Assembly: GCA_024704765.1 (NCBI GenBank)
Contig: JAKMXF010000298.1
Span: 372,001 to 436,000, forward strand
Direction of reading: 5' to 3'
Length of the DNA stretch: 64,000 bases
DNA from: Oopsacas minuta
Lineage: Eukaryota > Animalia > Porifera
In this document: positions 1 through 64,000 of the stretch, in pieces
Layout: every line of letters begins with the position of its first letter
How positions within the stretch are numbered: the stretch's first letter is position 1
Position numbers and translations under genes: made by a program
The notes under the pieces: model-generated
Told to the model about the DNA's origin: nothing
Databases searched by the model: none
Seen by the model: only the letters and a program-made list of their open reading frames with translations

Positions 1-521
1 AACCGATTATATATATGTTACTTCAACGGTTTGTGACCATATTTGTACAATTTCAGACTTCGATCTAAGCGGGTGTTTCGATCTAACGGGGAGTTGACTG
101 TACTTATTTGACTAATATATTTATTCTAGAACTCAAGCTAAACCAGATGAAGATCCTTTCCAGGTTGATTCAGGAAGTGCATGGGTTAAGTTCTGAATCT
201 TTACAGCATTGAAGAATTGTAATATATTAATAAGCTATTTTTAGCATACAGTTCTTAGAGATGATTATTGCATTGTTATTATTATAATGGTACACACGTA
301 TATTGAATTGTTCTTTTAATTATGATCTTGGCTATTATTTATCAATAATTTGGTAAGGAAGAATATGCTATTACGTATTATATCTAAATATGACATTACA
401 ATAAACAGGAAATAACTAAAAGGTTTGACTACATTTGAAGTCTCGTTTTATAGTCAAATTTTTCAGAAATTTCCGCCCTAAGTTCCACGTTTTGTGCAAT
501 AATTCCGAGTTTCACTTTATA

Positions 522-664
522 CAGTGGAACCTGCATAAACCGACATCTGTACCCTGTACAATCCGTAAGACCTCTATAATCCGAAACTGTTTCTGATATG
601 AAATAGCTTCCGACAATACACATTCACCCGCTTAATCCGATGTCGGTTTATGCAGGTTCCACTG
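522..664. mobile_element. Tc1/mariner-pogo-type MITE, 143 bp, perfect 26-bp TIRs, TA target duplication
   Basis: TA|cagtggaacctgcataaaccgacatc ... gatgtcggtttatgcaggttccactg|TA. Confidence 0.9.
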
Positions 665-915
665 TAAGTGAGCATACAAGTTTATCCACGGGCAGGCCAA
701 ATCATTGAAAACATAGATTTCTATGTTCAGGCTTACAGAAATATTTTAAAATAATAATTGGAAAATTGTGTATTTAAGCAAAAACAGCTAAAATATAGAA
801 AATATAGAAGAAAAACTTCCCACAAACAGCAGGCAAGCTAGTAATCAAAGATACAAACAATATTGTTTCAAATAGTCACTACACAACAAAAAAACAAAAA
901 TACAAACTACAATAT

Positions 916-2591
916 CTATTTCCCAGTTTTCTTGTATACACTATTCACTTTTCTATTCTTACCATTCGCGACCTTATGATTTTGAGTTATCAAATCCAAT
1001 TGAGCTTGTGCTAATAGAAATTCCTCATCAGGGGGTATACTATTAAGTGTATAGACAATACACAATACAGATAGTGCGAGGATTATTATGAATATCAGCG
1101 TATAAGGATTTGAAGTTCGTTCCTCAGTAGCTGTAATTCTTTTCAAAGCTAGGTCTGATAATTCAAAGCTAGGATTAAGTCTGTGTGCATGATCATAGTG
1201 TATACGAGCTTCTTGTAGCTTGCCCATTGATTCTAGTACCTACAATAGTTCAACAACTGTACAATGAAACTATGTTTATACGAACACAGTTAATACGAAT
1301 TCCACTGTAATTAGTATTTGGGATCGTCCGAATATTACTGAATATGTTTAATGGCTTGTTTCGGTATACAGTAGAGTTCTCTTATTAGCACGTCATATTT
1401 TGTACAAATAGCCCTTGCTATTAGAAGGATTATTTCCAATACACTCGTAGCTATATGTACAGAAAAAAATTGCTATTCTTACCTCTCCAAGTGTGAAGTG
1501 CTGTAACCATGAATTCTGTTCAGGAGATTGTACTTGTAAGGATATCTTAGCCAGATAAGCTGCATCATTCTGATAGTTAAGGTTATATAGAACTCTAGCT
1601 AGATTCAGTAGTACATCTGCATTATCAGTTTTACGTGAAAGAGCTTTACGAAAGCATTCAATAGCTAGATACGTGTTACCACGGATTCTCCAGTAGTTAC
1701 CTACTTGATTCAGTATATTGCTGGTTAGCGGTTTCTATAAGAAGTATAAGTTTCAATTAATCGTTAAATTTAGTATACCCTACAAAACATGTGAATAGCT
1801 CCTTGATTGGCCCAACATCCCTAGATGTGGTTAATAATATTTAAATAATATAATTTACTCTTTTCATTTCTTCCTTAAGATTCCTCTCAACTTTTCGTAA
1901 AGTTTCTTCATTACTTTCAAGAGAGTTTTCTTTCTTAAATATCATAATCACGTCAGGTTCAGGATAAGGAGGATGTTCTCTGCGCTTTTTAACACCTTCC
2001 AAATGGTCGTAACGTGTTTCTTTTGGGGGTCGTCCGCAGTTAAGTCCGACTTCTTGAAATGGCCTGTTAAAACAAATATTAATATTTATGCGAATTCTAA
2101 GAGAATTTAACCTACTCATTTCCTTTTACCGGAGATTTCCACGGGGTTTTCGGTATTTTCTTCTCATAATCCGGTTGTTCTAGAACAGTCTCTGTAACAG
2201 AATCTTCTATAGAATCGCTTCTACTCAAAGTCCTAATCTCAAAATCTATTTTATTTGTCCTAATCTCATTAATATCTGTATTGATGTCCTCTTCGCTATC
2301 GCAAGGAAATACACTACATTTCTCGTTGATCTTTTTATGTGTATCCGTAGATTCTATTATATTATCTGCTTCTACCCTCTTATAACGTTGTTTCAACGTA
2401 GATATAATCTCTTCATTATCGTCTTGAAAATACCCCCCAGCAGCTAGATGTTTCGGTGTATCTTTCGTTTCAATTGGCACAACTTTCTTACTATCTTTAT
2501 CAAGTTTCCAGTGAGTAACACATAGAGAATTGCTTCCTATGAAAATGAATACGCCATATACCCAAAGGCTTAGAGAACTGCTATGAGTCAT
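916..2591 (-). CDS. TTC17-like TPR protein with signal peptide and C-terminal TM helix. Probable exons: 2591-2116, 2063-1859, 1734-1483, 1239-916
   Basis: Hydrophobic N-terminus followed by THWKL (TTC17-family THW motif). An exon missing from the ORF track (1734-1483) reads NQVGNYWRIRGNTYLAIECFRKAL...VLLNLARVLYNL...SWLQHFTLGE (TPR). GT-AG joins keep frame, including a 52-nt intron at 2064-2115. The last exon has the hydrophobic stretch YTLIFIIILALSVLCIVYTL. Confidence 0.7.
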
Positions 2592-3835
2592 TTGTACGAA
2601 CTGAGTAATATCAAGCAAGGTATATTTTTAGAAGTTAAGACCCCTGTTAATGAGAAACTTGTTTCAGCGCCACATAATGTCTATTCAAGCATGCAGCATT
2701 TCATTATTATTATCTCATTATTCATGACGTTATCATAATACAAGTGGTCAATTCATGGAAATTTCAATGAGTTTACTTCGAAATATGTAAATTAAGCGTG
2801 TTTATGCCGGTCTGTGAAGATAAATCACTAATTTTTACTCGTTTGCAAGTAAATACATAGTGTGTTTGTGTAGTTGAATTACATGAGAAAATTATGAAAT
2901 AATGACAATATTTGTGCTGCAAGTGAACTTGATCCGGGCGGCTAGACAAGTTTGCAACTGATTGTGGCCTAAAATTAAATTTTTTCTGTTTATGTTGAAT
3001 CTTACATAAACTATCTCAGTATATTTAAATTTACGTCATCTCATGTTAGCTATCAAATGTTTTCATTATTACTTTTCAAGCTTATTTGTATTCACAAATT
3101 GAAAATTAAATATCCCAGAAAATCGTATGTTTGTTCTTTAAATACTAACCGCGTTTCGGATGTTTTAATGTAGGAATAATTCGAGTGGGATTTTATTTAT
3201 TTACATCATTTCTGCTCAAAATATACGTACAACTTATATAATTCAATTGAAAATTATATTTTAAACTTGACACAAAAAAGTATACAATTAAAGAAGCTTT
3301 ATAGCTATTTATATATCAAGGGAGCCTAGTGTATTTTAATTGAGGGTTAATTACATAACGATTGTACATACTAATTTTAATTTTTATGGAATAATGTAAT
3401 CTGTTGAAATATTTCACTAAATACGGTATAAAGTCAGGCGCGGCACATCCATTCGAAAATGGTACAGCGACTCCGCACTAGTTAATATGTTACAGTGGGA
3501 ATCATACTTACAAACTGTCTATACAATGTGTGTACAGATATATACGTAGATACAAAAATAATGAAATTATTAACGCATTGTCTATTTTCGAAGAGCTAAG
3601 GCTTAGATAGCGGAGCTAGCAATCGAAAAAGTGGTACTGCGCTCGCCGCACCAGCCGTATCGAGTACGCAGCCCCTCTTTTACTCTACTAGTTGTTCAAT
3701 TTATTGGCTATCACTTGGTTAATGTACACCTCATCTTCATTAATTTTATGGAGGAAGGATACATAAAACAACCAATGGTTCAAACTGGCTAACCTTAGAG
3801 CAGATTTCTCTGTATATAGTTACTCAATCTATATA

Positions 3836-4045
3836 CAGTGGAACTCGGATAAGACGTATCCCTTCGAAAACTACGTACAATCCGAGTGTAAGTCTTATCC
3901 GAATAGATAGCTAATGTTGTATAATGTTTGGGAACTAAATTATTAGTTTGAAAGAAGTAACGCTCATTAAAGGATCACTTCATTATAACAGGAGTTTACT
4001 GTTAGTACTTTTTAACAGAGTGTACGTCTTATCTGAGTTCTACGA
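3836..4045. mobile_element. Degenerate pogo/Tigger-like MITE
   Basis: TA|cagtggaactcggataagacgta ... tacgtcttatctgagttctacga. Confidence 0.6.
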
Positions 4046-4181
4046 TATATCAAAATAAATCTCATTTTAAGAGTTATAATAATTTCAAACAACTCACACA
4101 ACTAACTTTACAATACATAGCATAAGTCAGTACATAAATACGGAGATGTTAGATATTAATCCACTGACACAAGTGACCAGG

Positions 4182-7100
4182 TTACACACTTTCAATAGAA
4201 GAATTATCAGCTAGTAAAATAGGTTGTAACCGCATTGGTTTACTGCTTTCTAATTTAACACTCCTCCCACAGAATACAGTAGTACTAAGATTATCCATAC
4301 AAGTTCCATGGTAAATCTCACTGGCTACAAAATCTCTCTCAGTGCGACTGGCTGATATTTTAGCACGTTGACGTTCTTTGGCATCACGTAGTGCTATATA
4401 GTTAGAAGTTCTCTCTAGATACTCGTCGAATTCTGCTTGTTTCATCTGTTCCATTAGATGATCACTGTGTATTGTTTGGTAGTAATACTGTTCTTCTTGT
4501 AAAGCGTCTTGATTACGAATCTCGAACAGATCTGTTTGCATTTTCAATATCTAATTGAGTTAGAACATATTACATCATATTACCTCATATTTATCTAAGG
4601 TATAAAGTATACCCTCTTTAATATGCAAGGGGCCGTAGAAATCATATCCAGAGTTTCGAATTAATGAAAGTCCACATCTAATTATTTGTATGTAAATATC
4701 AAAATCATATATACATACATTATACGTAAATCAGCTTAATGTAATTTTGCTTTTTCAGAACTTGTTATAACTCAAGTTCTGTCCATATACTTCCTACTGT
4801 GTAATCCATCATTTTCGGCGAAATTTTGTAGCAACAATCCAACAAAAATCATATGCAGTGCAACCTCTATAATTGGGGAACCTGGGGTAATTTTGGTCCA
4901 CCTTCATTCCTTCCCATAGATTCGAACCTCTATATGTGGTGAGTGGGGAATGAACATACTTTAGAGGAAGTTATGCTCCACACCATTGAAATTTACCTCT
5001 ATATGTAGGGGAATTCACGAAAATTTTTCTTGAATTTTGTAGTAAATTTGAAAAAAACCGTATTTATCGCTATGATGAATTGAATTTTGGGTTTCTCAGA
5101 AGAAAATTTCTTCCAAATTTGTATATTCAACCAACAACCTTAAGGCATATAATAATAATAAAATATCATTGGGAAAACAGTCTATTTCTGTGGTAGGATA
5201 TTTTTCAATACAAACCTGTTCACACTTAATCTTGTGTATACTGAGTATTTCTGCTATACCTTCCCTATCATACGCTACAGGTCTGGTACCTTCACTCTCC
5301 AGCTCACTAGCTATCTCACGCCAAATTTCCCCAGTCTTAATATCCATATACCTCTCTATTAACACAATAGTAGCTCTATCCTCTACAGATATACTATCAG
5401 GCACAGACCGGAAGTCTAATCTACTACATAATGAGTAAATCTTAGCTCGCATATTATCTGCTACATCCATGACACATAGACTGTGTAGAGGTTGTTCAGG
5501 CTGTTCTCGCATTTCTCGTTGTAGACCTGTTGTTAATGCCTCGTTAACATCTGCTATAATAATGCCATCCTTCCGAGCAACATTAAGAGCTGATTCCTCT
5601 CTACGCCAGAGCTCAGCTAGTAACGACCAAATCCCTAAAGAACATACCAATCAATAATACTTTGATATATTTCTCAATCTTTTAAATATTTTTTCAAATG
5701 TCATCTAAATACTAATTCTACAGTCAACTCGCGTTATATCGAAGCTCAAGAGACCGCGACTAAGTCTGAAATTGTACAAATGTGTTCCCAAACCGTAAAA
5801 GTAACATACTTTTATCTGTTATATCGAAGAAAATTATCGCGGTCCCTTCAGGTTTGATAAAACGGGAGTTCAGTGTATTAAGCCAATTAACCATGCTAAA
5901 CCTATTAAATATTCAAATGCATTACTCACCAACAGCAGTGTCATTTCTCCCTAAACTCTTGCTAGACAGCTGTAACGTATCTGACATAGATTCAGATCCT
6001 CTCTGGAGTGTATCAATCTTCTGCTTACCTCCCTCCCTAGCCTGCCATGCTTGTAGATGTGGAATACATCTAGCATCATCAGATAGATCAACTAATACTC
6101 CTAGAATAACACTCTTCATAGATATAGGATGTGTTAATAGACAGTCTACTAATACAAATACTCCTTCTTGCATTAGAAATAATTCCTCATTAGCACTACA
6201 TCCTACTACACATGTCCATATAGCATCTAGTGCGTGTAGAAACAACTTATGGTGTCCGAGACCAGCTGAGAATAGGCTGTCTGATATTAATAAGTAATTA
6301 GTGAGAACTTGAATACCTCCTAACAATGTACAGAATTCGTATGTAATAAAGTATGAAATTAATATAGGAAATGGTTGATAATACCAATATACTGATACGT
6401 GTATTGATGAAAATCACATAAATACAAGAATGTACAAGTACTTACCGATATTCCCTAGCAGTTCTTTAGCTCTATCATCAGCTTCACATAACAAACTAAT
6501 CAGCAATAGAGTATCACTCATGGTATCAATATCTAAACCATCTGTACTAGTGGGATCCATAGCATCTAGGAAGGATATCAAGAGAGATAAAACACCAAGG
6601 TCCAATAGTTCTTGATTTAACTGCTCATGTTGGTGACTAGATACGTTAAGTAAGGCTCTGAGACAGAGGAATAACTGAGCTCTCTTGCTACCTCTACTAC
6701 CAGGCTGTGATAATATAGATGTACCTATTGGCAGGTCAGAATTATAAATCATTCATAAATACAGCAGTATTCACCTATTACCAAATTGATTTGATAGAAT
6801 TCCATAGTGGTTGTTTTTCACAATAATACAATGTACAAACAGCTGACAGTTCCTCTAATAGTAAGACAAATAAGTCTGCAAATTATAGATTTATTGCAAA
6901 ATTTCGCAGAATCGCGGTGACGTACTGACATCACACATCGTTACATGGTGCAACAATTTTGCCTAGAAAATTCATACACGATGCAACTGTTGCATCGTGG
7001 TTGGTGGGCTTTAGAATCCTAGCGACAAGTATACATCCGATAAACATAGCTGCCATTGATTAACACCTTACCATAGCTCATATGATCATCCTCACACAGA

Positions 7101-9590
7101 CACCAGTCTAGCATACCCAGTAGTCTAGCATTACCCTGACATGCATGGTATTGTTCTGGTAGTTTACCAGCTAGATGTGATAACACAGATAGAGATTGTA
7201 ATTGTATTTCTTCCCACTGCTCTGAGCTCCATGACAACCGGTGTACAGACCTACTGGTCCCAGAAGATGCCGGTTGTACCGGTGTGACGTAGTAGAGAAG
7301 AGAGGGTAAGAGCGGTAGATGTGAGAGTAAGAGTATAGCAGCTGGTATATCGAGAAATGAGTGTAATATGTTTAGAAGCAGTTTCTTAAATTCAAAATCC
7401 TCATGTGAGTTATCTGGTATGAATCTAGCTGCACTTGTAGGCTGTGAAAAGTATAAATAGAAAATTTACAGACAATTTGAGTCCATTTCCACCAAACTAC
7501 CAGTTAGAACTAAACCTGAAGGACAGTGGTTCCCAACATTTTTGCCTATGACCCCCCTGCTGTCTTCCGTAGACCACCAAGGAATCCATGGTTGGGAATC
7601 GCTGTTCTGGGATAAATTTGTACCATAACCAATCATTTTCAAAATAGAAATTTCAAATTTTCAAAATGTACCCAATTTCAATTCTAACTGTTAGATTTCG
7701 AAAGTTCACATACACATCCTGACGTCACACATAGCTGCACTAATAATAATCTTGAACACTACTTTAATATTAATTCTTACCTGTTCATGAATTTCAGGAC
7801 TACTAGATAACATTATTAGTGTTTGTAACAAGCCAGTTTCAATATAAGGAGAGTTAGGACAATGCTGTACATGTAGAGATAGTATCACCAACAAATCATT
7901 ACGTAACTCCCGTGTACTGATACTGAGAGTGTGTGGAGTAGGAGCGCCAATGGATACATCGTAGTTGAGAAGTTTTAACAAACATCGATGGAGAGAGTCT
8001 ACACATTCCATTGAAGAGAGTTGTGACTGAAGAAATAGCATAAATAATCATGCAATAACAGATTTCCTTGAATGATACCACGAGATGAGCTAATTTTAAT
8101 GTCCTCCCTCCCCGTGGGGCGTAGACAAATAGCTATCGACTAATATGGTAACTATGAAAAAGTATCGTGGTTAGTGAATGCTATGGAAATTAATTTGGTT
8201 CCTAATAAGATTTTGTATGTGATTATATATTTGTGCTGCATTGAAATGAATGAAACAATTCGTTTACCATTCAAGGAAATTAATTATTCTATTTACTTGT
8301 ATTTCATGTCTAGATCCATTCTCTAGTAGATTCCATAATATCTCCATAGCCTGATTAAACTCTACAGCAGTACCAGGACCTTGATTACCTCTTCCCCAGT
8401 CTATTAGCTCCAGCATCAATAGAGGGAGTCTCCCTCCTGAACCAGCTGACAGGATACTCTCTGTACCAGATACAGATCCTGATAATATACTCAGTACTTC
8501 TAACACACAGGAAAACAGGTGAGAGGTTGAGGATAGATCTTCTTCAAGTAGCAAGCCAATCTACAAGAATAATTAAACAATAGTTCAAGTTCCGACCGTT
8601 GGATAATTGAATAATTCTGGCATCCATGAAAATATTCAGGGTAACCTGTGTATGAAGCTTGCTTACTGACAATGGTATCTCAGCTGATATAAATCTAGGA
8701 TCGCGAAAATTCACCAAAACTTACCGGATACTATCTGTATATGTAAACGCGTAAAAAATAAAATGCTAATTTTTAAGTTTTTCTGTATTTTCCTTATCTG
8801 GTTATCTGATTATCTGAATTCTACTATACACAATTAATTACTTGTTTAGCAATGTGACTTCTCTCCACTATTTCCCTGCGTACAGATCTCTTCAGTTTCC
8901 TCTGAGGAGGTTTACTATCCAGATGATGATCAGCTGATTCAGATAAGCTATCTTCTAATGTGTATATTTCATGTATTGTGTTACAAACACTGATACATAA
9001 ATCTGGGTATGATAGGTCCAGTAACTTCCCCATTGACTATAAACATAACAATTGTATAGAAGGAAATTGATAACACTTTATTTGCTGAGATAAATATTGA
9101 AATTAAATAATACAGTATAACCTTAATGAACAGGGTACAAGGAACGCCGAAAAATGCTACCCCGTTTCCGTCTGTGGAGGTTCATTTGTGTGGGACTAGG
9201 AATTCGCTCTATTATTTTCACTTCGTTTCCAGATGTTGCCCGTTTCCACTGCCCCCAGTTATGGCGGTTACACTGTAGTAAATACGTGTATGTATTTACC
9301 TGTACGCATTTAGCTGCATGTTGAGTATAATTCTTTTCGTCAGAAGCTTTTTCCTTCAAAAACGGAATAGCACACAATTTTGTAAGTTCTATTAACATTT
9401 CATTCATTAATGGCCAAGAATCAAGTATTTCATAACAAGCTGGAATCAGCTGTGCTAATTCCGAAAGATCACTCATTAGAAATCCCTTAGTATTCTGTTC
9501 TATTACACGATTAATAGCGTGTTCATGTCTATCTGACACATCACTGATGTGAGGATCTGTAAGTAACTTCACTGCACTACCAACACTCAT
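4182..9590 (-). CDS. CFAP69: Cilia- and flagella-associated protein 69, multi-exon (ORF pieces 9123-9590, 8824-9033, 8264-8554, 7706-8041, 7019-7440, 6414-6752, 5922-6326, 5096-5650, 4182-4547)
   Basis: Collinear exon ORFs with CFAP69-like motifs: KLLTDP...PFLKEKASDE (N-terminus), DNMRAKIYSL...RYMDIKTGEIWREI, and C-terminal EYLERTSN...STTVFCGRSVKLES. Flanked by GT/AG sites. Confidence 0.85.
5721..5875. mobile_element. pogo/Tigger-like MITE family B (cagtcaactc...gagttgactg), in a CFAP69 intron
   Basis: TA-flanked TIRs. Internal aagtctgaaattgtacaaat...cccaaaccgtaaaagtaacatac is shared with the copy at 11299-11464 and, more loosely, with copies or fragments at 1-100, ~20880-20960, ~22073-22222, ~32455-32523, ~32908-33096, 33940-34097, 52604-52697. 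Confidence 0.8.
7524..7604. mobile_element. Short hAT (Charlie/MER20-like) MITE remnant
   Basis: TIRs cagtggttcccaac / gttgggaatcgctg. No clear TSD. Confidence 0.55.
9113..9275. mobile_element. TA-flanked MITE family D (cagtgtaacctc...gaggttacactg) in CFAP69 intron 1
   Basis: Related copies at 25330-25530, 27494-27591 and ~29620-29708 share gaaaaatgctaccccgtttc. Confidence 0.7.
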
Positions 9591-9839
9591 ATTTGCTATT
9601 CATTAAACAAAGTATAAAGCATTAAATATTGTCTATGATCAATTCTGTGTTTCACGAACCATAGCATTATTTATGTGCACATAGTAATATCCACGATACT
9701 ACTCTCAAAATATCTAAAATACCCTTGAGAGCTTAAGCATCAAGTGTTTTCACTTTTGGAATATTAGTTAGCAACGATTTTCACTTAAAATCGGATTTAT
9801 ATCGTGAAAGTATCATTTATTATTTTCATTAGCTAAACA

Positions 9840-10349
9840 ATGCTTTCAGAAGTATTTCTCCTCAAATTATGCATAATAACTGGAATTACAGCATACATCG
9901 TGGGACCTGTACAATTTAAAATATACTCCCGACAGGCTGGACATCTGGTGGGGAATCTCATGAGAATAATTCGTAAGTCAACAGCTATTTATGAAGAAGT
10001 TTCAAAAGATAAAGAAATTGCAAAAGTGTCAGGAGAGTTAAAAACTGGTATACAACAATTGAATAAGATTGGACAACAGTTTAGTATTGCGAAAAATATA
10101 ATTCGTTCTCCTTCACAGATTGTTAATTTCGCAAACAAATATGAAGCAATTGGAGAAAAATCGAAAAAGGAAGAGGTGAAACAAATTGAATCTAGTAAAG
10201 ATGTGAATTTACCCCAAAAGGATGAAGTTGAAAATGTCCAAAATGGACCTCTATACAAAGAACAAGTAGGTGGAGCAATTTATGTGGCAAGAACCACGGT
10301 TTTGATACAACAACATAAAAATGATCCTTATTCAATACAAGATAGTTAA
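9840..10349 (+). CDS. tatB: TatA/B-family membrane protein, most like mitochondrial-type TatB (169 aa, intronless)
   Basis: N-terminal short TM helix ending in a GP hinge (GITAYIVGP), amphipathic helix SRQAGHLVGNLM, then V-x-x-EL-x5-QL-x-x-I, a charged linker and C-terminal GGAIYVA. This matches my recollection of TatB, especially plant mtTatB. Confidence 0.65.
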   Translation: MLSEVFLLKLCIITGITAYIVGPVQFKIYSRQAGHLVGNLMRIIRKSTAIYEEVSKDKEIAKVSGELKTGIQQLNKIGQQFSIAKNIIRSPSQIVNFANKYEAIGEKSKKEEVKQIESSKDVNLPQKDEVENVQNGPLYKEQVGGAIYVARTTVLIQQHKNDPYSIQDS

Positions 10350-10612
10350 TGTATTATAATTTAGTTGCTTTTTCACGAAATTTATTATATTAAAGATCAA
10401 AAATGATTTTAACATAAAGTGGAGGATCCAAACTGTATTTCCAAATGATGAATATTCTGCGAATTTCGTCACAAGCATATACTGTATTAACTATCCATGG
10501 ATGGGTAATCTACTAAACAAATATCAACGCATACAGTACAAAAAATGAATAAATATAAATAAGATAGAACTAAAAATATTCGATTTAACATCTCTAACAA
10601 ATCCCAGAAAAA

Positions 10613-11197
10613 TTATTCCACCTTTATTTGTCCATCAATGAAAGCTAGGCTAATTGAATATATAGCTATTAATGGTACAAATATCCAAATCAGATTAGGA
10701 AATAGATAGAATGTGAACAGAGTAATCGCATCATTATGTCCTGTGTGTTTAAATCCACCAACAACTTCCATCATAAAGTAGAGCATAGTTTTAGAAAGTG
10801 TCATAGAACTTGCTATTAGAGCAAGTATTGAAGCTCCTTTGTAATTACGTGTACAGAGAGTTAGCAAAGAAATAATATTCAAAACGACTTCTACCAAATT
10901 CATTAGGGCTACAGAATAAATGAAATCATCATTGAGATCATCATACAATGTATCAACTTCTATATAAATACCGTAGCTAGCTTTCCAAATAGGATTGGAG
11001 ATAGAATGGGGTCTGTTCAATACAAATCCTAAATCCCAGAGAGTGATAATACTCGTAAAAATTAGCCATGTATAGATAAATTGCGGTATTTTTGCACTTG
11101 ATGGGAGGTATTTGGAAATTAAGTGTGAGATGATCATAACAGAGCCTAAGATTACACCCATCAGGATTGAGCCAAATATCAGTTCTTCTTTTCCCAT
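10613..11197 (-). CDS. EXPERA-domain (emopamil-binding protein-like) multi-pass membrane protein, 194 aa
   Basis: About five hydrophobic helices. Motifs WD-x-G-x-VL-x-RP, Y-x-EVD-x-x-Y, E-x-x-N/LVE and PNLIWIFVP are typical of the EXPERA family. Confidence 0.7.
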   Translation of the reverse strand: MGKEELIFGSILMGVILGSVMIISHLISKYLPSSAKIPQFIYTWLIFTSIITLWDLGFVLNRPHSISNPIWKASYGIYIEVDTLYDDLNDDFIYSVALMNLVEVVLNIISLLTLCTRNYKGASILALIASSMTLSKTMLYFMMEVVGGFKHTGHNDAITLFTFYLFPNLIWIFVPLIAIYSISLAFIDGQIKVE

Positions 11198-11298
11198 AAT
11201 ATAACTCGCTAATACCTAAATTCGCAATTAAATAAAGAGCTCAGCTCCAGGTAACTCGACTTCCATATAAGGAATAAATTGCAATATACGAGCAAGTA

Positions 11299-11464
11299 CA
11301 GTCAACTTCCGTTATATCAACACGGATATATCAAAATACCCTTATATCTAAGTCTGAAATTGGACAAATATGGTCCCAAGCCGTAAAAGTAACATACATT
11401 ACCCCAGTTATATCGAAGTAATTTATCCTGGTCACTTGAACTTCGATATAACGTGAGTTGACTG
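11299..11464. mobile_element. MITE family B copy between the EXPERA gene and DHPS
   Basis: TA|cagtcaacttccgttatatc ... gatataacgtgagttgactg|TA. Confidence 0.85.
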
Positions 11465-11602
11465 TACGTAGTATGAGAATAGAATTTCTCCAATTAATAT
11501 ATTACACACTAATCTACACTAAATCGAATATTCTAAGTTCTATTCGCATGCAAAAAATAAAATTATCTAAATTGTTTCCTAAACCTTTTCCTACACAATT
11601 GA

Positions 11603-12894
11603 TCAGCTTGTCTGTTCAGTATTCGGAATTTCTGGCTGTTTAAAATTCTTACAGAATGTTTCAGCAACTATTAAAGGAAATACTAAAGTAGCGTCTGAAT
11701 ATAATTTAACTGGCGTGCTATCCATCCTAATTTTCCCCCAAGAAATCGCTTCTTCAGGTGCAGCACCTGCATCACAGCCATCAAACTCTTGAGCTGTGTT
11801 AATAAACACTGAATAATCTGCTCCATTCCTGAATAAATTTGCATTACAAATATGATGTTTTATCATTCCACCGCCTAGAATAATCATCCCTGAGTTTACA
11901 CAGTCTAATGCTATTTTATTTATTCTAACTATATCTTCAATTATATCTATTCTTAACCCAGGAGATTTGAATGCATGGAAAAACAACATATCTCCTAATG
12001 AACCGTCAGTAAGCGATGGACAGAACACGGGGATATTATTCTTATCGCACCAGTAGTACACTGATGAGGGATCATTGATTTCCCTTCCAAGTCTCTTGAT
12101 AACTTTGCTTGGTGTCCAGTTGATCCCATCGTCTATCTGTTCTTTTAATAACTGATCGTATACAGGCATTATCCAGTCTTCAAACTTACAATAGTTGTCA
12201 TTGGGTACTAGGAGATTTCCAATTCTGTTAATTCCTTGTAAACGTAATTCTTTGCCAGGAAGACGGAAATCTCCTATAAACAGGAAATAAGTATATTAAA
12301 ATTTGATACAGATTCACCATAAAATATTTTGAAGTTGGAAAAGGTAAATGACAGAATTATCAAGCTGATTTTATGAAACATTATCACATATTGTATGCAT
12401 TTTTGCTATGAATCATGCTGAAAGCGATAAGTTCCCTCAGAGAGAAACCCAATACACTTACCCATATAATGAGGAGCTAGACACTTCATGAGATCTTCTT
12501 CTATCCCTCCTGCTGACGTCACAATACAATCTACCATATTATGTTTAGCTAGGAAACAGAATATCTCTCTCAATCCGCAAGATATCATGTTAGAAGTATA
12601 ACCCAGGAATATTGTACAGTTTGAAATAGGTCTGTTGTCGGAGGAGGTGTTTATCTTCTCGAGAGCTTCTTCGGATAGGGGAGTTGCTTTACAAGCAAGC
12701 ATTTCATTAATTCTGTCAACTACAAGACTGAAGTTAGTAGCCTGGAATCCCGTTGTCTTGTAGCTAGCTAGTAGAGCTGAGTAGTCTACTGGACCAGGAG
12801 TGAAGTTATATCCGGATACTTCTTCAGTGTTCTTTGATAGAACCTTACTTGTAGCGAGTACAGCATTACGAGCTTTGTCCACATAATCTGTCAT
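11603..12894 (-). CDS. DHPS: Deoxyhypusine synthase, exons 12894-12462 and 12273-11603 (367 aa)
   Basis: [55 protein letters not shown] and EAISWGKI motifs. The GT-AG intron 12461-12274 restores frame. Confidence 0.95.
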
Positions 12895-13303
12895 TTCTCA
12901 CAAAATATTAATTATCAATAAACATTCACTAATTAATTACATAATTATAAGAGATGTAATCCCCATTGTCGCAAACAAGCATGATACAGTGGAACCTCGT
13001 TAATACGAACACAAGCGAACGGTTAATAATTGTTCGCTTTAACCAGAGTAATACCAATTGGATTACTATTTTTAGGGACCTGATTTTGTGCGATATTTGT
13101 TTTCATCCGGAAATTCGTATTAACCGTGTTCGTATTCATTCACTATTATCTACAGCAGAACCTCTACAGTGAGGGAGGAGATGAATAGATTAAGGTATAT
13201 ACACAATTAAAATAAATACTACTATTTACACAAACAGTTGAATAAATATCTAACAAATATCTTATCTGTATAAATAATAAACAAGTTGAATCAAAGAAAT
13301 TTC

Positions 13304-14089
13304 TTAAACGAATTTACCAGATGCAGCATAAGGACTTTCACCGTTAATATAGGCGAAATATTCCGCGAGATACTTACAAAAATGTGTTATCTCTTCCGCT
13401 AATTTCTGTAATGAAAGAATATTCGGAATGAGAGCATTATTGAAAGAAGATAGAACAACAACAAATAGCCGTTGTCCAGATCTAACATCCATGGAAGCTA
13501 CAATACAAGAAGAATCTTGAGTATTCGGTTTCCATTCTCCGTTCTCAGTTAGATTTTCTATTTCAATTAAATCACCAAAAACCATTGTAGGATGGTTTGA
13601 AAATAAAATGTATTTTTTACCCTCGAAAGTTAACGATGTTCCACACAGGGAATTGGATAGGCCAATTACCTTAGGAATACGAATTGCTTCTTCTTTTGTG
13701 ATAGCAAAATTCTTCGAAAAACTTAGCTCAGTTATTTCTGTTCCATCGTAAAATATGATAGCACATTTCATAATCTCTGTTGATTTTATTACAGCATTTT
13801 CACACCATTCATCCCAGTTCCATTTGGGTAGAGATTTATAATCTCCCTCTTCAGCACATTTGAATATTACATCTGTAAAACCGCAAGTTAGGTACATATC
13901 TTGTAATTTTTCCTTGATAGCAGTTAGATGAGATTTCGGTAACAGAAATAGTCCGAATGTGATTATTTCAATATGCAAGCTTTTTGATAGATATCTCAGA
14001 CATATGTCAAGTAGGGGTTTGACTGGAGCAGGTGGTGATATTGTCTTAGCAAAGAGAGTCTTTACGGATTTTTTAATTACTTTAGCCAT
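13304..14089 (-). CDS. Profilin-like protein with an N-terminal Elongin BC-box/cullin-box (261 aa, intronless)
   Basis: Residues 25-34 PLLDICLRYL fit the BC-box consensus, followed by LPKSHLTAI. Residues ~92-245 follow a profilin pattern: WDEW, CAIIFYDG, FAITKEEA, SLTFEGKKYIL, then a C-terminal helix. Confidence 0.55.
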   Translation of the reverse strand: MAKVIKKSVKTLFAKTISPPAPVKPLLDICLRYLSKSLHIEIITFGLFLLPKSHLTAIKEKLQDMYLTCGFTDVIFKCAEEGDYKSLPKWNWDEWCENAVIKSTEIMKCAIIFYDGTEITELSFSKNFAITKEEAIRIPKVIGLSNSLCGTSLTFEGKKYILFSNHPTMVFGDLIEIENLTENGEWKPNTQDSSCIVASMDVRSGQRLFVVVLSSFNNALIPNILSLQKLAEEITHFCKYLAEYFAYINGESPYAASGKFV

Positions 14090-14121
14090 ATTAGAGCTAC
14101 AAATTGGTTGTTTATAGTATA

Positions 14122-14185
14122 CAGAGGAACACTCTTATAATGAATTCACGCTTATAGCGAATTAACGTATAAGAGTGTTCCACTG
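14122..14185. mobile_element. Minimal 64-bp MITE
   Basis: TA|cagaggaacactcttata ... tataagagtgttccactg|TA. Adjacent family-C elements lie at 12987-~13144 and 14228-14361. Confidence 0.75.
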
Positions 14186-14676
14186 TATAAATATTGTCAA
14201 AAACACGAAGTCCCGTCAAGAGAGAAACAGTGGAAACATGGTGAACATTTGTTCACCTTTTCGGAGTTCGTATAAATGGAGTAAGACAAGTTGAATCTCA
14301 AAGTACCTGATTTCGTGTGTGTTCGTCTAATCCGGAAATTCGTATTAACGAGATTATACTGTACAACAGTAAACTGAAATTCTAAATATTGAAATTAGAA
14401 TCTAGAATTATTAAATACATTGACTCTAAAAATAATGCATTACCTTCAATGCTTCGGAGTTTGATAAAAAGATAATCAAACAACTTAGAAGACTGCCAGA
14501 CAAACATACGTACAAGTGAACATAGGGACAGACAGACAAGTGAAATCTAAAATTGAACTCAATCCAGAAATGATAAATTTATTTATATCGAGTAAGATTA
14601 TCTTGATCTAATAGATATGTACTACATTGATTCAATCTAAAGTTGCCATCGAAATAGTTTCTAATTTCAAAATTAT

Positions 14677-15285
14677 TCAATTTTCTTTTGTAGGTTCTGA
14701 ATCACTGATACCAGTAGACCCAAAACCTCCTTCTCCTCTATCTGTACTTTCCAGGTCATCTACTTCTTCAACAAGTGGAGTAATAATCTTTTCTAACAAT
14801 AATTGAGCTATTTTAGTACCAATTTTAACTTGATAATCTTCTTTAGAGAAATTGAACAACAGAATACCAACCTGTCCTCTATAATCTGCGTCTATAACCC
14901 CAGCTCCTACATCCAAATGATAATTGAGAGCTAGTCCTGATCTAGGAGCTACACGTCCATAGTACCCTAACGGGATCTGTAAGGATATGCCAGTAGGCAC
15001 CAATATCTTACCATTAGCTGGTACAATGACGTCATCGCTAGCGTATAAGTCATATCCAGCAGCATGTGTTGAGCTACGATATGGTAATTTAGCATTTTTG
15101 TTGTGTTTCTTTACACGTAACACATAGCTGCTGTTTTCATCATTGAATTTTTCGATATTAGTCTCATTATCGGTGCGAATTTTTTTCGAACTAGGTTCTT
15201 CTGATTCTTGTAACTTTCGTTTCGGAGGTGATTTCATAGTTGCAGTAGTAGAGCTAGGTTCTATCTCTGTATCTGTAGTAGACAT
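14677..15285 (-). CDS. DUT: dUTPase (trimeric type), AUG start at 15285, intronless
   Basis: Five dUTPase motifs: AGYDL, RSGLA, GVIDADYRG, IAQL, RGEGGFGSTG. Basic NLS-like segment PPKRK...SKKIR. Confidence 0.95.
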   Translation of the reverse strand: MSTTDTEIEPSSTTATMKSPPKRKLQESEEPSSKKIRTDNETNIEKFNDENSSYVLRVKKHNKNAKLPYRSSTHAAGYDLYASDDVIVPANGKILVPTGISLQIPLGYYGRVAPRSGLALNYHLDVGAGVIDADYRGQVGILLFNFSKEDYQVKIGTKIAQLLLEKIITPLVEEVDDLESTDRGEGGFGSTGISDSEPTKEN

Positions 15286-15842
15286 TTTGAAGTTGATCGG
15301 GTTACTTTGTGAATGATATAAGTGAAGATATGTGTGTGTAGGCGAGGGAGAATGATATACAAAATGTATTGATGTCCAATTGAATTTGAATGGTTTGCTA
15401 ACAATTCTAACCGTGTGTAAAGAATGTAAAAAGGCATAATTACTTACACACAAATAATGCAATGTATTAATCTGCAAATTGCGGCCCAAAAACAAGATTT
15501 TACAAACAGAAAATATCAAGTGAAACCGACGGAAAACGGCGGTCACACAGACTCACACCCCTATAAAAATGCAAATTCTGAAAACCTCAAGGGTCGCAAG
15601 ATGTCACCCGACAGTTCTAGAAATCAATAGTGTTTGGTTAGATTTTGATAACATGATATTTGTGGTTCACAATGACGAAATTGGAAGAATGAAAATAATT
15701 TGTATATCATTGAAGATGAGCTTATGATATTAATCTGAAAACTAATGTACAATACTAGATATTGTAAGAAATTCTAGCTTCAATTCATTTAAATTTTATT
15801 AAAAATAGAAGCGCAACTGTTGTTCAAGCGCTTTTTAGAAGT

Positions 15843-18800
15843 TTAGTTCATGAGAAGATCTTGAATTAATTTTAGCATTTCAATAGCAGTATTTGATTCT
15901 TTGGTAGTTTGAGTTTTTGAAGATTGTGTTGGAGATGTTATAGTTTGTTGGTTATTATCACTTTCTTTTGATAGATGAGCTGATTCATCGATTTTAGTTC
16001 GTTTGGGAGTTGAAAGTTCAGATAGCTGTGAGGTATGTCGTTTCCTCTCTCTGACCTTCTGTTCTTCTGTTTCAGGTGTTTCAGGACTCTGAGAGAGGAT
16101 AGATGATGTTTGTGGAGATTGTAGCATGTCCATTTGATCCTTTTCTTGGCTTGGAAGGCACAAAACAATTTCTTCTTTCAAATGCTTTGTGAAATATAGA
16201 GATAGTGTATCAAATAATTCTGAGGGAATTGATTCAACGGAATTGTTCTTCAAATATAGTTCTAAAGTTTTCATAGAATTTATGTGTGTATTTGGATCTG
16301 ATTGCAATTTTGAAAATTCTTCATTTGTTGTTTGGAAAAATGAACTCCAACATTCGGAGGAAAAATTCTTCTTTACTTTTGGATAGAAAATGAAACAAAA
16401 TTTGTGTAAAAACTCATTTCGCAGAACACAATTGTAACTAAATAGCATAGTTCGAATTAGTTCAATAAAATACGCGCTCTCATAGAAAGAATCAATAATT
16501 CTAGCTTCACCTTGTTGCGGCAGATTCTTGATAGATAAAATAAACTTTGGCAGAACATCAAATCTAAGTCTCAAACCTTCTCTAGCCGTAAGACAAACTA
16601 ATCGAACCATTTCTCTGGGAAACAAACTATGCGTAAGTGCAATCTCACAAATAGAAAGTAGAATTTCATAATAAGGTTTATAGAATTCTATAAGAGCTTG
16701 ATCGTAGAGATGATCAACACCAAAATCAGCTGATATTTGGGTGTCATTAATAAACATATTAAATTGCTGTATTGCCTTTGGATCTGGGTTGGGCATTGGC
16801 GTGTCTTGATTTGGTCTTATTCGCGGGAAATAAGGGCCAACTAAATACAAATGCTGGTTAGGTAGTTTATAAAATTCGCTATGTTTTTTCGACAGAAACG
16901 GTAAGAGAAGATTAGCTACGTCATAAGGGTATAACTTTATAGTTATATCGAGAATCTGTAATGCGAGTTGCCTATGACAAGTACACACATACGAATTGAG
17001 AGTGTGTGTAATCGTCTCTGTAAACTGATTCCTATTATCCTTCCAAAAACTCAGTTGTTCTTTAAGACAAGTACCCCGTAGACAAAATTCACATACCGTT
17101 TTCAATATTAACTCTATAATACTGAGTATATCATCCAACTCCGTCATGATAGTAGTTATCATATGACTGGATGTAGTCTCATTGAGTGTACTGAATAGAC
17201 TCAGATACGCGTCAGATAGCTTAACAAGTCCTCCACTGGAGAAAGCTCGCATAGCATCCTCTTCACTACGTATTAAGCTCTTCAATACCTTACGTAAAGT
17301 TTTGGGATTACTTGGTAATACTCTCTCTATGCAATTGGTAATAGCTTTACGTCTGAATGAGCCTGTTGATGGTAGTTTTGCGATTATATTCATCATTTTG
17401 TAAAGCTCTTCTACAGCCTATGTTAAGACCGTAAATTACACAATTACAAAGTCTATTTTCTGTACATGTACTCATCGTCAACTCAGGATGTTAGTTCCTT
17501 GAAATCACCGGAAACACGTAAAAATGCATAAAATATGGCAATATTCGGTAAAAAGACGATTCAATTCATAAATCGTATGTTTAAGAATATTATATACATT
17601 TCTCTATGAACCGTGGTTGAATATTTCTGAATTACGCAATACATATGCTCATACTTTAGTTCAATACATCTCCAAGATCCTTTAGTTATAGAAATAGTGA
17701 TTATCGTCTTTCCCTGAATTTATTCTTTTCGTATAAAAGTTTTCACAATTTTTGAAAATATAAACTAATTATAATTATCATAATTTGTAAATTTCATCAA
17801 AATTTCCTTCAAAGGGTGGAGATTTATTCACAAGTCTTGGAACCTTTTTCTTGCCCCTAGGGCTTATTCAGGGAAATACGGTACTCTAGATGAGGCCATA
17901 ATTAACGTGGAACATGTTTCATCTCCAAATAACAATAATAACAATATTCGTGCGGTAGCAAGTCAGATGCTGGCGGTGGAGCTGAAACAAGATTCCAACT
18001 ACAGTGGCTTAAGTGTATGTATTTAGAGTATTAGACAAAATTAGGGAAAGTCCGTTCTCAACAAGAAAATAGTAAAATTATACTCTTAAAATAACTCACA
18101 TTTGGCGTAAGATTGTAATAAGGTAGTATGTTCTGTAGGGCCCAGAAAGTGTTTCCTTGAGTAGATATATCTCTACAAATACTATTACTCTTCTCACAAG
18201 CTAACCTCATTACTGTGTAGTACTTCTCTAGGAATATATTATTGTACTTAACAACTTCATTCTTCTCGTTGTTGGCTAGGATATAAATAACAGATAAGTC
18301 TTTTGGAGCAGTAGGATGATCGATCAAACATTGTAGATTAGAAGGGCAGATGAGGCAGGTCTAGGAAAAGAAGGATAAATGTAAAAAGTGTCCAGCCGAT
18401 AGGCTGGGAGCGCAGCTCGTTGTTATGTTCTATCTATGTTTTCCTCACAATTGAGTGCTGTTGAAAAGAAATTTCTAGCATCGATTTGAAATATTGCAAA
18501 AATCTGTGAAAAACGATTAATCACAAAAAGGTGTGAAATTCATTTTAGAAAAAATTCATACCCGAGGTGCAAAACTCTGACCCAAAGTGTATATGTGTAC
18601 CATGAAATCAGACTACTAGATTTCGCACTTCTGCGGGACGGATGTATATCGTTCATGCCATTAGGGCACCTCCGTATAGGAGCTGCACTAAAAAGTATAA
18701 CCATTGTTTCTGGAGTTTTATGGGCAAAGTTCATTACACATGCAATATTGCCTCTTACATGTAGAAAATAGCTGAATAAAGCGCTCTTATCTTCATGACA

Positions 18801-21800
18801 ATTCACACTAGCTGTAGCTATACGTGGATGATATAATTTCCAAAATTCATCAAAATACTTCCCAAGAAGTTCACATTCACTCTCTCCAACAGAGCATTTC
18901 TCTAGCACTTGAAAGTACTGTACTAGTCCATCTGATGTTTCACAGCGAGCACTTGTTTCACAAGCGAGGGGTAGAAGTTTTAATAAATCATCAATCAATT
19001 CGTACAGGAATTCTCTACCAGGTTGGGATATGCTAGCTGCTATGCCTTTTATTGGTTCTTTACGGGGAACCTTTGAGTACTCACGAAATACCTACAAAAG
19101 GAATTTATACGTAAATAACTTTAATATATACTATAAGCTGAGTTTAGTGTATTTCCAAGTGTTACATCCATAATAGCAACTTCAGGCAATTATTTGGGAA
19201 AGAGTCACACATAAATTTTCAAATATTCCGAAAGAAATCATTAGAACAGTACAATACTAACCTGACAAGGCACGAGATTATATATCATCACAGTAGTTTT
19301 CCCTCTTACATTAATATCTTCATTCTCAATCAACCAAGCAGCTAACCACTCCCCTTTCTGTTTCATAACCCATTCATAAATAGAAGCGTCACTCAGCATT
19401 ACCATCGTTAAGAAATCTATTATATAAGGCAGTGAAGCAGTTGTGGATACTTGTCTTATGTTGTCAAGCAAAGATGATAGTATCCTCGATCTGAATTCTT
19501 CTTGTATTCTTATCATTACCATTATGTTCAGAAGCTACAGGCAAGAAATGTGTGTAAACATGGTTAGAGTGTGATATTAGTTTGCCAGATTAAGACCAAA
19601 GTTTATAGATTTCCGCTTTGGAATTAACTTTTGCCATGAACTATTAGTTTTGCAATGAACTATTAGTTTTGGCATGAAATTCAAGTGTGTGTTACATAAA
19701 CTTTGTGGCTACGTCATCTGGCGGTACAACTTATAATGGAAAATTTTGCCAGAATTTTGTGGTACAAATTCTGACAAAATGACAAGATGAAAAAACTAAA
19801 ACACACAAAACAAAAATATAATTTCAAGTCAATTTTGAAAAACAAACTAAGATTCAGCATATTTCCTATTTTGACAAAAATAACGAACAATCAAAAATAC
19901 CTGGAAGATATTACCACACTTTTGCCTGCTCTCTCTTGACAGAGCTGCGAATAATGCATCTATCATAGGAGAACAAAGTGAACTATTTTCATCCCATATT
20001 CCGAAATAAATCTGACAAGTAATCTGCCTGTTAGCCTGTGAACAAGCCAGCTGTGTTATTAACGGATATCCTGGTTTTAAAATTAGAGAAGAGAAATCTT
20101 CTTTGGAGAATAACTTGTCAGATAACAGATTATTCATTAAAGTATATATAAAGCGAGCAAGAGAATCTGGATGATAGTTGGAATCATCATAAACCAGGGA
20201 TAATATACCTAAATATTGTTACAAATATTTATATGTAATTAACAGTCTTATAGGGTCAACAGTGAGAGGTGTTTTGTCCACCGATACTGCATTACAGGGT
20301 GGTTATGGGAGGGAGTTTCACTATTATTGAGAATTTGTCTATTGTCTTCTTTGGGAAGAAATTTCAAAATCGTTTTTTAAGAAAGTAGGACACTGCGAAC
20401 GACGCCGTACATCGTCCATGCTAATTGGGCATCTCCCAATAAGAGCTGTACAAATAACACAGTATATGTATATGATATATATGTATATGATATATATGTC
20501 TAACCGTACACGTCTCTATACTCACCTTCTTCAAATGTAAGACTAGGATTATGAGGTTGTCTTGTAGCTCTGCTATAGAATGTATCTATCTTAGATATAA
20601 CCTGATACATTGTTAACAGTTTACACTCATCTTGTCCGAGCGATGCGAAATCATACAAGAAATCAAAATACGGACTAAAGTCATTAGAAGTAGGTAATAG
20701 CTCTGGTATTCCTATCAAGTCTACCACACTCTTGATTAGACAAGCTACACTGACTCTGTTACTACTAGAAGGCTCGCTTATAGTTGCATTGTATGAATCT
20801 CCTTCTGGGAATATCTTAGGGAAACCTAGATTAGACAGAAACACCGTAGAAATTCACCATAATTGCAGTAACATAAATGCTCAAGGGACCGCGATAATTA
20901 CCTCGATATAAGCGAGTATTTCAATATATCCATGTTTTATATAACATGAGTTAACGGTATTTGTATCAGCGCTAAAAGTTCATAAATCAGTACAATTGTG
21001 TGGAGAATAAACACAAAAATTTGAAGATTCTAATTTACAAAGAATAACACAAGAAATATAGGTAGAAAGGAAATACAGTTATTACCTGAATAGAAGGTTA
21101 ATTTGTAATTCTTTTTAATACTCTGCAAGACAGTAAAGAGTAGGTTAACAAACAGATCTCTAGTAGGCTTTATTGGACAATGATAGAACATTTCTAGTAC
21201 CCAATTATGCTCATCAGCTAGACATAAATATTCTAGAAATGATTGACATAGTTCTGGGTATTCTTTGTATTGAGCTCCGAGCCAATCAAAACATTTTCTG
21301 ATGTTAGGACGTTCTTTCGAGTGTATTATCGTGGTAAGCAGCACCTGAATGGATAAGAATAGTAAATGTAAGGTAAAGTGTAATCTCTACAACGGGAGCA
21401 TGTGGAAACGAATTTCTGGGGAAACAGAGTGAAAATAAATATGTAGAGCGAATTCCTAGTGCCTTATAAATGAACCTCCACAAACAGGGAAACAGAGTAG
21501 CAATTTTCGGCGGAACAAACAAACAAACAAACAAACAGAAATCTACGAGGTAATTGCATATATAAACTAATATTTACCTGTGTAGCAACCTTGACAGCAT
21601 TAACCTGTAATTGCTGTGTATCTTGCTTACAGTGTCTACACATCTTCCATACAGCTTGTAAATAATGTGAATCAAATGTGTATACTTCTCTAAGGAACTT
21701 ATTATTCTCTAATAACACAGATCTAGCTATCTCAAGGGGATTAATAGGTGTATCTTCAGATCTAAAATCTTTTCTCTGATAGAATAGCATGTAAGCACTG

Positions 21801-24800
21801 TTGTTACGCTCTAACAGGCCAGGGAATATCCTACGAGTATGCTGATCTATAACAGAGTTAGGAATCTCTCCTCCAAAGCATTCCTACAATAGTTTAATTC
21901 TTGCAAATACACCGTATACACTATACACACATTAAGGCAATACTCGTAGAGTATTCAAAATTAGAAAAAATTCATGTTTTCAACAGCAATTGAAATAACC
22001 CTTAATCGTTATTTTCAAAGGATTTTAATATTTCGGATTATTTAAATTATTGACCAAGTCTAATCCAAGCTACATTCAACTCTAGTTATATTGAACACGA
22101 ATATATCGAAACTGTCCAAATATAGCCCCAAACCGTCAATGTAATATATTTCATCCGTCAACTCCAGTTATATCAAAAATAATTATCGCCGTCACTTGAG
22201 CTCAAGATAAAGGCAGTACACTATATATATCCATATTTCTCGTACGTAGACATACTCACCTGTCCAATATGATCAGGATCAAATTCAGTAACCAGCTGAT
22301 CATTAAACATATACCATTTACCAGATGGATTAGATGTAGCATCTCTCTCCTGTAAAATTGTATAATAATGTCCTCCTTCAGCTGTTCCCGTGTGTACTAC
22401 CACACCTACTAACAAATACTTTGTACAGTCTAGATCTGGATCAATAGAATCCATATCTTGATCTATTGTAGGACAGGAATCAGTTATTGATACGTTAGAT
22501 GATTCAATGAATGACTTCATGTCTAGCACAAGAGGAAATGGAAAATGAGTGTTCACTTTTTCGTTTATAGATGTTGAAATGTTAAATGTGTATCTATTGG
22601 GATAGTATAATATAAAGAATTGCTTGGTAGCATTCAACTCTATCGCATCGCGATAGATAATACAGTAGTTCCAACCTGGGGTCCATGCACCATAGGATCT
22701 CAAAATTTGTATTACGGTCTATGGGAGGGGGTCTACATAATGTGTTAAAATTGGTATAGGGGGTCCATGGTGAAAAAGGTTGGGAACCGCTGAAATAATT
22801 CAAAATTCAATAATTGTGTCATTTGACTCATCTCACTTCAGCAGTTTTATCAATTCAATAGAAACTACAAATTCTATTAAAATTGATATAAACAATAAAC
22901 TCAAGAATTACATATTCTAAACTTTTTATAAATGGTGACTCAATTTCCTGAACCAATCACAGAGCCAATTGTAGACCAAATTGCAATAAAAATCAATCGG
23001 TAAATGGACAGGCTAATATTTTTCCCCAATCAAAGATGTGTCCAACTCTTAACCACATCAAATAGAAACGATAAGAGTTCAAAGTTAATCAGTTGGTGAA
23101 TCAACAAATGGAGAAACAACTCATTGAAACTGTGGGTTAGACGAGGATATACAAACATAACAAGCTCTATGCCATGCAAGGAAGAATTGTAGCAGAAATG
23201 GAAGACAAACTGAAAGAAATTCACCTAAATGCACCATCATAAAAATGAGATTCTTGTGTGACGCACCATACCTCGAAAACAAATTGCAGGTCTGGGAGAG
23301 ATTACACAAATCGAGATGCCTCCCATGTCTTCTATGTCAGCAAATCCCAACTAAACTGCATTCCAAAAGCCTATTGTTGCTGTTAGGTAGCAAGGATCAG
23401 CTCATGGAAACTTCAACACGCAATAGAACCTGATTCTGGACACATTTATATAGCGAATATGAGGAAAACATTCTACCAGTCAGGAAACTATCTAAACCAT
23501 TGGGAGGTAGACACCTGAAAGGCCATTGGGCATCTATCTTCCTATTCAAGCTACCAGACATAAGAATGATAAATCGAGGCGGTTCTGAAGTTTTAATTCG
23601 CCTATACAACTCGCTATCTCTACCTACAAAAACCTTTCCCCGATGTGTCAGGTTATTATAACAACAGATTCCAAATTTGACGAACAATCCACAATTCAAA
23701 AGCTCAGTATTACCCCCAAAACTACTCGCCTGTTGATGGAAAGTTCACAAAGAATGAAGTTTGTTTCAAGCCATACAGACAATCCGTGTATTCACGTGTT
23801 TGCTTTCTCAGGTGAGAAGTTGAGTTCCTCAGTAACCGAAGAGTACTCAGTTGAAAGAATGGCTATTCTTCTACTTGGATAGACATAATAATATTGCTAT
23901 TAGCGACCGCTTGGCAAACGAAATCGAAGAATGTTCTGCAAACAGGATATCTCTTACACACAATAGAACAGAAAGGACAACAAGTACAAAACTTCATTTA
24001 TGGCATTGCAATAGACAAGACAAAGTTAATATGTGTTTCTGAAACAAGAAATTCAGTCTACAAGTATTTTCTGCTTAGTTGACCATTTTTAGTAAGAATC
24101 ATATCATAATAGCTAATGCATCGATAAGGGTGGATGATTTTCTATGCCCTATTCTTGTGTTCATACCGTAATTACTCGCATAGCAGTCCGAGCGATCTAA
24201 AATTCCAGCTACCGTCAAGAGCTTCTATCGACATGGCTGAACATACCTCTACTTCTCAAACTTATCAACCAAGGATCCTTATATTATTCAAAATTCCACG
24301 ACACATTTGATGCCGCTACTGGTATCTAGACCCCTGCCAAAAACGCAATACCCCGTGCCTGTTGGCCAAAGGTTGTGAAACACTATACTACTCCTCACCT
24401 CATCGTGTTAATACATAGTAAAGAAGGCAGCTGAGCAAAACAAGCTCTCTTTTCAGCTCGTACACTAACTCCACACTGAGAACAAGTATATTTATTATCA
24501 CCATCTAGTACATCAGTTTGTGTAAGCTCCTGTAGACTAGCTTGCAGATCTGGCATATCAGCTACTTTAGCTCGTACTGAATAAAAATCTTCACAGTTTC
24601 TACTGACGTGACTACACTCATTAGACATTACTACGTTAGCTATTACTCCACCGAATAAACCCTTAACTGTCTTCTTTAGGAGAAATGATGTGTCCTCCAG
24701 CTTTGAGAGAAGATCTGTTAGATTACAATATATTATAATTTATCCCAAAAAGGTATGGAAAATACGCTCATAAATATCAAAACAAACCTGTGAAGAATTC

Positions 24801-27800
24801 ATTCATATCCCTCTGTTCATGAGGATTCAACTGTTGCTGATCGAATATATACTCTCTACAGAACTTGTCAGGATTAAAAATACTTCTCCTACTTTGCCAT
24901 AAATGTAGAAACACTCTCTGGAGCTCTCTGAACATATATGTATGTCTAGGTGTAACCTCCCTCAAATCTTGAGACAGTATAGCGTTACGTAGAGATGGAA
25001 TCATGTACAATTGTTGTAATGTACTGGCCATATAGCAAGTAGCTCCAAGGTTAGAAATTCCGCAGTAGCCACCTGAAATATCTCTTAGGTCATCTTTGGG
25101 TCTGTATTCCCATGGAATTCCTGTGTTATAAGATATAAGTCATAGAATACATAATAATATTTTGGATATATATATATTTACAGTAGACTTTGCTTAATAG
25201 AACCACTGGTTAATCGGGTCAACACCTTTATTCCACTTGAACTGGTCTAAATGTCCTGGTCCTGACTCCCGATGTGACCCTGTTAAGTAGAGTCTACTGT
25301 ATTTGCAAATTGCAATCATCTGTTTATAAGCTACAGTCTAACCTACATAAACGATAAAAGGGATGCTATGGACAGTGGGCAAGCGAAAAATGCTACTTCG
25401 TTTCCCCATTTGTGATAAATTCACCGTTTGTGGAGGATCGTTTGAATGGGAATACGAATTCGCTATATTGTTTCTCACTCCGTTTCCAGAAGTTCCCCCA
25501 TCGCACAGCCCAGTTTGTGGAGGTAAGTCTTCGGAAAAAACGCCTTTTTCTAGAAAAGACCGAGGCAGGTTGAAAAACTGCCTTTTTATGATCTTTTCTG
25601 TCATTTTTTCTAGCTGGACACACAGTACAAGAGCTATCCACGAAAATAATACATGTTATTGTTACTGATTCATGAATTGCTTTTTAGAGAAATATAGCTA
25701 TGATAGAAGATCAGAATTTCTCAAAATCACTTGCATGTGATAATGTTGCCTTATATGGTCATAGGTGCCGGTGGTTTTTTCCAAATTTGCTTCCCTTTTC
25801 TGGGGTGGAAAAACCGGTATTTTCCGGTAATACTGGGGGTAAGACTTTATTGAGTAATTTTAAAAACATAGGAAATATAACCATACGAGCACTCCCTTGC
25901 TATCAATACCTGACATAACAGGGTGATTCTGTTTGAGTACAGCAGCTACTAAAGGGAATAGTTTAGGATTCTGATACACCATAGCTTCTAGCAGATCTAT
26001 AGCATTAAGTCTAGTCTCTGGATTACGATATATTGGTAATGGAGATTGAGTCTCATTAGTAAGATTATACGTTTTGAATGGAAATAAATTAGCCAAGACA
26101 CGCTCCACCAATCTCTTAGCTTGATCTGAACTAGTGTAGTCAGCTGATAGTTTTGTTAGAGCAGTCAATGTTTGTAATAATCCCTATACAAAATAGTAAA
26201 GGTAATGACAGAGTATATATCAATATAGAGGCGATTAAAGCCGTAGCAAACTACACTCGAGAATTATAACTGCTATATCAAAAATATTATTAAAATTATA
26301 CTTAAAAGGTGTGAAATATTATTCCAGAGTCTAGATTAGTTTTCCGCAATCTCGGGGTAGTGACCCCGAAATTTTGTATTATTGTTAATTTTAAGGAGTC
26401 CAGAGTGACCAAATGTTGCTGACCCCTGGTCTAGACTATAGCTGAAAATCTTCACCCAAAATGTACTCATAGCCGAATTCAACGCACGGAGTCGCAATAG
26501 GGCTAAATTGCATTATAATTTTCCCTTCAAATAATTCCCATTTTAAAACTATCTTACAATGGCTGACATGAAACATACACATCAATTGACCTCAACTATT
26601 CACAAGATAACCTTGAGGAATATATCCGGAGTATCCATGGTGTCTCTGGTAAAATGTTTATCAGCAATTAGCTCAATCATTTCGTAAGGAGCACGAGTTA
26701 TCAGCCGTTCATAACAAGCATGTTCATAACATTCACTGGTCCTCCAATTCTTCTTATGTTTCTTAGAACTTTGTATAAACATTATTAGCTCATGAATGCA
26801 TATAAAGCATTCCTCAGATTGTTTTAGTAGTTGTTCTGAAGGCCGAGATAAGAGCGTGGGATCCTAGATTTAAATAAGAAATTGATAACTTTAGTTATAG
26901 AACAATTATAACTAGTAAGAAAAGTTTAATACGAATAACATACAGTCAGGGGCGATCCCAGGATTATCATAGCCCGGGGCAAATCCGGGGAAAAATCCTA
27001 CCATTAAATGGGCAGTGGTGGTCTGAGGATCTGGCAAAACCTGGGCCTAGATTTCAAACCCGGGGCAAATGCCCCGTTTGCCCCCTGGGACCGCCACTGC
27101 ATACAGTCAACTCCAACACAATAGAGAGGGGTAGCTGAGTAATAGAAATATTATATATCCTAGGGTGCAACTACAATTCTCGGAGCGAGGAGGCAATTGC
27201 CTCCAGTCCTCCACTACCTTTATTATAATGCTAGTTACGCCCCTGATATTACATAGAAATATACATAGATACCCGAATTCACGGATAATTATGATGAACA
27301 AATGTTCAGCGCCAAATGTTTCATTAATCTAACTAGAGCCACTAGTCACTACACACTTATATGTGCTGGCATACGATTTGTATTGAAAAGACCCCAATTA
27401 AGTAAAGTAAATTGAATTCAAAATAATGGAAAATATATCCACAGAAATGCAATATGGGATAATCTTGCAGAATGTTTGGAACACTTCGAAATACAGTGTA
27501 ACCTCTACGAACGGGGTGCTAGTAACACCGAAAATTACTACCAAAATACTACCCCGTTTCTGCAAATTCCAAGTTTGTGGAGGTTACACTGTATATACCA
27601 TTAATATAGTTTTCTAAACCTACGTGCGTATATATTTAACATACCGTGATAGCACTCCTAATCATTGGAGGAACACGAGAGAGCTCCAGTAACACATCAT
27701 TATCAATAGAGCATTGTAACAAATGATCTAACACAGTTAGAGAAATATTAGGGTCATTAAACTCTGTATATAACTGCTTAAAATTCCTCCTAGCTAACTT

Positions 27801-30800
27801 CCTCACTAATTCATGTTGACAATATAATAATATTTTTTCAATTAGCGAACTGAAATCTTTCCTCATCAGCAGATCCATGAGAGCATAATTGTTAGCTTGA
27901 CACCAACACATTACCATAGACCATGCTCTTTGGGATAATATAATAGCACAGTCTTTATTAGCTACACTACCTAGCTCAAGAGCTCTGCATAGAAGAGATA
28001 GTATGTTGACGTTATTGTCCTAGAAATGGTAATTAGAGAGTACAATATATCTATCCACACTTTACAACGAATCAAAAAGTTTGCTATTTCTTAGAAAAAT
28101 ATATTACATTCTGTACTATCGGTTATGCAGATTACGACTCTGAAGTAATTTTACTTTTACGATTTGAAAATAGCAAAATAATTTTCCGTAATTGAGATTG
28201 CCCTAGAACAACTTGTGTGGATTTTCGAACTAATTCTATGTTGGTCTCATCAAACCCGGAAATAGCTCAGAATAGGCGAAATTAGTCATTTTACTAACGA
28301 AATCCACAACTTCAATAAAAATGGAGCAAAAATCGCAAAATATCATAAAACTATAAATACCTGTAAAATTTCAATCGCGACTTTAGGCATTTGTAATTCA
28401 AAATTAGGAACAACTATTTTCTTCACAGTATTACATTTCAACAAATCTTGAGATACTTCTATCAAATCATCACTATCACTTCCTGTACTATTATCCTGCT
28501 GCATAACTCTATGTAGAGACAATAGACACACAATTTCCATCCAATAGCAGAGTACAGCTTGATACCAACACGTCCATCCTTCTATGCTCCCATCTCTACT
28601 CGGAGAAATATTCTCTTTGTCTAAACTATCTAAACTCTGACTAGATTCACTACAAGAGTTAGAAGATAGACAGAACTCCATGTGTGTACTGAGTCTAGCG
28701 ATACATATAGTGAGGCCTGCTCTCCTCACAGCTGGGGAAATAGATTTATCCTCAGTAGCTCGTAGGAGTACAGTTTGTATAGCTTGCAGAGAGTACAGCT
28801 GTTTAAATAGATTCTGTTCGTTAGCAAGATTACCTTGACAAAATCAGTGTATAGAACAAGGAATGATATCGACATACCGAGTTGGAAAAATATAAATGTC
28901 GGTTATTCCGTTATTTATCGAAAACACAGTTGACTCTACTTAATAGAGACACCAGTTAATCGGGTCAAAATGGCCTGGTCCCGATGTGACCCTATTAAGT
29001 CTATTGTACAGATAAGTAACATTTTCACGATATTTAAATAATATAAAATTGTCGAAATTATAGAAGTATATCGAAAATTATTTACTGGTATTTTCCAATA
29101 TTTCCAAACTCTTTTGATATTTCCCGATATTTGTTAACCCAGAAGGATGAAATGAATTAACTTACCGAAGAACAATTCCCAATCCCTGGTCTCCTGACTA
29201 ATAGCACAAGTAGCTCTTACTACTTCCTTAGGGGAAGTAGGTAACATGCCTAACAATCTCCACACTGTAGTACACAGTATTTCTCCATTAATCTGTTGTA
29301 GAACAGTTGCTAACCTTAGCAAGAATTGAATAGCATCTAATTCCACTAGAATATTATGAGGAATAGATTTCCTCTTAGGAGCAGGGAGATGAGATGGTGA
29401 GACAGGAATTCCTGGTATGCTAGATGGTACACTTGTATGTGAAGCTTGTATTATAGAATTATCTTTAATATCTAATTCTTTAAGAGTTTTAGTATCAGAT
29501 TCATAGTGTAGGAGCTGCCCGTCTGATGTTAGTTTAAGTGGAGGGAGAGATGAGGAGAATGATTGTTCAGGACTGAAGAGATTAGATTTGACTTTACCTA
29601 CATAGATAATACTGCTAACACAGGGTAACATCCAAAAATGGGGAATTTGGCAAAACGGTGTAGCATTTTTCGGCGTCCCTAGCACCCTGTTCGTGGAAGT
29701 TACACTGTACTGTATTTAATATTATTTTATACGATTGGAACATTGATTATTTATCACATAATTTCCATTTTGGTCAAAACAGAACACTCAAAAAGTGGAC
29801 AGCACCTCTACAACGGACAAGTTCGTGAAGCGAAATGAATTTATCATACATGGACGTCTCCATACAGTGAACAAAAGCCAATCCCCAATGTATCCCGATC
29901 TCATAGTGAATAACGTTCCAAGGCGAATAATCTTTGGGGAACACTATTGACAATAACACTGGATAAATTAGTGAGAAATACATTACTCAGATATCAGCAG
30001 AACCTCGTTAAAATATAATATATCTCAACATACAAGTATCCTACAACTTACCAGCTTTAATCAGATAGAACACAGCCTCAGCTCTCAGCTCAGCTATTAA
30101 GGTATAACTACACAACTCTAAAGTAGTCTTATAACTATCTGAATATCCTTTATACACCAGAATAATCTTAATACTATCTCCTCTGTTAGTTGTGATAGTT
30201 GGAGGGTTTAGTGCTAACTTACCTGGAAGCCCTGGAAACTTCTCTTCACAGTGTTTCTCTAAAGGTCTACCTTGAAGGCTCCAAATACGTAAGTGAAATG
30301 AAAAACGTTCTTGAAACAAACTTAAATGAGATAATAACAATTCTAACGCTTTCCTCACGAGTGTATAGGCTATATTGACGTCACTCTCTCTTTTCTGTAC
30401 AGCTTCTAACCCAATAGGGGGACAGATTGTACCCTTATTGGTGGTATCCAGAGTCTCAAGCCCCTCAGCTAGAAATTTAATTGATCTCCTTAGGAAAGAT
30501 TCTTCATAGCTCAGTGAGCATTCACCTCGAGAGAAATAACTAGTATTAAGGAATTCAATAGCAGATTGACTTATTTGGTTATCACAATGGTGCATAGCTA
30601 TATTCCATACCATCTCTAGACAGGGATTAGCTGTACAGGATAGATCAGGATTAGTGTATGGGAATAGATGACGTACTAAGCTGAATCCAGCTAGTGGGAT
30701 GTTATGTGGATCCAAATCTGATACTTTATTCTGTACCAGATACGATATGATCTTCTGAGGCATAGAAGTTACCTGAAAGATAAATAGATTATGGAAACCA

Positions 30801-33800
30801 GTAGTACAGCTTAGGGAAAGTGCGTACGTAGTTCAGGCGCTGGTGGACCTATAGCTCCAAAATTATGAGTAAGGCTACCAAACAATAGTAAAACTGTATG
30901 TACAAATTTCAAAAAAATATATTTTTAGAACATGTACGGTATATAGACATTCCAGAATTGAAATCTATACATGTTTCCAAGTTTCGGTGAATTGATAATT
31001 TGATTTTGCTCTCTTCACATATTGTGAAAATTATTATTATATGATGAATTGCTATGATAAATGAATTAACACTGAATAATAGTATACCTGTAAATCAAAC
31101 CAAGTGAACCCCTTATTCTTCAATATCGGCTGTAGTTTAGAATTAACAACTAAACTCTCCCAAATCTCCTCTACAAATTCACTAGTTAGAGTAAATGCTT
31201 TAGCTAAAAAGGAATGAGACACAAGAGTAGAAAGGAAGTCAAGTCTAGCTTCAAGTTGTTTAGGTGTAGAGTACGTATTACCCAGGTCCTCACTCTCTTC
31301 AATCTTGTGAATAAATCGTCTCCAATTCTGGAAGAATACTTCCATCATATTTAATTCATTCTCAGCCCATGAAAATGCACAGTAATTCCCAGAGAATATA
31401 GAAGGAGGAGATGAAAGGAGAGATAGCAATAAATTCAGTGAGAATATTACGCTCTTATCCTGTGATACATTCAGTAGACAGGCTCGCATGAAGTGCTGTA
31501 CTACCTACAGTTATGATAGTATATTAAATTACAATGAAAACCCGAGAAATTTACAAATATGTTTAATTTTGAATTTAGTGTACACTCTTACATTGTCTTA
31601 CATTGTCTTACATTGTCTTACATTGTCCAGCAGTGTATTCTGTTAAAACCTGAGAGACTTAATCCAGAACTTAATTAAATTTTGTAAATAAATACTACTA
31701 CTTAAGCCTGGGCTTAGCCTCAATGGATGACATCATATGTCCTATTTCGTATAGTGTTCGGGCAAGCTCTATCATATTGTAAGCCTGCAGAAGCTTATAG
31801 AATTTGGAGGCTCTCTGAGATATAGCAATACATAGTTGTATATGTAACAATAATTGGAATTTTGGAACAACCTTTCGGCAATGCTTCTGACTGCCTTATA
31901 AACTAGTCCGATATATAGGTATTAACAAACCTCACTAGACTTGATATGCTTAATAAGATCAGCTAACAATCTCTGTGCGAACTCTCTCAGCTCAACATGA
32001 AGTTTATTAATGTTTTCATCCTGTAACAAATCCCATAATAGAGAATTTCCTTTAGTATTCAAATGCTGTATCAGAGATTTAACTGGCTTAGAAATGGCAT
32101 CAGCTGAAGTGTCAGCTGTGCTAGTAAGATGCTTAGCCATACTGAATATAGGACAATCTGTTGAGTCTTCAGGATCCAAGTTGGTAAGATTGAAGTCTTG
32201 TTCTAGGCTGTATGATTGAGTTGTATCACTGGATTGACGTTCCATTGGCACAAGCTTGTCATCAGGGAGGTTAACTGCGAATTTAGCTTGTGGGAGTGGT
32301 ATAAGAGGAGGAGGGTCGTCTGAGATAGGGGGTGTCCTTGCTTGAGGTGTGAAATTTATCATAATGTGTTCTTCTGATCCAGTATCCATACTACAATACA
32401 AACACATTCAATATGTCGTAATATATCAAAGTAACATAAATTTTGATTGGTTATATAGAACTCCGCTTATATTGAAGTATTATTACGGGTCTATTGAGCT
32501 CTGATATAACGGGGAGTTGACTGTATATGAAATATTGTCAAAATTTTGATATTTAGAAATTCAAATTTACCTACAATTGAACATACCCAATAGTTTCTAT
32601 ATCCAAATCCTGATCAGCAGCATTATTATCCTCTGCTATATGTACCTCAGTACTAGCTACACTACTGGAAGAGGATCTCTCAGAGTTATTTAGGATAACT
32701 TCTAGATTCTCAGGTACACCAACTAATCTCCCTAATCCCATTCTTGTCTTGTCATAGGTACAAACGTCCTGTATTTTAGACCAATGAGCTCTAGTGAGTA
32801 AGTGGCAGAGATGTAGTGACCCAAAACTGTGTTCTTCTATTGGGAGATCTGTTAGCTTGCCTAGCAAGTGATCCACCTTCAGAATAGATATAAAATAAAA
32901 TGAATATAGTGTCAACTCCCGTTATGTGGAACACGGATATTACCAAATATCTGTTTATATTGAAGTCTGAAATTGTACAAATATGGTCCCAAACAGTGAA
33001 AATAACAAATGGAATTGTAATTGGTTATATCGAACTTCGCCTATATTGAAGGAATTATCACGATTCCTTGAGCTCTGATAAAACAGGAGTTAACTGTATT
33101 TTGCTGTACAGTGGATATTTACAAAGGATATTCCTCAATAGACAAGCCATACATTTAGCACAATTTATCGCGATCATTTATTACTCTACTTTTCATATTA
33201 CACATATATACATAGATTTATCTCGTTGCTTGCTCCATAAATTCATGGAAAAATCTCCGAGTCTCCTCTCACAAAGTCATACACTATTAGTACGAATAAA
33301 TATAGTAAATGGTTATTCTCTAGGATTATATAAGCTGAGCGATTAGACGTTGGTATATACTTCTCATTACATATAATAATAATTATAATACTGAGCAATA
33401 GATATTCTTAAACACACTCACCAAATCTTCTTCTATATGCTTAGATAACTCATAGAGCTGTAGAAACACATGCCTAGAACTATGTTTATCCTTTGTATCT
33501 TCCCAGAGAGCATCTACGTGTTCAGTAGTAAGAGATCCGTTTGTAGCTAAGAACTGTAACAACACTAAACTAACTTTAAGGACCTCAGGATGGAATGAAC
33601 CTTGACCTGACCGTCCTAATACTCTCTCCACTATTTCATTCTCAACTATCCAGTTGGTATACTGCTTAGCTAATACATCTTCATTCTCACCCAGAAATCC
33701 CTAAACACAAATAAATGAGTTCAAAGGTCAATCAAAATGTTTTTGATTGTATTAGAAATATCTGAATAAGGAAAATAGCGGAACGGAAGTTAGATTATAG

Positions 33801-35557
33801 CTGAATGATTGACTTTTGGTGAGACATTGACATGAAAAAGAGAAGCATCTCATCAAAAAAGAACAGAATGTTCGTTATCACGAGAGTCCACTAGTATTAC
33901 TTTTTTCTAATAATAAAATCATATAATTACGACCTATTACAGTCAACTCTCATTATGTTAAAGTTCAAGGGACCGTGATAATTACTTCAATTAAGAGGAG
34001 TTTGATAAACATATGTAATTTGTGTTGCTTTGACAGTTTGGGACCATATTTGTACAATTTTCGATATATCCGTGTTCAATATAACGAGAGTTAACTGTAC
34101 CTTAGTTTTCCAATCCAAGAATAGAAACAGCTGTTGATTGAGTGACGCCAGACCCTCTAGCTTGAGTATCAATACAGAAGAACAAATATACTTCAAAGCT
34201 AAGCTAAGCACGTCTATGTCGAAAGAAGGTCCTTTTTCTAACGGATCAACGACACTATTAATAATCTGTTCAATAAAATACTTGTTGTCCTTTATCACTG
34301 TGTCAGGTAACTGTTTCAGATATCTGTATACGAGAGGTCGCAGACAAGCTACAACCTCAACAAGATAGCACTTGACAATGTGACTACGTACGCATAATAC
34401 AATCGAGCATAATTCTTTAGCTATTAAGAATGGCAATCTACTCAATTCATTCTCATCTCGGAAGAATGTTGCAACCATTTCCAGACCTCGTGCTATACGA
34501 CAAAATCTATAAATATTCCGTAATAACAGAGTGTGTGTAGGAATGCCAGGTTCTGATTTTACATAGAGCGCTTCTTCTTCTTCTAAGTCTAAGTTACGTA
34601 GCTTCCATACTTGATAGAGAGTGAAGTGAATCATAAAACATTTTATGGTAGCAAAACTGAATAATTGGAATTTCTTGAGGAGGTGTGCTCGAGTGTTTAT
34701 AACCTAAATATTTATACAAATACATAATATGAATTTCCGGATAATACGAACACATTCGTTGGTGTTCGTGTTCCACTGTAATTGGAAAATGAATGCAAGA
34801 ATATGAATGGGAATTCTGAGATATGAGGGAAAGTGAAATTAGGGCAGATCAAACGTGTCAATTCCAAGGAGAGCGCGGAACAGTGGGTAAAGCGTTACGC
34901 CCTAACTTTGGTGTATAATGTATAATGGAACTTGTATAATCCGGCAGTTCCATATTGACCAATGAAGGTAGAGAGACAAAAATTATTATAGCGGAATACG
35001 CGGGACATACAAAATAGTTTTAGTCAACTCTAGTCAAAAGCGGGACAATTCAACTATTTAGCACGATTTAGCGGGACATAATTTTAAGTATTTCGTGTAG
35101 GAGGAAAGATTAGTTCGAGAATATTTCACAGCGGTCAAAATCATCCATCTAGAATTCAATTTCTTCATTTTATAAAAACCAGTCAATACTCATCACTCAC
35201 CTCTTGATTAGTACTGGTTTCATCTAGTAGTAACAAATGCCTCCAAATAGAAGTCAGTACAGTGGGGACATAGTGTAAATACGTTTGTATAAGAGTAGGC
35301 AGTTTATCATAATGTACTTTGGCAAGGCACTCGCATTTCCTACCAAACCAGGAGATTATAAAATCAGCAATTGTAACCAGATCTGAATCATCAAGCCTTG
35401 GATTCAATATCTCATTCTCTACAACTTCTTTCTCATCTGTTTCCACGGTTGTTTGCAAGTTTTCTTTAGTAAATTTAGAATCTAAAATGATAGCTACATC
35501 TCTACAGAAATCTCTGTTCGTCTTCTCCTGGTCAATTGTGAAGTAGTAATCATTCAT
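15843..35557 (-). CDS. USP34: Ubiquitin carboxyl-terminal hydrolase 34, large multi-exon gene (exon boundaries only partly resolved)
   Basis: N-terminal SWFGRKCECLAK. Cys box GISNLGATCYMASTLQQLYM (Cys codon 25035-25037). Zn-ribbon KYTCSQCG...RAEKRACF. NTMR|YTFN...EKVNTHFPFP junction. His box HTGTAEGGHYY (His codon 22368-22370) and WYMFND. More than 25 collinear minus-strand exon ORFs. Confidence 0.88.
21514..21536. repeat. (AAAC)n microsatellite in a USP34 intron
   Basis: Direct reading of the sequence. Confidence 0.85.
22663..22792. mobile_element. hAT (MER20-like) MITE in a USP34 intron
   Basis: cagtagttccaacctggggtccatg ... ggggtccatggtgaaaaaggttgggaaccgctg. Degenerate 8-bp flanks agataata / aaataatt. 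Confidence 0.65.
23030..24082 (+). pseudogene. Degenerate coiled-coil + NHL-repeat (TRIM71/lin-41-like beta-propeller) pseudogene nested antisense in a USP34 intron (22594-24398)
   Basis: NHL-like fragments in shifting frames: PDSGHIYIA, IFLFKLPDIRMI, DNPCIHVFAFSGEKL, FFYLDRHNNIAISD, LLHTIEQKGQQ...GIAIDKTKLICVS. Several frameshifts and stops. Confidence 0.7.
25181..25299. mobile_element. TA-flanked MITE family E; a shorter relative lies at 28927-29006
   Basis: TA|cagtagactttgcttaatag ... ctgttaagtagagtctactg|TA. Internal ggttaatcgggtcaa...cccgatgtgaccct is shared. Confidence 0.8.
26947..27099. mobile_element. hAT-type MITE, 153 bp, with a perfect 8-bp TSD
   Basis: catacagt|caggggcgatcccagg ... 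cctgggaccgccactg|catacagt (TIR match 14/16). Confidence 0.85.
27494..27591. mobile_element. MITE family D copy
   Basis: TA|cagtgtaacctctacgaac ... gtttgtggaggttacactg|TA. Confidence 0.8.
31587..31626. repeat. Tandem repeat (cttacattgt) x4, intronic
   Basis: Four exact 10-bp copies. Confidence 0.9.
33940..34097. mobile_element. MITE family B copy in a USP34 intron
   Basis: TA|cagtcaactctcattat ... ataacgagagttaactg|TA. Confidence 0.75.
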
Positions 35558-37150
35558 TTGAATGAAGCCAAAGAAATGAGTTATTCAATAATTCACTACG
35601 TAATGTGTAACACCAAATTGATATGTAAATGTAAGAAGGAGAATATTGTTTGATTTATAATGCTACAATAATAATTCGTACGGACCTTTCATAAATGTAT
35701 TGTACTGTTATTCAGGTAAGTTTTTAAACAAATTTGCATAATTGTTTGATCTTTGTATTTAGGGTTCGCCTATTGACACATATTTCTATTCCATATTAGC
35801 GAACTTGCTATTATAACTACCAGTAGAACTCGGTTAGTAATTTACAGGAATAATATTCAGATAAAATTACTTCGGTTAGAACGGCTAATTTTGGTTCCCG
35901 GGGAGTATGTCTTAACTGCCTTAGAATATGAGCTCGATGTCTCTGAAAAACCTAGCAATTTGCTATTAGAGCAAGTGATAAACAATAGGCCTTTAAGCGA
36001 ACCCTCTATAGGTTAAGTTGATTGACATTCCAAAAGGTTGAGGCAAATACCTTCAATCAATTCGTAATTCTCCACGTAATATTGTATAATGAAATCAGTA
36101 CTTTTGTCATTGAATAACTTCACGTGTACTAAACAAGCAATACGTATATACTATAGACATCCTGTTAATTTAGTTATCTCCTAATTACCAAATCCTTATC
36201 ATTATTTTCCTAGATATTTGCAAAATACTTTTATTTTACCAGTAGTATAACTCTGCCTAATGTGACACTGATACATATGCAAATTACGTTAACAAATTAC
36301 AAATAATGTTACGTCGACATACAAAAATTATTACATAATAATGTTAAAAAATCTATAATTGTCTGTAAATTAGTTAATACCACTGTGTATAAGTGAAACA
36401 AGTCTAGGTACACTCCAAGTGGGATTATATCAGCCCAATATGATAATGTTGATATAAATACAAGTTTCAATAAGTATTTTCAAATCAAAAGCTAGTATAA
36501 GAGGATAATTAATTCCTAGCCAATTTCCTTCCGAACAATACTACGGAATACATACTTTTCGTGATCTTACAATTCGTGACACTTCATGCAAGTGCTTCTT
36601 AATTAATCACTAATTTATGTTAAAAACACCCTCGAAAATCGCGTTAAAATATACTGGGACAACATACGTAGACACAACCAAGAGTAAATGCTCATATATC
36701 ATGTCACGAATTCCGCAATACAATACCTTTTCTATGTAATGCTTATGGAAGAAAGCAATTTTGGTTGTGATTTACAAAAAATCCACTTATTCAGTAATCT
36801 AAAATTGGTTGTGTGATAATCATATACATACACGCAATAATCTATTTTGTATTATCAAATTCAAAGAAAGGAATGCAATGCAATAATAGAAATTTGTATT
36901 ACTGGGCTGTGTAAGTACTTGAATTACATATATAAGGTAATCTATATCATTTGTAACTACTTTTAAGTTCTCAAAAGTAATTCTAGAGTATTTAAAAGTT
37001 TCTGTGATAACTTGTATCAGATTTCTTAAGTAATTCAAATAATAAGATACATATTTCAAGTTGTCGTTAGATAGAGGTTTAATTAGTGTATGCCTTACAT
37101 TCTAAGTATAAATGTTGGGATTTAAAAGTTCAGTTCAATTGTTATAGAAA

Positions 37151-39196
37151 ATGGCAGAGAAATTTATAAGAGCTCTTTCAATGTCAGATACGTCATTTAG
37201 TCTCGATGACAGACGACAGAAACATATAGCTATCCGTGAGAAAAAGCGCGTGCAGAAAAGGAACCATCTCTTCGAATTACATTTCTTCAAGCAGCCAACT
37301 TATTGCGCACACTGTCATCAATTCATTTACGGCTGTGGGAAACAGGGATTTCATTGTCTTCGTTGCAGTTATGCAATACATAGACATTGTGTAGAATTGG
37401 TAGCATTCAAATGCCCAAAGTTTGAAATGGAATCTGAACATCCTGACGTGAAGCAACACGACTTTAGAATCACGAATTATTCAAAATTCACTTTCTGCGA
37501 TCATTGTGGACAGATGTTGTATGGGCTATACAAACAGGGTTACCAATGCCAGGGAAAGGTATGTGGCATGAATGTACATTCCTATTGTCGCGAATTCGTT
37601 GCTAACCTGTGTGGAACTGGAAGCAACGAAAAGTATGGTCAACTCATGTTAAACTTTCTCTGCCATATAGACACCGAAACGAAAGGCAGTATATATGTTG
37701 ACATTAAAAGTGGTAAAAATCTTATGGCAGCCGATTCCAATGGATTATCGGATCCCTATTGTAAGATAAAACTGAAAGATTCAAAAGGAAAAACTACCAT
37801 CAAACACCAAACAAAAGTTCATAAAAAAACTTTAAATCCTACTTTTGATGAGAGTTTTGAGATTCCATTCAATCCTTCTGTAGACGGTCGTTTGGAGATT
37901 TGGATGTGGGATTATGATAACGCACTTCAGAGTGATAATATTGGAGGAATGTCATTTAGTATTGAAGAATTGAAAACGTTAAAAACTGGAGAAGACATCT
38001 GGTATGCTCTAATTAATCCATCTTCTGCGAAATTCATGAATCAACGGAGCTTGTCAGAGGCTGATGAAGGAGAGAGAGAAAGAATTGTAAAAGAAATTGA
38101 AACTATTCGTGAAAAGAACAGATCGCGTTTTGAAAAGTCAGAACATAAAATGAAGAGATCTTTTTCAAATTTAAACACATTAAGTGTTGATGATTTTGAC
38201 CGTATTGAACTGCTAGGAAGAGGAGCGTTTGGTAAAGTTGTCATGGTAGAGTACAAACGAATACCTGACAAGATATTCGCGATGAAAATAATGCACAAAG
38301 ATCTGATATTCGAGTATGACGCAGTTGATTGTACAATGATAGAACAACGTATTCTAGCAATGGAGGAGAAGCCGTCGTTCATGACAAGTCTCAAAGCTTC
38401 TTTCCAGGACGAAGAGAACTTGTATATGGTAATGGAGTTCTTATGCGGCGGCGACCTACTGTTCCACCTAATTCAAAACACAAATTTCTCTGAGGCTAGA
38501 AGCAAGTTATACATAGCTGAAATATCTTTTGGGATATTTTACCTTCACAAACAAGGGATAGTATTCAGAGACTTGAAACCTGATAACGTGCTTTTAGACA
38601 TAGAAGGTCACGTGAAACTCGCGGATTTCGGTCTTTGTAAAGAAAGTATTTATCACGGGAAATCTAACACTACATCATTTTGTGGTACTATTGATTACAT
38701 GGCGCCTGAAATTGTGGCTAGAAAGCCATACGACACAGCTGTTGACATTTGGAGCATGGGAGTACTGCTCTATGAAATGTTAGTAGGAAGACCTCCATTC
38801 ATTGGACGAACTGATGATGCTATTATAAAAAACTTATTGACAAAAAATCCAACATTTCCCACTTATCTGAGCCCCAATGCTATTAACCTTATCACTCAAT
38901 TGTTGAAGAAAGCACCAACCGAGAGATTGGGAGTAGATTCTAAATCTGGTGAAGCAGGTTTCAGAGGACATGCCTATTTCTCTAATTTGGACTGGAGCAA
39001 AGCTGAAAAGCGTGAAATACAACCATCATTCGTTCCCAAGATTACAAGTAAAAGGTCAGACGCTTATTTCGATGCAGAATACACTAAAGCTTCCACTAAA
39101 ATAACCAAAATTAATCCAGGAAATATTCTAGTAATTGATCAAGAGGTGTTCAATGGATTTGAGTTCACCTCAGAAGAAATATTAATCAAAAGTTGA
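37151..39196 (+). CDS. Protein kinase C, conventional architecture (C1A-C1B-C2-kinase), intronless, 681 aa
   Basis: Two C1 zinc fingers, C2 with DSNGLSDPY and WDYD...D, and kinase motifs GRGAFGKV, FRDLKPDN, DFG, TFCGT-x-DYMAPE. AGC C-tail. Confidence 0.95.
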   Translation: MAEKFIRALSMSDTSFSLDDRRQKHIAIREKKRVQKRNHLFELHFFKQPTYCAHCHQFIYGCGKQGFHCLRCSYAIHRHCVELVAFKCPKFEMESEHPDVKQHDFRITNYSKFTFCDHCGQMLYGLYKQGYQCQGKVCGMNVHSYCREFVANLCGTGSNEKYGQLMLNFLCHIDTETKGSIYVDIKSGKNLMAADSNGLSDPYCKIKLKDSKGKTTIKHQTKVHKKTLNPTFDESFEIPFNPSVDGRLEIWMWDYDNALQSDNIGGMSFSIEELKTLKTGEDIWYALINPSSAKFMNQRSLSEADEGERERIVKEIETIREKNRSRFEKSEHKMKRSFSNLNTLSVDDFDRIELLGRGAFGKVVMVEYKRIPDKIFAMKIMHKDLIFEYDAVDCTMIEQRILAMEEKPSFMTSLKASFQDEENLYMVMEFLCGGDLLFHLIQNTNFSEARSKLYIAEISFGIFYLHKQGIVFRDLKPDNVLLDIEGHVKLADFGLCKESIYHGKSNTTSFCGTIDYMAPEIVARKPYDTAVDIWSMGVLLYEMLVGRPPFIGRTDDAIIKNLLTKNPTFPTYLSPNAINLITQLLKKAPTERLGVDSKSGEAGFRGHAYFSNLDWSKAEKREIQPSFVPKITSKRSDAYFDAEYTKASTKITKINPGNILVIDQEVFNGFEFTSEEILIKS

Positions 39197-39328
39197 GAAA
39201 AATAAAAAGATTTGTATTCCCCCAAACTTCTGCCCATATTCATGACTAACAATAATTAGTTATTTTCGGTCATATATATTTACAAATTGTTCTGAGATTT
39301 TAATCTACAGTACAAATATATTAAAAGA

Positions 39329-40300
39329 TTAGTGAATAGTTTTTGCGATTACATTTTGCGCTTGCAAGAACAGTGGCCGATCTATCATTCGTCCCTCAAA
39401 AGTGAAAGCTCCTTTCCCAGACTTTTCATGTTCTTCATAAGCTCCCATTAAACTTTTCGCCCAAACAATTTCCTTTTCTGAAGGAGCAAATACTTCATGC
39501 ACTACTTCGATTTGTGTAGGATGTATTATCTGTTTTCCTGAATATCCCATTTCAACTCCTTCCCTACCCTCTACACGAAGTGATTGTAGATCTTTATAAT
39601 CTATGTGTACTATATCTATTGCCTGTAAGCCAAAAGCAGCTGCATAAGTCACAATATGCTGTCTAGCGTATATCAACTCGTTTCTAGATTCAGTTCTAAC
39701 AGCCCCTAATCTGGCTAAGTAATCATCTGATCCGAATATCACACCAGTTAACTGAATGCTTGTCGTTAATCGCGAGGCTGTTTCGAATATTTCGCGAATA
39801 TTTATCAGACCAATTGGGCTCTCGATTAGTATCATGATTGGGATACAAAAATGTTCTCCTTTAATTTCTCGAATAAGTTCAGAGAATTTTGTAAGCTCAT
39901 CTTTCGATTCTATTTTTGGTAAGACGAGTGAATCGGGAAGAATTTTTCCATTTAAAATATTTCTTGTGTCTTCTTCAACTAATTGCGATTCATAAGAGTT
40001 TACACGAACTGCTACTTCATATTTACACTTATGTTTGTGTTTCTCTAAGAAATCTGGGATAAGTTTCCTAGCAACTGCTTTACGAGATAGTGCTACACCA
40101 TCTTCGATATCCAAACAGACACAATCAGCATTTAAACCTAAAACCTTCGTAACTTTTCGCTCACTATCTCCTGGTACATAGAGTAAGGTTCTTCTAGGCC
40201 TCAACTGGGTGGAGCTTTGCTTTGGGAAAGTTGAACTGAAAGAATTTGAACCAATTTGATAAAACTGTATATATTTTATGAGTCTTGATATGCTCAACAT
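39329..40300 (-). CDS. CLYBL: Citramalyl-CoA lyase / citrate lyase beta-like, mitochondrial, 323 aa
   Basis: PRRTLLYVPG, LDIEDGV, VRVN, LPK, IESPIGL, FGSDDY, GKQIIHPTQI, GRMIDRP. Basic presequence-like N-terminus. Confidence 0.93.
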   Translation of the reverse strand: MLSISRLIKYIQFYQIGSNSFSSTFPKQSSTQLRPRRTLLYVPGDSERKVTKVLGLNADCVCLDIEDGVALSRKAVARKLIPDFLEKHKHKCKYEVAVRVNSYESQLVEEDTRNILNGKILPDSLVLPKIESKDELTKFSELIREIKGEHFCIPIMILIESPIGLINIREIFETASRLTTSIQLTGVIFGSDDYLARLGAVRTESRNELIYARQHIVTYAAAFGLQAIDIVHIDYKDLQSLRVEGREGVEMGYSGKQIIHPTQIEVVHEVFAPSEKEIVWAKSLMGAYEEHEKSGKGAFTFEGRMIDRPLFLQAQNVIAKTIH

Positions 40301-41050
40301 TTATAGATAATTAATAAGAGCTAGATGTAAATCAATAGATAATGCATTATTTTCCAGGAGTTTATTAATATTTATTGACTGAAGATTATTGAATCAATTT
40401 TAGAATATAATTACTTTAACTAAAGTCAACCGAAGTAATATTCGCGGTTTCTTTGCCTTGGATATACGTAACGGAAGGTGACTGTATAATGAAATTGGAG
40501 ATCTTAACAATTAATACTTGGTAGAATATAGAATTGGTTAAATAGTATTCAGTTTCTTGTGTTGTAGTTTTACAATGTTTTACGCTTATGTCCGCAGTCC
40601 GGTACAACCGTCTTGTTTATACCTTGTGATACTTCCCTTTTGTATTCTACGTAATGTTATTTAATTGTATTTGATTTACCATCCATTCTCAGTGCTCTAG
40701 TTCCACGCTAATGCACCAATGTTAAACCTGGATTTAACGTCATTGGTCCTTGAAGCCTGACTGAGATTCTCAAACTAGAATCCGAAATTTCCCATAACTA
40801 GAATAAAAATGAAATAATCAAAAGGAAACATAACTTTTGAATCAAATATACAAGTTTTAAAGTAACAGATGTAATTACAGCCTGAATAAAGTACATGGAA
40901 AGAGTATATATTAAGAACTGCAAGTGAGATGATGCTACATTAATTTGTTCAACTTTTGTGAATGTATTAAATCTCAGGTCCAGTTGTTGGGCCACTAAAT
41001 AAAGGAATAAAATGAATTCTAATTTATCTACAATAAACCTTGCTTTAGCT

Positions 41051-42073
41051 CTAATCAGCAGTGCTGACTCCCTCTAGGCTAGATAGTTCAGGAGGATCGC
41101 AAACTGGGTCTCCGAATTGGTCAAGAAACTCGTCCCATTCTTCCTCTCTACATACTGGTTGGTCATTTTCATTTTCAGTAATTTCTTGTGTGTCAGTGCT
41201 TAGCAACCCAGGATCTATATTGGTATGCATCATACTATGGTTGAATTCTATTGTTATAACCATATCGCGTACTTTAGATAATAGCTTATATTTCTCATTC
41301 TCCTTTTCCTCTAATGTAAGCCTAGATTCGACGATAGTCTTCATCTTGCTTAGATGTTCTTTGTTATAATCTTCTGCAACAATTAATGTTTTAAAAGAAT
41401 ACTCAATAAATTGATAAACAATCTGCAAATTTTCCTTTGAATCATTTGAATTGAGAAGTTCGTATAACAAACGTACTAGAGCTTGCCCCAAAAACGGGTA
41501 AGGTTGTTGGTTTCTATTTCTAGCAGTAACAAAGTAATCACTAATAACAGAGCAGAAATTCTGAAATTCTTGTGTAGCCAAAAGATCTTCAAAATAAAAT
41601 TCAGTTATCAAATTAATAAATTTCTTATACATGTAAACTATGGACATTTCTTCAGCTAATAGATTAGTACGTGTAGAAGAAGGATGTTCGTACAACATTA
41701 CATCAAGATGGTAACAGAATTTCGAACTGAATTTCGAGTAATTTTTATTTTTGATTGCTTGATCTATATTCATCCTCACCATATATTCTATTGTTGGCTT
41801 TGTGAATAGAACATTATAATTAATACAAGCTTTGAAGGCTGATACTATTGAAAGGAAATGTTTCTTCAAATCATGTGGAAAGAGACATATAATATTCAGA
41901 GTTACATCATAGTGGCTCAGGAATTTATGCAAATGTAAATCCTGTTCCACCGGATTTAGATTTGTTTCTTGATTTCCAGTTTGGCAAACTTTGGGTACGA
42001 ATTCAATTGCTTGAGGATTTAGCTGTTTCTTTGAGTTGCTAAGATTGTATCTGTCTTCTGGAATTGAAATCAT
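41051..42073 (-). CDS. PAIP1: PABP-interacting protein 1-like (PAM2 + MIF4G-like helical domain + acidic tail)
   Basis: Residues 18-27 LNPQAIEFVP fit PAM2. Helical core with F...L...C pattern. Acidic C-terminus EEWDEFLDQF (PAM1-like). Confidence 0.7.
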   Translation of the reverse strand: MISIPEDRYNLSNSKKQLNPQAIEFVPKVCQTGNQETNLNPVEQDLHLHKFLSHYDVTLNIICLFPHDLKKHFLSIVSAFKACINYNVLFTKPTIEYMVRMNIDQAIKNKNYSKFSSKFCYHLDVMLYEHPSSTRTNLLAEEMSIVYMYKKFINLITEFYFEDLLATQEFQNFCSVISDYFVTARNRNQQPYPFLGQALVRLLYELLNSNDSKENLQIVYQFIEYSFKTLIVAEDYNKEHLSKMKTIVESRLTLEEKENEKYKLLSKVRDMVITIEFNHSMMHTNIDPGLLSTDTQEITENENDQPVCREEEWDEFLDQFGDPVCDPPELSSLEGVSTAD

Positions 42074-42754
42074 TTTCGGTGCTAAATTTAACGTGTTTGT
42101 AAAGATAATTGTAAGAATTACAATTATATAATAATTAAATCTATTAACTAGTCATTGTCTTTAATATTCGTGTTATAACTCAATCACTTTAGAAATAGTG
42201 TCTTATGTAAGTTAGGCCGATATCAAATTAAATGTTCTAAAATAACTGAAAAAGCTCCTTATTTTATTTTATCAAAGATAGTATTTGAGTACACCTGAGT
42301 ACACCTCGCTAATCCGAACAGCACTGATCCTATTGCAAAATATTTCGTTCGGATTAGTGAAATGCAATGAGACACTACTATATAGGAGTACATTTTTCGA
42401 AACTGGTACAAACGATGAAAAGTCTGCCAACATGTCCAATATATTATGTTTTGTCCGCAGTAGATTGGATATAATTAAGTTTTATAACATTTTCCAAAGG
42501 GTGTATAACCGGTAGGCCTTGCTCGGATTATTGTGTGTCTAATATTTAGTATTTTAATTATGCGATATTTGAGAGTCCAATACATTTCGAATTAAGACTG
42601 CTAGATAACTAAATATTCAAAGCAATAATATTAGATATATAAAACGCAACACCAAACAGCACTACCAAAATAATTTACAATCAAAAATCACACTAGAAAG
42701 AAATTACAAAAGTTTGAAATAGATACATACAAACTTCGATCATAGTTAGAAATA

Positions 42755-44638
42755 TCAATCATCACCCACCAAGAGAGAATCAGTTAGATCATTACCCTCA
42801 TTCAGAATCATTTCGAACTGATTCCCTGCTCTAATCAATTTCCATTGTCTGTAGTGTACAATAAAGAAATAAAACACAAATACGATAAGTAAAGCGCCCA
42901 AGACAGTAGCCCACACAACCCAAGTTTTAGTTAAGTTATTATAGTCTGTGCATTCTCCGTTATGTACGTAACAATGTATGCAATCTCTATCTACACAAAA
43001 AGACCCAATTCCCCAAAAAATACCAGCTAATACAGCCTGACTAAGAGCCAAATAACTGAAATGTAATCCAAAGAAGAATCCTTTCAGTGAACTTCCAAAG
43101 TGATGATTACATAGGTAGTAAATAAATTGAAACGAGCCAACCATCGTAACACACTCAAACATCGCGAAAAAAACATACTGAGGTATTTGGGAAAAAATTG
43201 ACAAGGTACTCACATAATCATGTCTTGTAGGATTAGCGCAAGAAACATCTATTTTCTCAGAGATAATCTGAATATATTCCACAATCAATGAAGCAAATAC
43301 CCCAACAATTGCCAAATACAATCCCCAATACATTCGTTTCATAATAGAGTCAATAGCAAAATAGTTGCATAGTTTAACATGTGCATCTCGTAGGTTACTC
43401 TGCAAAACTCGTAAACATAAAAATTTTCTTGAAATACAATTAACAAACCAAGGAGCTTTGTCATTCTCATAACCCAATGTCAACTTGTAAAAAACATATT
43501 CAAATAATGGAAGGAAAATTAAAATAGTAAAAGAGTCAAGAAATGCCAAAGAAGATAAATGTATGTTCTCATTATGACCTTTATCACAAACAGAACTGTC
43601 GTTATACCCTATACTAGGCATATACAAGACGCTTGATTGCTGAGAAAATAGGACCAAATACCCGAAAAATAAGCCAAAAAACGGAAGTAGCATGATTAGA
43701 TTGAGATGTAACCAAAGCATGGATTTTACCATTTCAACCATTTCGTTAGAAAATGAACCACCGTATTCTTTATTAGCTAAATGGAAGAAAGATCTCCTTT
43801 TAGGTAATCTACGTAACTTACAAGTACAAAAACGAGCAAGTGCTTGGCAAAGAATTCCAGCTCCCATACAAAATGAGTAGTCAGTTTTGATGACTATTGA
43901 GTCATCCAGCAAATGCATACACCTGCCAACAGAGAATATGATAAGCGCCAATAATAAGAATAGAAACAGGATAATTGCCTGATACATGTTCGTCTCTGGA
44001 CTAAATGAAAAGTATTGTATATACGCAAAAGTATTACCGAGATTGAATGAAAAGTATGATAAAGCTAAATAAAATAAACAAGCAGCATCCGAAGTTTCAA
44101 ATAGAATATCGAGTCCATATACAAGTGAGATAGGAAAGAAAATAATGGTAGCAATCATAAACAGGACAAAAGCCAATATCGAGAAAGCAGAAATAAAGAA
44201 ACTGAAATGATAACTTAGCTTTCCAATCGGAGGATACTCATGGTGTGTTGTAAAACAATAGAATACTAATGCAGTAGCGATCAATAGCGAAACACTAGCA
44301 AATAAGTAAATAAATAAACTAAAGTGTACAAGTCTGCCTCTTCTAAACTTTAGCAAATCGCAACACAGACCCACAGGAGATGAAAATATCAGCGGTACCT
44401 GTTGTAGTAAAGTGAATGTGTAATCATTATTGGACACTTTCATTGAATAGGTCAACATGTCTGATAGCAATACAGAATAACTGTAATAGAAAAACCTTTG
44501 TAAAGCTACTATTGTAAGCAGTAGAAACATCCCCCTTCTAACTGAGGGTGGTATTTTAGGTCCGAATATCACGCATATTTTCACATGATTATTCTTATCT
44601 TGGTCTCTCTCTCTATTATCAGGGAGGTGTAAAGCCAT
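42755..44638 (-). CDS. SLC15/POT (PTR2) family MFS peptide transporter-like, intronless. Probable start at 44638; the ORF is open to 44749
   Basis: About 12 hydrophobic helices. TM1 QRFFYYS, FNLG, GGSFSNEMVEMVKSML, QIPQYVFFAMFE...GSFQFIY, SLKGFFFG. Confidence 0.8.
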   Translation of the reverse strand: MALHLPDNRERDQDKNNHVKICVIFGPKIPPSVRRGMFLLLTIVALQRFFYYSYSVLLSDMLTYSMKVSNNDYTFTLLQQVPLIFSSPVGLCCDLLKFRRGRLVHFSLFIYLFASVSLLIATALVFYCFTTHHEYPPIGKLSYHFSFFISAFSILAFVLFMIATIIFFPISLVYGLDILFETSDAACLFYLALSYFSFNLGNTFAYIQYFSFSPETNMYQAIILFLFLLLALIIFSVGRCMHLLDDSIVIKTDYSFCMGAGILCQALARFCTCKLRRLPKRRSFFHLANKEYGGSFSNEMVEMVKSMLWLHLNLIMLLPFFGLFFGYLVLFSQQSSVLYMPSIGYNDSSVCDKGHNENIHLSSLAFLDSFTILIFLPLFEYVFYKLTLGYENDKAPWFVNCISRKFLCLRVLQSNLRDAHVKLCNYFAIDSIMKRMYWGLYLAIVGVFASLIVEYIQIISEKIDVSCANPTRHDYVSTLSIFSQIPQYVFFAMFECVTMVGSFQFIYYLCNHHFGSSLKGFFFGLHFSYLALSQAVLAGIFWGIGSFCVDRDCIHCYVHNGECTDYNNLTKTWVVWATVLGALLIVFVFYFFIVHYRQWKLIRAGNQFEMILNEGNDLTDSLLVGDD

Positions 44639-44812
44639 TGTAAATACTATTGATTTATTTGAAAAAGAAAGATTAGTACTCAAAAGGACAAGTAGACTAC
44701 TGTATTGTATGTAGAGACTAGAACAATGATTTTTTAGAAAACTGTTCATATTCCTTAATTAAAATTAAAATTCATTATCTAGTTCACGATTGCGTATACC
44801 TAAAGAGTAATA

Positions 44813-44981
44813 CAGTACACCCTCGCTAATCCAAACAGTCCTGTTCCAATTGCAAAATAATACATTCGAATTAGCGAATTTTGTCAGGATCAGACACAAT
44901 TAGGTCCTTTTGAAATTCATTAATTGTTTTCGAAAGGTTGTATAACCATTAAGCCGACTTCGGATTAGTGAGGGTCTACTG
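44813..44981. mobile_element. TA-flanked MITE family F; a longer degenerate relative lies at ~42290-42530
   Basis: TA|cagtacaccctcgctaatcc ... ggattagtgagggtctactg|TA. Confidence 0.8.
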
Positions 44982-45531
44982 TATCAATATCCACTTGGAT
45001 ATGTCTGAATTTCATTCTCTAAAAACTCATGTTCTACGTATTCTTGAAACATAATAACTATCATCATTTGAAATCTTTTCTGCCATTTAAAGTGCAACAT
45101 CTAAGATAATTATTAGCCAGATCAGACTCCACTGTATCTATAACCTATATTATAGACGATGGATAAGTATATATTTTCAATGAATTAAGATAGTATTCTC
45201 TACAGCAGGCAGTCTGTGAGCGCAGAACCTATTTTTCCACCAAATTGACATCAAAATAAGACAAAATATTAAATAACACGAGGAATTAGTATCATCTAAA
45301 TTTATGGAATTAATCTAAGGTAAGCCAAGATAGAATAAGAGCAAAAATAATAGTAAGGAAAAACAAAGAAATGAATTTGTAGAATTGATAAGAATTAACA
45401 AAATAGTGAATCAATAAATCATCAAATTACCCATAAGGTATAATATAAATTATTCGTAAAGTAGCTTAAAGTGTGAAATAGCATATTATACCAGAGGGTA
45501 TGGTAAGGAGACTAAACGAGACCCTCTCCTG

Positions 45532-46842
<1,311 letters not shown>

Positions 46843-48038
46843 CTAGTGATATGATCAAAAAATACAAAAATAGAGGAAAATTTTGATATTCTAGATCTGG
46901 TGAATAGGAAAATCCAGCAGTTTTGCATTCGTGATAATAAAATAAACGGGCACAGTGTAACCTCCACACACGCGAAATGAATATAAATTCCATAAAATAT
47001 CATGTGATTCACTAGTACGTGTATAATACCTGTACTTCGTCTTCATGATTTTTGTACACAGGAAGCTTTTCAAAAAAATATTTAAATATCATTCATGTTG
47101 TGGAAATTGTTCAAAGTTCTCGGTTCCGCAAACTGTGTTAAATAGGTTGGAATCCCGTTGGATTTGGGACAAATTTTGGATAATACTCGAAAATACTATA
47201 GTGTGAGTTGTCCAACCCAGGGAAGTAACTTAACAAGGATTGCAACTATCCTATAATGGAGTCACAGTTATGAAGTGTGGTTGAAATCTCAGAATATATA
47301 ATTCATGGGGAGCACACAGATGAGGTTTCGGAATTTAACATGCAGTTTTACAAATGTTTGGTAGCCTAACTCGAAATTTTGGGAAGGCTGGAACTCCTCC
47401 CATGGCATAATTATCAACTAGCTTCGATCTATGTGAGCTCCAATCAGTAGGCATCATACAATATTTTATCGAATAATGTAATAGATTAATATTCAGCTCA
47501 AGGTAAAGGAAACAAAGCTGTCTATCACAAAACTACACTTTTTCCATCCTACCTACTTTCCTGGATTTTGAAAGTTCACGCGCAATCACTATAATCGCCA
47601 AAATAATTATGTAAATGAAACATTAGAGAATATCACACATTACAAATTCTAATAAAACTGCAGAATATCATATTAGTGTAGTGTCAGGTGAACCTTAGCT
47701 GTAAATATATCACAACGTCCCATATCTTTCCATCGCAATTCGAACTACGCAACTTCTTAGAAAAGTGATGATACTTTAAGAGAGAAGTATTAACTTCAAC
47801 GAAGTGGTTATACATACCGTACTATATAGGATATACAAATTGAAAGAGAGATATAGTATCATTCCTGTGTAAGATTAATCTATACCAAATAGAGGCAATG
47901 AATTAAAACCCTTCTACTACAGAATTTGTAGGACAAATGCCTGAGTAGGCTTAGGGCTTGCAAAACATATAAATGTTAGTATTGCTAGAATTAATAATCA
48001 ACATTTGATTTTTAGCTAGCTCATTCACTCAAAATATA

Positions 48039-50162
48039 ATGGCAGAAGTGGTTCAACAGACGTCAGTTGACCCTGAAGAAACAGGTCATAGAGATATCGC
48101 AAGGAGGAGAGCTATACGTGAGAAAAAGCGCGTTGTTGTTAAAGATCATACCTTCGAACAACATTTCTTCAAACAACCAACATTTTGCTCGCATTGCCGG
48201 AATTTTATATACGGTATAGGTAAGCAGGGATTTCAATGTCTCCAATGCGGATATGTACTACATAGACATTGTGTTGATTTAGTAGCATTCAACTGTCCAA
48301 AAAGTGCAAAAGGTATTCAGGTATTGAAGAAAGGTGAAGGTAAAGTACACAATTTTCAGGTACACTCATATGGGAAGTTTACATTCTGTGATCACTGTGG
48401 ACAATTGCTGTACGGTCTCTTCAGACAAGGTTACCAATGTAGTGATCAGGAATGTGGCTGTAATGTGCATTCCTATTGTAAGCCTTTCGTTGCTAACTTG
48501 TGTGGGACACATTCCAACGAGAAGTTTGGACGCCTTCAAATGAATATTGTTTTCAATGAGATGAATGATAGAAATCCAGTTATCGTAATCGACATAAAGC
48601 AAGCAAAGAACTTGTTACCAAGTGATGCAGATGGAATGTCAAACTCTTACTGCCAAGTAACAATGCTTGACAAGAAAGGAAAAGAAGTAATCAAACACAA
48701 AACTGAGGTCATAGAAAGGTCATTGGCTCCAGTATTCAATGAGAGTTTCGTGATACCATTCAACCCTTCCAAATGCGAAAGAATGAGCGTTGAAGTAATG
48801 GACTTTTCGGGAAAGTTCTTGGGAGGAATGTCTTTCAATTTGAGTGAGTTGACTAACTTCACAAAACCCCAGGATATCTGGTTCACCCTTTACAATGAGA
48901 ACGTCAGTAGACATCTGAACAATAGAACGATTGTAGAATCAGACGAGGCTGAAATCAAACGGTTAATTGACCAGGTAGCGACTGTACGTTTCTGCTCCCC
49001 AGTAAAATCTCTCCCATTGGACCAAAGTCTCGGCTTATCATTGATACCTGGAATGTGTGAAGAGGATGTCATGGCGTTGGAAAAATTCAAACTCATACAG
49101 GTGCTCGGAAAAGGAGCATTCGGAAAAGTGTTCATGATAGAGAGCAGTGAGTATACAGAAGAAATATTCGCGCTAAAGATAATGCACAAAGAATTGGTGT
49201 TTGAATACGATGCAGCTGACTGTACAATGATGGAGAAACTTGTTTTAGCACTCGAAGACAAAAATAAACCTCCGTTTTTAACGAAACTAAAAGCTTCATT
49301 CCAGGATCAAGATAACCTCTACATGGTGATGGAGTTCCTACCCGGAGGAGATTTACTATTCCATCTGCTTAAAAATGTAAGGTTTACAGATGAACGTTCG
49401 AAATTCTACATAGCTGAAATATCACTCGCTATCTTCTTCCTACACTCTAAAGAAATTATATACCGTGATCTAAAGCCTGATAATGTTCTTCTCAGTGCAG
49501 AGGGACACATAAAACTGGCAGATTTCGGGCTCTGTAAAGAAGGAATAAAGAATGGGAAAAGTACAACCAGGACATATTGCGGAACACTCGACTACATGGC
49601 TCCTGAGATTCTACAACGCAAAGATTATGACAATTCCGTTGACTTGTGGAGTATAGGAGTAATGCTATATGAAATGTTAGCAGGGAGAACTCCATTCGAT
49701 GCTCGTACTGAAGAAATGGTAATCTCCAATATAAAGAATAGGGCTCCAAGCTTCCCAAACAACTTCAATAAAGATGCAATCAAATTAATTACTGCATTGT
49801 TGAAGAAAAATCCCAAAGATAGGCTGGGGTTTGATCCAGGAGACGGGCAGAAAAACTTCCAGGATAATAAATATTTCGCAGATATTGATTGGGATATGCT
49901 GAGGAACCTGCAAATCAAACCGCCATTTGTACCAACATATAAGGGAAAGAAATCAGCAGGAAATTTCGACAAAGAATTCACGCAGGCCTCCATTAGAATA
50001 ACGAAAACTTCTGGTCGAAATTCGATGTTAATGCAGCATGATGCTTTTGATGGGTTTGAGTATACCAGTCCAGATTTGAGGGTAGCGTTACAAAAAGAGA
50101 GAATGAAAAATAAGACAGCCGAAGAACCGAAGAACCCTCAAGAGCCTCAGGTGCCGAATTAG
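48039..50162 (+). CDS. Protein kinase C paralog 2 (C1A-C1B-C2-kinase), intronless, 707 aa
   Basis: Same architecture as 37151-39196 and clearly paralogous, with long near-identical stretches such as KLKASFQD-x-x-NLYMVMEFL-x-GGDLLFHL. Confidence 0.95.
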   Translation: MAEVVQQTSVDPEETGHRDIARRRAIREKKRVVVKDHTFEQHFFKQPTFCSHCRNFIYGIGKQGFQCLQCGYVLHRHCVDLVAFNCPKSAKGIQVLKKGEGKVHNFQVHSYGKFTFCDHCGQLLYGLFRQGYQCSDQECGCNVHSYCKPFVANLCGTHSNEKFGRLQMNIVFNEMNDRNPVIVIDIKQAKNLLPSDADGMSNSYCQVTMLDKKGKEVIKHKTEVIERSLAPVFNESFVIPFNPSKCERMSVEVMDFSGKFLGGMSFNLSELTNFTKPQDIWFTLYNENVSRHLNNRTIVESDEAEIKRLIDQVATVRFCSPVKSLPLDQSLGLSLIPGMCEEDVMALEKFKLIQVLGKGAFGKVFMIESSEYTEEIFALKIMHKELVFEYDAADCTMMEKLVLALEDKNKPPFLTKLKASFQDQDNLYMVMEFLPGGDLLFHLLKNVRFTDERSKFYIAEISLAIFFLHSKEIIYRDLKPDNVLLSAEGHIKLADFGLCKEGIKNGKSTTRTYCGTLDYMAPEILQRKDYDNSVDLWSIGVMLYEMLAGRTPFDARTEEMVISNIKNRAPSFPNNFNKDAIKLITALLKKNPKDRLGFDPGDGQKNFQDNKYFADIDWDMLRNLQIKPPFVPTYKGKKSAGNFDKEFTQASIRITKTSGRNSMLMQHDAFDGFEYTSPDLRVALQKERMKNKTAEEPKNPQEPQVPN

Positions 50163-51373
50163 TAACTAATATTCTGATTGGGATTTATAGATATTTTTGG
50201 TATATTTGTGTTTTGCTATGCTATTAGCAGAGTAGTGTTTTAGCTGTTAGCAATTCGTAATTAGTTTTTGTTCTGCTATGCATCTTACTGGATTAAATAT
50301 AACTTGTGCATATTTTCTAAGAATGTGTAGTAGATTTGGACAGCTTTTTCGTATTTGGCACGTATACTGTTACCATGCTCACAAAGTGCAAAACAGACCT
50401 GAGAGTTCATGCTATGTTCATACCAGGTCCATGCGATAAGTTTAAACTCTTAAATTTGTGTCATTGTCCAAAGTTCATGCCATTAATCAATATTTAAAAC
50501 AGGAAACAGTTAGTGTTTGTTGATAATAAAAGAATAGTTTGTATAATTATGAAAAACAAGACGATAACACAAATTATGTTAATTACTGTTATTCTAAAAC
50601 AATAGTATCGCTAAAAGTGAAGTTATTAACTCAGTATGCTTTTCCTCCGTAGAGTATTATAATTCAAGAAAGTAAATATGAATAATTATTGATGTGTAAT
50701 AGGAAGTATACAGTTATGAAGCCATAAATAGAAGGTAGTTAAACCCTCATGGTTGTGAGTATCCATGGTTGTTATAATAGAAGTAGTTAAATCATCATAC
50801 AACAGTCCAAACAAAGGCCAAAATCTATGAACTTTGTTCATAATCTGGCAAAACTGAACATGTAATAAGCTTGTCAAAGGAGCTTGTCAGAAGTGGCGGT
50901 TGTTATGTAAAGATGGATAATATAGGCAGGTTAATTTAATGGAAACCGTACAGCAGAACAGAACAGTATATTTGTATTTTTAAATGACTGTAATCTACAA
51001 GTGACAGCTACGAGTATGCCTCTCTACTGCAGGTTCCACTGTTTATTGATTGTTTGATAGAGTTGTTTGAGCAATGGTACTTTACTTAGCGGAATTGTGA
51101 AATGTATCAAAATCGAGGCCCGAGGATAACGTAATATTTGAGTCAGGGAAATGTTGAGAATCATGCTGTTTTAATAAATGTAAGTTCAGTGGGTCTGCAG
51201 AACAAATCGCCAAATAGCAATTTGCAGGCATTTAAAGTGTATTTTGTATTGATATAATTTCCTATAGAAGCAAGTACTGTACTCGTATTAGCAAGGGATT
51301 ATAAAATATACACGACAAATATTGTCTTTTCAACTTCATATCTTAAGATATAGGACAAATATCAAAATATCTA

Positions 51374-52123
51374 CTAAACATCTTGATAAGGCAAATACCC
51401 TCTACAATTATCAGATTTACATAAACAAACACTCGTAGCCTTATCAACTATGACGTCACTTCCACCTGCATAATCATACGTAAGCTCTTCTCCTATGGGA
51501 ATATCTTTCAGAGCAAACATACACAAATGAGGAAGAATAGAATTTACTCGTACTGGCATAATTGTTAAATTTGGCTTACAGGAATGATTAATAAAACGAG
51601 ATTCATTTCCCTTTAAAGTAGCATCAATACAAGTAATGAATGTCTTCGTATCTCCAGCATGTTCCTTCAGGATAATTATATAACAAGGATCTATTGTATT
51701 CAGTTTTTCTAACCGTTTTTTCGCTTCTCTAACTTTGATAATTTCTCCAATAAATTCTATGACAAATTGCCCAGTTGAAAATTGTGTATGACAACGTAAT
51801 CCAAGACCCTTATAGTCTGTATTGAATACTTGAAAGCAGTACAAATAATCTCTCTGAGTTACTCTATTAGCACAGTTTAAATCACAAACACAATTAGAAT
51901 TACATTCAAATATAGGATAATTGAATTTTGAAAGGATGTGATCAATCTTCAGGAATCCTTCATCGTATACATATTTAGATTTGTTAAGACAACTGCATTG
52001 TGAATCTAAACATGTTTTACAATGACAACCAGGGTAATAACTTTCTGTATCACTAATACCTTCTATAGAATACTCACGTTTGAAAATACGTTGAAATAAG
52101 GCAGTAGGATAATTTGAGGCCAT
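51374..52123 (-). CDS. SETMAR: SETMAR-type histone-lysine N-methyltransferase (pre-SET/SET/post-SET, no transposase)
   Basis: Cys-rich pre-SET ending IFECNSNCVC...CANRVTQ, KGLGL, FVIEFIGE, SRFINHSCKPN, ELTYDY, post-SET CLCKSDNCRGYLP. Confidence 0.8.
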   Translation of the reverse strand: MASNYPTALFQRIFKREYSIEGISDTESYYPGCHCKTCLDSQCSCLNKSKYVYDEGFLKIDHILSKFNYPIFECNSNCVCDLNCANRVTQRDYLYCFQVFNTDYKGLGLRCHTQFSTGQFVIEFIGEIIKVREAKKRLEKLNTIDPCYIIILKEHAGDTKTFITCIDATLKGNESRFINHSCKPNLTIMPVRVNSILPHLCMFALKDIPIGEELTYDYAGGSDVIVDKATSVCLCKSDNCRGYLPYQDV

Positions 52124-52837
52124 TTAGTAGAATAACTAATTATCATGTGATATCACAGACAATAAGAAGAGCTGTGACACTCAGAAACGTGATTAATTGA
52201 GGTAGGTTGGAGGCGTATGGAACCATAGGAATGCAGTATAACCTCCAATTGAGAATCAGTGAAATGGAACGTGAATGTCTCATGAGGTAATACATTGGGA
52301 ATATCAAGTTCATAATCATGCTAGATGCTTTATATTATAATATACAATATATTTATCAAAAATCTAAATGCATAATCTTGAAGTAATTACAGTGATGGGG
52401 CTCATAAATCATGTAGCATTGAACAATGACGCCACTCCAATCATAGGTATTTTGGTATACATTCACAAAATAAGCGAGTACAAAAGTTATTATAAGAGTA
52501 ATGAAACTTCCTGATTTTTAGCTTGCAACAACGCATCGCTCCGTATTAGAACCATTTGTATTACTACAGAAATAATATTACAATTTCGCGCAGGGGAAAA
52601 GTACAGTAACTCCCCGTTATATCGAAGGAATTGATTTTACTCAGCTTACCAAGATCCCAACTCCCAAGCACTGCGTTATAACGAGTGTTAATTACTGTAT
52701 TAGTGAAATTATTTCCCTAGCTCGAAGTTTGGATATTCCTATATCATTAATAGAGTAGATGTATATACTTAACCTACAATTATCAGTATTCAGATACACA
52801 GCAAAGCTTAACACCTATAATATCATAAGAGAGATAA

Positions 52838-53905
52838 CTATTCATCTTTCTTAGGATCAGAAATTTTCAGTTCTTCCTTATTCCCTTCCAATTCTTCTTC
52901 ATCATAATCTTCATACTTCAATAGAGCTCCCAAATCACCACAAAGGAATGCAGTCATTAGGGGTATTCCTAAACAAGCAGGTACGAGGTAGAGTAGTGCA
53001 GGCTGCGCCGCTTGGAATGTTGTCAAAACAAAAATAGTAACTACCATGCCAAGAATGTAAGAAATCAAACTAGTGTAAAAATAGAATTTTGACCCAGGCT
53101 TTAGAGAGTGATCAAATCTGCAAAACATTGCTATTAACAGCCCAGGAACAACGATGTCACCAAGACCTAACATTGTATGTGATTTTCCTGCAAATCCTAT
53201 GTCAATAAAATCCAATGGGAACATTAATTTTATCGGCGCATCAAATGACTTAGCTACAGTCACCATTACATCAGTGCCGAATACCCAGAAAATGTCATAA
53301 ATGAATAGCCCACCCATCATAATGCTAGCGACAGATACACTTTGTATTGGAATTGTTTCTATAGCCGAAGTGGCCAGTGTTAGACCGAATAGATTGTTCG
53401 CTACCCAGTGCTTCTCCATGAAATACCAACCTCCGAATAAACCCGAGAATACAAAAGATAGAATAGTGAGAGCAGTAATTGGAGTACCAAACAGATTGAA
53501 TAACACACTTTGAGTGAATCCACGGTTAACGATAGTTTTCTCAATGAAGAATGACATACTAACAACGCCCAACCATGTGAATAACAATGATATTAAAAGG
53601 TTGACAAGATCAGGGGGAAGATACTTAAAGATTAAGTAGAAACTGAATAATACTCCGCTAGCGTAGAATGGGAACAGCATAGCTTTTTTCTTTGTGATTA
53701 TGTCTGTATTTCCTTGATTCCCAGTTTCTCTTACCAGGATATGGAACGCAACAGAACGAATAGAACCGATAATAATAGGAGTAAGAGCCATCGTTAACAT
53801 ACTGGAGTATGCAATAATGAGAGCTTCTCTAGATGCATTGTAACGTGTAAGATTAGTTGATGTGTTTAAAGACGAATCAGCTGTTGGAAGTTCTGTTTCT
53901 GACAT
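52838..53905 (-). CDS. HM13: Signal peptide peptidase (GxGD aspartyl intramembrane protease), intronless, 355 aa
   Basis: HWVANNLFG, YDIFWVFGTDVMVTVAKSFDAPIKL, MLGLGDIVVPG, QPALLYLVP. Confidence 0.95.
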   Translation of the reverse strand: MSETELPTADSSLNTSTNLTRYNASREALIIAYSSMLTMALTPIIIGSIRSVAFHILVRETGNQGNTDIITKKKAMLFPFYASGVLFSFYLIFKYLPPDLVNLLISLLFTWLGVVSMSFFIEKTIVNRGFTQSVLFNLFGTPITALTILSFVFSGLFGGWYFMEKHWVANNLFGLTLATSAIETIPIQSVSVASIMMGGLFIYDIFWVFGTDVMVTVAKSFDAPIKLMFPLDFIDIGFAGKSHTMLGLGDIVVPGLLIAMFCRFDHSLKPGSKFYFYTSLISYILGMVVTIFVLTTFQAAQPALLYLVPACLGIPLMTAFLCGDLGALLKYEDYDEEELEGNKEELKISDPKKDE

Positions 53906-54346
53906 ACTGAATATTTCGTGTTATTATGTGGTAGCTAATAATAGAAAGATGAAGTAATCTAACAAATCATTTCATAAAGTGTTCGAATCGAAATTAATAA
54001 AATGCAAGGAATAACAACTTTTGATTTGTTGACAATTTGAAATGGATTTAATTAGAAAATAATAATACAATAAATATAAGATATCTCAACGAAATTGTGA
54101 ATGTGAATAATACACACAGGTCATCACTTGAAAGCCTTGGAAATTGGCAGGCTCTCAACCTGGAAATTTTAAATAATCAGATCCGTGAAAATCTCACAAC
54201 TCGATCGGGAGAAGTACGAATTAGTATTAGTTTGTATGAAATGACTATGGATTGTGGTAACTGGTAGGTGTGGGCCAGAAATTGTGAGCACACAACCGAT
54301 GGGTTGTGATATTATAGACGAGTTGAATGTACTATTGGGAAGAAAT

Positions 54347-54413
54347 AGATTCAAATAAGATCAAACAAATAATAACAATAAAGTTTCTATTATTTCCATC
54401 ATATAATGAACCA
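54347..54413 (-). promoter_or_regulatory. SECIS element of SelL copy 1
   Basis: Minus strand: tggttca-ttat-ATGA-t-ggaaataatag-AAA-ctttattg-ttattattt(g)tt-t-GAT-cttatt-tgaatct. Helix I ggttca/tgaatc, GA quartet, 11-bp helix II with one bulge, AAA 12 nt after ATGA. Confidence 0.88.
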
Positions 54414-54422
54414 ATATAAAAG

Positions 54423-55034
54423 TTATAATTTACTTTTGAGCTCAGTGTTGACTACATGAATCAGCTGATCAACAACTGGTCTATCATCAGGTCTCTCACA
54501 ACGATAAAGATAAACAATCCGTCCTTCTTTGTCAACAAGAGCATCTCCCCCTAATTGAGTTACTTCCTCATCACTACGCGGTTTTCGTATCGAGTGACCT
54601 TGAAGCGATTTCTGTAAATACCACCACAATGTCCACGCATGCCAACTCTTATATGTTGAATTAGCGAATCCAAACGCCTTATAAATAGACGTATTGTGAG
54701 TGATAAATAAGGGAAAATTAACGTTTGTGTATTTCAGCCAGTTTATCGCAGTCTCTCTGTCGTAAATAGCTAACAGGACAATATTAAGCTTATCTAGCAA
54801 ATCTTGAGAATTAGATAGCTCTTGTACATGTAGTTGTCATGGAAGTCAATTGGAATGTCTCAAGAAAACGAATAGAGTATGTTTTGAAAATTTTCCAATT
54901 TCGTCATGTCCTTTAGAAATGTCTAGTAAAGAAATAGAATTTCCATTCTGACAATCTGTGACGCGTATAGAGGGTTGTAAAGTGTCTCCAATGTTGAGAG
55001 GAGGGATCAGAGTGTCAGGATACTGTTCAGCCAT
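54423..55034 (-). CDS. SELENOL: Selenoprotein L-like (AhpC/TSA, Prx-like Trx fold) with two Sec residues (ULPU), single exon, 203 aa
   Basis: One continuous frame: LFVFLRHSN-TGA(54846-48)-CTT-CCA-TGA(54837-39)-QLHVQEL...QLGGDALVDKEG...ERPDDRP, ending at TAA. It joins the two ORF-track fragments 54846-55034 and 54423-54800. SECIS immediately downstream. Confidence 0.92.
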
Positions 55035-55709
55035 AAAATGACCAGAAATGATACTGAAAATTCTAGTTGGATGAATAAAAAGTTAATAATATTTAAAGAT
55101 TCAAGTCATTAATGAAGTGTTCCACCAAAATGTCATTTACATAAAACAAATAGAATTAAAAGGTATCAGGTAGTGACGTAGCTGTACCTGGACCCAGGCT
55201 TTATATTCGTGAAAATTGACGCGAAAGACAAATTCGGGAACGAAGAGACTAGACTGTATTTAATACCAATATTTCCCATAAATTCAATAATCATAGGAAG
55301 TTTGGCTAAAGCGCTTGTACTTTTAGTTGAATTCACCCTTGACAAATCTACGTTGAAAATAACATATGAAACGGCATTGGAGTGCAGCATTTCGAAAAAG
55401 ACACTCAAAATACATCATTCCAAAGTATAATATAATTTAAGGTCTGTTGAATTCTATTAGTTTAAAAGAATTCATGCAGTCATCTGGTATAAATTACAGT
55501 TTGAGCGAATTTGATAATCCTCACATGAAACCAGTTATGAATATCTTTCGCCTTTACACATCATAAAACATATCTCTCAGCGCATCAATATGAATATGGG
55601 ACTTTGCGTAATACCAAATATATATATATAAATACAAAATTTGATACTAATCATGAAAATATTATCCACCACATCGGGAAATATGATTTAACGAAACTTC
55701 ACATAATAA

Positions 55710-55900
55710 ATGGCAGAAGCTGAAAAGAAGTCTGCCACAAAGATAATGATAGGAGATAAAGCTCCCTTATCAAAGTTTCTCTGAGATTTTGAATTCGTCT
55801 CTCTTCCACAAATTTGTGCGAAGAATGACTCAAAGAAAACACTATTTGTGTTCTTACGTCATCATAAATGAGGCTTTTGATAAGAGTATATACTTGAGTT
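55710..55900 (+). pseudogene. 5'-only truncated SelL-like pseudogene retaining a UGFU motif
   Basis: MAEAEKKSATKIMIGDKAPLSKFL*...DSKKTLFVFLRHHK-TGA(55869)-GGC-TTT-TGA(55878)-TAA. Premature TGA at 55782 aligns with AGA in the paralog. A 9-nt deletion is present and homology is lost after ~55900. Upstream ~55435-55710 resembles ~56478-56754. Confidence 0.85.
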
Positions 55901-56753
55901 GGAAAGTATTTGTTTGTCCACTTTGTATTATAATGATAGGGGAAGATGATCTGCGTACATAATATAGGGACTAACATATCCTTCTGGTGACGATATAGGA
56001 AAAGTAAACAATTACATTAGGATTAGCGAGTATGCTGATTCCGATTTTCTTTCGAGTTAATCCTATGCAAATATATTTGTTGTTTCATGAATATAAAGTA
56101 AAATATAAAGTCCCATGCAAACACAAGTGTTCGCAAGTCGAGCAGCGCGAGAAAGCGAAGCGGCTCGTGTAGTAAGAAAATACGATGAAATTGGAATTTT
56201 AATATAAATAATTCACACAATATAGATATGGAAACTGAGCTGGACTAAACCGAAAGCAATTTCGAATAAAGAGACTGTTTTGAATAGTCCAATCCTGAAG
56301 GAAAATTCGAAATTGGCGAGTATTGTAAGAGCTGAAGTAAAGGTGACAGTTATAAATTTTGCTGGTGATTATTGGCCATAATTAGTAATTTTATGAAAAA
56401 ATTACCAAAATAATTATTAGTTATATAACTCGAACATACAGTGAATCTTGCAGAGTAACTACAGGAATAGAATTCAAGGTCTGGTGAAATCTATTAATTT
56501 GAAGATTATCATGCGTTTATCTGTTATAATCTACAGCTTTGTAAAGTATACAGAGGGGATTGGAAAATTCGCGTATAAACCAGTCAAGTATAGCTTTCAT
56601 CTTTATAAATCAAATAACACATCACATTAATATGAATAGGGACTTTGCTATAATACCGCATATACACGTATATAAAATATTAGAGTGTACACTTTTCATG
56701 AAAATATAATCTGGATATATCGATATACAATTTACCGAAATTCCACACAATAA

Positions 56754-57323
56754 ATGGCAGAAGCATATGAAAATAAGCCTACCTCTCGGATAATGATAGG
56801 AGACCAAGCTCCCTTATCAATGTATTTAAGAGAAATTGAAAACGGAGAACTTATCTCTATTCCACAAATTTGTGCAAAGGATAACTCCAAAAGCACTCTG
56901 TTTGTATTCTTACGTCATTTCAATTGTATGTTTAGCAGAGAACATATACGTGAGTTGGAAAATACTCCCGCAATACTAGACCAACTTAACGTAGTGATTG
57001 TCTCAAATTTCGAGAAAGATGCAATTAAAGAATGGAAGCAGAAAGTCAACACAACTCTACCCATGTATATGGACCCAGAATTAGACCTGTACAAAATAAT
57101 GGGCTTTTCAGAGACAGCAAATACGAAAGCTAAGACTTTTTTCAAGGCAATTATACTGTCAATGAAAACTCGTTCAATTCCACAGAGATCTGGGAGAGAT
57201 ACACCAGGTCATTTGGGTGGAAATATGATTGTGGACAAGGAAGGAAAGGTAACATATCTTTATAGAAGCGAGAGTCCTGACGATAGACCACTTCCTTATG
57301 ACATATTGAAATCGCTCAGATAA
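56754..57323 (+). CDS. SelL-like paralog without Sec: CxxS (CMFS) active site, 189 aa
   Basis: LFVFLRHFN-C(TGT 56925)-M-F-S(AGC 56934)-REH aligns with the UxxU of its neighbours. HLGGNMIVDKEG...RSESPDDRP. No in-frame TGA; stop is TAA. Confidence 0.92.
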   Translation: MAEAYENKPTSRIMIGDQAPLSMYLREIENGELISIPQICAKDNSKSTLFVFLRHFNCMFSREHIRELENTPAILDQLNVVIVSNFEKDAIKEWKQKVNTTLPMYMDPELDLYKIMGFSETANTKAKTFFKAIILSMKTRSIPQRSGRDTPGHLGGNMIVDKEGKVTYLYRSESPDDRPLPYDILKSLR

Positions 57324-57370
57324 TTCAAATTTGCTGATAAATCGGGAGGATGTAATGTAAGAATTGGTGA

Positions 57371-57434
57371 ACTCAATAGTGATGTGAATAATATAAACAT
57401 TTATTTATTGATATTATTTGCTGATTTGTAGAGT
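57371..57434 (+). promoter_or_regulatory. Retained (fossil) SECIS-like element with GUGA core, downstream of the Sec-free CMFS paralog
   Basis: actc-aata-GTGA-t-gtgaataatat-AAA-catttatttattg-atattatttgc-t-GAT-ttgta-gagt. Helix I actc/gagt, fully paired 11-bp helix II (WC/GU). Sequence visibly homologous to the SECIS at 57819-57883. Confidence 0.8.
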
Positions 57435-57818
57435 GAGACAATTAAATAAATTCTCTGAATTTTCCAATTATGCAAATTTCTTCAGCTGGGCTTTTCCGAA
57501 ACTTGTTTTAAACAGTCAATTCTGCAAAATTTGGAGGCTTGTATTCAGGAAATATGTCCCGAACAAAGAAAGGTCCCGACAACGGAATGTTATAGCCGCA
57601 ATTTAGGATATAATACATTCTGCATGTGTGACCAATTGTGTTTGGCTAGCTGAGATATACTATTATTGCTAGAGTACTGTTCAATTCAAAGTTTGAACAC
57701 ACTTAAGAATTATAAGGTCAATTCATAGAAATTAACGCAATTTAGAGAAAATTTCCTTTAATAACGTAACATCTAATAAAACGCACATAACAATTGAGAG
57801 AAGAAATAATAACTGGCT

Positions 57819-57883
57819 TGACTCTATAAATCAGTGAAGAATATCAATGATTTGTTTCTATACTTCACTTCATAGACGAGTCT
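57819..57883 (-). promoter_or_regulatory. SECIS element (form 2) of SelL copy 4
   Basis: Minus strand: agactc-gtct-ATGA-a-gtgaagtatag-AAA-caa(atca)ttg-atattcttcac-t-GAT-ttata-gagtca. Helix I gactc/gagtc, helix II, AAA bulge and apical mini-stem caa/ttg. Confidence 0.9.
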
Positions 57884-57926
57884 TACACAACTCTTATATC
57901 TAATCCCAATTCTAATCGAAATTCAA

Positions 57927-58503
57927 TTACTTGAGTGTTGATAATAAATTCACAACAAAGCTAATCGTTGGTCTATCATCTGGACTTTCGCTTCTGTGGA
58001 GATACAGAATCTTCCCTTCCTTGTTCGCGATCATATCCCCACCCAATTGAGTTGACAGGTTTCCAGGGTTAGATTGAAGTTCGCGACGTTTAAAAATCAA
58101 TCGAATACTTTTCAATACAGTTTTGACACCAATATTAGCTCTGGGGTGATAACCCAGTAATTTATAGGTTTCTGATTTCGCGTCAATATACATTGGGAGG
58201 TTACTATTTAAATGACGTAACCATCCCTTTGCTGCCTCTGGCTCGTAAAACGAGACAAGCACGATATTGAGTTGATCAACAATAGCTGGAGTACTGCTCA
58301 ACTCTTCTACGTGCTGTTGTCAGAAAGGTCAAACGAGATGACGTAAGAATACAAATAGTATTCTTAGAGTCATCCAACGCACAAATCTGTGAAATTGAGA
58401 TGTTTTCTCCGCTCTTCAAATCCATCATAGTAATAGCTGACGGGAGAATATCTCCTACGTTTATATTGGGGACTGAGTCAATCTTTGAATTGCCCTCAGC
58501 CAT
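57927..58503 (-). CDS. SELENOL: SelL-like selenoprotein with UPFU motif, interrupted by an apparent 2-nt deletion at ~58359 (pseudogene or assembly error)
   Basis: Frame 1 gives MAEGNSK...LDDSKN. After the shift: LFVFLRHLV-TGA(58329-31)-CCT-TTC-TGA(58320-22)-QQHVEELSSTPAIVDQLN...QLGGDMIANKEG...RSESPDDRP-TAA. Paralogs read AAG AAA ACA CTA TTT GTG; this copy reads AAG AAT A CTA TTT GTA. Confidence 0.8.
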
Positions 58504-59354
58504 CAGAAATAATAATTATACAAATCTATACAAACATACACATATTTATACTTAGTAGTATCAATTATGGGTCATTTAAGTTAGTAATTATATTTCAAGT
58601 CTACTCACTTATCAATTACGTATAGTATCTAACGTTCTACAGATTTATGCATATAGTTAAGTTGGTTTCGCATAATTGTGTCACTTTCGTTCTAGGAACG
58701 TGACACAATAAGATTGTCCAAATAATTAATCTATTTTAACACGCATTCGAGTGTTGTCTAGTGTATTTAACATGTGGTAAAGATGTAAGGCTTGCAAATT
58801 ACTTCATGGGCTACAAGTAAGTTGCCCCTCCGGGGTGCTCTACTTTAAGGGATAGGTTATTATGCGACAGTATACTATGAGCTAGGATATATTATACCCT
58901 GGGATAATTAAGCATCAGTACGAGTTGACTCATCAACAATCATAGATGTACAAGTTATCAAACCTCAAATTGGAAGATTATCCAAGATAAATCACAGATT
59001 CTCACGCTACGCATACTTTACTATTTCAATGTACATACACGGAAAATATTGTATATAACTTGGAATTCCACGTTTCATAATGCTGAAACATATAAGGCTA
59101 AAACTATATGTATAAACATTTCATAACTGTAAATTTATATCAGTTTTCGTACCAACGAAGTTCTATTGTACGAAATTTCTTATTATATACAATAAGTAAA
59201 CTCTTGTCAAAATATTCAGTGAACATAAAAGTTCGGCGAATGTTTTCCGGAGTTAGAGTACACTTTAATTAGGACGTAATACTCTATCTACCATATGGAA
59301 TTCACAAAGATTAACAACTATGATGTTACAACTAATTAGAATCCATAGAGCAGT

Positions 59355-60587
59355 TTAAGTAAGAGAGAATGCTTGTAGAGTATTATGATCCTTCTCGCCT
59401 ACTGTAATAATAGTTCCTACGTCATACACAGCTACTCCTCTGATATTAGTAAATTTTCCTGCTGCTGGTCCTTTCTCACCAAACTGAGCTATCAGTTTAC
59501 CTTCATTTGATAATATCTTCACCTGAGTAGTACTTCCATCAGTTACTATTATGTGCAGTTGTTGATCTAAACAGAAAAAGCGAACCTCATTTAACAAATC
59601 TTTCTGAACAACACATCTAATGAGAGTTCCTTCTCTAGAGAATGTTTGTATAGGATATTCTGTCTGATCAAACAAAATATAAAATTCTCTTTGAGCGAAT
59701 GAAATATCTCTGACATCAGATTTTCCAAGGATACAGAAGTTAGAATTTAGAGATATTTTCTTTTCTTCCTTTAAGTCAAATGTTAGCGCAATTAGCTGCA
59801 AAAGACATGCATACACCCACATAGATATTAGTATTATCTGTACATATACCTCCTAGCATATGAGTAGATGATATGTAAGATTATTTCTCAAAGTTCGAGC
59901 GTTTGAGTTTGAGAATACATCTGAAACATTGAATGAACAAAGAATTCTGATGAATAAGGAGATTTTCTACATTTCTCATTAGTTCATGCTTGAGAGATTT
60001 GATCCATTCACCGTCTTTAGAGAATACCTGAATTCTGAAAGGATCACAATCAGCTACATAAATAAAACTATTGATGGGATCAATAGCTACACCTTGTGGA
60101 TCATTGAGTTGATTATCATTTTCACCTCTATCACAAGAGCTCCACTTCAGTTGTATATTATTTTCATTAATCAGTATACTCTGTTTGTTACAGCTACACA
60201 GTCTGTGTATGCTACCACCACAGTTGGTATAGAGATGTCCATATCCTTCTTAACTGATTCTATTCTTTCAGAGATTTGAGGAAGAGATATTGAATTGGGA
60301 TCTAACTTTAGGAATAGTTTTTCTAGAGCTTTCTTAGCTTCGTTAATTTCTTCAATGTTTTTCTCTATTTCTTGCCTCTTCTTCTCTTTTCTCTGATTTA
60401 CTTCTTCCCAAATACTGTCCAACTCCTTCAACACTTCCTCAGATTTCATGTCAATAAGCTGTTTCATCTCTTCCCTCACTCATATAACTTCTGATTTCTT
60501 CTCATCAATCACATTTTTAAACAATCTCAGTTTATTCTCAAGCTTCTCACCCACCTGTACTCTATAAATAGGATCTGCTGATGCCAT
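59355..60587 (-). pseudogene. Coiled-coil + NHL-repeat (TRIM/lin-41-like) pseudogene
   Basis: ATG at 60587 (MASADPIYRVQV...), coiled coil, then NHL repeats QLNDPQGVAIDP...IYVAD...RIQVFSKDG and FFCLDQQLHIIVTD...KFTNIRGVAV. In-frame TGA at 60480, TAA at 59881, frameshifts near 60200 and 59800. Confidence 0.8.
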
Positions 60588-62082
60588 AACAAGACTCACA
60601 AACAAGTAACAGATTTGCTAATAGCTACACTATTCACTATTAAAGAAAATGATCGAGTATGAGAGTTGTACCATTGAATATATATCATCTTACGCTTAAT
60701 GTGTACGAACCTGATATTCTACGTATTCGTATTAGATTATCATCTATTGTTATGTCTGTTTATTATATATATGTTACCGTCAAAATTAAGTATCCCTAAA
60801 CTGAGCATTTGGCGGATACTTATTTGGGCGGTAACATATATAAAGATGACTTATTTTGTAAGAAAATCTTCCCCAAAACTAACTGAGTTACCAGATCCAA
60901 ACGACAGCCACACCCTGTGTTAACCTCATATCAACATAAATCTGGTGCACAAAAAAGTGTGATAAGCAACAAGGCAACATCGATGAAAAGAAAGGCTATC
61001 GTCCGTTGTTTGATGTTGGAATATTATTAGACGACACTGAAATAGCATCATAATCAGAGCTTGAATAGCAGTCACTAGTTATTAATCCACAAAGAAAAGC
61101 AATAGATGTAGAACTTACTAACTTTGGTGTTTACCATAGGAGGATGCTAAATATCAGAGGGACCCTACCCCTGACACCCCGTGTAGATGCAGTAATGCAC
61201 CAGACCCCGATTGATTTTGGGCTCCAGGATCTGATAAATATTTCAGGATATTCAATATTATTCGTCCCCTACTAAACTTCATGTTCTATCCTCAAATCAT
61301 ATGAATAAAATTCTAAATAATTATCCTGCAATACCCCCCTGTCTAACTTTTGAAAGAGCATCAATTTGAAATATGTGCAAATAGGTGTGAAAAAATGATT
61401 AATCATATGATAAATCTGTGAATTTGTAATCGGACTCTGCACTCCCAATTACCCTGACAACATGTTGAAACCTAATCTCTAGATTGCTCTTGTATTTTAC
61501 ACATAGAAAGGTGTGAGAATATGATTAATTATCAAAAAGATGTGAAATATTCCTTTAGAAAAATACATCCTACGTATTATATAATTCAAGGAATACAGTC
61601 TGATACTATAAGTGGCCTAAAATTTAAGAAAAATCCTGGTGTTATAGATTGAAACCTCCATATGTAGTACTATTGAGACTTACTCTCGCTGATCTATCTA
61701 GACGGATTCTAACCCAAATTTATCAATGAATTAGTCAATTTAATAATTGTCAGTATAATAACTCTACTAATTCATAATAATAACTATTAGAAAATCGATC
61801 ATTATTGTGTCAGTAAAAGAAAACGCTAGTCATTTGGAATATAACATATCTCTCCAGTGTGTTTTATCTTCCAGCAAAGATATTCATCCTTCCGATAATA
61901 AAACAAACAGAATGCAGTTTTGGCAAGTATCAGTATATCTATCTAATTTGCAGAATCAAATACCGTGAGATCATTAGTCCAGTCTCATTCTATCGTCATA
62001 TACAACGGAAAATCTGTTGGATATGAATTGAATGTCCAACGGAAAATCCCAGAGTATAGGAATTATTATCGTTAATGTATTT

Positions 62083-64000
62083 TCATATATTTCCATATTC
62101 ACTAGGTTGTAATAATGTTTTGAGCAAGTAAACTGATTCAGGATTAATCTGAGCTAGAATAGCAATACCCTCAATTGCTTTAGCTCGTAATTCTCTAGGC
62201 TGGGATAAACTACAATAAGGATGATATACAGAAAGGAGTTTATGAAATTCAGGAAAATGTATTTTCAAATCAAAGGCTATATTTGGTATTGTGTGCAGTA
62301 ATGCGAGTTGAGATTTGTAATCTTGTGTGTGGAGGTAATACGTAGTAGAATTCTTGCTCTGATCAACTAGCCTTTTAAAACTACTGATAAAGAATGGCCA
62401 TAGGTCCTTCTCAATTCTAGACCTCAAAAAATGTCCGAAATAATGCGCTAACAAGGCAAGACATTCTAAAGAAGCAATTAGAATTATAGAATAATTAGTT
62501 TTGGTACAGGCTAGAAACTGTGGCCATATTCTATGTAGAATAGGCAGTGACCTTTCCTGATTAGAGCGTAGGGCTAGAATACAATTTGTAATTACTCTGA
62601 TTGCAAAAGTTGTAACTTTAGCAGTTGGAAAGTTAGTATAATAAGAAATAGAATCAATTATTTCAACGCAGATGTTGTGTTCAACTAAATCGGAGCTTTC
62701 CTGTGGATTTTCGGGGCTGGGATTGGTTACTTGGTCATCTTCCTGTGGATGATAATAATGTATATAATCCTCATATTCATTTAAGAAACATTCCGTAGAA
62801 TTATCTGAGGTAATAATGACGTCATCATCTTCTGTATACTGCCAATTGAACAGCTGTTGGGATATGACAACGAGTGTAGGCAGCAAAACAACACTCTCAT
62901 CATGTGAATGGTAGAAACGAATGCTTTTCAATAGATAACTTACTGAATCCTCAAGGAGAGCTAGTAGCTTAACTGAACTGTTACGAAATACAGCCTGCAG
63001 GACATCAAGTGCAGATTGACTGGTACATTCTTGAAAGAACTGTAGTGAAATTACGTTTGTTATGTAATCTGCATTATCGTGAATGAGATTTTGTACTGAA
63101 GGGTATTTTAATGCTAAACACAGTTTTTGTAATGAATCGTATGACTGAGCTTGTAAATGAGGATTTGAATTATTTGATTTTTCTAAAAGAGGGAATATTG
63201 TAGTTACAAGAAATGGTTGAAAATTCATTCCAAGAGAAACCGCGAAATGTCCTAACCCTTCTAGAATTAGAATTTGTTGAATTGTCCTGTCCTTCAATGC
63301 GAATATAGTCGGAATATTAATCTCTTCATCGAAATTTGCTCTATTCTTCACTAAAGCATAAGCACTCCTGTCTAAATCTTCAAACCATTCCGATTGTAGA
63401 TAAATCGGTATAACAGTTTCGATAGTATTCGTAACCAATTCAATAGATTGAGTTTCAACACTGCCAACAATTAAATGATTCAAGATGAATACCAATTCCT
63501 TTCGTATATGTTCTTTCTCAGATAACTCAAATATGTAACTCAGTATAGATTCAAACACACAATACATACCAATCGTATGTAGAATATCGATTATAGCTTT
63601 TACGGATTTGTCACCCAAATTTGTGAAGATGATTTTTAGGGTACTTAGATCTTCCGTTTTTGGGGCAGAAAGCACCATAACTTGGTTAAGAATTGTATTA
63701 TCAGAAATATCAAATTCCAAAACGCTAATAAAAGTTTTTACTAAATTCTTGATACATTCTTTCATTCGAATATTAGTATTACCAATCTTTAGTTGGATTT
63801 TACCTATCAGTTTGAGATAACCTGATAGCAAACGTAGAATTGGTAATTTATTACTGTCATTAAGATTGTGAGCTATTTTCGGGAGTGAATATGTAAGTTC
63901 TTCTATCCTCAACAACAGAGAATTGAATGAATTAAGTTCGGGTAAATTTGAAAACGTTGATATCATTTTGGTAGCGGAATCTGACACAAATTTATTAGTA
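62083..64000 (-). CDS. TTI1: TELO2-interacting protein 1 (TTT complex), 3' part; the ORF runs off the window edge
   Basis: HEAT-like helical ORF with PFLVTTIFPLLEK...NLIHDNADYI, LPILHRIWP, FLRSRIEKDLWP, DYKSQLALL. The frame is open to base 64000. Confidence 0.8.
   Translation of the reverse strand, partial: TNKFVSDSATKMISTFSNLPELNSFNSLLLRIEELTYSLPKIAHNLNDSNKLPILRLLSGYLKLIGKIQLKIGNTNIRMKECIKNLVKTFISVLEFDISDNTILNQVMVLSAPKTEDLSTLKIIFTNLGDKSVKAIIDILHTIGMYCVFESILSYIFELSEKEHIRKELVFILNHLIVGSVETQSIELVTNTIETVIPIYLQSEWFEDLDRSAYALVKNRANFDEEINIPTIFALKDRTIQQILILEGLGHFAVSLGMNFQPFLVTTIFPLLEKSNNSNPHLQAQSYDSLQKLCLALKYPSVQNLIHDNADYITNVISLQFFQECTSQSALDVLQAVFRNSSVKLLALLEDSVSYLLKSIRFYHSHDESVVLLPTLVVISQQLFNWQYTEDDDVIITSDNSTECFLNEYEDYIHYYHPQEDDQVTNPSPENPQESSDLVEHNICVEIIDSISYYTNFPTAKVTTFAIRVITNCILALRSNQERSLPILHRIWPQFLACTKTNYSIILIASLECLALLAHYFGHFLRSRIEKDLWPFFISSFKRLVDQSKNSTTYYLHTQDYKSQLALLHTIPNIAFDLKIHFPEFHKLLSVYHPYCSLSQPRELRAKAIEGIAILAQINPESVYLLKTLLQPSEYGNI

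What the first reader, a model, noticed from the sequence alone, without database searches (positions are those of the whole stretch)
9840..10349. Nuclear gene resembling mitochondrial-type TatB in an animal-like genome
Seen: TM helix + GP hinge + amphipathic helix (GITAYIVGP-x7-RQAGHLVG), followed by V..EL.....QL..I and a C-terminal GGAIYV. As I recall the plant mtTatB consensus (G-x-TA-x-x-IGP...R-x-AGR-x-x-G...V-x-x-EL...QL-x-x-I), it aligns without gaps. The conserved TatB Glu8 position appears to be Lys9 here. Known: most animals lost the mitochondrial Tat pathway, with Bcs1 handling Rieske protein translocation. tatC persists in mtDNA of Oscarellidae sponges and Monosiga, and plants use a nuclear mtTatB with mt-encoded TatC. 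Inference: this lineage may keep a functional TatBC translocase, predicting an unrecognised tatC (possibly an unassigned mtDNA ORF). The gene sits among eukaryotic genes with similar composition, which argues against contamination.
Basis: partly seen in the sequence, partly recalled or inferred. Interest (0 to 1): 0.87.

Follow-up and report, generated by a model that had tools for sequence, protein, structure and literature searches.

The report
Glass sponge nuclear TatB-like gene
A glass sponge expresses a conserved nuclear gene descended from bacterial TatB, a part of the machine that moves folded proteins across membranes, although glass-sponge mitochondrial DNA has no annotated gene for TatB's usual partner, TatC.

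Summary
RNA contigs cover it, and five glass-sponge orthologues sit in conserved synteny with dN/dS of 0.16-0.32.

TatB homology is supported, but only indirectly. The protein itself hits no Pfam or NCBIfam Tat model. An exhaustive phmmer search found only its own family plus three proteins: RefSeq "TatB-like" from Oscarella lobularis, a Helgoeca nana (choanoflagellate) protein, and one unidentified transcript. These three hit TIGR01410 tatB, and one passes Pfam PF02416. Profile against profile gives probability 98%, E about 1e-13, with shuffled controls far lower. The nearest ESM Atlas clusters are plant and green-algal TatB.

The pathway claim is unresolved. I could not search this genome or its mtDNA for TatC. 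Published glass-sponge mtDNAs list no tatC, and that of Aphrocallistes has almost no spare room. Lys9 keeps a polar residue at the TatC-docking position, and E. coli TatB E8K is functional.

So glass sponges either hide a TatC or run TatB without one; both would be new. The papers I could search report no holozoan nuclear TatB.

The scan separately noted a second TatA/B-like gene elsewhere in this genome (s1-261142); I did not examine it.

The parts
9840..10349 (+). Complete single-exon coding sequence of the 169-aa TatB-like protein (stop included)
   Evidence: ORF list and sequence. Identical protein P0001 in the database. No splice joint inside it in the RNA run X4.
9831..10768 (.). RNA-seq contig covering the whole gene. 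Contigs carry no direction, and its 3' part overlaps the end of the minus-strand neighbour.
   Evidence: run X4 shows GT-AG splice joints in CFAP69, so it is RNA. Record 29 spans 9831-10768 at word depth 342, against 11.8 for the contig upstream (9570-9860).
9852..9908 (+). N-terminal transmembrane helix (residues 5-23), ending in the invariant Gly22-Pro23 hinge (9903-9908)
   Evidence: Kyte-Doolittle 19-residue maximum of 1.89 at residues 5-23. G22 and P23 are invariant in all eight aligned proteins.
9864..9866 (+). Lys9 codon (AAA), at the position of the TatB intramembrane Glu (E. coli E8)
   Evidence: Alignments. The position is K in four glass-sponge orthologues, Q in the fifth, and E in Oscarella and both choanoflagellate-type proteins.
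9909..10001 (+). Basic amphipathic helix (residues 24-54) with invariant R31, G34 and G38
   Evidence: Hydrophobic moment 0.5-0.68, net charge +3 to +4. Invariant columns. Falls within the hhalign match.
10017..10106 (+). Second helix (residues 60-89) carrying the V..EL.....QL..I motif, with invariant E66 and I77
   Evidence: inside the 74-column profile match. Helix predicted, at low confidence.
10140..10256 (+). Variable, charged, probably disordered linker (residues 101-139)
   Evidence: pLDDT below 50 for residues 101-139. Poorly conserved and gap-rich among the orthologues.
10269..10319 (+). Conserved C-terminal helix motif (residues 144-160), GGAxYV..T...I
   Evidence: G145, A146, Y148, V149, T152 and I156 are invariant in the five glass sponges. 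GGAKYF and GGARFV occur in P0008 and P0009. GGADIV is encoded in Oscarella genomic DNA.
9591..9839 (.). Short divergent intergenic region shared with CFAP69 (first exon 9123-9590, minus strand); probably a bidirectional promoter
   Evidence: CFAP69 ARM-repeat hit for the minus-strand ORF 9123-9590. The same head-to-head layout occurs in loci L001, L002-L005, L009 and L010. Promoter function is inferred.

Best explanation
This is a functional, vertically inherited, nuclear-encoded member of the TatA/B family of the mitochondrial TatB type. Glass sponges (the genome is apparently Oopsacas minuta) have kept it; most animals have no known counterpart.

The protein starts directly with a short membrane helix that carries an intramembrane Lys. 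A Gly-Pro hinge follows, then a basic amphipathic helix, a second helix, a variable charged linker and a short conserved C-terminal helix.

Inferred mechanism: it sits in the mitochondrial inner membrane. Its membrane helix docks on a polytopic partner, with the polar Lys (or Gln) playing the role of TatB Glu8 at the TatC polar cluster. It would then act as the small receptor subunit of a relic Tat-type route for a folded, cofactor-bearing protein. The Rieske iron-sulphur protein is the only known mitochondrial Tat substrate.

Shown here: the gene is real, transcribed, under purifying selection, and homologous to the TatB-like proteins of Oscarella and choanoflagellates, and through them to bacterial TatB. 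Inferred only: mitochondrial location, the partner and the substrate. The partner would have to be a TatC that is nuclear or so far unrecognised, since none is annotated in glass-sponge mtDNA.

The confidence given (0.45) is for the whole statement including the inferred mechanism. For the identity part alone (a TatA/B-family homologue of TatB type) I put it at about 0.93.
For: - **Gene and expression.**
- **Constraint.** Five syntenic orthologues with dN/dS of 0.16-0.32.
- **Exhaustive phmmer search.** Across 1.84 billion representative proteins it returned only the glass-sponge family plus P0007, P0008 and P0009 at E about 1e-4.
- **Identity of those three.** P0007 is RefSeq "TatB-like [Oscarella lobularis]"; P0009 is from the choanoflagellate Helgoeca nana.
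- **Their match to Tat models.** They hit TIGR01410 tatB at 3e-8 to 7e-5. P0009 passes the Pfam PF02416 gathering score, 23.4 against 21.
- **A direct hit from one glass sponge.** Orthologue P0005 hits TIGR01410 at 8.8e-4.
- **Profile against profile.** Glass-sponge profile against the Oscarella/choanoflagellate profile gives probability 98%, E 1.8e-13. The score of 86 compares with at most 16.6 in 60 shuffles.
- **Link to bacterial TatB.** The Oscarella/choanoflagellate profile against E. coli TatB gives probability 91%, E 1e-6.
- **Solved structures.** The N-terminal family profile hits TatAd, TatA and TatB chains in six of its top seven PDB matches.
- **ESM Atlas.** Top feature hits score 0.92, 0.92 and 0.90. 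They are eukaryotic clusters: the second and third carry PF02416, and the third is named plant TatB. 98 of 100 hits fall in the same family set.
- **A polar residue at the docking position is kept.** It is K or Q. E. coli TatB E8K is active with relaxed signal specificity (PMC3383694), and natural K8-Q215 pairs occur (PMC5201420).
- **Co-occurrence rule.** Every eukaryote so far reported with nuclear TatB also has mitochondrial TatC (PMC6251230).
Against: - The window's protein gives no direct hit to any Tat model.
- The glass-sponge-only profile hits no Tat chain in the PDB and does not match E. coli TatB directly.
- The signature Glu is replaced, and the Pro of the usual 'LP' after the hinge is lost in four of the five species.
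- No tatC is annotated in any published glass-sponge mtDNA. Oopsacas has 14 protein genes (PMC4520895). Aphrocallistes is 6% non-coding with only an unknown 137-codon ORF (PMC2267718).
- Mitochondrial TatC has never been found nuclear-encoded (PMC8662606).
- There is no cleavable presequence, and I have no localisation data.
- The structure models are of low confidence and uninformative.
Confidence: 0.45

Rival explanations
1. TatB-only relic. The protein descends from mitochondrial TatB but has outlived TatC, which was lost from glass-sponge mitochondria. It now does something else in a membrane, without any Tat-type transport. Examples would be an assembly or scaffolding factor docking on another polytopic protein, or a membrane-shaping role through its short helix and amphipathic helix.
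For: - No tatC is reported in glass-sponge mtDNAs, and the Aphrocallistes mtDNA has almost no spare room (PMC2267718, PMC4520895, PMC5633667).
- TatC has never been seen nuclear-encoded (PMC8662606).
- The family has drifted below every Tat model threshold. It has changed the signature Glu and the post-hinge Pro.
- It nevertheless stays under purifying selection.
Against: - No TatA/B-family protein is known to function without TatC.
- Every eukaryote reported so far with nuclear TatB keeps TatC (PMC6251230).
- The membrane helix, including its polar residue at the TatC-docking position, is the best-conserved part. That is what continued docking on a specific partner predicts.
Confidence: 0.35
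2. Chance resemblance. This is an unrelated small single-pass, helix-rich membrane protein restricted to glass sponges, and its similarity to TatB comes from composition and helical bias.
For: - No direct Pfam, NCBIfam or PDB hit for the window protein or the glass-sponge-only profile.
- The architecture is simple and short.
- The structure search found nothing.
Against: - The only hits outside the family, among 1.84 billion proteins, were three TatB-like proteins.
- hhalign gives E about 1e-13, while shuffled and reversed controls score no more than 16.6.
- The ESM Atlas gave an independent TatB answer.
- One orthologue hits TIGR01410 directly.
- The C-terminal motif is shared with the choanoflagellate proteins.
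Confidence: 0.05
3. Bacterial contamination, or a recent horizontal transfer of a bacterial tatB into the sponge genome.
For: Sponge assemblies are metagenome-like, and TatB is a bacterial protein.
Against: - The gene lies on a contig of about 526 kb between intron-bearing animal genes, with the same composition.
- The same synteny occurs in five glass-sponge assemblies.
- No bacterial protein appears among the phmmer hits.
- The Oscarella orthologue contains introns.
Confidence: 0.02

Closest known systems
Nuclear-encoded mitochondrial TatB of plants (Arabidopsis At5g43680; Carrie et al. 2016), also reported in stramenopiles and cryptists (Petru et al. 2018, PMC6251230)
   Same: - Nuclear gene in a eukaryote.
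- N-terminal membrane helix, Gly-Pro hinge and a long amphipathic helix, with a C-terminal extension longer than in TatA.
- The nearest ESM Atlas clusters are these plant and green-algal TatB families.
   Different: - Found in an animal (a glass sponge).
- The intramembrane Glu is replaced by Lys or Gln.
- No direct HMM hit.
- No mitochondrial tatC is annotated in the lineage, whereas every known TatB-bearing eukaryote has one.
- No residue-level comparison with a plant sequence was possible here.
RefSeq XP_065834246.1 'sec-independent protein translocase protein TatB-like' of Oscarella lobularis (P0007), and the Helgoeca nana transcript EP00037_P003015 (P0009)
   Same: - Clear homologues (hhalign probability 98%).
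- Same domain order.
- Shared invariant G-P, R, G, G, E and I positions, and a shared C-terminal GGA-x-(Y/F/I)-(V/F) motif.
   Different: - These two keep the Glu and the post-hinge Pro, and they match TIGR01410 and PF02416 directly.
- Oscarellidae, and the one choanoflagellate whose mtDNA the papers I read describe (Monosiga), carry mitochondrial tatC (PMC5633667).
- Only 21-25% identity to the glass-sponge protein, and no shared synteny.
Bacterial TatB (E. coli TatB; PDB 2MI2, 9DZZ, 9E02)
   Same: - Membrane helix, hinge and amphipathic helix architecture, and a similar length (171 aa against 169 aa).
- A polar residue at membrane-helix position 8/9.
- The family profile hits these chains.
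   Different: - The match is only indirect.
- Lys replaces Glu. In E. coli, E8K is a functional suppressor variant (PMC3383694).
- Eukaryotic nuclear gene with a different C-terminal motif.

Membership tests
TatA/TatB/TatE family (Pfam PF02416; TIGR01410 tatB) | Significant match of the protein itself to the family model | tested here: not met
   No Tat hit for the window protein at E up to 10 in Pfam or NCBIfam. The glass-sponge-only profile hits no Tat chain in the PDB.
TatA/TatB/TatE family (Pfam PF02416; TIGR01410 tatB) | Homology to recognised family members through intermediate sequences or profiles | tested here: met
   - phmmer reaches P0007-P0009 at E about 1e-4.
- Those hit TIGR01410 at 3e-8 to 7e-5, and P0009 passes the PF02416 cut-off.
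- hhalign gives 98%, E 1.8e-13, with controls no higher than 16.6.
- Orthologue P0005 hits TIGR01410 at 8.8e-4.
- The combined profiles hit TatA/B chains in the PDB.
TatA/TatB/TatE family (Pfam PF02416; TIGR01410 tatB) | Short N-terminal membrane helix, then a Gly(-Pro) hinge, then an amphipathic helix | tested here: met
   Helix at residues 5-23, invariant G22-P23, amphipathic helix at 25-50 with hydrophobic moment up to 0.68.
TatB subfamily | Intramembrane Glu at position 8 (the TatC polar-cluster contact), plus the hinge Pro | tested here: not met
   - The hinge Pro is present.
- The Glu is Lys in four glass sponges and Gln in one.
- A polar residue is therefore kept. K8 occurs naturally in the family, and E8K works in E. 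coli (PMC5201420, PMC3383694).
Nuclear-encoded mitochondrial TatB (plants, stramenopiles, cryptists) | Encoded in the nucleus of a eukaryote and expressed | tested here: met
   Sits between intron-bearing animal genes on a contig of about 526 kb. An RNA contig covers the gene.
Nuclear-encoded mitochondrial TatB (plants, stramenopiles, cryptists) | Sequence relationship to the plant-type mitochondrial TatB | tested here: inconclusive
   The top ESM Atlas clusters are plant and green-algal TatB (0.90-0.92, 185-193 shared features). That tool gives no alignment or E-value. The profile searches did not recover plant proteins.
Nuclear-encoded mitochondrial TatB (plants, stramenopiles, cryptists) | Co-occurrence with a mitochondrially encoded TatC | not testable with these tools
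   - Neither the rest of the genome nor the mtDNA could be fetched.
- A tblastn of E. coli TatC against the window and the fetched loci found nothing better than E 1.2.
- The literature lists no tatC in glass-sponge mtDNA (PMC4520895, PMC2267718, PMC5633667).
Nuclear-encoded mitochondrial TatB (plants, stramenopiles, cryptists) | Location in the mitochondrial inner membrane | not testable with these tools
   No localisation data. There is no N-terminal presequence, because the protein starts with the membrane helix and an in-frame stop lies two codons upstream of the start codon.

The most novel reading that the evidence does not exclude
Glass sponges break one of two rules that have held in every eukaryote examined. 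One possibility is that their mitochondria use a TatB without any TatC, which would be a 'TatB-only' state and a new role for a Tat subunit in an animal. The other is that they have the first mitochondrial TatC that is nuclear-encoded or hidden in an unassigned mtDNA reading frame, giving an animal class a working TatBC route beside or instead of Bcs1. In both cases nuclear TatB would go back to the common ancestor of animals and choanoflagellates. That would favour vertical descent of the Oscarella tatC.
Probability: 0.7. Interest if true: 0.8.

Novelty: new member of a known kind. Interest (0 to 1): 0.66.

Why it matters
- **Where mitochondrial Tat is known.** In the papers I could search, mitochondrial Tat in animals means one gene, tatC, in the mtDNA of Oscarellidae sponges. 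Nuclear mitochondrial TatB is reported only from plants, stramenopiles and cryptists (PMC6251230, PMC8662606). A 2026 Tat review does not mention sponges.
- **What this adds.** The gene, with its Oscarella and choanoflagellate relatives, shows that the TatB half of the system also exists in animals and their closest unicellular relatives.
- **Origin of the Oscarella tatC.** Its origin, vertical descent or transfer, was left open (PMC5633667). A nuclear partner gene shared with choanoflagellates argues for vertical descent.
- **The open question in glass sponges.** They keep TatB under selection while their mtDNA shows no tatC. This turns [quoted passage not shown] into a question that a few database searches and a localisation experiment can answer.
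- **Complex III assembly.** The finding bears on how the Rieske protein is inserted in early-branching animals, by Tat or by Bcs1.

Tried and rejected
- **Direct family scans.** Pfam and NCBIfam scans of the window protein gave only spurious weak hits, to RNA polymerase Rpb5 and subunit H.
- **Glass-sponge-only profile.** It gave nothing useful against the PDB or against single E. coli TatA and TatB sequences.
- **Word-indexed profile searches.** Two searches of the 5.8-billion-protein collection, with the combined alignment in two orders, added no new members: no plants, no other animals, and not the second TatA/B-like gene noted by the scan.
- **Structure.** AlphaFold2 on the full protein and on residues 1-100 gave low-confidence long helices (pLDDT 55 and 59). 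Foldseek against the PDB found nothing. I dropped structure as evidence.
- **C-terminal part alone in the ESM Atlas.** Scores of 0.64-0.67 are too weak to use.
- **TatC.** A tblastn of E. coli TatC against the window and fetched loci gave only noise. No tool reaches the rest of this genome or its mtDNA.
- **Scan notes.** No note mentions TatC, BCS1 or mtDNA, and look-ups by sequence were blank.
- **Papers not held.** Pett & Lavrov 2013 and Haen et al. 2014 are not in the library.
- **Rejected readings.** Contamination or recent gene transfer, and chance resemblance; the reasons are given under the rival explanations.

Full report
**1. The observation**

The + strand of the window has an ORF from ATG at 9840 to TAA at 10347-10349, encoding 169 residues. 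An in-frame TAA at 9834-9836 rules out an unspliced N-terminal extension.
- GITAYIVGP, seven residues, then RQAGHLVG (residues 15-38);
- VSGELKTGIQQLNKI (residues 63-77);
- GGAIYV (residues 144-149).

A simple calculation supports the proposed architecture:
- one hydrophobic helix at residues 5-23 (Kyte-Doolittle mean 1.89);
- Gly22-Pro23 as the hinge;
- a basic amphipathic helix at about residues 25-50 (hydrophobic moment up to 0.68, net charge +3 to +4).

**2. A real, expressed, constrained animal gene**

The gene lies head to head with the first exon of CFAP69 (Pfam PF21049, E 7.5e-22). GC content is 32-39% across the window.

Four public runs from one sample hold the locus. One of them (X4) shows GT-AG splice joints in CFAP69 and in another neighbour, so it is RNA. 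In that run a 938-base contig spans 9831-10768 at word depth 342, against 11.8 for the contig just upstream. No joint falls inside the gene. The gene is therefore transcribed and unspliced.

Database searches found four further orthologues at 43-56% identity, giving five with the window's own. One of them was called short, but its full reading frame is present in locus L002. All lie in the same neighbourhood:
- CFAP69 is divergent on one side in every locus;
- deoxyhypusine synthase and dUTPase lie on the other side in every locus, with a profilin-domain gene and an EXPERA-like membrane protein in most.

Pairwise dN/dS is 0.16-0.32, with synonymous sites near saturation for the deeper pairs.

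I did not verify this directly. It fits the published 36% G+C and intron size of about 340 bp (PMC10280926). It also fits the source of three syntenic contigs, labelled "BUSC20-1" metagenomes. By inference these are the Vazella pourtalesii glass-sponge metagenomes of PMC7426153.

**3. Is it TatB?**

Directly, no.
- The protein hits no Tat model in Pfam or NCBIfam, even at E up to 10.
- A profile of the five glass-sponge proteins hits no Tat chain in the PDB.
- That profile does not match single E. coli TatA or TatB sequences.

Indirectly, the case is strong.
- An exhaustive phmmer search of 1.84 billion representative proteins returned six hits. Three were glass-sponge relatives. The other three were P0007, P0008 and P0009, at E 1.2e-4 to 3.9e-4.
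- P0007 is RefSeq XP_065834246.1, [quoted passage not shown]. It is encoded with introns on a nuclear chromosome among animal genes.
- P0009 comes from the transcriptome of the choanoflagellate Helgoeca nana. P0008 is an unidentified 982-nt contig, about 55% identical to P0009 in the N-terminal region by eye.
- These three hit TIGR01410 tatB at 3.2e-8, 3.6e-7 and 7.3e-5. P0009 passes the Pfam PF02416 gathering score, 23.4 against 21.
- The most divergent glass-sponge orthologue, P0005, hits TIGR01410 itself at 8.8e-4.
- The glass-sponge profile against the profile of these three gives probability 98%, E 1.8e-13 over 74 columns. In my own rerun the score was 86.3. The best of 60 column-shuffled controls scored 16.6, and the reversed control 15.5.
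- The Oscarella/choanoflagellate profile matches E. coli TatB at probability 91%, E 1.1e-6.
- The combined profiles hit TatB, TatAd and chloroplast TatA chains as six of the top seven PDB matches.
- Independently, the ESM Atlas feature search put the protein next to eukaryotic clusters. The second and third carry PF02416, and the third is a 258-aa Streptophyta cluster named TatB. Scores were 0.92, 0.92 and 0.90, with 185-193 shared features, and 98 of 100 hits fell in the same family set.

I conclude that this is a divergent member of the TatA/B family of the eukaryotic TatB type.

**4. What is conserved and what has changed**

Across all eight aligned proteins the invariant residues are G22, P23, R31, G34, G38, E66 and I77.

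The intramembrane Glu of TatB is present in Oscarella and both choanoflagellate-type proteins. It is Lys in four glass sponges and Gln in the fifth. The Pro of the usual "LP" after the hinge is kept only in the most divergent glass-sponge orthologue.

The membrane helix is the best-conserved segment among the glass sponges.

Two published results bear on the Lys:
- E. coli TatB E8K is a functional translocase variant with relaxed signal-peptide specificity (PMC3383694).
- In natural TatA-family proteins, K8 pairs with Q215 of TatC, whereas E8A abolishes TatB-TatC binding (PMC5201420).

So the change keeps a polar, hydrogen-bonding residue at the TatC-docking position and does not remove it.

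A C-terminal motif, GGA-x-(Y/F)-(V/F), is shared with the choanoflagellate proteins. It is also encoded in Oscarella genomic DNA, in a frame that the RefSeq model does not use.

**5. The pathway claim**

I could not search this genome or its mitochondrial DNA for TatC. The window and the fetched loci contain none.

The literature says the following:
- Oopsacas mtDNA is 19 kb with 14 standard protein genes, about 17% unannotated, and was annotated with MITOS (PMC4520895).
- Aphrocallistes vastus mtDNA is 17.4 kb, only 6% non-coding, with one unidentified 411-bp ORF. Iphiteon panicea has two unknown ORFs (PMC2267718).
- Among animals, tatC is reported only in Oscarellidae (PMC5633667).
- Every eukaryote so far reported with nuclear mitochondrial TatB carries mitochondrial tatC, and TatC is always mitochondrially encoded (PMC6251230, PMC8662606).

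Glass sponges must therefore break one of these two rules. Either a TatC exists, nuclear or cryptic, or TatB has persisted under selection without it.

My estimates are:
- TatA/B-family homology, about 0.93;
- mitochondrial location, about 0.7;
- a TatC partner exists, about 0.3-0.4;
- a TatB-only state, about 0.35-0.45.

The scan's separate note of a second TatA/B-like gene in this genome (s1-261142) could shift this balance. I could not retrieve that gene.

**6. Comparison with what is known, and novelty**

The closest characterised system is the plant mitochondrial TatB-TatC pair, which inserts the Rieske iron-sulphur domain (reviewed in PMC8662606).

In the searchable literature I found no report of a nuclear TatB in sponges or choanoflagellates:
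- no paper holds both "TatB" and "choanoflagellate";
- among the 12 best-ranked of the 46 papers holding "TatB" and "sponge", the only relevant ones were reviews that mention sponges for tatC;
- Petru et al. screened the Monosiga proteome and reported TatB only in plants, stramenopiles and cryptists.

RefSeq's automatic name for the Oscarella protein is the only prior label I found.

I file the gene as a new, highly divergent member of a known kind. It has an unresolved and potentially rule-breaking context.

**7. Limits**
- The TatB assignment rests on intermediate sequences.
- The family sampled is small: eight proteins.
- The structure models were uninformative.
- Location, partner and substrate are inferences.
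- Absence from other animals cannot be claimed. A single-sequence search that only just reaches Oscarella would miss equally divergent orthologues.

Noticed in passing
L007:8001-8640 (Oscarella lobularis chromosome OX382157.1): The RefSeq TatB-like model ends in ...STG-RGHGRWG*, using a GT donor. A GC donor 4 nt upstream (CAG|GCAGGT) with the same acceptor would instead read ...EDMEGGADIVAEQAIIKSNLSKK* (8580-8636). That reading carries the C-terminal GGA-x-x-V motif conserved in glass sponges and choanoflagellates. The annotated C-terminus may be wrong, or one of two isoforms.
   Followed up: partly
window 10613-11197 (-): A single-exon 194-aa multi-pass membrane protein with a weak EXPERA/EBP-superfamily hit (PF05241, E 0.005, below the cut-off). 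It is conserved next to the TatB-like gene in most of the syntenic loci. RNA depth is very high (about 6000, against 342 for the TatB-like gene).
   Followed up: no
window 9173-9213 and 11334-11530: Short stretches whose summed contig depth in the DNA runs is 5-17 times that of the surroundings, with many loose ends running into unrelated sequence. These are probably copies of a dispersed short repeat. One sits in a CFAP69 intron and the other just beyond the EXPERA-like gene.
   Followed up: no
window 9837 and 9854: Two single-base differences (A>C just upstream of the ATG; A>G, synonymous in Val5) appear in runs X2-X4 but not in X1. All four runs come from one non-clonal sample, so these look like alleles.
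   Followed up: no
another piece of the same genome (scan note s1-261142): The scan lists a second, 237-base 'stand-alone TatA/B-like gene' in this genome. I could not retrieve it. If it is a canonical TatA-type paralogue, it would bear directly on whether a Tat translocase operates here.
   Followed up: partly
L006 (Logan SRR33984645 contig, 982 nt): An unidentified transcript-like contig with high GC by eye encodes a 187-aa TatB-like protein (P0008). It keeps the Glu and a C-terminal GGAKYF motif, and it resembles the Helgoeca nana protein, so it probably comes from another choanoflagellate-like organism.
   Followed up: no

Follow-up and report, generated by a model that had tools for sequence, protein, structure and literature searches.

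Birth and death of copies in a probable old cluster of SelL-like genes of the glass sponge Oopsacas minuta

The 64-kb stretch of DNA analysed here (the window), from the hexactinellid sponge Oopsacas minuta, holds four intronless AhpC-TSA_2 (SelL-type) paralogs, c1 to c4, within positions 54347-58503. Their orientations are -,+,+,- and each carries its own version of one redox motif: ULPU in c1, UGFU in c2, CMFS in c3 and UPFU in c4 (Table 1). The original prediction, whose four copies, orientations and motifs were all borne out by translation of each frame, had viewed the array as a local expansion with copies at different stages of selenocysteine (Sec) loss, and the question is what history the array records. 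Judged from sequence comparison, it probably represents, in O. minuta, an old tandem cluster of short-form SelL-like genes that is shared in synteny with glass-sponge relatives and would have evolved by birth and death. A known family is caught here gaining and losing copies.

Table 1 Features of the SelL-like locus, in positions of the window
Feature	Position	Strand	Details
c1 SECIS, AUGA core	54347..54413	-	9 nt past the TAA; Rfam SECIS_1 20.4 bits; relatives-only model 40.9, E 1e-6
c1, intact gene with two predicted Sec	54423..55034	-	translation; one 203-codon frame
c2, truncated pseudogene	55429..55908	+	upstream region and first ~66 codons from ATG 55710
High-copy dispersed repeat in place of the remainder of c2	55909..56168	.	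word depth
c3, intact Sec-free paralog, 189 aa	56754..57323	+	open frame
c3 SECIS, GUGA core	57368..57437	+	both helices fully paired; relatives-only model 62.4 bits, E 1e-11
c4 SECIS, AUGA core	57818..57884	-	Rfam SECIS_1 37.9 bits; relatives-only model 63.8 bits
c4, UPFU gene, frameshifted	57927..58503	-	single 2-nt deletion near 58357

To place the copies in a family, we compared them with Pfam, which finds AhpC-TSA_2 (PF13911) above cut-off in c3 and, for c1 and c4, in the C-terminal half, with a match of 8e-12 for c1. The proteins would adopt a thioredoxin fold in which the redox motif occupies the CxxC position; there UxxU is intact in c1, found in the broken c2 and c4, and absent from c3. 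A word-indexed homolog search with c3 found c3 alone; an exhaustive HMMER search found the family. There c3 matches the fish SelL family (P0042, P0189, P0197, P0237) at 2.7e-7, and fish proteins named selenoprotein L belong to the same HMMER family, which speaks for the SelL/AhpC-TSA_2 assignment originally made. The Atlas model of c3 has a pTM of 0.80, and TM values of 0.77-0.82 to AhpC-TSA_2/PGFS clusters. In the deposited annotation c3 is the only one of the four copies called as a gene, as expected from the poor gene-finder performance predicted for this region, and annotations of glass sponges systematically miss SelL-like genes or split them at TGA codons.

According to the accounts of Shchedrina et al. 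2007 given in PMC2397514 and PMC3316567, SelL is a protein of aquatic organisms with a UxxU motif and one SECIS. The sponge copies have the same Prx-like/AhpC-TSA_2 thioredoxin fold as SelL of fish and aquatic invertebrates, and c1 matches it, as described in those accounts, in having two predicted Sec in UxxU at the CxxC position and one SECIS. Some fish have a Cys form, CLLC. The flanks are alike: in gar and in the long forms of invertebrates they read LLRHFA-[UxxU]-R.H, in c1 FLRHSN-ULPU-QLH. The differences lie in length, motif and number. Long-form SelL of fish and invertebrates has 300-335 aa including an N-terminal extension of ~150 aa, whereas the sponge copies have ~190-205 aa, start with MAE ~55-60 codons ahead of the motif and lack the extension, whose use as a family criterion is an assumption. 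One sponge class is UxxC and c1 ends in -SKL/-SRL, both unlike SelL. Invertebrate genomes, Amphimedon included, are reported to have a single SelL each (PMC3473315), in contrast to the at least three tandem paralog classes found here. The deep nodes of the tree, which omits PRXL2A-C, do not fix the place of the sponge clades relative to the SelL long forms, so orthology of the sponge copies to fish SelL is no more than a possibility.

Two other groups invite comparison. PRXL2/PGFS (PDB 9us9) has the same PF13911 domain and fold, and the CMFS of c3 aligns with the CxxC of PGFS (CVVC of prostamide/PGF synthase), but these are Cys proteins with weak sequence similarity (E 0.04), so their function is not transferable. 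The AphC-like genes of Amphimedon queenslandica (PMC3473315) are likewise tandem thioredoxin-fold selenoproteins of a sponge, with homologous SECIS and frequent GUGA cores, but they belong to a different family with one Sec and multiple exons; they are set apart by their description.

The cluster is older than a local expansion in O. minuta would be. Five contigs of relatives (L003-L007) carry ULPU, UFLU/UNPU and UPFC/UIFC copies adjoining SPP-SET-PKC or TTI1-NHL genes, and the SPP of the relatives shares 79-83% identity with that of O. minuta. A gene tree read with synteny, as had been proposed, recovers a c1 clade, a c3 clade (100/99) that includes both c3 and c2 of O. minuta, and a c4 clade (98/97), and the SPP-SET-PKC neighbours are shared. 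On this point the original prediction failed: the three paralog classes are common in synteny to five other contigs, and c2 is the only O. minuta-specific copy among the four. The motifs follow the classes across species (ULPU in 6/6, UFLU in 3 and UPFC in 6), and the codon positions of the TGA pairs are conserved across 6 contigs. Turnover is seen in the relatives too, with an SPFC copy in L007 and a nonsense-mutated UFLU copy; Sec-free copies arose twice, as this SPFC and as the CMFS of O. minuta c3.

Selection on the copies was estimated with overall omega values of 0.10-0.25, and with values downstream of the TGAs of 0.05-0.16 in c1 and c3 and ~0.47 in c4; those for O. minuta are rough because dS against the relatives is saturated (>1.2). 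The TGAs appear to behave as Sec codons, because they are conserved in orthologs, the low omega of 0.05-0.16 continues downstream of them, and covarying SECIS elements follow.

These elements were modelled from the relatives alone, and on the 64-kb window the resulting model gives exactly three matches, after c1, c3 and c4, with E between 4.5e-12 and 1.1e-6. All three SECIS elements of the original prediction are recovered by this model, a check of the kind proposed for them. A fourth, weak match at 6862-6945(-), with 15 bits and E ~1, has no SECIS fold and was set aside as chance. In the alignment both sides have changed in 8/15 pairs, 86% of the cells are paired against 32-68% with the partner slid, and the covariation score was reached by 0/500 shuffles. 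In L003 and L007 the UFLU orthologs are followed by SECIS near-identical to that of c3, likewise with a GUGA core, a core common among sponge SECIS (PMC3473315). The Rfam SECIS models, run over the whole window with default filters and gathering thresholds, gave no match; relaxed, they find c4 and, weakly, c1, of which c4 passes the gathering score of 35 of SECIS_1 (RF00031) and c1 falls below it, and c3 has no match. The Rfam SECIS_1 model seems weak for AT-rich sponge SECIS with GUGA/UUGA cores, because the elements of the relatives behind conserved Sec genes likewise fall below Rfam gathering. Each gene would be transcribed as a single exon, and one SECIS ~10-50 nt past the stop would recode both UGAs as selenocysteine.

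The copy with this arrangement intact is c1, with its TGAs at codons 63 and 66 (54846-54848 and 54837-54839) reading ULPU. It has ULPU orthologs ending in -SKL or -SRL in L003-L007, and is probably the conserved functional member of the cluster, predicted to form an intramolecular diselenide. We found no N-terminal extension or upstream exon of c1; the orthologs all begin with MAE. The C-terminus of c1 is -SKL, which fits the PTS1 pattern (S/A/C)-(K/R/H)-(L/M), and in this class -SKL is found in O. minuta, L004, L005 and L006 and -SRL in L003 and L007, while the residues preceding it vary among orthologs. Peroxisomal import is probable, to judge from this signal. SelL is among the least understood selenoproteins and its diselenide is chemically unusual; to our knowledge no peroxisomal selenoprotein has been described, and a literature search surfaced none. 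The conserved -SKL of the ULPU member is a testable hint to the site of action of SelL.

The fourth copy differs from its class, which in relatives is UPFC (Sec-Cys) or UIFC, whereas the O. minuta reference has UPFU (TGAs at 58329-31 and 58320-22); UPFU with a SECIS is also found in an independent 1-kb contig (L008). A wider reading is possible, though on the doubtful side. The glass sponges would have a three-class redox series, with diselenides in ULPU and UFLU/UNPU and a selenenylsulfide in UPFC, in which Sec and Cys replace one another, in either direction, at the resolving position. The UPFU of c4 might then be a gain of Sec from Cys enabled by the existing SECIS, and ULPU with its invariant -SKL/-SRL a peroxisome-targeted diselenide oxidoreductase.

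The 2-nt deletion in c4 separates its N-terminal and C-terminal frames. The locus is present in public runs, four from the assembly's own sample plus one from a relative, and these resemble DNA, with even depth over genes and spacers. The deletion is reproduced in contigs of two runs from the assembly's own sample (X1-X2), and in organism B (run X5; ~96-97% identical) a GT after 58357 gives one open c4 frame of 192 codons. The c4 null is very recent or polymorphic, because this ~96% identical relative has both missing bases.

It is somewhat unlikely that c4 is no pseudogene in the species at all, the deletion being a rare allele or a haplotype artefact and most genomes carrying an intact UPFU or UPFC. 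Such a reading draws on a frame that is open but for one lesion, on the SECIS of c4, which scores best in the window, on the bases retained in organism B, and on a long-term omega against orthologs of 0.12-0.25, rough like the other O. minuta values and not above the other copies. It also draws on read depth: the reference version of the segment 57467-58558, which contains c4, has 1/4 to 1/9 of the depth of its neighbours in X1-X3, all from the assembly's own sample. Against it, the X1 and X2 contigs run through the c4 site unbroken and without alternative letters, and a second c4 allele was not seen at 90% likeness or more in these two runs, which share the sample of the assembly and so are not independent of the reference. 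We keep to a very recent or polymorphic null, in a copy that probably belongs to a faster-evolving class.

The second copy is broken in another way. Its UGFU occupies codons 54-57 (55869-55880) and is followed immediately by TAA (55881-83), with an extra TGA at codon 25 (55782-84). It is 71% identical to c3 (56466-56964) over 510 nt, ~280 nt of it upstream, and the similarity ends at 55908, where the repeat begins. The repeat occurs once in the window. In runs X1-X3 its word depth is 5,700-9,300 against 50-130 in its flanks, and many loose ends fall on its borders, 55909 and 56168. The relatives-only model found no SECIS for c2, and a candidate remnant at ~56340-56420, suggested by pattern and fold, was rejected at <8 bits with the clade model. 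In the tree c2 groups with c3 at 96/87. On the sequence relations, c2 is taken to be the dead twin of the ancestor of c3: a UxxU ancestor of both would have been duplicated in the O. minuta lineage, after which c2 would have retained its TGAs but died, by the extra TGA and the TAA, and lost its 3' two-thirds and SECIS at the repeat insertion.

In c3 the motif is encoded by TGT ATG TTT AGC at 56925-56936. The Sec loss in c3 is real and derived, because its orthologs are UFLU and the dead twin c2 retains UGFU. The first Sec would have become Cys by a change of TGA to TGT, and the second Ser, probably via Cys, leaving an intact SECIS that would no longer be needed. The claim of an intact Sec-free copy with a retained SECIS is thus confirmed, and of the predicted stages of Sec loss it is this one that stands; c2 and c4 record gene death, by repeat truncation and by a 2-nt deletion. 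Vertebrate SelU and GPx6 (PMC2397514, PMC3316567) show a similar lineage-specific change from Sec to Cys in a conserved gene, but, unlike these, c3 has an intact SECIS, an unconverted dead twin nearby and a second Sec changed to Ser.

That c3 is itself heading to a pseudogene, its frame open and its constraint gone, is unlikely. Among the differences listed between c3 and organism B, at least 11 are nonsynonymous and at least 5 synonymous (a rough omega of ~0.66 from small numbers), G152D included, and organism B alters the G at 57410, which is invariant across 13 aligned SECIS. On the other side stand the 189 intact codons, an omega of 0.12-0.19 against the UFLU orthologs, rough for the reason given above, and a branch length in the tree similar to those of the orthologs.

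An adaptive redox series, in which diselenide, selenenylsulfide and monothiol copies serve varied substrates or buffer selenium supply, with c3 as the selenium-independent backup, we consider improbable. The distinct motifs held by the paralog classes across species, under purifying selection, and the twofold origin of Sec-free copies are consistent with it, but the Sec-free copies are lineage-specific and lie beside plain pseudogenes, the recent changes listed for c3 are as given above, and the attacking residue is missing from the SPFC copy; neutral turnover fits equally well. Whatever drove the turnover, the locus and its five syntenic relatives form a compact comparison set of UxxU, UxxC, SxxC and CxxS copies with and without an intact SECIS, in which diselenide, selenenylsulfide and thiol chemistry could be compared within one scaffold and the rate of SECIS decay after Sec loss could be timed.

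That the TGAs are ordinary stops, every copy besides c3 being dead and no selenocysteine in use, is highly improbable: gene callers do split every copy at TGAs and one SECIS only lies above Rfam gathering, but the TGA pairs are kept at the same codons, constraint persists downstream of them, a covarying SECIS lies behind each gene, selenoproteins of this family are already known, and a tRNA-Sec is predicted in this genome by the genome paper (PMC10280926).

The locus is an ancient, conserved cluster under birth-and-death turnover, and among its four intronless AhpC-TSA_2 (SelL-type) copies, c1 to c4, it holds one true conversion of selenocysteine (Sec, U) to Cys/Ser (c3), alongside a dead duplicate (c2) and a recent null allele (c4). 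The original prediction, which read the array as diversifying redox chemistry and perhaps buffering selenium supply, was half right, in that the Sec loss in c3 is true, whereas c2 is dead, c4 is a null allele and the cluster itself is old. Its statements about the copies, motifs and frames were each confirmed by reading the region. The window has a G+C content of about 34-35%, and c3 is the sole annotated gene among the four copies in the deposited annotation. The c3 gene matches contig JAKMXF010000298.1 of assembly GCA_024704765.1 without a mismatch, and the accession prefix is that of the genome paper on the glass sponge O. minuta (PMC10280926). Pfam AhpC-TSA_2 is matched above the curated cut-off by c1, c3 and c4, and the Atlas model of c3 (pTM 0.80) has TM values of 0.77-0.82 to AhpC-TSA_2 and prostamide/PGF-synthase clusters, with its CMFS aligned onto the CVVC of PGF synthase. 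The UGFU of c2 and the CMFS of c3 resemble the CGFS of monothiol glutaredoxins, which may be coincidence.

Positions of the four copies and of related features in the relatives' contigs
Feature	Sequence	Positions	Strand	Description
c1	window	54423-55034	minus	single open 203-codon frame with TGA read-through at codons 63 and 66; ULPU; -SKL end
c2	window	start 55710	plus	extra TGA at codon 25; UGFU, TAA directly after
c3	window	56754-57323	plus	intact 189-aa ORF; CMFS = TGT ATG TTT AGC
c4	window	57927-58503	minus	UPFU; N-terminal 48 and C-terminal 142 codons in different frames
c1 C-terminus	window	54423-54431		
c2 from its start to the end of UGFU	window	55710-55880		
c3 CMFS	window	56925-56936		
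c1-class C-terminus	L003	8867-		
c1-class C-terminus	L004	-5846		
c1-class C-terminus	L005	-4517		
c1-class C-terminus	L006	6761-		
c1-class C-terminus	L007	-10207		
c4 triplication and UFLU gene (region)	L007	6773-7546	plus	
c4 triplication and UFLU gene (region)	L007	8560-9361	minus	
Minisatellite	L003	10495-11470		between c3 and c4
Weak SECIS match of UNPU paralog	L005	861-925	minus	
Weak SECIS match of UNPU paralog	L006	8581-8645	plus	

An exhaustive HMMER search with c3 returned 215 hits, many of the top ones being proteins of 100-130 aa that start just past the motif, while one of 58 aa ends just before it. Such protein ends flanking the motif are characteristic of selenoprotein genes that gene callers have cut at their TGAs, and in some Logan-derived proteins the TGA is translated as Trp (WLPW or WPFW). 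Five relative loci (L003 to L007) come from ENA metagenome assemblies and a sixth, L008, is a 1-kb Logan contig. On one side of the copies WD40, PKC, SET and signal peptide peptidase genes are found in L003, L004, L006 and L007, as in the window; TTI1 and NHL lie on the other side in L006, and in the short contig L005 the signal peptide peptidase is the sole shared neighbour visible. The signal peptide peptidases of the relatives are 79-83% identical to the O. minuta protein, and we treat the sources of L003 to L007, on synteny alone, as presumably related glass sponges. The minisatellite of L003 is long, consists of repeated YRNFINRIDP units and is called as a 170-180-aa gene.

The tree contains clades for c1, for c3 (100/99), inside which O. 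minuta c3 and the c2 fragment are sisters (96/87), and for c4 (98/97), which includes the O. minuta copy; c3 and c4 form a starred group (100/98) together with the c4-like genes of L005 and L006. This structure indicates that the paralog classes are older than the split of these species, and c2 is the sole O. minuta-specific duplicate, so that the local expansion proposed earlier is not borne out. The c1 class has ULPU and a C-terminal -SKL or -SRL in 6/6 genomes, the c3 class has UFLU in L003, L004 and L007, and a separate UNPU paralog is present in L005 and L006. The c4 class has UPFC in L003, L004, L006 and two L007 copies, and UIFC in L005; the motif stops in the relatives are TGA in every case. 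In L007 the c4 gene is triplicated, and one copy has SPFC, Ser replacing the first Sec by a TGA to TCA change; this copy is Sec-free and keeps an unchanged SECIS, the same as that of its sister copy. The conserved QLGG of the L007 UFLU gene is interrupted by a premature stop (TAA or TAG), and the turnover in this genome is of the same kind as in O. minuta.

For L003, L004 and L007 pairs, with unsaturated dS of 0.37-0.55, omega over the ~135 codons that follow the TGA pair was 0.05-0.16 for c1, 0.15 for c3 and ~0.47 for c4. Whole-gene omega, O. minuta copies included, was 0.10-0.25, with dS to O. minuta saturated. According to the genome paper (PMC10280926), a selenocysteine tRNA is predicted for O. 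minuta. The evidence that the TGAs would be decoded as Sec is indirect but consistent.

An element lies within 10-50 nt of the end of each gene; its parts are N-UGA, a helix of 11 bp, a loop of AAA and UGAU. When 14 elements of this type, all taken from the relatives, are aligned, 86% of cells are paired, against 32-68% with the 3' partner slid; both-sided changes occur at 8 of 15 pairs, and the covariation score was reached by 0 of 500 shuffles. A covariance model built from these 14 elements, with O. minuta sequence excluded, was scanned over both strands of the 64-kb window and at E < 1e-5 found three places only, after c4 (63.8 bits), c3 (62.4) and c1 (40.9). Thus the SECIS elements claimed for these three copies are all matched by the relatives-only model, whereas Rfam SECIS_1 passes c4 alone (37.9 against a threshold of 35). 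Elements that follow conserved Sec genes in the relatives likewise do not pass the Rfam model, and we take its failures as a model limit that concerns AT-rich sponge elements whose core is GUGA or UUGA; for the sponge Amphimedon a GUGA core is reported in 12/21 SECIS (PMC3473315). The UNPU paralog is conserved, with an omega of 0.19, and its SECIS match is weak (16 bits); the match begins at the TGA stop, and a 5' UGA quartet is not recognisable in it. The SECIS of this paralog is either unusual or located elsewhere.

The element of c3 was correctly described as retained. Its core is GUGA, its helix II is fully paired and helix I is present; the UFLU orthologs of L003 and L007 are followed by nearly identical elements that share the GUGA core. 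In organism B, a close relative under a different label and represented by run X5, the c3 element differs at five positions; two of these changes turn G.U pairs of the reference into A-U pairs, and another alters a G invariant in 13/13 aligned elements. Since the first and last motif codons of c2 are still TGA, the loss of Sec from c3 postdates the c2/c3 duplication. The change from TGA to AGC requires two substitutions, and the simplest route would pass through TGC (Cys). Among the differences listed between the c3 coding sequence and organism B, at least 11 are nonsynonymous and at least 5 synonymous (rough omega ~0.66), and none changes CMFS; these small numbers hint at a recent relaxation of constraint on c3.

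The similarity of c2 to c3 (71% identity over 510 nt, 55429-55908 against 56466-56964) comprises ~280 nt of upstream sequence and the first ~66 codons, and ends exactly at 55908. At 55909-56168 the depth of read contigs, ~50-130 outside, climbs into the thousands, and loose ends are numerous at either border. Each of the four runs, that of the relative included, shows word depths of thousands over this ~260-nt element, a dispersed repeat of very high copy number whose single occurrence in the window is at the c2 cut-off point. Downstream of it there is no likeness to c3 in DNA or protein and no detectable SECIS, and c2 is therefore a 5' stump. In X5, ~96% identical elsewhere, no contig covers the unique c2 parts (55468-55905 and 56198-56489), a gap of ~1.1 kb, close in size to the c2/c3 duplication unit; c2 may be absent from organism B or merely unassembled at 5x depth.

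Alignment of the four copies places a 2-nt deletion in c4 immediately before LFVFLRH. Contigs of X1 and X2, both from the assembly's own sample and so not independent, span the site gap-free, and the frameshift is therefore not a long-read error. X5 matches the locus at ~95-97%, and its contig has GT behind 58357; with GT restored, c4 reads as one frame of 192 codons, interrupted by the two TGAs only, which indicates one very young lesion. In the three runs of the assembly's sample (X1-X3) contig depth at 57467-58650 is 9-17, 4-9 times lower than the 50-130 at 54300-57500, and no alternative allele at >=90% likeness was found there; in X5 the depth is even throughout. A structural polymorphism may span c4, since each library comes from a different adult and adults brood embryos (PMC10280926). 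Among c4-class genes a TGA at the second position occurs in the O. minuta copy only, and the independent outgroup contig L008 combines UPFU with a good SECIS (50.6 bits), so that the U/C change may have gone in either direction.

Two papers describe SelL as a Prx-like protein with two Sec two residues apart, one SECIS and a diselenide, restricted to aquatic organisms (PMC3316567, PMC2397514), and Amphimedon, Trichoplax, Nematostella, Capitella and amphioxus are reported to have a single copy each (PMC3473315). Fish proteins named selenoprotein L by NCBI or UniRef fall in the family matched by c3 in HMMER. Fold, position of the motif, LRH...H flanks and a single SECIS are common to SelL and the sponge genes. 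However, the sponge genes are short and tandemly multiplied, include a UxxC class, and c1 ends in a PTS1-like tripeptide, whereas fish SelL has ~300 aa with an N-terminal extension and many CLLC forms. We file the sponge genes as probable SelL-like members of a known family. The conserved PTS1-like end of the c1 class suggests a peroxisomal selenoprotein. The residues before -SKL/-SRL vary in all six c1-class proteins, and an invertebrate long form, P0020, likewise ends in -SKL.

Follow-up and report, generated by a model that had tools for sequence, protein, structure and literature searches.

The window analysed here is a 64,000-nt stretch of the Oopsacas minuta genome (contig JAKMXF010000298.1, assembly GCA_024704765.1). 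Between 54.3 and 58.5 kb, one gene family is present in four intronless copies, designated A, B, C and D. Copy A (54423–55034, minus strand) is, in its read-through translation, an intact SelL gene with the redox motif U-L-P-U, where U stands for Sec. Its SECIS element, at 54348–54412 on the same strand, has an AUGA core and scores 20.4 bits with Rfam. Copy B is a pseudogene (55710–55907, plus strand), recognised by tblastn, codon view and repeat depth as a truncated, C-like duplicate. It is the copy most similar to C, with 77% nucleotide identity and an alignable upstream region, and it has two premature stops, yet it has kept TGA GGC TTT TGA at 55869–55880. A high-copy repeat (55909–56168) abuts and truncates it; contig depth over the repeat is about 50–100 times that of its flanks in all runs and in both organisms compared below.

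Copy D (57927–58503, minus strand) translates as a U-P-F-U gene that is frameshifted in this assembly. Two nucleotides are lost at 58357, directly after codon 49 (..SKNT|LFVF..), and in a second organism, B (run X5), a GT inserted behind 58357 puts copy D in frame with its U-P-F-U motif. The SECIS of copy D (57820–57882, minus strand) has an AUGA core and scores 37.9 bits with Rfam SECIS_1, for which the gathering score is 35. In DNA runs from the source sample, organism A, contig depth over the interval 57467–58700 falls from about 104–131 to about 15 (run X1) at 57496–57500, and the major-depth contigs extend past 57500 but no longer resemble the assembly there. The assembled copy D therefore appears to be that of a minor haplotype or to reflect a structural variant.

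Copy C (56754–57323, plus strand) is a SelL-type (AhpC-TSA_2) gene with an intact ORF of 189 codons, the motif C-M-F-S and a TAA stop. It matches Pfam AhpC-TSA_2 at 9e-8 (32.9 bits, cut-off 27) and NCBIfam SelL_rel_redox at 7e-25 with 87.6 bits, which is below the 120-bit cut-off of that bacterial model. The names of the homologue clusters found for distant relatives provide a single label, 'peroxiredoxin'. By homology, the family of copy C is selenoprotein L-like. SelL is a Prx-like protein with two Sec in a UxxU motif and a single SECIS (PMC3316567, PMC3473315). Copy C has the Prx-like thioredoxin-fold domain of the SelL type, an AhpC-TSA_2/SelL-related fold, and its orthologues and paralogues encode UxxU with one SECIS in the 3'UTR. 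Unlike SelL, however, copy C itself is CxxS rather than a UxxU encoded by two UGA codons; it has no Sec and is a Cys-form homologue rather than a selenoprotein. The hexactinellid genes also differ from SelL in being intronless, in standing in tandem as three to four copies, and in occurring as UxxU, UxxC and CxxS variants.

The codons TGT ATG TTT AGC at 56925–56936 of copy C encode Cys and Ser at the former Sec positions. TGT (56925–56927) and AGC (56934–56936) align exactly with the TGA..TGA of the paralogues and orthologues, where the motif is U-x-x-U. UxxU is encoded in copies A and D and in the orthologues on contigs L002, L005, L007 and L011, and copy C is the sole member of the family found to lack Sec altogether. 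The ORF list and the translation of 56754–57323 contain no in-frame TGA, in agreement with the initial annotation, which had described a CMFS gene lacking in-frame UGA and ending in TAA. A hidden Sec codon elsewhere in copy C was considered and is ruled out by the TAA stop and the zero count of in-frame TGA. The initial annotation also called for the TGT and AGC codons to be confirmed in reads. Logan contigs from three organism A DNA runs, which are probably the assembly's own data, match 55992–57496 with zero differences, and the two codons are therefore not assembly slips. The FLRH, LGG and PDDRP motifs of the family are retained in copy C.

A word-index protein search for copy C returned only the query itself, and the orthologues came from an exhaustive protein search with the same query. 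The matches in that search were C-terminal fragments, as is typical of selenoprotein genes that gene callers have cut at UGA. The contigs carrying them, from other assemblies and from sponge metagenomes, are syntenic arrays in which the SelL copies come after a presenilin-type peptidase (A22B). From this synteny, the source assemblies are taken to be related glass sponges. When read through TGA, the A-type genes encode ULPU everywhere, the D-type genes UPFU or UPFC, and the C-type genes UFLU (L002, L007/L010, L011) or UMFU (L005). The nearest orthologue of copy C is an intact U-F-L-U gene at L002 3761–4348, followed by a SECIS with a GUGA core. In a maximum-likelihood tree copy C is the sister of this gene with support of 100/99, and the two terminal branches are about equal (0.44 for copy C, 0.42 for the L002 gene).

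The orthologous arrays have further variants of their own. D-type genes with U-P-F-C or U-P-Y-C, in which the second Sec has become Cys, are found at L002 6119–5543, L004 4728–5309 and L006 3844–4368, and partial Sec loss, as read from these motifs, is a repeated event within the SelL family of these sponges. L004 has a fourth type of paralogue, U-N-P-U, at 2988–3572. Past the TGA stop of that gene, at L004 3580–3647, the family SECIS model gives a weak match of 15 bits with no clear 5' core. In L011 (position 1743 onward), the C-type U-F-L-U gene runs into a stop where seven G stand in a row and goes on in a different frame, the result of either a sequencing error in the homopolymer or a frameshift of recent origin. 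On L012, a 1.2-kb metagenome scaffold, a gene at 214–816 combines a C-type N-terminus (U-F-L-U) with a D-type C-terminal end and is followed by a D-type SECIS at 842–910; the hybrid arose by gene conversion or unequal crossing-over among the copies, unless the assembly itself is chimeric.

The SECIS of copy C lies at 57371–57434 on the plus strand and begins 48 nt after the TAA. It is separated from the stop codon by a spacer (57324–57370) that belongs to the predicted 3'UTR. In the minimum free energy fold, helix I is formed by ACUC and GAGU (57371–57374 and 57431–57434), and helix II by 11 base pairs with all positions paired (57384–57394 and 57411–57421). The core has the expected NUGA/NGAN form, with GUGA (57379–57382) opposite UGAU (57422–57425), and both halves line up with those of the 13 other SECIS in the family alignment. 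The apical loop of 16 nt (57395–57410) starts with AAA at 57395–57397, which supplies the unpaired AA expected on its 5' side; these three positions are invariant columns in the family alignment of 14 elements. The first poly(A)-signal hexamers past the stop, ATTAAA at 57441 and AATAAA at 57445 (57441–57450), were found by pattern scan as candidate signals 7–11 nt beyond the element. Copy C is presumably expressed, with the SECIS inside its transcript.

In the alignment the element corresponds, column by column, to the SECIS of copy D and to 12 more from the family. Across the 14 aligned elements helix II is 96.4% paired, and three of its pairs have changed on both sides. The covariation score of the helix was reached by none of 500 shuffles, and copy C keeps all of the pairs. 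The initial annotation had placed a SECIS with a fully paired helix II, AAA and helix I 48 nt downstream of the gene, and had regarded it as homologous to that of copy D (its 'copy 4'); the fold and the alignment bear this out.

The covariance model R1 was trained on A- and D-type SECIS only, with no C-type element included. The element of copy C (57371–57434) scores 53.7 bits out of sample with this model (E about 2e-9 over 103 kb), next to 56.4 bits for the C-type element of L002 and 61.4 bits for that of L005, both from two-Sec genes, and 54.4 bits for the in-sample element of copy A. Rfam SECIS_1 (RF00031) does not match the copy C element at E ≤ 10, and the gathering score is not reached; a scan of the whole window at the Rfam gathering thresholds found nothing. 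SECIS_1 also misses the elements of the intact two-Sec C-type genes of L002 and L005, of the D-type gene of L004 and of three A-type genes, so the miss in copy C is uninformative and was dropped as an argument against the element. Rfam SECIS_1 is insensitive for these AT-rich SECIS. The folding z-score of the copy C element, taken alone, is unremarkable (−1.0), and a bacterial promoter and terminator scan is uninformative for a eukaryote. Taken together, fold, alignment and model score indicate that the hairpin is a genuine eukaryotic SECIS derived from a UxxU selenoprotein L ancestor. The ORF, being without TGA, offers it no in-frame UGA to recode in its own mRNA.

The initial annotation treated the GTGA of this core as a deviation from ATGA. 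This is misleading, since GUGA is shared by the intact two-Sec UFLU gene of L002 and by L011 (the gene with the frame broken at the G run), and is reported as the majority form in the sponge Amphimedon, in 12 of 21 SECIS including Aq.SelL (Jiang et al., PMC3473315). Among the other C-type SECIS, those of L007/L010 and L005 have an AUGA core, and the A-type U-L-P-U genes have UUGA (L002 2790–2858, L004 1675–1742 and L005 2779–2845, all minus strand). As A, G and U all precede UGA in two-Sec genes, that base is free to vary among SECIS-dependent SelL genes. The comparison indicates that GUGA is the ancestral state of the copy C gene lineage, with no sign of decay. The copy C element resembles the GUGA-type SECIS of sponges and green algae (PMC3473315) in the G before the core UGA and in the unpaired AA of the apical loop, but differs in that the base here may be A, G or U from one orthologue to the next, each of them encoding two Sec.

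The copy C and L002 SECIS are nearly identical – 58 of 61 aligned bases are the same, with indels of 3 nt in the loop and 4 nt in helix I. The sequence around them is not: the spacers are 45% identical, compared to 48% when shuffled, and the 3'UTR is at shuffle level on both sides of the element. Third codon positions of the two genes are 46% identical and the proteins 55%. Because the element matches so closely amid shuffle-level flanks and diverged third positions, it must have been under purifying selection for nearly all of the time since the L002 split. By core identity to L002, the element of C is better conserved (93%) than those of A (79%) and D (72%). Gene conversion from D or A was considered as a cause of the intact SECIS and rejected, with core identity at 93% to L002 versus 77% to D.

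The TGA..TGA retained in pseudogene B fits with the use of Sec by the C lineage after it parted from L002, and the Sec loss in copy C is therefore recent. The very recent loss proposed in the initial annotation is well supported by this trace, by the U-F-L-U motif and near-identical SECIS of L002, and by model scores like those of two-Sec SECIS.

Organism B is represented by Logan contigs of run X5, which comes from a different study and is about 95% identical to the window. Copy C and its SECIS are spanned there by one low-depth contig (6.7x) with 4.5% differences and zero gaps; 7 of the 27 differences are not itemised, and we infer that these lie near the contig ends. No organism B difference is listed at the TGT and AGC codons, and the Sec loss therefore seems to predate the split between organisms A and B.

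Five differences between organisms A and B fall within the 64-nt SECIS of copy C (7.8%). One is at 57378, the unpaired base preceding GUGA; two, at 57386 and 57420, each turn a G·U pair into a Watson-Crick pair; and two, at 57406 and 57410, are in the apical loop. Divergence elsewhere between the two organisms is about 5% at synonymous sites and 8–9% in intergenic or pseudogene sequence, giving a neutral expectation of 3–5.8 changes for a 64-nt SECIS. The long-term rate of the copy C element predicts only 0.3–0.6 changes, and five is well above that (P about 1e-5 to 3e-4); five also marginally exceeds the prediction from the family's fastest working SECIS (P 0.03). A count that is at the neutral level and above the long-term rate points to relaxed constraint on the element. 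Against this, all five differences spare the core, the AA and the base pairing, an outcome that random placement gives with P of about 0.05, and structural constraint on the element may be persisting. These two signals – neutral count and non-disruptive placement – roughly cancel.

The reading we favour, at a probability of about 70%, is that the SECIS of copy C is a fossil, recently orphaned by Sec loss in the Oopsacas lineage and now without a job. The starting point would have been a two-Sec (UxxU) SelL ancestor with a working GUGA-core SECIS. In the Oopsacas lineage both TGA codons would have been replaced, one by TGT (Cys) and the other by AGC (Ser), once the L002 species had split off and the duplication behind pseudogene B had taken place, and apparently before the split from the approximately 95%-identical organism B. 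The SECIS would now be idle, and presumably functionless, because the copy C mRNA has no UGA to recode, and would still be intact because neutral mutations have had too little time to break its structure.

The initial annotation also considered that the element is kept for another role, and in this reading purifying selection would still act on the SECIS in a Sec-free mRNA, through SBP2 or L30 binding for stability, localisation or translation, or through selenium-responsive control of a Cys backup. The structure-preserving placement of all five organism B differences is the one positive signal in its favour, and a weak one; an R1 score like that of working SECIS and a conservation relative to L002 that is higher for the C element than for A and D would also fit it. 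However, that conservation is accounted for by Sec use until recently, and the placement signal loses more of its weight if a single mismatch is acceptable, as it is in the SECIS of D and A. The number of differences fits neutrality, 7.8% between organisms A and B against 3 of 61 over the far deeper split from L002, and a role of this kind is undocumented in the literature searched. We consider it unlikely. The specific case of a structurally perfect SECIS kept by selection on an mRNA with no Sec codon, such as for SBP2-mediated, selenium-dependent control of a Cys backup, is distinctly unlikely; if true, it would mean a recoding-independent role for the element, and a Cys-form backup enzyme beside the Sec paralogues.

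Copy C might instead be drifting into a pseudogene after losing its catalytic Sec, with ORF and SECIS both decaying relics. Only 9 non-synonymous and 4 synonymous changes separate copy C of organisms A and B, for a pN/pS of 0.59 that is indistinguishable from 1. The resolving position is Ser and not Cys, and two of the array's four copies are no longer intact. Yet the 189-codon ORF has stayed open in an AT-rich genome with its FLRH, LGG and PDDRP motifs, organism B has neither gaps nor stops in copy C, and the branch of copy C is no longer than that of its Sec orthologue, all of which makes such drift a poor prospect. It is highly improbable that Sec and Cys alleles of copy C coexist in the population, with selection on TGA haplotypes and recombination preserving the SECIS. 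The source sample does have haplotype structure just downstream, where depth drops about seven-fold at 57500, but there is no variant at 56925–56936 in the three organism A DNA runs at the 10% listing threshold, and none is listed there in organism B.

Fossil SECIS have been described in the GPx4 of canarypox virus, after a Sec-to-Cys change (PMC1802603), and in degenerate form in the SelK of Drosophila willistoni and D. persimilis (PMC2500217). Canarypox GPx4 and D. willistoni SelK are like copy C in that a gene changed from Sec to Cys keeps the ancestral SECIS, while Sec-encoding orthologues carry the homologous element; by the tree, the L002 orthologue and pseudogene B, copy C is a Sec-free gene from a Sec-encoding ancestor with the same SECIS. 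It differs from these precedents in that neither Sec of the UxxU motif is left, Cys having replaced the first and Ser the second, and in having intact, frameshifted and truncated paralogues beside it in a tandem array. The D. willistoni SelK element is degenerate, whereas that of copy C has no visible degeneration.

Copy C alone reveals no new mechanism. Its potential interest is as an early natural snapshot of Sec-to-Cys conversion, in which the SECIS is indistinguishable from working ones and the controls are at hand, both as paralogues in the same 4-kb array and as Sec-encoding orthologues in related sponges. The array provides a date for the Sec loss and has A, G and U before the UGA core all in use by two-Sec genes of glass sponges. 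Copy C is also a ready test case for the action of a SECIS on an mRNA with no UGA.

Two further sequences lie between or beside the orthologous genes. In L005, a match to Rfam Hammerhead_3 (48.8 bits, gathering score 48.5) lies at 3726–3779 on the plus strand, in the spacer between two SelL copies. In L002, a tandem array with a unit of about 30 nt (..GGTATGGGACAATCCGGTTCACAAAATTTC..) occupies 4500–4700, past the 3'UTR of the C-type gene.
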